Positions 1 to 64,000 of a stretch of DNA of 64,000 nt are shown piece after piece. Origin of the DNA: Octopus bimaculoides (taxonomy: Eukaryota); assembly GCF_001194135.2 (NCBI RefSeq), contig NC_069005.1, positions 31,112,793 through 31,176,792 of the forward strand, read 5' to 3'. How positions within the stretch are numbered: position 1 is the first letter of the stretch; each line of letters begins with the position of its first letter. Below the pieces are notes generated by a model that was not told the origin of the DNA, did no database searches, and saw only the letters and a list, made by a program, of their open reading frames with translations. Both the position numbers and the translations under genes were made by a program.

Positions 1-52
1 CAAGACAAGTAGCTATGAGAGCACACAAACGCTCACTGCACCCCTTCCCTGG

Positions 53-92
<40 letters not shown>

Positions 93-249
93 CTATATAT
101 ATATGACACACATCCAGGGTCAGTTGATGAAGTACCAGTCAAATACTGGGGGTCATCTCTCTCTCTCATTTGTTGTCTCACCTTCCATTTTTCCCACCAA
201 AGAAATTGGTTGTGCTTAAACCTGAGCTATACTCTCTTTTTACTCTCTT

Positions 250-450
250 TTACTCTTTTCAGTCATTTGACTGTGGCTATGCTGGAGCATCGCCTTTAGT
301 CGAGCAAATCGACCCCAGGACTTATTCTTTGCAAGCCTAGTACTTATTCTATCGGTCTCTTTTTGCCGAACCGCTAAGTTACGGGGACATAAACACACCA
401 GCATCGGTTGTCAAGCGATGTTGGGGGGGGGGACAAACACAGACACACAA

Positions 451-485
<35 letters not shown>

Positions 486-582
486 NNNNNNNNNNTGCCG
501 AACCGCTAAGTTACGGGGACATAAACACACCAGCATCGGTTGTCAAGCGATGTTGGGGGGGGGGACAAACACAGACACACAA

Positions 583-625
<43 letters not shown>

Positions 626-805
626 TATATATATACATATATACGACGAGCTTCTTTCAGTTTCCGTCTACCAAATCCACTCACAAGGCTTTGGTCGGCC
701 CGAGGCTATAGCAGAAGGCTCTTGCCCAAGGTGCCACGCAGTGGGACTGAACCCGGAACCATGTGGTTGGTAAGCAAGCTACTTACCACACAGCCACTCC
801 TATGC
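250..805 (-). mobile_element. Full-length tRNA-derived CORE-type SINE (family B, OR2-like) with internal (TA)/(TG) microsatellite
   Basis: Minus strand reads GGAGTGGCTGTGTGGTAAGTAGCTTGCTTACCAACCACATGGTTCCGGGTTCAGTCCC (A/B boxes), then CORE-like TGGCACCTTGGGCAAG and a tail ending CAGTCAAATGACTG; more than 10 relatives in the window. The OR2/CORE name is from recall. Confidence 0.85.
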
Positions 806-1477
806 TGGGTTTTAAAACGTCCAAGACATGCCATGTGCTTCAGCCTGTGTTTCAATCAAGAGTCGACAGTGTTGCCAACGCAATGCTGTGTCGTGAATGA
901 TGGTAGTGAGGGGGTGGGGCGGTGGTGATGATAGTGACAGTGGTTGTGATGATGTTTATACACACATACATACATACAGTATATGTACACAGACACACTT
1001 GCACAGGCACACACACACACACACACAGCTCAATAAACAGAATAAAAAGTGACAAAGTGGTCTTTTTCAAATTATTGGGTTTCTTTTAAATTCAGAAAGA
1101 AAGAAAGGGAGAGAGAGGGAGAAAGAGAGGGAGAGAGAGAGGAAGGTGGGGAGTTATCCTGCACCCCTCCCCCCACTCAATAACATTCGTTTTCCGATTT
1201 ATTGTACTTTTCTTTTTTAACCTAAAATTCCCGTCTTTGATGACGGTGATATAATTATTCCACCTGAAAGAGCAAGTGGAAATCTTGAAATTTTTTTCTA
1301 TGTATCACATCCATCAATGTCAGTTTGTCGAGTTTTTTTTACGCATGCATGTGTGTGCACATGCATAAACACATACCCACATGCACACACATACACATAT
1401 ACATACACACACATTTTCTCTTTCTCTTTGGGGGTTCTTGTGCTACTTTTATGCTTTGGACTAAATTCCTTCACCAA

Positions 1478-1515
<38 letters not shown>

Positions 1516-1973
1516 AGAAAAACAAAGAAACAATAAAAGGAAAATGTAAATTAATATTGTGGTTGGTTGAGTTGATAAGGATTAGTGATGATGATGATGA
1601 TGGTGGTGGTGATGAAGATAACTTGCCTCCATCTACCCCCCCCCCACACAATAATTGTTTTTGTTTTTGTTTTCTTTATTTGTTAAATTTCTAAATGATG
1701 ACAATAATGATGATGATGACGAGGGTGACGATGATGGTGATTCCTAATGCTATGAGAACTAAACCACCTTTGGTGCTCGCTGTTCTTTAACTAAAAGCAA
1801 AGGTGACAAGACAACTGTGAGCATTTTCTAATTAAGGACCCAGTCATATCCGCACTTCACCTGCTGTTAAGCTTATTAAGGCATTCCAATGAGGTTGTTT
1901 CCCCTTCTGACTCTTGATAATAATAATAATAATTATTATTATTATCATTTTTATTATTATTATTGTTAAAAAA

Positions 1974-2187
1974 GGCAGTGAGCTGGCATAGTCATTAGCA
2001 CGCTGGACAAAATGCTTAGCGGTATTTTACCCGTCACTCCATTCTGAGTTCAAATTCCGCTGAGGTTGACTTGGCTTTTCACCCTTTTGGGGGTCGATAA
2101 AATATGTACCGGTTAAACTCTGGGATCGATATAATCGACTCATCCCCTCTCCTAAAATTGCTGCCCTTGTGGCAAAATTTGAAACCA
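1974..2187 (+). mobile_element. tRNA-derived SINE family A (OK/OR1-like), full length with (ATT)n tail
   Basis: GGCAGTGAGCTGGCATAGTCATTAGC (A box), TTCTGAGTTCAAATTCCGC (B box), body GGGGTCGATAAAAT..GTACC, then GAAACC(ATT)n; about 14 copies in the window. Confidence 0.88.
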
Positions 2188-2203
2188 TTATTATTATTAA
2201 CAA

Positions 2204-2236
<33 letters not shown>

Positions 2237-2240
<4 letters not shown>

Positions 2241-2370
2241 AGGAGCAAGGCCTGAAATTTTGAGAGGAGGCAGTGGTCGATTATATGAGAACCCCAGCAC
2301 TCAACTAATACTTGTTTTATTGACTCTAAAAGGATGAAAGGCAAAGTCAGTCTCAGTGGAATTTGACCAC
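2237..2370 (-). mobile_element. SINE family A, 5'-truncated, tail-to-tail with the copy at 1974-2187
   Basis: CAAGGCCTGAAATTTT...AAAGGATGAAAGGCAAAGTC...GGAATTTG is the reverse complement of the family A body. Confidence 0.8.
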
Positions 2371-3826
2371 CCAGGGTTTCAAGTTTTTCACTCAACTGTT
2401 CTCGAATCCACAGGCACATGCTTAGACCAGTTCCATTCATCTTGACCGTTTTTACTAGACACTCCACCCCCCCATCTTTTGATAAACTCCTTGGGGGAGA
2501 GCACGTTGCTCTTCACCCCTACTTTCCATCTCTGTTCTGTTCCCTTTCTTTCATTTTTCCCTTTGCAACACAAAGATAATCAGACACACACACACACACA
2601 CACTCTAACAAGTATACATGTATATGCTTTTGTGTACATACAGTCACGCACAGGCATCCATGCATTTATACGCATGCATTCATGCACATGCACACATACA
2701 GTCACAAGAATGTTCCCATTCTTACTCAGACACATGCGCATACAAACACTTGTGTACATGCGTTCACATGCACACACAATCACACCCTCTCTCTCTTACA
2801 CACACACACACACATGCATAGTTTCACACACACACATGCATAGTATCACACACACACACACAGACAGTGATAGGTGTGGTGCTCTTGTAAGGCCTGTAAC
2901 CTAATGGCTAAAATAAACTCAATTTCACACACACGCACATTTAGACAAACACATACTAATCCAAACACACACACACAGATGTATACACATACACAAACAC
3001 TCAGATGGATGCAGAAACATATATAAACGCACACAGATGTGCATACACACATGTACCTAACACACACACACACACACACAAACACACATGTAACATATAC
3101 AAACGCACGCAGATGCACTCACGTATACATATACAAACATAGATGCATACACATATACATATCCTAACACACACACACACACATACTTATATATACATAG
3201 ACACAATACACATACACACTAGGACAGATGTACGCATACACATATACAATTACACACACACACACACGTGTATATATACTACCTCAGCATCACCACCTCG
3301 ACCACGACCACCACCACCAAACCCTGGCAGGATGCCAGATCTTCTGTTCACAACTACCTGAATGCCACTTTCTGATATTTATCTTTTATTAGTCAAATAA
3401 AAGCAAGTTCCTACTTGGGAAGATAATTGTTTGACTTTTAGATCACTTCAGCCTCCTCCTCCTCCTCGTCCTCCTTCCTAGACATCATTCCCTCTCTCCT
3501 CTCCTCTTCTTTATCCACCTCTCCCTCACACTCCTCCTATTTTCTCATATCCGTCTTCTCTTCCGCCTTCATCTCCCCCGTTCCCTCCCCTCCACTTCCT
3601 TCCAAATCTGTATTTTCCTCCTCCTTTTCCTCCTCTGTTTGATTCACTCACTATAGACCCTAAAAAAAATCTTGTCTAGAGCCCCCCACCCCCACTTTTT
3701 TTTTGTATTATTAAAATAAAACATTCTTTTCCAGTTTGGTTTGTGTGTGTGTGTTGGTAATTTATTTTACAAACATCCTACAACTAAGTGTGTATGTGTG
3801 TGTGTGTGCCTCATATATGAGTCATG

Positions 3827-3862
<36 letters not shown>

Positions 3863-4160
3863 NNNNNNNNNNNNNNNNNNNNNNNNNNNNNNNNNNNNNN
3901 NNNNNNNNNNNNNNNNNNNNNNNNNNNNNNNNNNNNNNNNNNNNNNNNNNNNNNNNNNNNNNNNNNNNNNNNNNNNNNNNNNNNNNNNNNNNNNNNNNNN
4001 NNNNNNNNNNNNNNNNNNNNNNNNNNNNNNNNNNNNNNNNNNNNATGGACAACCATGCCAAACCTGTGTGAACTTCCAGTTGATGCAGCCAACCTTGTGG
4101 CTTACTGGATCCTGTCAAACCAATCCAAGCCATGTCAGCATGGAAACATTTTAATGTCCA

Positions 4161-4338
4161 CTATCCCAACTGTGAGCAGGCGTTTTTCTCTCGTTAATGT
4201 TCTAAAGCAGTAATCATTATCAAGTGCTAATTAAAAGCAATGTTTTCTCACCTGCTCTGTGTATGTTTCTGTTATTCCGTTGCAACATCTTTGCCTGTGT
4301 TTTTACTGATCCGGTTCTAGATGCGACCGTTTTTTATT
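4161..4338. repeat. 178-bp exact direct repeat, copy 1 (embedded in a family C SINE remnant)
   Basis: Base-for-base identical to 5800-5977 (CTATCCCAACTGTGAGCAGG...GACCGTTTTTTATT), offset 1639 bp. Confidence 0.95.
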
Positions 4339-4814
4339 GTTGAGGCAAGTTTTTCTAAGACTCGATGCCGATGCCCTTCCTGTTACCACTTCTCTTCCAT
4401 TTCCAAAGTGAGGCAATATTTTCCCAGTTGGGTGTGTTTTCATGTAAGACTCAAGACCAAAAGCATTGCGTTCATAGTTGTGACCCTGGTTTACGACTGT
4501 TATTGCAATGTCAGCGCAGGGAGATGCACACACTAATACACACACACATGCATATACATGCATACAAATATATATTGAAGTGGAAGGACAGATAAACAAT
4601 AACAGGCATAAGGAATATAATATATGTGATAGGGCTTCTTTCAGTTTTCACCTGCCAAATTTACCAAATGTACTCGCAAGACTTTGAGTGGTCCAGGGCT
4701 AAAGTGGAAGACACTTGTCCAAGAAGCCATGCAGTGGGACCGAAGTCCAAACCACAGAGTTGGCAGGTGAATCTCTTAACCCCACAACACTCAGTACATT
4801 TTTATTTTGTGTAT

Positions 4815-5290
4815 ATGGCCAATGGCTGCGCTGTGTGTCTATGTTAGTTTATTTTGAATGTTGTTCAAGTGGTTTGTTGCAGAAAGTAGAAAGCCTTCCT
4901 GTCAAGACTAACCTGATCCTCAATGGCTCTGGTGTACTGCTCCTAAACTTTGCTTTGTCTTCCTTATTTTTGCCAAATGACTGCTTTTCAGAGGTGTTTA
5001 TTCATCTTTATGCCTTGTTACAACGTCCTTTGTGTTTTTGTATAAACACCCAGTCTAGTTTGAAGGCCTTATATTTTTGATATTCTCTGTGTACTGTGAT
5101 CAGAAGGTCTACTGAGTGCAAAGAATAAGTGAAACCTCATTGTTGAATGCTGTTTGAGCAGACATACAGTGTAGAGGTAACCAAGTGAACACATTGGATC
5201 GTTTCAACAGCATTTTTGATGGGGCCATACTGTCTCTGTTGTAGATATGCCATGTTGAGATTTAGGTCCTAACGTATCTAATTTCTCGTC
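4815..5290 (-). mobile_element. Heavily decayed Penelope-like fragment (RT thumb linker plus GIY-YIG)
   Basis: Minus-strand translation with stops: ...RPSDHSTQRISKI*GLQTRLGVYTKTQRTL*QGIKMNKH...EQYTRAIEDQVSLDRKAF...TFKIN. This resembles the PLE pattern VYKIPC..C...YIGET.RTL..RIKEH...IN. Manual alignment only. Confidence 0.4.
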
Positions 5291-5799
5291 CTGAAAAAGA
5301 TTTTTTTAAAAACATGTTTTTGATACAAGTTTCATTGTTACTTTGAACTTGTTTGTGAAGCAGCTTATGTACAAACTAGCTTGCTAACTTGTTGTTTAAC
5401 CCCAGGTCAGCTGTGATACAGGGTAAGCTTTTTTGATCATAAATGTTCCACCTATAAAGCCTTGTGAGTAGATTTGGTAGATGGAAACTGAAAGAAGCCC
5501 ATCTTCTACAGACATATAAAAGTGTGTGTGCATGTGTTTGTGTGTGTGACTGTTAAGTGGTGTCTACAAGCAGTATCTAAACTTGTGTGTAAAGTGTGTC
5601 TGGACATGGGGAGGGGGGTAGTATTACTGTACTTGAAAATAGGTGAAGGTTGGTAACTGGAAGAGCATCCAACCATAAAAAAAAATCTGCCTTGTCATAA
5701 AAATACAATGAGGATGATGATGATGTCCCCCTTATGTATAGGGGGGTTTCTTTTTGTAATCTTAGGCATCTGAATTCATACAATTGTAAATGCAACGCC

Positions 5800-5977
5800 C
5801 TATCCCAACTGTGAGCAGGCGTTTTTCTCTCGTTAATGTTCTAAAGCAGTAATCATTATCAAGTGCTAATTAAAAGCAATGTTTTCTCACCTGCTCTGTG
5901 TATGTTTCTGTTATTCCGTTGCAACATCTTTGCCTGTGTTTTTACTGATCCGGTTCTAGATGCGACCGTTTTTTATT
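5800..5977. repeat. 178-bp exact direct repeat, copy 2 (probable native/donor copy)
   Basis: Identical to 4161-4338 and flanked by unique sequence. Confidence 0.95.
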
Positions 5978-6505
5978 CTGATCTGCCACTATTACTTCTA
6001 TAATTTTGTTTATATTATTATTTGTAACAGAAATGGTTTGAACACTAGAAAATTTGAATTTATGCATTTCTCTCTTCCCTGGGCCTTCAGTCCCTGTTGG
6101 GGGTTAGTTGTAGGGTGTCATTGCAACATAGAGAGTGGTCCTTGGGCAGTTTTAAAATTTGATGGAGCCCATCTCACTCTAAGTCAGAACGCAGCCAATT
6201 TCTTCCAGGGAAGAAGAGGAGAAGAAGAGGAAGGAAGGTACCCTTAGCAGGGTTTCTTTGATTGCAAGAATTTGGGCCAGACCCTCGTGGTTATAAACAA
6301 GCATCACTGGTCGTGCAAACTGTGTCCCTCGTTTCTAGTTTTCTGTGAAAACTGGTCGGATCATGGGGAAATATTTCCTTGCTTTGAAACTGTAAAGGGT
6401 TGGTGATAGGGAGGTTACCTGGCCTTAGGAAATATCTGCCTAAACGAAATCCAGGAGAAGTAGACATTAAAACAACACTGAATATAATGATGATGATGAT
6501 GATAT

Positions 6506-6536
<31 letters not shown>

Positions 6537-7287
6537 TGTTAAATGTCTGTTTTTGTCATTATTGTGTAGACTTGATGTCTCCAAAAAAAAAAAAAAATAG
6601 ACATATTTGTCTGTCTATTAATATTGTCATTTACTTTTAAGAAAATTTTATAAATATATTTATGAAAGGAGAAGACAAACAAGAAATAAATGGGTCAGGT
6701 GGTGGTGGTGGTGGTGGTGGTGGTGGATGAAAGAAGTGGGGGTAGGATGAAACTGGGAATTGTATGAGGTAAGGTAAATATTTAATTTGATTTCCAGGTA
6801 GGGGTTGAGGTACAAAGACAACCACAATGCAGTTGTTGGGGGAAGAGGGGACGCGGTTCGCGAATGAAAGTGGGTTTTATGAAAAAATCTGTGCTGCCAT
6901 TTGTGTTCATTGTATCTTCTATCTTTGCTGGTCGGCAGAGGTGAAAACAAGTTTTAGTCAGCCATATTTGGTGACATTTCCTGCGAGAAAAGCAGCTTAG
7001 GAATGCCAAACAAGTGTAAACATTACAACTTAAAAGACACACACACACACACACACACATGCACATACACACATTTAATATTGAAATGAATTAAAATTAA
7101 AAAGCTATTTCAGTAATACCTATGGTGGAAGTTGTGGTTGAGATGGAGGCAGTGGTGGTGGTGGTCGTGGTGGGAATCAGCATTAGCAATTAAATTAAAA
7201 GAGTCTGTTTGCCCGACATCTCCAGTACATTTGAAGAAACTAATGTAACGTGTCATCGTATAATACATACTTATATACATACATACA

Positions 7288-7650
7288 TATATACTTGAAG
7301 GCTCTGAATTTACCTTCAAACGAGGAACAAAATTTAAACTCAAAACCAATTTCTCTTGTTCCTCTGGTAACCTCATTTATGTCCTCACATGCGCAGGTTG
7401 CCAAAACTTCTATATCGGACAGACGAGCCTCCCGTTGCATAGAAGAGTAGCAGTCCATAAAGAACAAATAAATCTCCCTCAATACCGCCAAATTCCACTC
7501 AGTGGCCATATAGACTCTCGCGCCAGAAACAAAAACCCTAAATTCCTTATATTCCCTTTCTATCAATGTAAAGACAGAATCTCCACACAAGAAAGAATCA
7601 ACAAGAAGAATCTTTTCATAGAGAAATTCCTACCATTTCTTAACACACAT
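7288..7650 (+). mobile_element. Penelope-like retroelement 3' fragment encoding a GIY-YIG endonuclease (stop-free, about 120 aa, runs into a gap)
   Basis: Extending ORF 7435 upstream in frame gives YILEGSEFTFKRGTKFKLKTNFSCSSGNLIYVLTCAGCQNFYIGQTSLPLHRRVAVHKEQINLPQYRQIPLSGHID...ERINKKNLFIEKFLPFLN. It contains the C-x3-N-x-IY-x3-C-x2-C-x3-YIG-x-T-x5-RR-x3-H motif typical of PLE endonucleases. Confidence 0.9.
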
Positions 7651-8559
7651 NNNNNNNNNNNNNNNNNNNNNNNNNNNNNNNNNNNNNNNNNNNNNNNNNN
7701 NNNNNNNNNNNNNNNNNNNNNNNNNNNNNNNNNNNNNNNNNNNNNNNNAACCATTACCTACATGAATTACCATTGAACTTCAAAAGCTCAAAGACAATAT
7801 AATGTATTGGTATGTTTATTTTTTTATATATTATTTTCTTCATTTTGTACTTCTTTGTAAAAAACATTTTCATTCTCCCTCTTCTTGAAAATTTGCTTCG
7901 CAATAAAAGCCGGTTAGAAATCTTTATTAAAATATGCTTCCAGTTTAGCATTCTGCCTTATTATTATTTTTCATTTTCCTCACTATTTACTGACTTATAT
8001 ACACACACACACAGTTATGTTTATTCAAATTAAATGAATGACAAAGGAACAAGAGATTATGCAACATATAAATACACACAAACATACATACGCACACACA
8101 TATATAAACACATTTGCATATGTGTATAGATCGTTTTGTGGGCTCATAGGATGAACCCATCTCACAAGATATCTGTATGTCCACTCATCCAAATTTGTGT
8201 GTGTGTGTGTCCTCACCCAGCTTGACAACCGGTGTTCTTTTGTTTTCAGCACTGGCAAAAGAGACTGATGGAATGATTATTAAATTTTAAAAGAATAAGT
8301 ACCGGGGTTGATTTGTATGGGTTATCTCTTCCAAGCCCTCTTGTGAACTCCAAACTGCTTTTGCCAGCCTCTGATGTAAAATTTTCTTCATTGGCCTGGC
8401 TGTGGCTAAAAGAATAATATTATATACTACAAAGAAGGATAAACTGTGAAAACAGAGACTTCATAGTGTAGTGAGAGAGAAATAGGTTTAATATACCTTA
8501 TCATATGTTGTAATATAAATTGGTTTGCTTTGGGTGGGTTGGTGGTTTTAATTATTCAG

Positions 8560-8616
8560 GTGACCTACAAGCGTGCGATGATGTTTGCATGGTGTCCCAA
8601 CATGCCAGATTTAAAA
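8560..8616 (+). other. Candidate 57-nt frame-preserving exon (VTYKRAMMFAWCPNMPDLK or GDLQACDDVCMVSQHARFK)
   Basis: TTATTCAG| and |GTAAAT boundaries; two open frames; weak polypyrimidine tract; no recognisable homology. Confidence 0.2.
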
Positions 8617-9240
8617 GTAAATGCTACATTGCTGTTGTGAAATTACTAAGCAGTTTGTGAGGTGAATGAATGCTTGTAGCTTATCAGGTGGACAATTAGA
8701 GCATTATTGAAAAAAACATAGCGGAATATGATAGTTGCTGACACACGATAGACAATCTCACTTGATCAACTGGCTAATTAGTCTTGTGATATAATTAGTC
8801 TTGTGATAGACTGAATGATTTCAATCCAAGATGGCACTGTGTTACCAATACCACCAACAAAACGACTAGTGAACCTCTACATGATCATTTAAATATGGTA
8901 GAAACAACAGCCACCCCACCAAAAGACGTTTTGAAAGATGATCTCTGATTGGCTATTACATTTCAAAACCAACCAATCACAGTATTTGTTTCATGGATTA
9001 TCCTCAGAGTCCCTTCAACTTGTATCACTTGGGCCAACCAATCAGCCTGGGTGTTCCAAGAGGGTTAAGGTGGGTACCTTTTGACTACATTCTGTAAAAA
9101 CTTCAGTGCTAAATTTTCAACAGCAGGTATTGTTGATACTAGTATTTAATTAACAGCTGTGGCCCAATTACAGGAGTTTGCTTTTGAGATGCTTTATGGA
9201 CATCTGATGACAGTTGTTAGCTGTTCAATATAACAATAAC

Positions 9241-9452
9241 GATTTCAAATTTTGACACAAGGCCAGCAAGTTCAGGGAGGGGATAAGTCGATTACAACAA
9301 CCCCAGTACTTAGCAGGTACTTACTTTATTGACTTTGAAAGGATGAAAAGTAAAGTTGATCTCGACAGAATTTCAATTCAGGATGTAAAGACGGATGAAA
9401 TGCTGCTAGGCATTTCACCCAACATGCTAGCAATTCTGCTGGTTCACCACCT

Positions 9453-9493
<41 letters not shown>

Positions 9494-9706
9494 CCTTTCT
9501 GCTATAGGTACAAGGCCTGAAATTTTGGGGGAGGGGACTAGTCGATTACATCAACTCCAGTGCTTCACTGGTACTTAATTTATCAGCCCTGTTAGGATAA
9601 AAGGCAAAGTCAACCTCAGCAGAATTTGAACTCAGAACCTAACAACAAGCGAAACACCATTAAGCATTTCACTGAGCATGCTAATGATTCTGCCTGCTCA
9701 CTACCT

Positions 9707-9707
<1 letters not shown>
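9241..9707 (-). mobile_element. Two tandem family A SINEs (9241-9453, 9493-9707) separated by (AAT)n
   Basis: Both are reverse-complement family A copies, carrying the two tail variants (..CCAAAATTTGAAATC and ..CCTATAGCAGAAAGG). Confidence 0.85.
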
Positions 9708-9741
<34 letters not shown>

Positions 9742-10343
9742 TATAACAGCAGCAATGATGGTTGGTGGATAGCAAATAGACTATTATCAAATGTCTAGTA
9801 TCTGATTAGTACAGCTAATGTTTTCTAGTTGAAGTAGTTTATCACTTCCCTGATCAGCCTCCGCCCATTCTTACAGTGTGAAACTTGGGCCAAAGGTGGC
9901 CCCAAATTATGAGGAAGATTTTTGTTGTTTTTTAGCTGCAGCTTGAAGTTGGCCTAAAAGATTAATCGAAAGCAACCGGAGAAGATGATTTAAATTCTGG
10001 TGTTAATAGGATGAAACTGGAGAAGACAGACGTCCATTTTACGCATGCAATGTATATTAATTGTTAGGGAAATAAAATGTGAACATTGAGAACGGTGGAA
10101 TTGGTGGATGTGGTCTCTTGGTAAATTCCTAAGAAGGGGGGGGAAAAAAAATCCTATTGCAATTGTTCACCTGGTTGTTTTTATGTATACTTCACATGCA
10201 TATATGTGCACAGAGGTGAATGAAACCATCAACACCAGTGCTGTTAACTGCTTAACACCTCTTTGACTTTCAGCAATCATAGAATACTCTTAACACATTC
10301 CTTCCCCTCTTCCTCTCTCCCTTGAGCTAGCATTGTATTTATT

Positions 10344-10390
<47 letters not shown>

Positions 10391-10838
10391 NNNNNNNNNN
10401 CAAGGTTTCTACAGCTGGTTGCCCTTCTTAATGTCAACCACTCTGAGAGTGTTGTGGGTGCCTTTTACTATGGGGCTATAGTAGAAGGTACTTGCCCAAG
10501 ATGCCTCACAGCGAGACTGAACCCAAGATCACATAGTTGGGAAACAAGCTCCTTTGCCACACAGCCATGCCTGCATCTCTGTCGATAAAATTCGCAAAAT
10601 ATGAAATTTCAAAAATCTTGTCTCAAAATTTCTGTCTTCGATCTTCTTACTGTACGGTTACAGTCATCAGTGAACCCTGAGTCTGGCCTGGTTTTGGCAA
10701 ACTTACGATCAAAGACAGTGCAACCATTGAACAACCCATCTATATAATAATATAGCAGAGGCTACATTGTAGAACATTCTTAAAAGATAACAGGACATGA
10801 TCTGAGAGAGAGTTTTTATTTCCTTGTAGTATTCAATG

Positions 10839-10929
10839 CCTTCAGTTAAACTATATTCTGTTAGAGCTTATAAGAAGCCGACATTACCTTCAGTTAAACT
10901 GCATTCTATTAAGAGCTTGTATGAAGCCG
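10839..10929. repeat. Diverged tandem duplication, about 48-bp unit x2
   Basis: CCTTCAGTTAAACT....TCT.TTA(A)GAGCTT.TA.GAAGCCG occurs at 10839 and 10887. Confidence 0.7.
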
Positions 10930-11243
10930 GAACGATGTACTACTACTGCCTGGTGTCAATGTTTGTGATGTAGCATGAATATGTTGTGATATAAATGTGG
11001 TATCAGAGATCTTCTTGGAGATGTAAGTTTGAGAGGATTTCAGCTTAGATAAGCAATAGGTGTATGTTTACAAGACATTTTATTTAGACGTTTAATCAGC
11101 TATGTTTACATTTTCTAACATTACTTAGAGGATTATATGCATACAAACATACAAATATATAAATGTGTGTGCGTAGAAAATATGTATATACATAAACACA
11201 CACACACACACACATATACATAAACACATATATACATACTTAC

Positions 11244-11278
<35 letters not shown>

Positions 11279-11875
11279 GATATAGATATATATATATACA
11301 TATGAATACAATATATACACATATGTACATAGATATGCATAGATATCTATATATTTGCACACACACACACACACATGTATGTATATACGTGTGTGTGTGT
11401 GTGTGTGTGTGTAGACTGCTGTATACCCTTCGTACATGTTTTATTTTATTTCTAAGGAAATTTTTTGTGTTGTTGAATAAGCTCTAAGCTGTCAGAGAGA
11501 GAGAGAGAGAGAGGTGTGTTCGGACGATGTCTACATAAATAACTATTAATCATTGTATAGATATTCATAACGATACACGACCGACGACAGATTAGATTAT
11601 CGAGAACAGTCGTACAGAAGAAGCATCAATGGTGTCAAAAATATGGAAGGTGACGTTATGGTTTTAAGGATTTGTGGGGTGGAGAATACACAAGTATTTG
11701 ATGCCTTTGTGGCTGTGTGGTTAAATGGTTAACAGGTTTGCTTTGTAATTGTAAGGCTTTGAGTTCAATCCTGCTGCTTGGCACTCCTCAAGCAAGTGCA
11801 GAGCTCAAAACTTAAAGAGCTGGAAGAGATCCCACTAGGCTAATGGTTCTGCCAATAACAACAACAACAATTATA

Positions 11876-12104
11876 ACCCTTTCTACTATAGGCACAAGGC
11901 CTGAAATTTGGATAAGGGGTGAGGTGGGGGCTACTTGATTACATTGACCCCAGTGCTCAACTAGTGTTTCTTTCATTGACCCACGAAAGGATGTAACTCA
12001 AAGTCAACCTTTGGTGGAATTTGAACTCAGAATCCTAAAAACAGATGAAATGCTGCTAAGCATTTTTGTCCAGTATGCTACCAATTCTGCCAGCTCACCA
12101 CCTT
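11876..12104 (-). mobile_element. SINE family A
   Basis: CCCTTTCTACTATAGGCACAAGGCCTGAAA...GGAATTTGAACTCAGAA...TCTGCCAGCTCACCACCTT. Confidence 0.85.
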
Positions 12105-12842
12105 CGACAACAACAACAACAAGATTAATAGTTTCAGATTTTGGCACAAAGCCAGCAATTTTGGGAAAGAGTGTTAGTCAACTGCAGTATCTGACGGGTC
12201 GAGTGAAAGGTGAAGCTGATTTCAGCCTGGATGTGTTAAACCTGCCTGCGTGGATACACAAACAGGTATATTCCTGGGCTACGGAAAAATGTTTAGCTCC
12301 AAAGTCAATCGGGATCAAACAGAGCTAGAATCGAAGGAAATTTGGCAGCAACCATCACATTGTTTTTCAGACATGGTATATCTTGGACTACATTACTCAT
12401 TGTGTCTTTCCTTTTTTAAGATGATATGGTGGGATTTGAATGCCATTCACCTGCTACTTCTAGCAAACCATTAGACCACACTGAAGCTCTGGTGGCTATA
12501 GTATTTAGCATTAGCAGCTGAAGTAGAAGCTATTTAGCCCTGGGTCTGGCCTAACCAAACAGTTCTATAACCAAAGACATTCCAGCCTGAGCCAACACAC
12601 CTGTATTTCCTATATTGGTGTAAATCCAAGGACTGTGCTATCCAATGTACCCTTCCTTTTTCAAGTTGGTAGGGTGTGAACTAAGGCTGATTTAGCTTCT
12701 ATATCTAGCAAGTGAAGTGACTGTGTAAAAAGTTTCACCGTCTCTTGTCTGTTACCATGTATTGGTTTCTGGCACGCTTGTGTGTGTTTGCGTGTGTGTG
12801 TGTGTGTGTGTGTGTGTTTGCATGTGTATGTATGTGTGTGTA

Positions 12843-24956: not shown

Positions 24957-25122
24957 TGAACTGGCCGAATCCAACCTCTCACACCTGCCCTACAATGTCA
25001 CTCTAAAAATAAACAATGACATCATGCATTATTTCAAAGCTATGAGCTAATGCATGATTAATTAACGATTTTAATGAATAAGCGTTACATTTGACAGAGT
25101 AATTTGAATGCTGAAGGGTTAA
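24957..25122. mobile_element. 3' half of the TTAA MITE (family of 17388-17618)
   Basis: CCTCTCACACCTGCCCTACAATGTCACTCTAAAAATAAAC...TTTGAATGCTGAAGGGTTAA. Confidence 0.8.
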
Positions 25123-25254
25123 AGATAAGATTAATGACTGTCTGTAAAAAATTACAACCTAATTAACAACAACAACAACAACATATTCTCAGACATTTAC
25201 ACAATTATTTCAATGATTTTTTTTTTATGTATTTTTATTACTTTTACCTGGACT

Positions 25255-25390
25255 TCACCACCATCGTCATCACCACCACCACCAACATCGTCATCACCGC
25301 CACCACCACCATCGTCATCGTCACCACCATCGTCATCACTGCCACCACCACCATCGTCATCACTGCCACCACCACCATCGTCATCACTGC
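25255..25390. repeat. 24-bp minisatellite (CACCACCACCATCGTCATCACTGC)n running into a gap
   Basis: Units directly visible; a similar tract resumes after the gap at 26080-26200. Confidence 0.85.
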
Positions 25391-26799
25391 NNNNNNNNNN
25401 NNNNNNNNNNNNNNNNNNNNNNNNNNNNNNNNNNNNNNNNNNNNNNNNNNNNNNNNNNNNNNNNNNNNNNNNNNNNNNNNNNNNNNNNNNNNNNNNNNNN
25501 NNNNNNNNNNNNNNNNNNNNNNNNNNNNNNNNNNNNNNNNNNNNNNNNNNNNNNNNNNNNNNNNNNNNNNNNNNNNNNNNNNNNNNNNNNNNNNNNNNNN
25601 NNNNNNNNNNNNNNNNNNNNNNNNNNNNNNNNNNNNNNNNNNNNNNNNNNNNNNNNNNNNNNNNNNNNNNNNNNNNNNNNNNNNNNNNNNNNNNNNNNNN
25701 NNNNNNNNNNNNNNNNNNNNNNNNNNNNNNNNNNNNNNNNNNNNNNNNNNNNNNNNNNNNNNNNNNNNNNNNNNNNNNNNNNNNNNNNNNNNNNNNNNNN
25801 NNNNNNNNNNNNNNNNNNNNNNNNNNNNNNNNNNNNNNNNNNNNNNNNNNNNNNNNNNNNNNNNNNNNNNNNNNNNNNNNNNNNNNNNNNNNNNNNNNNN
25901 NNNNNNNNNNNNNNNNNNNNNNNNNNNNNNNNNNNNNNNNNNNNNNNNNNNNNNNNNNNNNNNNNNNNNNNNNNNNNNNNNNNNNNNNNNNNNNNNNNNN
26001 NNNNNNNNNNNNNNNNNNNNNNNNNNNNNNNNNNNNNNNNNNNNNNNNNNNNNNNNNNNNNNNNNNNNNNNNNNNNNNNAAGACACCATCTTTATCATAA
26101 TCATCACCGCCACCACCACCACCACCACCACCACTACCACCACCACCATCCCCATTTCCACCACAGCCAACATCATCAGCATCATAATAGCCCTCATCAT
26201 TCTTATCTAAATTGAATCAGGCAGTTTAGACAAAAGTCCTGCAGATAAACAGACCAAACTTACTCATTAGTCAAAGACTAATTAGTAACTCTCGTCTGTC
26301 TATCTCAAACACCCACCCTGCCCCCTCTCCGTCCATACCCTTCCCCATACCTGGGTCTGAGTAAATTGAACAACCTGACATTCGATAATCTCCTGGCCCC
26401 TCGCTTATGTGGAAAAATGTGTCGAACTATATAGAGAGGTCAGTCTCCGTTACCATGGTTACATAATTTCATTATCGTCAATTTACCTTGCTTGAATTTT
26501 TACCTGTTCGCTTGAGTATGAAAGCAAGTGTGTATGCAGTCATGTGACCTGCTTGAAATAGTAGCCAAGTTTCCTTCAAATTGTGATCTGTTTTAAATAA
26601 GAGGACACATTAAATGATTTCATTCCGTATACCTCCACAAAGTCAAGGTGGTCATAATGGAGTGCCTTTGAACATAGATAGGTCTGCTGGACATCAGGCT
26701 TGGCCTAGGGTTAAATGATGCTAACCACATCTCAGGTTGTCCTGCTACTAATTAACCTAGGTGCGAAAGTGGACAGTGGAGAGGTGGATGGCTTTGAAT

Positions 26800-27180
26800 A
26801 TTTCCATTGTCAAGCCAAGTGAAATTGTAGTCATGGCACAACTGGTACATAAGAAGCACCCTTTGACCATTGGGCCTCACGGAGGCTGTGACAAGTGACC
26901 AAAACCTTTGGCAAGACACTGCGTTTGAGAAGATCTGTCAAGCCAAGTGAGAATGTAGTTGTGGCCAATGCCAGTGTCATATAACTGGCCCTCGTGCCGG
27001 TGGCACGTAGAAAGCACTCGCTACACTCTTGGAGTGGTGGGCATTAGGAAGGTCTTGCAGTTGTAGAAACCATGCCAAATCAGACGGGAACCTTGTGCAG
27101 CTGACCAGCTTAACCAGTCTTCATTTCAACTGTCCAACTCATGCCAGCATGGAAAACGGATGCTAAATGACGATAATAAG
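26800..27180 (+). mobile_element. Long family C element with an internally duplicated 5' module
   Basis: GTCAAGCCAAGTGA.A.TGTAGT occurs at about 26808 and 26937, followed by GTGCCGGTGGCACGTAGAAAGCAC and the family C 3' body. Confidence 0.7.
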
Positions 27181-27194
27181 GAAGATGGGTTACT

Positions 27195-27420
27195 GAAGGT
27201 TAGGGTGGTGCACTCAACAGTCGCAAGATCACAGTTTCAATCCCCAGACAAGGTGGTGCATTGTATTCTTGAGCAAAACACTTCATTTCACGTCAATCCA
27301 GTCCACTCAGCTGTTAATGCGTGACCCAGCAACGACCTGGCGTCCTGTTCAAGGGCAGTGTTGTCACCTCGGTCACCTATGTGCCATGGTAACCGAATAA
27401 CCAGCCCTGTGAGATTTAGG
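27195..27420 (+). mobile_element. CORE-headed SINE with a V-domain-like tail
   Basis: TTGTATTCTTGAGCAAAACACTTCATTTCACG...CCAGTCCACTCAGCTG, then GACCTGGCGTCCTGTTCAAGGG. Confidence 0.6.
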
Positions 27421-27829
27421 ACTTGCGGTAATAATGTTCAATTGTTTGTTTGATGGTTGAGGCTTCTACTGTTGCTTCTGCAGCTCTTGGTGTTGGCTGT
27501 TTAGCCTCAGATCAACTGTGATTGAAGTACACATAGGATCACCAGAGGTGTCCCTTAAGGCTGTAATTCCTTTTTTTTGTCCATGGTTGTTGCACAAGGT
27601 CAGAAATTGACNNNNNNNNNNNNNNNNNNNNNNNNNNNNNNNNNNNNNNNNNNNNNNNNNNNNNNNNNNNNNNNNNNNNNNNNNNNNNNNNNNNNNNNNN
27701 NNNNNNNNNNNNNNNNNNNNNNNNNNNNNNNNNNNNNNNNNNNNNNNNNNNNNNNNNNNNNNNNNNNNNNNNNNNNNNNNNNNNNNNCATAATTGTAGAA
27801 CACGAAATATACTAGCAACAGTTTTTTTT

Positions 27830-28320
27830 TCTCTTCTTTATGTAGATATTGTTTGTATATATGTGTGTATAATGTGCATAGTTTTTGTGTGTGTATGTAT
27901 AATGTTTTCTATTGTTTATTTGTGTATGTATGTATGTGTGTGTGTGTACTGTTTCTTTGTGTTTATATTGCTTTTCTCTGTATATTGCATCTGTGTGTAT
28001 AATATTGTCTGTTGTGTGCTTGTATATTTGTTTTTGTGAGTGTATATTGTCTATTGTTTGCATGTGTGTATATTGTTTCTCTTTGTATATATATATTGTT
28101 TGTATGTTTACTGTTTCTCTACATATACTCTCTGTCTTTCCTCTCTGTGTATATTGCCTATTGTTTTTTTGTTGTTTATGTATATCTAGTTTCTCTGTGT
28201 GTTGTGCTAATGCCTTGAGTGAGTCTATGAGTGTGTGTATATATATATATATATAGATATAGATATATATATATATATAGTCTACATATGCTGCTGAGAG
28301 TGAGTGCATGCATTGTATCT
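27830..28320. repeat. T/G-skewed low-complexity tract with recurrent GTATATTG motif
   Basis: Directly visible. Confidence 0.8.
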
Positions 28321-28360
28321 CTTCTCTATATTCCTGTGTGCACACATACTATAATCACGT

Positions 28361-28409
<49 letters not shown>

Positions 28410-29146
28410 ATAGCTATGCTTTATTTCAACTAGATATAGATAAGAAGTTTGAATTAAATTATTTGTTGCTCGTCTTTTATACACTCCCCCCACCCCACCC
28501 ATGCACTTTGTTACTAAATAAATAGAAAACCAATAACTATAATCAGTGTTTTGTGTCTTTTTTTTTTTATTTATTTTTAGAGCTGACTAAATAAATAGAT
28601 ACATACTTTATGGTGTGTATATATGTATTTGTGTGTGTGTGTGTGCGTGTATATGTGTGATTATATATTTATGTGTGTATATATNNNNNNNNNNNNNNNN
28701 NNNNNNNNNNNNNNNNNNNNNNNNNNNNNNNNNNNNNNNNNNNNNNNNNNNNNNNNNNNNNNNNNNNNNNNNNNNNNNNNNNNNNNNNNNNNNNNNNNNN
28801 NNNNNNNNNNNNNNNNNNNNNNNNNNNNNNNNNNNNNNNNNNNNNNNNNNNNNNNNNNNNNNNNNNNNNNNNNNNNNNNNNNNNNNNNNNNNNNNNNNNN
28901 NNNNNNNNNNNNNNNNNNNNNNNNNNNNNNNNNNNNNNNNNNNNNNNNNNNNNNNNNNNNNNNNNNNNNNNNNNNNNNNNNNNNNNNNNNNNNNNNNNNN
29001 NNNNNNNNNNNNNNNNNNNNNNNNNNNNNNNNNNNNNNNNNNNNNNNNNNNNNNNNNNNNNNNNNNNNNNNNNNNNNNNNNNNNNNNNNNNNNNNNNNNN
29101 NNNNNNNNNNNNNNNNNNNNNNNNNNNNNNNNNNNNNNNNNNNNNN

Positions 29147-29224
<78 letters not shown>

Positions 29225-30165
29225 GATTAGTGTAGCAAGCATCTCATTTAAAGAATTGTTTATTAACAGTTGTTTCATAAAGATTAGAGCTTTGATGCTT
29301 TGTGGGGTTGTGAGGTGGGGGTATATAAATACACACACGCGCACACCCATGAGTGTGTGTGTGTGTGCACGCGCGAGTGTATTTTCCTCATATACACATG
29401 TACCCTTAATATAATCCTGAAGGAGATTCAGGGTGACATTGTGACAGGATAGATTTCAGTTACAAGCGTTTGTCTCTGCATATGTATATGTACATATACA
29501 CACACTCATGCACATATCGTTGCTATTATGTTAAACTGTCGTATGTCCAAATTTGGCCAAATGTGTGTTTTTCAATATTTATCTTTGCTTGCAATAGCCA
29601 GTTCTTTTGGTCAACTATCATATCTCCAGCTGCTTCAGATGCCAAGATGTCAAAAATTGTCAAAGTGTAGTACAACAGTTTTGCTATGGAATGGGGAAAC
29701 TATTCGTTTTCTGAAAAAGCAACGTTTTGGACTTACAATACTTTTTCATAATAACAACAATATAATGCATGAATGTATGTGGACATATACATATATACAC
29801 GCATACACATAGCACACCATATCTCTACATACATGTGTGTGTGCGTATACGTGTATGTATATGTATATGTGTGCATGCATGGCTGTGTGTGGTCAAGGGA
29901 TCGACTTCACAATGACATGGTTTCTGGTTCAGTTCCACTGCATGTCTTTTACACTATTCATGGATTGAGCAAAGCTTTGAGGGTGAATTTCTGTTAATGG
30001 AAACCAGAGACGAAGTCTACTGTGTGTGTGTGTGTACCTTTATGTACATACACACATACATGCACACACACACACTCAGACTCTCTCAAACATATACACA
30101 TACATGTATGTAATCTCATGTATACTTTTTGTAAGCTCTTGTGATTCTTCTTGATTTCTGTAATG

Positions 30166-30581
30166 TTGAACCCTTTAGCATTTAAATCAACCACATCTGG
30201 CCCGAATATTCTACCTATTTTTAAGTTCAAACTGACACCTACCTGCTCATATCTACCCTACAATGTCATTCTGAAAATAAGCAATCACACCATTGAAATC
30301 TCAAAACTGAGATAATTCATGATTAATCCAAAACAGTGTGAACCAATAAGCATGATATTTGACAGAGCCATCTGAATGCTAAACTGCCCCAAATGTTCTC
30401 TCTGTTTTTGTGTTCAAGCTGACCAGATTTGGCCTCTCACACCTACCCTACAATGTCATTTGAAAATCAACAATCTCACCATTGAAATCTCAAAACCATG
30501 AGAGAATGCATGATTGATTCAAGACTATGTGAATAAATAAGCATTATATTTGAGAGAGTAATCTGAGTGCTAAAGGGTTAA
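30166..30581. mobile_element. TTAA MITE with an internal tandem duplication of about 200 bp
   Basis: One left TIR (TTGAACCCTTTAGCATT), two copies of the CCTACCCTACAATGTCATT...CCATTGAAATCTCAAAAC body, one complete right TIR (GTGCTAAAGGGTTAA). Confidence 0.85.
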
Positions 30582-30589
30582 ATGTTTGC

Positions 30590-30689
<100 letters not shown>

Positions 30690-30784
30690 ACTGCCCTGCA
30701 TTAGTTCCCTACACACCCTTCTTCAGTTTTTCTGTAGAGAGAATGCTGAGATTCACAATCATAATGTTCTCTCTTTCTTTCTCA

Positions 30785-30831
<47 letters not shown>

Positions 30832-31359
30832 ATACATATATATATATATACACACATACATACATACACACATGCACACACACGTCTGTGTATGTGTGTG
30901 TACACCTATCTATCAATCAATCTGCCTCTCCTTGTTGTTTGTCTATTAATGTGTGTGTTGTGCATACCCTACACCTTACAACCCATCTCCTTGTAGTTAT
31001 TTATGGATCTATGTATTCATGTATGTGTTTGTTTATGGTTGTATGTATCTGTGTACATACGCATGTATGTGTGCTTATTTCCAAATGGTGCTGTTGACCT
31101 GATGGTGGTTTGGTGCAGTAGCTGGCAGCAGACAATGTACCCCACACCATGTGTCGGAGTAGCTTCTTTTTGTTTTTTCTTTTTTTCCCCCTTTTTTAAC
31201 TTATCTGAGGTGTGTAACAGAGATTGTTAACGAGAACATTTGGTGTAGTTTTAAGAAAGCAGTAGAGGGAAGGGAGTGAGGGGTGGTGGGCGANNNNNNN
31301 NNNNNNNNNNNNNNNNNNNNNNNNNNNNNNNNNNNNNNNNNNNNNNNNNNNNNCAGAGG

Positions 31360-31404
<45 letters not shown>

Positions 31405-31604
31405 ACAACATCTGCTTGAAATAATTGCAGTTTTGGTAAGAGTTGCATCACTAACACTTCTGATGGATTTTATAGGAGAGGAAACAGGTCTATCAACACA
31501 ACAGCAACATACATGTATATATATACTGAACTGTGTGTGTGTGTGTGTGTGTCTGTATATGTGTGTATATTACGTATATGTGTATATATTTGGACATGTA
31601 TACA

Positions 31605-31642
<38 letters not shown>

Positions 31643-32319
31643 ATGCATGTACATGTTTATATGAATTTGTATGTACATATATACAAATATATACATATGT
31701 ACATGTATGTATATATATATATTTACATATGTACAAATATATACATATATATACAAATGATTATAGATATGTATATGTGTATGTATATATATATATATAT
31801 ACACACGCGCACACATTTGCATACATAAATATATATATACCTTCACATACACATTTGCATACGCATGCTTTTTCTAATGCATACATATGTATGTACCTTC
31901 ACATGCACACATACACACAAATATACAATCCTTATTATATACAAATATTTAGATGTCAAGATGGCGGTAGTTTATGGAAGGGACTAAGACCTGGGATAAT
32001 ATTTACATTAATGAATCACATTGAGAGTGTCTGTTTGTCCCCGCAGATCCAAAACATATATACACAAACACCTAGCAACACGCACGCGTACATAGACCGA
32101 CATGCATGCACGTAAACATCCACAAACACACATGCGCACGTTATAGGCTATAAAATTTTATATGAAGTCTTAAAGCCATTTTACTGCTACGCGTTTTCTG
32201 TACTCCCTATTCTCCTCTCCACTCCCTTTTTTTTTGTTATTCTACCCTGATCTTTCCATCATTGTTCATTTCTGTTGAATATTCTAATAGTCTAAATAGC
32301 TCATCATGTATCTGGCTTC

Positions 32320-32475
32320 CTTTGTTGCTCGAGCAGTATTGACGTCATCGTTCCTGCCTTTCTGTCTGTCCGTGTGTCTGCCTGGTTTCCCTCTCCCCTT
32401 CGCTTCTCCGTACTATATCTGCGCGAAAAACATAGAATTTTTCAGCTTGGGCTTCTTCAGTTGTTTGTCGTGACT
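32320..32475 (+). promoter_or_regulatory. CpG-rich candidate promoter/5'UTR with CRE (TGACGTCA, 32340-32347), TATA-like CTATAT (32413) and Inr-like TCAGCT/TCAGTT
   Basis: About 9 CpGs in 160 bp against a CpG-poor background. CTATAT lies about 30 nt upstream of the TCA(32444)GCT initiator-like site; a perfect TCAGTT is at 32457-32462. Confidence 0.4.
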
Positions 32476-32496
32476 ATGGGTGCAGTTGCAGCCTCT
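32476..32496 (+). CDS. Candidate first coding segment MGAVAAS (possible N-myristoylation-type MG start), phase-0 intron
   Basis: ACTATGG Kozak context, followed by |GTAAGT at 32497-32502; the protein is not identifiable. Confidence 0.35.
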
Positions 32497-32597
32497 GTAA
32501 GTAAGAGGTTCAATTCAGAATCTGGGGGTTCTTTGGCAGCCCCCCCCCTAACCCAGATGTAACCCAGATGTTTGACTTATGAGCACGATGCCATCTT

Positions 32598-32813
32598 TTA
32601 CTTGTTTCAAGTCATTGGACTGCGGCCATGCTGGGGCACTTGAAGGGTTTTGGTTGAACAGATTGATTCCAGTGCTTATTTCTTAAGCCTGTTACTTGTT
32701 CTGTTGGTCTCTTTTGCCAAACCACAACATTACAGAGATGTAAACAAACCGAGACAGGTTGTTAGGTGATGGTTGGGGACAATCACAAACACAGCCGTGC
32801 GCGCGCACGCACA

Positions 32814-32854
<41 letters not shown>

Positions 32855-33018
32855 GCACACACACACACCAGGCTTCTTTTAGTTACCATCAAACCAAATC
32901 CACTCACAAGGCTTTGGTCTGCCCAGGGCTATGAAAGAAGACACTTGCCCGCGTTGTCTTGCAGGGGGACTGAACCTGGAACCATGTAGTTGGGAAGCAA
33001 ATTTCTTACCCCACAACC
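32598..33018 (-). mobile_element. SINE family B, near full length
   Basis: TCATTGGACTGCGGCCATGCTGGGGCAC tail through GGGACTGAACCTGGAACCATGTAG head. Confidence 0.85.
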
Positions 33019-33562
33019 ACGTCGTGGTTTCAATTCTTTGACCAGATTCCCAGTAAAACAATATTGAACAACACACATAGAAAAAGATTAAATACTACAT
33101 GTTGCAGCTTCATAGCCAAATGTGATCATGACTCTTTGTTAATGGTGTCCCACCCATAGCTGTTGTTTACTTTCGCTTTTAATTGAGATAGAAATTTAAG
33201 AGAAAACGATTTTGAGATGAAATGGGTATTTGATGAACCTGTTACTTCATCCTGTAAAGAGCAAGGCCCAGACTCTTTGCAGATGAGGAAATTCATCATC
33301 ATTGTTGTTTAATGTCCACTTTCCATGCTAGCATGGGTTGGACGGCTTGACATGTTTTGGCATGGTTTCTTCAGCTGGATGCCCTTTCTAATGCCAACCT
33401 CTTTGCAGAGTGTGCTGCATACCTTTTATGTGGCACCAGCTGCAGTGAGGTCACCAAGAAACTTCTCAGGACAAGAGCCCCCTCAATAGATGGTGAGGGG
33501 GCGGAGGCATAGTATTGAGAGACAGGAAAAGTGCTTTGCATTAGAAGAGGAACATGGCTACC

Positions 33563-33593
<31 letters not shown>

Positions 33594-33772
33594 TGTGATG
33601 GGGGAAAGGGGTATGGACCATACATCCAAATTACAGGGACGTGTATATTGCGAAGTGGACCATGGATTGGAGAGGGTGAGTGATCCAGGTGAATTCACAC
33701 GACTGCAAAAGGGGAGTGGAAGATGAAGGGTGGATGTCTACCTGTATGTATACACATATTTACCTGCATATT

Positions 33773-33835
<63 letters not shown>

Positions 33836-34687
33836 TTGTGTGTATGCATATATATGTATGTGTGTGTATTTATAATACACACACATATACATATATATAT
33901 ATAAAACACATCTATAAACACACACACACATATGCATATTAAGTTTATGTTGTAAATACTAACAGCCTATACACATGGATTGACAATATTTCTGCTGACT
34001 GTACGAAAGCTACTTTATATAATGCAAGCTTTGGAAATGTGTTGGCATTTGGAAATAAAATCTTTATGTTAAAAATAGAGACAGGAGCACACTGCTGCAG
34101 ACAGCAGAAGAAAGTGCAGTGATTAGAGTGGAACCAGGAGACGTACAATATGCATATGAATAATAAACCAGGTTTCTGTTAAGCTCGGAAAAGTGACTGG
34201 CAAAGACAATCTCTCTTAAGATTAACATACTACAGCAGGCTTAAGACCAGAATGGATGGAAGATGGAAACTGGTGAGAGTGAAAGAAAGGAGGGAGGGAG
34301 AAAAAAAGAGTCTTATGGATTGAATGTTCTAAAATAGAGACAGGCAGATTATATTAAAAGACAGAATGTAACTGAAGACATTTCGGTGATTTAGAAAGCA
34401 AATAATGATATAAATATTGAAAGTTTTCACGAAGGTGAAAGAATAGACCGCTTCAGTTTATGCCAATATGGAAGCTAAAAGTAGCATATTGTAGCTTGTG
34501 TTTCCTATTTATTATTTGATGATGTAATTCAGTGCTTGACCTGAGTTGGCATGGCCATGCTGTAGCTACTACATCATCCAGATGGAACCGGGTTGTCAGG
34601 TGAATTCGGTCAGGTTTTTCTTTTTGTTTGTTTGTTTGTTTGTTTGTTTTCTTTTCTACTCGGTACACCATCATCATAAAAGTCTGA

Positions 34688-35140
34688 TTCGAATTTCAAA
34701 AAATGATAAACAAAACCTGTAGAGGAAGAAGTGGACTACAGAAAAAGAAAAAAAGAAAGAACAATAAAATATATTTTGTGTTAATCCAAAGAACATTGGA
34801 AATAAACGAGTGAATTTAATCCAACAACCCAATGCATAGCGTATTTTTATTGATGTATGTATATGTATGCATACATATATATATGTATATATATATATAT
34901 GTATATATATATGTAGGTATATTTATTTATTGAGTTGTCAGGTAAATTCCTTCATTCTTCTGCTGTTGTTTTTTTTCTAAATGGCATTCCATTGTCATTT
35001 GTCTGAAAAGAGGTAAAATTTGTTCAGATTTCGAAAATGATAAAACAAAATTTGTAGAGGAAGAAGAGATCTACAAAAGCACCATGAAACACAATGATAA
35101 AAGTTTTTTTTTTTATGTTAATTCAAATAACATTGGGAAA
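34688..35140. repeat. Diverged direct repeat, about 115 bp (34688-34800 and 35023-35137)
   Basis: Shared ATTTC.AAAATGATAAA.CAAAA..TGTAGAGGAAGAAG....CTACA...TGTTAAT.CAAA.AACATTGG. Confidence 0.7.
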
Positions 35141-36495
35141 GGTTAAAATAAATCTTTTCTCTTTTACTTGTTTCAGTCATTGGACTGCGGCCATGCTGGG
35201 GCACCACCTCAAAAAGTTTTTAGTAGAACGAATCAACTCCAGTACTCTTTTTTTTTTTTTTTTTTAAGCCTGGTATTTATTCTATCAGTCTCTTTTGTCA
35301 AACTGCTAAGTTACAGGGACATAAGCAAACCAACACTGGTTGTCAAGCTGTGGTGGTGGATAAACACAGTCTGGTACTTATTTTATTGCTCTTTTGCTGA
35401 ACTGCTAAGTTACAGGGGAATAAACACAGACACTGACACAAACAAGTTTCCTTAAGTAGGATTTGAACCCAGAGTGCAGAGACTTCATACAAATACTGCG
35501 AAACACTCTAACAATTCTGCCAATAACATTGATGTTATAAGACAAAACATAATTATAGCCTTCGACTGACATGGGTTTTTCTTTCTAACTACCACATACA
35601 TGTACATATGTTGACTGTTTAATATAGTAATAAATAATAACGAATATACATTAGCTGTTTTATGAAGTAATCACTGCTAGACATGCTTTCTCCTACATGG
35701 CTCTCTAATTATCCTGCAAATGATGACTGAGATGAATTTAATCTGTTGCTATTTCCATAACTCAGCAGTAGCAAGTGTATGATTTAATAAAAATAGACAT
35801 ACAGACAGACACCCATATTCAGTGCTGCTGTGAAATTAGGTTGTGTCTTCAGATAGCAGGACTTTTGCAGTAACAGCTTGAAGTGGAGATCAAATCCATG
35901 CGGTTATCTCTTTCATTTTTCTTATTTGTTTCGGTCATTAACCTGCGGCCATGCTGCAGCACCGCCTTGAATTTTTAGTTGAATGAACTGACCCCGGCAC
36001 ATATTTATTTTGTTAAGCCTAGTACTTGTTCTGTTGATCTCTTTGTCAAACTGCTAAGTTACGGGAATGTAAACACACAAACACCGGTTGTCAAGACACA
36101 CACACACACACACATGTACACTCACATATGCAATTAGTTTCAGTTGAGCCCCGGTGTGGTGCCCCAAAATTGCTGGGTTTGCGCTGAAATTTGAAACCAA
36201 TATTTTAGGCTACATATCTATATAAAAAAAGTGAATCTTATACAAGAATGTAATGTATCTAGAGTTGTTTCCCCATACATGCAAATTAAGAAGAAAAAAT
36301 ATTGAATATTACTCATTGATGCAAAGCAGCAAGCTGGCAGAATCATTAGCATGCCAGGTCAAAGTAATAAGTACCAGTTGAATACTGGGGTTGATGTAAT
36401 TGACTCACTCCCTCCCCCAAATTGCTGGCCTTGTGCCAAAACTTGAAATCAATATTAATCATTGACTGATGTTTTGTTTTTTGTGATAACATAAG

Positions 36496-36690
36496 TTTGA
36501 TGTACTTTAACTGTATACTGTTAAATATGATCATTTACTTAATTGTATGATGTTTGATAAACTTTAATTGTATGATGTTTGATAGACTTTTACTGTGTAA
36601 TGATTGATAGATGTATAATGTTGCTTAGACTTTAACTGTGCTTCAATTGCATAATATTGGTTATACATTAACTGTATAACGTTTTAGTTA
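36496..36690. repeat. Degenerate 25-bp minisatellite (ACTTTAACTGTATGATGTTTGATAG), about 7 units
   Basis: Units start at about 36538, 36561, 36586, 36629 and 36665. Confidence 0.75.
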
Positions 36691-36739
36691 TTCAGTAAGA
36701 TATGAGCAATATAACTTTAAATATTTATGTATTCGGTGA

Positions 36740-36784
36740 CAAATGTGTTGTCATTTCTTTCTTCTTTGTCTTTTATAGGTAAGT
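36740..36784 (+). other. Candidate recursive splice site (ratchet point): polypyrimidine tract-TAG|GTAAGT
   Basis: GTCATTTCTTTCTTCTTTGTCTTTTATAG (AG at 36777-36778) directly abuts a perfect GTAAGT; 70-nt AG-free zone upstream. Confidence 0.6.
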
Positions 36785-48738: not shown

Positions 48739-50917
48739 NNNNNNNNNNNNNNNNNNNNNNNNNNNNNNNNNNNNNNNNNNNNNNNNNNNNNNNNNNNNNN
48801 NNNNNNNNNNNNNNNNNNNNNNNNNNNNNNNNNNNNNNNNNNNNNNNNNNNNNNNNNNNNNNNNNNNNNNNNNNNNNNNNNNNNNNNNNNNNNNNNNNNN
48901 NNNNNNNNNNNNNNNNNNNNNNNNNNNNNNNNNNNNNNNNNNNNNNNNNNNNNNNNNNNNNNNNNNNNNNNNNNNNNNNNNNNNNNNNNNNNNNNNNNNN
49001 NNNNNNNNNNNNNNNNNNNNNNNNNNNNNNNNNNNNNNNNNNNNNNNNNNNNNNNNNNNNNNNNNNNNNNNNNNNNNNNNNNNNNNNNNNNNNNNNNNNN
49101 NNNNNNNNNNNNNNNNNNNNNNNNNNNNNNNNNNNNNNNNNNNNNNNNNNNNNNNNNNNNNNNNNNNNNNNNNNNNNNNNNNNNNNNNNNNNNNNNNNNN
49201 NNNNNNNNNNNNNNNNNNNNNNNNNNNNNNNNNNNNNNNNNNNNNNNNNNNNNNNNNNNNNNNNNNNNNNNNNNNNNNNNNNNNNNNNNNNNNNNNNNNN
49301 NNNNNNNNNNNNNNNNNNNNNNNNNNNNNNNNNNNNNNNNNNNNNNNNNNNNNNNNNNNNNNNNNNNNNNNNNNNNNNNNNNNNNNNNNNNNNNNNNNNN
49401 NNNNNNNNNNNNNNNNNNNNNNNNNNNNNNNNNNNNNNNNNNNNNNNNNNNNNNNNNNNNNNNNNNNNNNNNNNNNNNNNNNNNNNNNNNNNNNNNNNNN
49501 NNNNNNNNNNNNNNNNNNNNNNNNNNNNNNNNNNNNNNNNNNNNNNNNNNNNNNNNNNNNNNNNNNNNNNNNNTTTTACTTTTTTCTTTTTCTCATCTTT
49601 TGAAGTTCTCCCTCCCGACCAATATCTCTGACTACAACTTTAGATAGTTTATAAGGGCTAATACTTCGATTAATATCTAAAATTTGTCAAAAGTATTCCG
49701 ATTTACAAGGAAGAATTGTAGAGAATGGAAAGAATAAACCCCATCGTGGAATGGAAACAAATATGTTTCATTCCAGGATGGGGAGAGAGAGAGAGAAAGA
49801 GAGAGAGGGGTTAGTTAGACCAAGGGGATCTTTTGTTTGTTTTTTTCCTTTTTTACTGATATAACATCTATTATCATGATGTTACTGCCAGCTACCCCCC
49901 ACTCAGCCGATCCCTTGCCCTTGTTGTCCAACAGGGGGTAGGAAACCTATTCTTGGCGGTGCTTGTGATAAAAAGCGTTTTGATGTTTATTCGAAATTGG
50001 AGTTGCTGACCTTCAATTGCTTGTGTGTGTTTGTGCTCTCTATCCAACTGGCCCTCCGCTAACCCCTTACCTCATCCTGGTGCATCCACCTCTCCATCCA
50101 GCCCTCCGCCGGTCCACCACAGCTATATATCTCTCATCCATGAACTCCATTGTTTCATTTAATTATGATGCGTTGTAACTTCTCTCATACAGGGACTGCA
50201 TTGCATTGCAACAAAGATGGTGCAGCAGCTATTTCCAGGAAGAGGAAAGCCCAGTTGTATAGCAATATGTTAATTAAATTGTGTGATTTTTTTACTATTA
50301 GATAGCCTTTCACAGCCTCTTCAAATATATATGTGTATATATATATATATATCTGTGTGTTCTATTTTTGTATTGTAGAGAAGGATGGCTGATTAGGCAT
50401 GAGGTGGTGGTGGGGGATGATAGAGGTTAGTATATTGAATAGGTTTGGCTTTATAAGCAGTATGTTTTTTGTTTGATGTTAGAGCATTGTTCAGCAATGT
50501 GGGTCTATGTACACACAGCATTGTAGTGTTGTACATGCATGCATACATGTGGGTTTACATGCCTACATGCATGCACAAACACATGCGCACACACATTTAG
50601 AGAGAGAGGTGGGGATGTCCTTGTCTGACAAGTAATTTCATCTGAGACCACGATTTGGCCAGAGCACCAGGCAATGAAAGCTAGAAGAGCTGTCCCATTA
50701 ATTTTTTTTTTTATTTATATACATATATATATATACACACACATTTAAAACCCTGAAACCTATATATGACCCTGTTGCAGTAGAACTGTGTCAATGACCC
50801 AGTCACTGTTGGTGCAACAAACATTCCGACCCCAAATCATAAATGTTTAAGTGTAGTTTTGAATGACTAAGATTTGCCATTCATGCTGTAATTGTGTGTG
50901 TGTGTGCGCATGCAAGT

Positions 50918-50948
<31 letters not shown>

Positions 50949-51229
50949 AATACATTAAATATTGCATAATATGAGATTTTAAAATAGTTTAGTCATTTTC
51001 CCATGTGGAGATTTACAGGTGTCTTCCTTAATGCTAATTAATTTAATTTAATGCAGGTGTCCTTCCTATCACTACTTAGTATACCATACCAACTACACTA
51101 TTTCCAGACAAAGAAAAAACAAACAGAATGGCAAGGGAGAATTATCTGTGTGCAGAACAGTGACAATTGAGGACATGTTCAGGTCTTATCAAACCTCCTC
51201 AGCAAAATGTAGTCTAACTTTTACTGCAG

Positions 51230-51248
51230 ATCTTCAATGATTGGAAAA
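51230..51248 (+). other. Candidate 19-nt micro-exon (IFNDWK in phase 0, or SSMIGK in phase 2)
   Basis: CTAAC branch motif at 51214, TTTTACTGCAG| acceptor, AAA|GTATGT donor. Confidence 0.3.
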
Positions 51249-52239
51249 GTATGTAGGTTTTTTTCTGCTGAATTACTAGATGTATGAGAGGAATTCTGAA
51301 CTCACCTCATTCAACACTGAATTATTTATGGCTAAAAAAAAAATGTTTTATTAATGTTTTGCTAAAAGCATGCTTGTATCAATGGGAGAGGAAACTATAG
51401 AGCTGCATTGTTTTATTGTGTTCCAATCTGCTTTTGATAATAGCATCTGTGGGCAATATTTAACTTGTGTTTGATATTATATTGCATTTTAATATTGTAG
51501 ATTGTAGCCGAGACAAAGAATATATATGCACATGAGTGAGCGCGTATGTATGTGTATACATACATGACACTATGTATGTATATATGTATGTATGTATGTA
51601 TGTATGCATATAAAGTTGTGTGTGTGAGGGGGGAGTGAGCACAAGCATATTCACAAACTAAATAAAAAGCTGTGCTTCAGGTCGTGTGAGTGTATATATA
51701 TATGCATGCATGAATACGTATATTATACACATGCAAACACACAGATATGAATACACATATGCATATACATATAAGCATATGTATATGTGTGTGTGTGTGT
51801 ACGTGTACATATGCACACACACACACACACACATGCAATGATACATATTCATGTGTGTGTGTTTGTATATATATCACCTTATAATTTTGCTTCAATCATG
51901 TTTGATTTCTTCAAAGCTAATGAGAAAAAAAAAGAAAGAAAAGTTCTAGTACTTTTTTTTTCTCATTAGCAGTGCAGATAGCTAAAATGATTGAAATAAA
52001 TTTGTAACCTAATTTTTGAGATATACGCACACACACATACATGCATATATATATATATATATATATATANNNNNNNNNNATGCACGCACGCACACACATA
52101 TATAATCATCCTCACTTAATGTCTACATTTCCATGTTTTCATGGGTTAGACAGAATTTGTTGTGGCAGACTTTCTACAGCCAGGTGCTCTTCCTGTTGCC
52201 AACCCTCACCTGTTTCAAAGAAAGGCAATATTTCCCGAT

Positions 52240-52600
52240 TGCCAGACATGTGGTTAAGAAGCTTGCTTTCCTACCACATGGTTTCAGGTTCAGTCCTACT
52301 GTGCATCACCATCAATTTCCAGACCGGGCTGCGTGTTGTGTTCTTGAGCAAGACACTTTATTTCACGTTGCTCCAGTTCACTCAGCTGTAGAAATGAGTT
52401 GTGATGTCACTGGTGCCAAGCTGTATTGGCCCCTTTACCTTTCCCTTGGATAACATCAGTGGCGTGAAGAGGGGAGGCTGGTATGTGTGGGTGACTGCTG
52501 GTCTTCCATAAGTAACCTTGTCTGGATTTGTGCCTTGGAGGGGAACTTTCTAGGGGCAATCCCATGGTCAGTCATGACTGTAGAGGGTCTTTACCCTTTA
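52240..52600 (+). mobile_element. Chimeric SINE: family B head fused to a CORE-type body with a distinct tail
   Basis: GTGGTTAAGAAGCTTGCTTTCCTACCACATGGTTTCAGGTTCAGTCC, then GTGTTCTTGAGCAAGACACTTTATTTCACGTTGCTCCAGTTCACTCAGCTG. Confidence 0.65.
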
Positions 52601-52625
52601 TATATATGTGTAGATAGATAGTTAA

Positions 52626-52672
<47 letters not shown>

Positions 52673-53145
52673 TTGTATTGAGGGGTATCTATTCAAGAGC
52701 TGGGGAGAACATCTGTTGAGTTGGTTTTCTCAGCTACAACTACCAATTCACTTCACTGCTATCACTAACATTTATAAGAAACGTATGAGCATTGACGCTC
52801 ACTCATGTTTACAGATCAGACACTCATTAGTGCATCAAACAAAATTCCTTGCCATAATAAAGTTGCTCTTAACAGCTTTTACTTTGGTTTATATCGATTC
52901 CGAATTCAAATCTTGTCAGATTTGATTTTGACTGACATTGTTTCATGAATCGCTAAAATATGAAACCCAACACGTAAAGGTTCGTTGACTTAGGGACCGG
53001 GAACACCTTGATGACCACCACCCCTCCGCTTCCCTCGCCCCCTTCCGCTTCCTCCGCTTCCCTCGCCCCCCTCCCCACCATATTTACAAATGAATGTTGC
53101 ATAACATCACCGCTGTGTCCCCACACTTTGATGTTTCAGCTTTTG

Positions 53146-53190
53146 CTTAACAAACTATATAATTCCTTCATCTTATTTGGTTAGGTAAGA
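53146..53190 (+). other. Second candidate ratchet point: TTAG|GTAAGA
   Basis: CTTAAC branch motif (A at 53150), TTCCTTCATCTTATTT tract, AG at 53183-53184, GTAAGA; 43-nt AG-free zone. Confidence 0.4.
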
Positions 53191-53367
53191 TGTTAGGTGT
53201 ACATCCTCTACAGCAGGAAAAACAGAAAAAGAAGTAGCCCCCTCCCCCATCCCTCTAAAAATTAGCAGAATATGATTTGGGTTAGCCTCTTACAGCTGTT
53301 TGTAGGGCTACATATATGCATTGCATATCACTGCTTGATTGTACCTTGTTCCTCCCTCTCTCTCTTT

Positions 53368-53408
<41 letters not shown>

Positions 53409-53901
53409 ATAATTATTTATATATGTCTGTATGTTTGTAGTAGAATTAGAAATAGAAAGTCCTTGGTACAGTAATGTATATTTGAAAAAATGTATAGACA
53501 CGGCTTCTCTGTTCATATTTCCACACCTAATAATTCATAAACATCTAATTATTAAAGAGTAAAAATTAAGAGAAAAGCCATTATTATTCATTTTTTACAA
53601 ATATTCNNNNNNNNNNNNNNNNNNNNNNNNNNNNNNNNNNNNNNNNNNNNNNNNNNNNNNNNNNNNNNNNNNNNNNNNNNNNNNNNNNNNNNNNNNNNNN
53701 NNNNNNNNNNNNNNNNNNNNNNNNNNNNNNNNNNNNNNNNNNNNNNNNNNNNNNNNNNNNNNNNNNNNNNNNNNNNNNNNNNNNNNNNNNNNNNNNNNNN
53801 NNNNNNNNNNNNNNNNNNNNNNNNNNNNNNNNNNNNNNNNNNNNNNNNNNNNNNNNNNNNNNNNNNNNNNNNNNNNNNNNNNNNNNNNNNNNNNNNNNNN
53901 N

Positions 53902-53904
<3 letters not shown>

Positions 53905-53947
<43 letters not shown>

Positions 53948-54145
53948 TTGTGTGTCTGTCTGTGTTTGTCCCCCCGCTATCGCTTGACAACTGATGTTAG
54001 TATGTTTATATCCCTGTAACATAGCAAATGAGACCAATAGAATAAGTACTAGGCTTAGAAAGAATAAGTCCCGGGGTCGATTTGTTCGACTAAAGGCGAT
54101 GCTCCAGCATGGCCTCAGTCAAATGGCTGAAACGAGTAAAAGAAC
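53905..54145 (+). mobile_element. SINE family B 3' half
   Basis: GCTTGACAACTGATGTT...AAGAATAAGTCCCGGGGTCGATTTGTTCGACTAAAGGCGATGCTCCAGCATGGCC. Confidence 0.85.
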
Positions 54146-54259
54146 GTGTGTGTGTCTGTATTGTTGATGTCATAAGAATTAATTAATTTTTGAGAAAACA
54201 TGAAATTATTGTTTTGAGATTGCTATCACAGACATCATATAGTTGTAAATAACAGTATA

Positions 54260-54351
54260 TAAATATTGGGTTTAGAAACCCTTTTAAATCGAAAAACTCG
54301 AAGGCAACCTTTGGCTTTCTCTATCCAAAGGGTTTTTCAACGCAATATTTA
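54260..54351. other. About 92-nt imperfect hairpin/palindrome
   Basis: Arms 54261-54304 and 54308-54350 around a CAA loop; about 36 of 43 positions pair, including 3 G-U (manual count). Confidence 0.75.
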
Positions 54352-55799
54352 CATGGCATCATTTATAGCCTTATGTCTGTGCTCCAGGAACCAATTCCAA
54401 AACAGAATTTCATACATACATACATATATGTATATGTATAATATATTACATGTGTATTTATGTTCATGCACACACACACTCACACACATGCCAAGTGTTC
54501 CCTGCTCACAAAATAACCCCAGATATTCTCAAAATAACCTCAGATATTCTTTTTCAATAATAAACATCTGTTTGAAATAACTTGCCAATTACCGACACCT
54601 CACCCCACACCATACCCCCAACCTTCCACACAAACTCTCACACACACACACATACACATACAAACACACAGATTATTCAATAGAGAATGGAAAATGGTTT
54701 CCAATTTAATTTTCAAGTTTCTTTTTTTAAGATTTTTTTCCTTTTCTGTTTTTTTTTTTTAAGATTTTCAATGAAAAATAAAAAAAATTTTTGAATTTTT
54801 GAAACCGACTAAATCACTCAAACAAATTGTAAATTTGACTCCATTTCCAACCCCTTTCCTGCTTCACTGGGGCTATAGTTATTGTTATTATTTTCACCTG
54901 TTTGTTTTCCTTAAATCAACAAACTTTATACTTGTATTCACCAAGGTTTAATTAGAAAACTGCCGTTTTTTCACTGATTTTTTTTTTTGTAAATTTTATT
55001 ACCTTTAATTCTTTGTTTATTTATACTCTTTACTCACTCTCTTTTCTTTCTCTCTCTTTCCCTTTCTCTCTCTCTGTTTCTCTCCACTTCATTCTCTCCC
55101 ATTTTCTCTTTGTCACTTGGTTTTTTATCCCTTTCTCTCTTTTTTTGTTCTCTATATCTCTAACCACACCATCCTTCTTTCTTTCTTTCTCACACACACA
55201 CACTGTACTCTCTCCCCCTCTCTACTCTTCTCACACTTGACCTCCCCTTTTCTCTTTCATTATCTCTGTCTTGCTCTCTCTCTCTCTCTCTCCCTCCTCA
55301 CACATGATCTACCTTTCTTTCTCTCTCTCACTGTATTCTTGCTTTCATTTTCTCTTTCTCTCACATACATGTACACAATCATCCTATTTCTGTCTCTCTT
55401 TTCCTTATCTCTCTTTTTCTCTTATACCATCACCACCCTCTCTCACTCTCTCTCACACACTCTACATCCTTCTCTGTCTTTCTCACATACCACCCCTCAC
55501 TTTCTCTCACCATCAGTCTTTCTTTCTGTCCTCCTCTCACACACATCCTCACCCTCTTCCTCTTTCTCCTCACACATCTCCACCCTCTCCCCCTCCTCCC
55601 TACATCCCACATCACACATCACTGTCTTACTACTTACTATATCCACTTTTCTATTTCATCAATCATTTTCTCAATATAAAATAAAATGAAGCAGCGGGAG
55701 GGGGGAGGGGGGACTGGGATTAAGTAACACAAACAAACAAACAAACAAACAAAAAGGCCACTCACAGGTATTTAAATATTTTCTCATTTCTCCCACTTT

Positions 55800-56000
55800 G
55801 CCACCATCACCACCACTATCCACCTTACCTTTCTCCATTCTTTAAACATTCACCACCACTACCACAACCATCATCACCACCACCACCACCAACTTTACCT
55901 TTCCCCATTCGATAGCATCCACCACCACTACCACAACCATCACTACCACCACCACCACCAACTTTACCTTTCCCCATTCTTTAAACATCCACCACCATCA
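55800..56000. repeat. About 66-bp minisatellite x3 (..ACCACCACCAACTTTACCTTCCCCATTC..)
   Basis: Directly visible. Confidence 0.8.
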
Positions 56001-56080
56001 AACCATCATTAAATCTGTCAAGTATTTGGCGTTTTGTAAAAATCTTTCTTAAAAGCTTGTGATTCCATCAAGTATGTGAC

Positions 56081-56120
56081 AAGTACAGTGGAGTACAGTG
56101 GAGTACAGTGGAGTACAGTG
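56081..56120. repeat. 10-bp tandem repeat (GAGTACAGTG)x4
   Basis: Directly visible. Confidence 0.95.
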
Positions 56121-56152
56121 TTATTTAGCTGTTATGACAATAGGATGAACAG

Positions 56153-56235
56153 CAGGGGGGACCCAGCCATGGGGGGCCGTGGGCCAGCACCAGGCCGTGG
56201 ATCATTTGATACTGGGCTGCAGAGAAACAAATTTT
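56153..56235 (+). mobile_element. hAT/Charlie-like transposon terminus remnant
   Basis: CAGGGGGGACCCAGCC..GGGCCGTGGGCCAGCACCAGGCCGTGG..ACTGGGCTGCAG resembles MER1-type left ends as I recall them (CAGGGGTCCCCAACC..GGGCCGCGGACCGGTACCGGTCCGTGG..ACCGGGCCGCAC). Confidence 0.4.
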
Positions 56236-56605
56236 AAAATTTTATTTCTGCTTTATCGCAGTCTTCAAGGTTCTCTCGGCATTATATATGTACCATACAT
56301 GTGGTCTTATATAACCTAAGGCCAGGCTGGGGCAGTGCCTTGAAGAATATTTAGTTGAATGAATTGACACCGATACCTTCTCTTTTTTTTTTTTTTTTTA
56401 AAACCTAGTACTTCTTCTATGAGTCCCTTTTGCCGAGATGCTAAATTACAGGGATGTAAACACACCAACACCAGCTGTCAAGCAGTGGTGGGAGACAAAC
56501 ACACATATATATATATGTGATCTTGAAGGGTTTGGTTAAACAAATGAAAGCGCTAATAAAGAATTGTCCAATATTCTGACTGCCTCCTTCTTAGTATACA
56601 ACATC

Positions 56606-56668
<63 letters not shown>

Positions 56669-56766
56669 AGAGTAGGCACATAAATGCAAAACAAGGTGGG
56701 AAAAATAGTACTCGAATACTGGAGGTAGAGTAATATGCTTTATAAATAAAGCTGCAAAGACATCAC

Positions 56767-56813
56767 AAAAACTGTTACTCAGAGTTTCACGTTCCTGTTT
56801 GGCAGGAGTTTCC
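56767..56813 (-). ncRNA. Decayed minimal type I hammerhead remnant
   Basis: Minus strand GGAAACTC-CTGCCAA-ACAGGAACGT-GAAAC-TCTGA-GTA-ACAGTTTT: intact 3' half, mutated CUGANGA core. Confidence 0.45.
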
Positions 56814-57203
56814 ATGTACCAAATCCACTCTCAAGGATTTGGTTGCCTGAGGAGGCTATAGTAGAAGACACTTGCCCAAAGTGCTATGCATATCTAATAA
56901 TCAAATTATATATATTAAGCACTTTGTGTTTTGTGAAGCAAATGATTTCTCCAGTTCTTGGGAAAATTGTCTTGCTTGAAACCTGTCCATGGTGCAACAA
57001 AGTTAACAGTTCAGTTCAGTGCAGTGTTGTTTAGCTACTATGTCAGCCTCTAAACCACAAATTCTCCTCGCCAATTCCACCACCGCCACAAACAGCAGTC
57101 TTATCTCTCTCTGGCTCTATAATTCCCAGTGTTTTACCAAACATTACAAGGTTTCTACCATGTCAGTTAGTCACACTCTGTCAAACTTTACACTTGTAAC
57201 ACA

Positions 57204-57234
<31 letters not shown>

Positions 57235-57552
57235 CCAAACACACAGCAAACAGACACACAGACAGACAATCTTTCTCTGTCTTAATTGCATTCATTGCTA
57301 GTTACATTTATTTTTTTATTTTTTGTTTGCATTGTTGTTTTTATAAGTACTTTTTTGGTGGAAGGCAATAAGGCTCTTTCCTTTCTCCTCAACTTTCTTT
57401 TCTCCTCTTTCTTTCTTTTTTTCTTTGTCCTTTTAACATTTTTTTTTCTTTTGTCTCATTTTCCTCTCTTCATTTCTTTACAACTTTTTGTTTTCTCTCT
57501 TTTACTTCTCCTTCTTTCCTTGTCTCTCATTTCCTTTATTTTGTTTCATTGC

Positions 57553-57590
<38 letters not shown>

Positions 57591-57970
57591 CTTTTGCCTT
57601 GTCTCTTTTTTCTTTCTTTTACCATTTCCTTTGCACCCCCCCTCTACATTCCCCATACACTGTCATCATTACATTTGTACCTCTTACTTTAACTCTATCT
57701 CTTTCACTCTCTCTCTCTCTTTCACCCTCTCTATATACTGTACAGTGTGACTGAAGAAACCAACCAACCAACATGTCAGCTATGATTATCTAAAGCATGT
57801 CGGTGTTGCTAAAAAGTTTACTTTGCAACCACACAGTTTCAGGTGCAGTTTCATGCTCTGGTGCCTTGAGCAACTCCCTTTTACTATATAGGCTGCCCAA
57901 AGCCTTGTGAATGGACCTTGCTCAGAGATTTAAAATAAATTATATATATATATATATGTATATATATATA

Positions 57971-58371
57971 AGGGCATCCAGCTGTAGAAACTCTGCCAAA
58001 TTTAGATTGGAGCCTGGTGTTGCCATCCGGTTTCACCAGTCCTCAGTCAAATCGTCCAACCCATGGAAAGCGGATGTTAAACGATGATGATGATGATGAT
58101 GATGAGAGAGAGGACCGAGATACCTGGGGCCTTGCTGTATTCTGCAGCAGAAGTGTTTAGATTGGTCCCTCAGGTGGTGAAAAGCACTCATGGCAGTGCT
58201 ACATAAAGGCACCCAGTACACTCCGTAAAGTGGTTGGTGTTAGGAAGGGCATCCAGCTATAGCAACCCTGCCAAAACAGACTGGAGTCTGGTGCAGCTCC
58301 CCAGCTTTTCAGCTTTGGTCAAACCATCCAACCCATGCCAGCATGGACAACGGACATTAAATGATGATGAT
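57971..58371 (+). mobile_element. Two family C SINE 3' ends (57971-58104, 58170-58371)
   Basis: AGGGCATCCAGCT.TAG.AAC.CTGCCAAA...AACCCATG...GTTAAACGATGATGAT. Confidence 0.88.
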
Positions 58372-59619
58372 ACACACGTGTGTGTGTGTGTGTCCATCTT
58401 ACTGTCTCCTTGCCTTGACATTGTATGATATTTGTAAAGAAGTATCAACGTCATACAAATGGCGGCCTTCGTTTACAATTTTGTGAGACATGTCGTCTGG
58501 TCTTAAGGAAACGGGGCCTTGCTTTTGAAAACAGGTGAGGGTTGGTAATGAGAAGGGTATCCAGCCATAGAAAATCTGCTTCAAATTCCATCTGACCCTT
58601 GCAAGAATGGAGAAGTGAATGTTAAAACAATGATTATCTATCTAACTCTATGTGTACGTGCAAACACACACACACGCACAGACACACACGTTTGGATTCA
58701 ATACATGTATATATGATTTATTCATCTGAAGTTGATGATTCATTCATTTGCACATTCGCTACTCTGAGCTTCAAACAAAATCCATATTAATTATCTTTCT
58801 AGCAGACAGCACCACCATTTCCTTCCATCCCGGTTATCACCTCATTGATACTGTGTACACTGGCACCATTAACCAACCTAAACGCCATCACCACCACCAC
58901 CGCCGCCGCCGCCATCATTACAGACCTCCTTCGCACCTTCCCCCACCATCACTGTTAACCACCGTCTCCACCACCATCACTCTTATCATTTGTCACTATG
59001 TTGCGGTCTAAGGAATCACAAACAGCTAAGTCAACAGCATCAAAATACTGGACACAACTTTTGTCCAGTTTGTGTGTAAGTGGTGACAGGGTGACAGGGT
59101 GACAGGGGTAGCAGAGAGCAGGAGAAATCTTCAGAGGAAGGGCTCCAGTTAAGCAAGTGTTTCAGCCCGTTAGTTCCTGACACCCTCGGGAGGGATCAGA
59201 CTCACCTCGGTCATGACTCCTGGGTATCCTCCTGCTGGTTTTGAAATGCTGCCTTTAGTGGCAGGGTTGAACTCAGAACCTTCAGTTGATCTTATTTCCC
59301 CAAACTGTGATCTGTGTCATTGTCATTTCGCTATTAAGACTAACACAGAGCTTGCACTGTGGGGTTTGTTTCAAACCGGGGTACCTTCCTTAATATGTTT
59401 AGTCAGTAGTTGAGTTATGTAAGTCTTTCTCCAACTCATACCCCCTCACTGTAAACCAGTACAGTGGTTAGGTACTGCCATCGTCAAGCACGAGTTCTCC
59501 AACTACCTTGCCACTCTTGTCCAGAGCCTGGTGCAGCCGCTGGCTCTCCAGACCTCAGTCAAACCGTCCAACACATGCCAGCATGGAAAACAGATGTTAA
59601 ACAATGATGATGATTGTCC

Positions 59620-59990
59620 ATCTACTGGATTCTTTGCCTGCCTCTTGATCTTAGCACTGTATATCATTGTAAAAACCATGTGATTCCTACTTTGGATTGT
59701 GGCACATTTCCACATTCCAGCCCACTACTTCTACTCTTTGGCTTATTTCCAAATTCCGGCCTTTTCCCTACATTCTTGCCTACTTCCATTTCCTGCTCTT
59801 GTTCCACATTCTGGTCCATTAATCCTAATCCCATGTTATACATCCACTGCCTGTTGGTGTTACTGTTGTTCAAAGCCCCTAATAAACCTGAATTAAAAGA
59901 TGTTCCAGCCAGAGCCATCGCGGTAACTTTCTTGGACATGGTGTATCTTGGACAAAATTGCCTAATATACCTTTCTTGTAACTTGCAGTT
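59620..59990 (-). mobile_element. RTE-like LINE RT C-terminal fossil
   Basis: Minus frame with stops: RKVY*AIL...FEQQ*HQQAVDV*HGIRI...KAGIWK*AKE*K*WAGMWK...AKIKRQ, resembling RKVF...LE..QR.MER.MLGI...K..K.KWAGH...KR.R. Confidence 0.45.
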
Positions 59991-60799
59991 GGAAGGATGT
60001 TTTAGCTGCTATTTTTAACAGGTCAGTCACCCACATAGACACTCGTTTGTTTCAGTATCTACCTCCCAAAACCCACACACCAGTTGGATGTCTTGTTAAA
60101 CTGCAGTAAATCTCAACGCAACACCACCACCACCACCACCACCACCATCATAAATACTGCAGCCACGGTCACTTCACCTCCACCGTCCCCCACCATTGAT
60201 CCGATCCCTCTCTTCCTCCCATCGCATCACCTCCTCCTCCTCCTCCTCCGCTGCTGCTGCTGTTCTTAAGACACGACCACTTGTTCAGCTTCCCTGTCTT
60301 TAGTGCTTCAATTATCTTTGTAACTTCTTTCCAACATCTTCTATGACTCATTATCATTGTGGACATCAGCAACGAGGTTGTGTTGTCATTTATGGTCATC
60401 ATCTTTGTCGTCATCATTGCATCTTTTTGTTTTCATTTTGTTTTTCCGTGTCAAAGAAAATATAAAAAGAAGATCTTTTCTACAATGGCTTATATTGTAA
60501 TTCTGATAATTATGCACATTTTAATGTTGATGATGTAACATGTGGCATTTATCATGGACAAACTCATCAAGTGGAATTCGCTCCCTGTTGCTGCTGTTGT
60601 GTTGCAGAAACGGGGGAAATTCCGTCATTCACTCAATTCCTGTTTTTTTCCAAAGGGGAGATAATCGAGCATTTTGTTTCCACTGATGGAACACACTGCA
60701 AAGGCCTAGAACTGCAAGAAGCAGGGGCTTGAGTATTATATGTGGTGGTGGTAATGGCACAGGGCTTTAGCTGTCATGGGTTAGAAGTTTTATTAAATA

Positions 60800-60964
60800 G
60801 GCACAGAAGTGGCTGTGTGGTAAGTAGCTTGTTTACCGACCACCATGGTTCCGGGTTCAGTCCTACTGTGTGGCACCTTGGGCAAGTGTCTTCTACTATA
60901 GCCTCGGGCCGACCAAAGCCGTGTGAGTGGATTTGGTACATGGAAACTGAAAGAAGCCCGTTGC

Positions 60965-60998
<34 letters not shown>

Positions 60999-61158
60999 TT
61001 GTGTGTCTATGTTTGTCCCCTCAACATTGCTTGACAACTGATGTTGGTGTATTTACGTCCCCGTAACTTAGCAGTTCAGCAAAAGAGACCGAGAGAAAAA
61101 AAGTACTAGGTGCTCCAGCATGGCCACAGTCAAATGACTTAAACAAGTAAAAGAATAA
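60800..61158 (+). mobile_element. SINE family B, near full length
   Basis: GTGGCTGTGTGGTAAGTAGCTTG...GGTTCCGGGTTCAGTCC...TGGCACCTTGGGCAAGTGTCTTCTACTATAGCC...CAGTCAAATGACT. Confidence 0.9.
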
Positions 61159-61974
61159 ATAGTTGATTATGCAACCTCCTCTCTTGTTTTTTGTTTCTTT
61201 TCTCTCTCTCTCCATCCCAGGGTGATGAGTGCCGTGCTATTTCACCACCAAGCCAGCCAGGTGCCCTCCCTGTACCCAGGAGCTACCTTGCTCAGATTCT
61301 GCTGTTTCCAATCCCTTTGTTTGATGATGTCTGTCCACAAATATCTTTTGGCACCTTCTTACTCTCTTTCCCTCCACACTTTCTGTCCGAATGATCTTGG
61401 GCAAAGTTACTCATGATACAGTGTATGTCCAGGTAAAGGATAAATACCCCCCTTCAGTCATGAATAACCATGATTGCAGGCCTGACACCCTAACAAGTGA
61501 GCCATGGGCTTGATTCCCGACAGCAAGTGTCTTTGGGCTTTTGGGTTTTCCAGTACTATAGCATTGTTATTCTGTTTTTCCAGCCTATTGCAAGATAATA
61601 GCTGCAACAACACTGAATTAAACAACTTAACAATGCACTGGCAAATACCACACCCATCTTTGCAACACAGCACTTAGTGCACTAAGCGACACAGTGATAC
61701 ACAATGTAATGCAGCACCACACTCATTCTAGCACACCAGTCACAGATGAGCTTGTGCAATCACGTGACCAGAGACTAATAAGCAGTGGTGTAGCCGAGAA
61801 TTAACGAGTCTTGGAATGCAAAGTGTTATGGGAGTCACAGAGCAGGAGAGCAAAGCCCATACAGTCATAATACCACTGGCAGCCGCAATGCAGTATCTCA
61901 AATACATGAAATAAACTACTTTCTCCCAAACCCACTATGATGTCCTCCCATCCCGAGAAACCCCAAATGACTTC

Positions 61975-62215
61975 CAAGGGGGCCAGTTCATTAAATCGCC
62001 CTCAGTATGCAGCTGGTACTTAATTTATCAACCCCCGAAAGGATGAAAGGCAAAATCGACCTCGGCGGAATTTGAGCTCAGAACATAAAGACAGACGAAA
62101 CACCGCTAAGCATTTCGCCCGATGTGCTAATGACTTTGCCAGCTTGTGACCTTTTTTGTATTATTGGGAATGCAGACATAGGACGGTGAACTGGCAGAAT
62201 CGTTAGGACACCAGG
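61975..62215. mobile_element. Head-to-head family A SINEs (- 61975-62142; + 62180 to the gap)
   Basis: CCCCGAAAGGATGAAAGGCAAAATCGACCTCGGCGGAATTTGAGCTCAG, then GGACGGTGAACTGGCAGAATCGTTAG. Confidence 0.8.
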
Positions 62216-62778
62216 NNNNNNNNNNNNNNNNNNNNNNNNNNNNNNNNNNNNNNNNNNNNNNNNNNNNNNNNNNNNNNNNNNNNNNNNNNNNNNNNNNNNN
62301 NNNNNNNNNNNNNNNNNNNNNNNNNNNNNNNNNNNNNNNNNNNNNNNNNNNNNNNNNNNNNNNNNNNNNNNNNNNNNNNNNNNNNNNNNNNNNNNNNNNN
62401 NNNNNNNNNNNNNNNNNNNNNNNNNNNNNNNNNNNNNNNNNNNNNNNNNNNNNNNNNNNNNNNNNNNNNNNNNNNNNNNNNNNNNNNNNNNNNNNNNNNN
62501 NNNNNNNNNNNNNNNNNNNNNNNNNNNNNNNNNNNNNNNNNNNNNNNNNNNNNNNNNNNNNNNNNNNNNNNNNNNNNNNNNNNNNNNNNNNNNNNNNNNN
62601 NNNNNNNNNNNNNNNNNTAAGATAAATATAATATAATATAATATAATATTATATTTATCTTATGATATTTACTTTACTTTATATTATACTCATTTATTGT
62701 GCTTTTAATTATTAATTTTTCTATATGTGATAGTGGATTTTCATCGATGAGTTCTTGAAAATTGGTTATTTTCCCTAA

Positions 62779-62809
<31 letters not shown>

Positions 62810-62815
<6 letters not shown>

Positions 62816-63122
62816 TTATGAGCAATAGTGATGTGAATTAGACCCAGAGGTTTCAGGTAATGCTGAGTAAGTGCTATGGATAGACCACAGTTAAGCTCCA
62901 GGTTCGGTGATTATGCGAATACGGGGTCCAACGGAGGTCATATATCAGAGTGTGAATATAAGGGTTTACTTATATATAAGGATTTACTCACACCGTCTCC
63001 GATGAAGGGATATAACAAAATTTCCTTGAAACAGCTGTAAGACCTTCTATTTATAAATGTTCTATATTATACACAGCCTTGGTTTTTTTTATCTCATTAC
63101 GAAAAGTAAATCCTTATATATA
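62810..63122 (+). mobile_element. Probable Penelope pseudo-LTR/3' end inserted in (TA)n, carrying a hammerhead
   Basis: Non-coding segment bounded by (TA)n on both sides; contains the minimal hammerhead type known from PLEs. Confidence 0.6.
62995..63043 (+). ncRNA. Minimal type I hammerhead ribozyme (predicted cleavage GUA| between 63039 and 63040)
   Basis: Stem I GTCT(62995)/AGAC(63040); core CCGATGA (U4-to-C variant); stem II AGGGA/TCCTT; GAAAC; 2-bp stem III with palindromic loop AGCT; GTA triplet. Confidence 0.8.
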
Positions 63123-63939
63123 TGTATGTATGTAGGTATACACATTGAAAAATGTATAGTAAATGCATAAACAAATGGAAATCAGATACAAAAAGTCCTC
63201 AACTCCTCATCAATTATCAGCCAGTGAGTCAAATGCAGTTTTGTGCCTTTAACGATAGTGGTTGTGTGGTTGTGTATGCTTGTATTTGTGGGTATGTTGA
63301 GTGATCAATCTTCGTGTGTATATTAATGTGTGTGTATGTGCCTGCACGTGTACATCAGTGTGTACACATGCCTATAGCAATGTACACGTGTGTATGTGCA
63401 TGTGCATATGAATGTGTATTTATGTGTATATCTGTGTATGTGTGTTCATGTGCATATCAACGTGTGTTTATTGGTGTGTTATACCATGTACATGTGTTGA
63501 TGTGTGTGTGTTCAGTCATTGTTCCTATCTCCTACAAGTGTCACTCTTCTAACATGTTACTCATTTTTATTCTCGTTATTTTATTTCATTTGTAAATTTA
63601 ATTAATATTTTTCTCTTTTTTACATCTTTTTGATTTCTTTTGGTCCATTTTTTCTTTCTTTCTTTTTAGCTGTTTACTTCATTATTGTCCCATGTGCTAC
63701 CAATTCATTCAGTTTTTTCCTGTCTCTCTCTCTCTCCCACTCTCCATTCCTCTGTCTACCTGTCTGTCTCTCCCACACTCTTTCACCCTCTCTTCCCTTT
63801 TGTTCTTTCACCGGCTCTCACAATAACTCTCTCTCTCATATGGATTAAATCTCTTTAAAACAAATGAAACATCAAGGCTATTAACATTGAGTAGGGATAC
63901 AGGAAGGGAGAGAAGACAGGAAGAATTACAACAGCAGCT

Positions 63940-63970
<31 letters not shown>

Positions 63971-64000
63971 CAGTAGTAGCAGTATTTCATATACTCACCC

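What the first reader, a model, noticed from the sequence alone, without database searches (positions are those of the whole stretch)
36740..36784. Textbook recursive-splicing ratchet point (zero-length exon) in a probable cephalopod giant intron
Seen: a 25-nt polypyrimidine tract ending TAG, immediately followed by a perfect GTAAGT, after a 70-nt AG-free zone. It is the only AGGTAAGT I found on either strand, in unique sequence 4.3 kb downstream of the candidate first exon. Known: AG|GT ratchet points allow stepwise removal of long introns in Drosophila and vertebrates. I know of no description in cephalopods, whose introns are very long. Together with 53184 and 39767 it suggests a multi-step recursive intron.
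Basis: partly seen in the sequence, partly recalled or inferred. Interest (0 to 1): 0.75.

Follow-up and report, generated by a model that had tools for sequence, protein, structure and literature searches.

The report
Lone recursive-splice-like motif, function unproven
The sequence really does contain a perfect-looking "splice acceptor fused to splice donor" motif, but a motif this good turns up by chance in roughly 2-4% of windows like this one. Nothing available here shows that the site is inside a transcribed intron or is ever used, so it is a candidate and not a discovery.

Summary
AG lies at 36777-78 and GTAAGT at 36779-84. The 25 nt before the AG are 22/25 pyrimidines, the AG-free zone is exactly 70 nt, and T occupies -5 and -6. 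It is the only AGGTAAGT on either strand.

The 8-mer alone is not enriched (1 seen, 2.2 expected). The full acceptor+donor motif is a clear outlier in the window: score 14.9 against 7.7 for the next of 395 AGGT sites. Markov simulations and a permuted-hexamer control put the chance of such a site at about 0.02-0.04 per 64-kb window. By my extrapolation that means about a thousand chance copies in a Gb-sized genome.

Nothing shows that the site lies in a sense-strand intron. No coding exon, Pfam domain or homologue was found in 32-64 kb. The only support is a small CpG-undepleted island with a 7-codon ATG...GTAAGT "exon" 4.3 kb upstream. No donor-like site lies within 172 nt downstream, as a fly-type cryptic recursive exon would need. 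The companion sites at 53183 and 39766 score at chance level. The taxon, conservation and RNA evidence could not be tested.

My estimates are: chance, unused motif about 0.5; genuine ratchet point about 0.28; other splice use about 0.12. If genuine, it would be a new member of a known kind.

The parts
36707..36776 (+). AG-free zone of 70 nt upstream of the acceptor-like AG
   Evidence: Only 4.4% of + strand AG dinucleotides have >=70 AG-free nt upstream.
36737..36740 (+). Branch-point-like TGAC, with its A at 36739, 39 nt before the junction. A second one, TAAC, has its A at 36714 (-64).
   Evidence: This is a loose consensus match only, inferred and not tested.
36752..36776 (+). Polypyrimidine tract, 22/25 Y (18/20 in the last 20), with TT at -5/-6
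   Evidence: The acceptor PWM score of 11.8 is reached or exceeded by 4 of the 6,737 AG dinucleotides scored on both strands, counting this site.
36777..36784 (+). AG|GTAAGT: an acceptor dinucleotide directly followed by a consensus donor hexamer (the putative zero-length exon)
37036..37044 (+). Nearest decent donor-like site downstream, AAG|GTGGGG, 260 nt after the junction. It is the only candidate for the 3' end of a cryptic recursive exon.
   Evidence: No GT scores above 0 between +6 and +172.
32477..32502 (+). Candidate first coding exon end: ATG GGT GCA GTT GCA GCC TCT G (MGAVAAS), then donor GTAAGT at 32497
   Evidence: The exon side of the donor is poor (TCT|), giving a PWM score of 0.49. 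There is no homology or RNA support.
31801..32500 (.). Small CpG-undepleted island: CpG o/e 0.885 against 0.37 and 0.31 in the flanks. It contains TATAAAA (32149-55) and TGACGTCA (32341-48) and is a possible promoter.

Best explanation
The motif is most likely a fortuitous juxtaposition in non-coding, repeat- and microsatellite-rich eukaryotic DNA. One of the many T/C-rich tracts on this strand happens to end in TAG and to be followed by GTAAGT. On this reading it is a decoy, a pseudo splice site that is not used, or is used only as splicing noise. It has no role in removing an intron.

Shown: the motif exists and is rare but not extraordinary by chance. Inferred: that it has no function.
For: The core 8-mer occurs no more often than expected (1 against 2.18).

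The + strand of this window carries 126 separate tracts with >=18/20 pyrimidines, against 44 on the - strand. There are 105 acceptor-like sites (Y>=16/20 followed by AG) on the two strands and 48 GTRAGT hexamers.

Markov order-4 and order-6 simulations reach the observed score in 1.7-2.7% of windows. The permuted-hexamer control gives about 3-4%. Scaled to a 2-3 Gb genome, which is my extrapolation, this is on the order of a thousand equally good chance sites.

Shepard et al. 2009 (PMC2773006) report about 0.1 ratchet-like sites per 100 kb on the antisense strands of long introns in all 13 animals they studied.

No coding exon, Pfam domain or homologue was detected in 32-64 kb on either strand. 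There is therefore no positive evidence that the site lies in a gene.

No donor-like site lies within 172 nt downstream, whereas fly ratchet points carry a cryptic exon of about 50 nt (PMC8605326).

The companion sites score at or below the median best score of random windows.

The site would lie 4.3 kb into an intron of more than 31 kb. Fly recursive sites tend to sit near intron midpoints (PMC6110457).
Against: Within this window the site is a strong outlier: 14.9 against 7.7 for the next site. Its per-window p is about 0.02-0.04.

It carries features I did not select for: TT at -5/-6, found in 99.5% of fly ratchet points; a 70-nt AG-free zone; and a TGAC at -39.

It lies on the same strand as, and downstream of, an ATG...GTAAGT candidate exon inside the only CpG-undepleted island of the window.

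In all five invertebrates examined by Shepard et al., sense-strand ratchet motifs in long introns are 4- to 22-fold enriched. If this genome behaves like those, a sense-strand site this strong would more likely be real than not.
Confidence: 0.5

Rival explanations
1. It is a genuine recursive splice site (ratchet point). A + strand transcript starts near 32.2-32.5 kb. The first exon is spliced to the AG at 36778, which regenerates a donor (TCT|GTAAGT). That donor is then used to remove the next part of a long first intron, and nothing of the site remains in the mRNA.
For: All sequence-level criteria are met: AG|GTAAGT, 18/20 pyrimidines, TT at -5/-6, a 70-nt AG-free zone and TGAC at -39. The motif is rare by chance in one window. 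The candidate first exon and a CpG-undepleted island lie 4.3 kb upstream on the same strand. The first segment of 4,282 nt falls within the range of 2.6-63.6 kb seen in flies. No exon is detectable for at least 27 kb downstream, which fits a long intron. Ratchet motifs are enriched on the sense strand in all five invertebrates tested by Shepard et al..
Against: There is no evidence of transcription, strand or intron status. The candidate exon is 7 codons long with a poor exon-side donor context. No downstream donor lies within 172 nt for a cryptic recursive exon. The companion sites score at chance level. The site is far from the midpoint of the putative intron. On the order of a thousand chance sites of equal quality are expected in a Gb-sized genome. 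Whether this taxon uses recursive splicing at all is unknown: searches found no paper describing it.
Confidence: 0.28
2. It is an ordinary splice site of an unannotated exon. One option is the acceptor of a non-coding (5' UTR or lncRNA) exon running from 36779 to a donor such as 37039. The other is the donor of a short exon ending at 36778.
For: Both halves are individually strong. A donor-like AAG|GTGGGG lies 260 nt downstream. One frame is open across 36702-36778 (MSNITLNIYVFGDKCVVISFFFVFY).
Against: All three frames after 36779 hit a stop within 7 codons, so it is not the acceptor of a coding exon. The sequence upstream of GTAAGT is a pyrimidine tract with no usable acceptor of its own, and the open frame has no homologue or domain support. 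A real exon that begins with a perfect GTAAGT would itself be a recursive-type exon.
Confidence: 0.12
3. The motif is an internal part of a transposable element or other repeat whose other copies lie outside this window. In that case the motif is inherited and not locally evolved.
For: About 30% of the window is self-similar repeat. A SINE-like copy (35912-36132) and another repeat (36326-36481) lie just upstream, and a 25-nt minisatellite lies at 36539-36609.
Against: Positions 36482-36841 have no second copy in the 64 kb. The exact 26-mer was not found in the JGI metagenome contigs, which is a weak test.
Confidence: 0.07

Closest known systems
Drosophila intronic ratchet points (zero-nucleotide recursive splice sites; Ubx, kuz, osp, luna and others; Hatton 1998, Burnette 2005, Duff 2015)
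   Same: Juxtaposed polypyrimidine-AG|GTAAGT, TT at -5/-6 and a plausible branch point. The putative position is inside a long first intron. The distance from the upstream donor falls within the fly range.
   Different: There is no RNA evidence, no conservation data, and no proof of intron or strand. No cryptic-exon donor lies about 50 nt downstream. The base at -3 is T, where I recall the fly consensus as C. The site is not near the intron midpoint.
Vertebrate recursive-splicing exons (RS-exons; Sibley et al. 2015, as cited in PMC8605326)
   Same: An AG|GT site in the first long intron of a gene, with a possible downstream donor that could define an RS-exon (37039, +260 nt).
   Different: The downstream donor is only moderate (GTGGGG). 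Gene identity and expression are unknown. According to PMC8605326, only nine fully suppressed intronic sites were definitively noted in mammals, so motif matches there are mostly not used.
Pseudo or decoy splice sites in long introns and intergenic DNA
   Same: A strong match to the consensus with no evidence of use. It occurs at the background frequency reported for antisense strands, about 0.1 per 100 kb. It sits among many pyrimidine-rich tracts.
   Different: It is a rather better match than the typical decoy, at rank 1 of 395 by a wide margin.

Membership tests
Recursive splice site / ratchet point | 3' splice-site motif (pyrimidine tract, AG) directly abutting a 5' splice-site motif (GTRAGT) | tested here: met
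   18/20 Y, TAG|GTAAGT, best combined score of 395 AGGT sites.
Recursive splice site / ratchet point | TT at positions -5 and -6 (99.5% of fly ratchet points, Duff et al.) | tested here: met
   The sequence is cTTTTATAG|G.
Recursive splice site / ratchet point | Lies in the sense strand of a long (>10 kb) intron of a transcribed gene | tested here: inconclusive
   The only support is a 7-codon candidate exon and a CpG-undepleted island 4.3 kb upstream. No exon, domain or homologue was found in 32-64 kb. The composite protein searches are weak negatives.
Recursive splice site / ratchet point | Cryptic recursive exon closed by a downstream donor (about 50 nt in flies) | tested here: not met
   no donor-like GT scores above 0 within 172 nt. 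The first decent one is at +260. The PWM is generic and not trained on this species.
Recursive splice site / ratchet point | Motif conserved in related species while the flanks diverge | not testable with these tools
   No orthologous DNA could be obtained.
Recursive splice site / ratchet point | Exon-to-site junction reads, saw-tooth intron coverage, recursive lariats | not testable with these tools
Ordinary coding-exon acceptor | An open reading frame continues downstream of the AG | tested here: not met
   there are stops in all three frames within 7 codons of 36779.
U1 snRNA gene (the minus strand reads ACTTACCT) | Match to the U1 covariance model | tested here: not met
   no Rfam family reaches its gathering score anywhere in the window.

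The most novel reading that the evidence does not exclude
The site is a functional ratchet point in the first long intron of a gene whose promoter is the CpG-undepleted island at about 32.0-32.5 kb. The literature held here has no paper describing recursive splicing in any cephalopod or mollusc, so this would be a first example there. That in turn would suggest the mechanism is ancestral to bilaterians and is used to process very long introns in a large, repeat-rich invertebrate genome.
Probability: 0.25. Interest if true: 0.55.

Novelty: not a real feature. Interest (0 to 1): 0.25.

Why it matters
If the site were used, it would extend recursive splicing to a third major animal lineage whose neuronal genes are reported to have very long introns. 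It would also give a concrete locus for RT-PCR. The mechanism itself is well known from flies and vertebrates, and ratchet motifs are already reported as enriched in sea urchin, bee, beetle and mosquito. A specialist would therefore be interested but not astonished. As it stands, one motif match cannot carry that claim. The useful outcome is a calibrated estimate of the chance rate and a short list of decisive tests.

Tried and rejected
1. I tried to fetch orthologous or same-species contigs through a neighbouring ORF (36999-37334, minus strand). It had no exact record and no homologue.

2. Three further ORF look-ups found no record.

3. I ran composite queries of non-repeat stop-free segments. 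Seventy segments of >=48 aa from 32-64 kb and 53 segments of >=65 aa from 1-32 kb gave no hit at E<=0.001. These are weak negatives. The GIY-YIG ORF was inside the second composite, yet on its own it has 1,224 relatives and a Pfam match.

4. Pfam on 102 stop-free segments of >=40 aa from 32-64 kb on both strands found 0 families.

5. I tried to confirm the taxon. The best relative sits on a TARA ocean metagenome scaffold. A SINE string and MGAVAAS do not occur in the literature library. I recall the SINE-like repeat as typical of octopus genomes, but that is memory and not a test.

6. An exact 26-mer search of the JGI metagenome contigs found 0 matches.

7. The minus-strand ACTTACCT could have been a U1 snRNA gene. 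I rejected this because there is no Rfam hit.

8. I rejected the reading as a coding-exon acceptor because of the stops.

9. I checked whether the pyrimidine tract is a tandem repeat. Tandem Repeats Finder did not call it even at score 30.

Full report
**The observation**

The window reads ...CATTTCTTTCTTCTTTGTCTTTTAT AG|GTAAGT CACTG... with AG at 36777-78 and GTAAGT at 36779-84.

- The 25 bases before the AG are 22/25 pyrimidines, and the last 20 are 18/20.
- The previous AG is at 36705-06, so the AG-free zone is exactly 70 nt.
- T occupies -5 and -6.
- AGGTAAGT occurs once on the two strands together.

**Is it more than chance?**

The 8-mer alone is not enriched. Dinucleotide shuffles expect 2.18 copies, and 89 of 100 shuffles contain at least one. 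The extended motif is different.

- YYYYNYAGGTRAGT is found once against 0.10 expected.
- I scored all 395 AGGT sites on both strands with a generic metazoan acceptor+donor weight matrix. The numbers in the matrix are my own approximations and are not trained on this species. The site scores 14.9 and the runner-up 7.7.
- I simulated windows from Markov models trained on this window. They reach 14.9 in 0/300 runs at order 2, 5/300 at order 4 and 8/300 at order 6.
- I also ran a control that uses the real sequence. Among the 105 acceptor-like sites (>=16/20 Y followed by AG), 3 of the 89 other permutations of the letters of GTAAGT also occur directly after the AG. At >=18/20 Y, none of the 89 do.

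So p is about 0.02-0.04 per 64-kb window. That is notable for a single window. Scaled to a genome of 2-3 Gb, which is my extrapolation, it means on the order of a thousand equally good sites by chance. Shepard et al. likewise report about 0.1 ratchet-like sites per 100 kb on the antisense strands of long introns in thirteen animals (PMC2773006). The + strand here is also unusually rich in pyrimidine tracts, with 126 against 44 on the - strand.

**Surroundings**

The window is a draft eukaryotic assembly.

- It has 20 runs of N totalling 5.4 kb and 146 tandem-repeat rows.
- About 30% of it is self-similar repeat.
- CpG o/e is 0.35.
- It has no tRNA or Rfam match.

A SINE-like repeat lies at 35912-36132, another repeat at 36326-36481, a 25-nt minisatellite at 36539-36609 and CT-rich low complexity at 36842-36932. 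The segment 36482-36841 that holds the site has no other copy in the window.

**Is it in a transcribed intron?**

This is the crux, and I could not settle it. Two things favour the idea.

- It sits at the 3' edge of the only CpG-undepleted stretch of the window. CpG o/e for 31801-32500 is 0.885 against 0.37 upstream and 0.31 downstream, which is in the top 1-5% of 400-nt windows. The stretch contains TATAAAA (32149-55) and TGACGTCA (32341-48).

That looks like a promoter, but it does not fix the direction of transcription. Part of the CpG signal also comes from a CA/CG-type microsatellite.

Other evidence counts against the idea, or is neutral.

- The exon is only 7 codons long and its exon-side donor context is poor (TCT|, score 0.49).
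- No Pfam family matched 102 non-repeat stop-free segments of >=40 aa from 32-64 kb on both strands.
- A composite of the 70 segments of >=48 aa found no homologue.

Both negatives fit either a long intron or intergenic DNA. The composite search is also a weak negative. A GIY-YIG ORF (7264-7650) that was part of the second composite went undetected there. On its own it has a Pfam match of 25.2 bits against a cut-off of 22.6 and 1,224 relatives.

**Anatomy tests specific to recursive splicing**

- Branch-point-like TGAC has its A at -39, and TAAC has its A at -64.
- After joining, the regenerated donor would be TCT|GTAAGT, the same as the original.
- The first segment would be 4,282 nt. This is inside the fly range of 2.6-63.6 kb but well below the mean of 18 kb.
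- Fly sites tend to lie near intron midpoints. This one would lie in the first 14% of an intron of at least 31.5 kb.
- Current models require a cryptic recursive exon closed by a downstream donor, about 50 nt in flies (PMC8605326). Here no GT scores above 0 within 172 nt. The first decent one is AAG|GTGGGG at +260, followed by GAT|GTGAGT at +489.
- All three frames after 36779 stop within 7 codons, so the AG is not the acceptor of a coding exon.
- The companion sites do not support a multi-step intron. Site 53183 scores 7.73, which is below the median best score of random windows (8.0-10.4). Site 39766 scores 0.29, rank 18.

**External evidence**

Attempts to obtain orthologous or same-species DNA failed. 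The cephalopod origin therefore remains unverified. I recall the SINE-like repeat as typical of octopus genomes, but I did not test this.

The literature held here has no paper describing recursive splicing in cephalopods or molluscs. The only co-occurrence of the terms is in a reference list.

**Weighing**

The posterior depends mainly on an unknown: whether this taxon uses recursive splicing as flies do or as vertebrates do.

- In flies, 63% of introns longer than 40 kb have a site, and ratchet motifs are 22-fold enriched on the sense strand. According, sea urchin, bee, beetle and mosquito also show enrichment.
- In vertebrates, the sense/antisense ratio is 0.9-1.5 and very few fully suppressed sites are known.

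With about a thousand chance sites expected genome-wide, the site is probably real under the first scenario and probably chance under the second.

The local evidence roughly cancels. The promoter-like island, TT at -5/-6 and the AG-free zone count for it. The missing recursive-exon donor, the early position in the intron and the chance-level companion sites count against it.

My estimates are:

- chance, unused motif: about 0.5
- genuine ratchet point: about 0.28
- splice site of an unannotated ordinary or non-coding exon: about 0.12
- part of an unrecognised repeat: about 0.07

**Verdict**

The motif is real and well described, and it is a reasonable candidate. There is no evidence that it is used, and the broader story (giant intron, multi-step recursion, cephalopod) is unverified or unsupported. 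If genuine, it would be a new member of a known kind and not a new mechanism.

Noticed in passing
window 7264-7650 (+): A stop-free frame encodes a GIY-YIG nuclease domain (Pfam PF01541, 25.2 bits against a cut-off of 22.6). It has 1,224 relatives, and many match at the C-terminus of proteins of about 700-770 aa. My inference is that this is the layout of Penelope-like retroelements, so it is probably a retroelement remnant.
   Followed up: partly
window 31801-32500: This is the only CpG-undepleted island in a strongly CpG-depleted window (o/e 0.885 against 0.35 overall). It contains TATAAAA and a perfect CRE palindrome, TGACGTCA. It is a possible promoter, whatever the ratchet site turns out to be.
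   Followed up: partly
window 364-617: A 132-nt unit is repeated twice at 100% identity across a 10-N gap (486-495). It looks like an assembly duplication at a gap edge and not a biological repeat.
   Followed up: no
window 257-415, 32598-32762, 35164-35347, 35922-36095, 56312-56482 (+); 24720-24876, 40349-40443, 44008-44115, 53983-54139, 61030-61159 (-): There are at least ten copies of one SINE-like family (about 70-80% identical), in both orientations, often followed by a TG/CA microsatellite. Its translation gives the recurring string DCGHAGAPP.
   Followed up: partly
window 18420-18659 (-) and 20041-20247 (-): One frame carries a ...GRGRPRKTWDEV... motif that I recall from LINE/RTE-type elements. 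A second carries a CX2CX4HX4C zinc-knuckle-like string next to an N gap. Neither reached a Pfam threshold.
   Followed up: partly
whole window, + strand: There is strong strand asymmetry of pyrimidine-rich tracts (126 against 44 tracts with >=18/20 Y). T>A and C>G skews are stronger downstream of 32.5 kb than upstream (AT skew -0.093 against -0.043). The asymmetry is largely driven by CT-type microsatellites at 41.6-43.0 and 55-57.8 kb.
   Followed up: no
window 4253 and 5892 (-): Two identical 33-nt strings (GGAATAACAGAAACATACACAGAGCAGGTGAGA) lie 1.6 kb apart. They indicate a local segmental duplication or two copies of one repeat.
   Followed up: no
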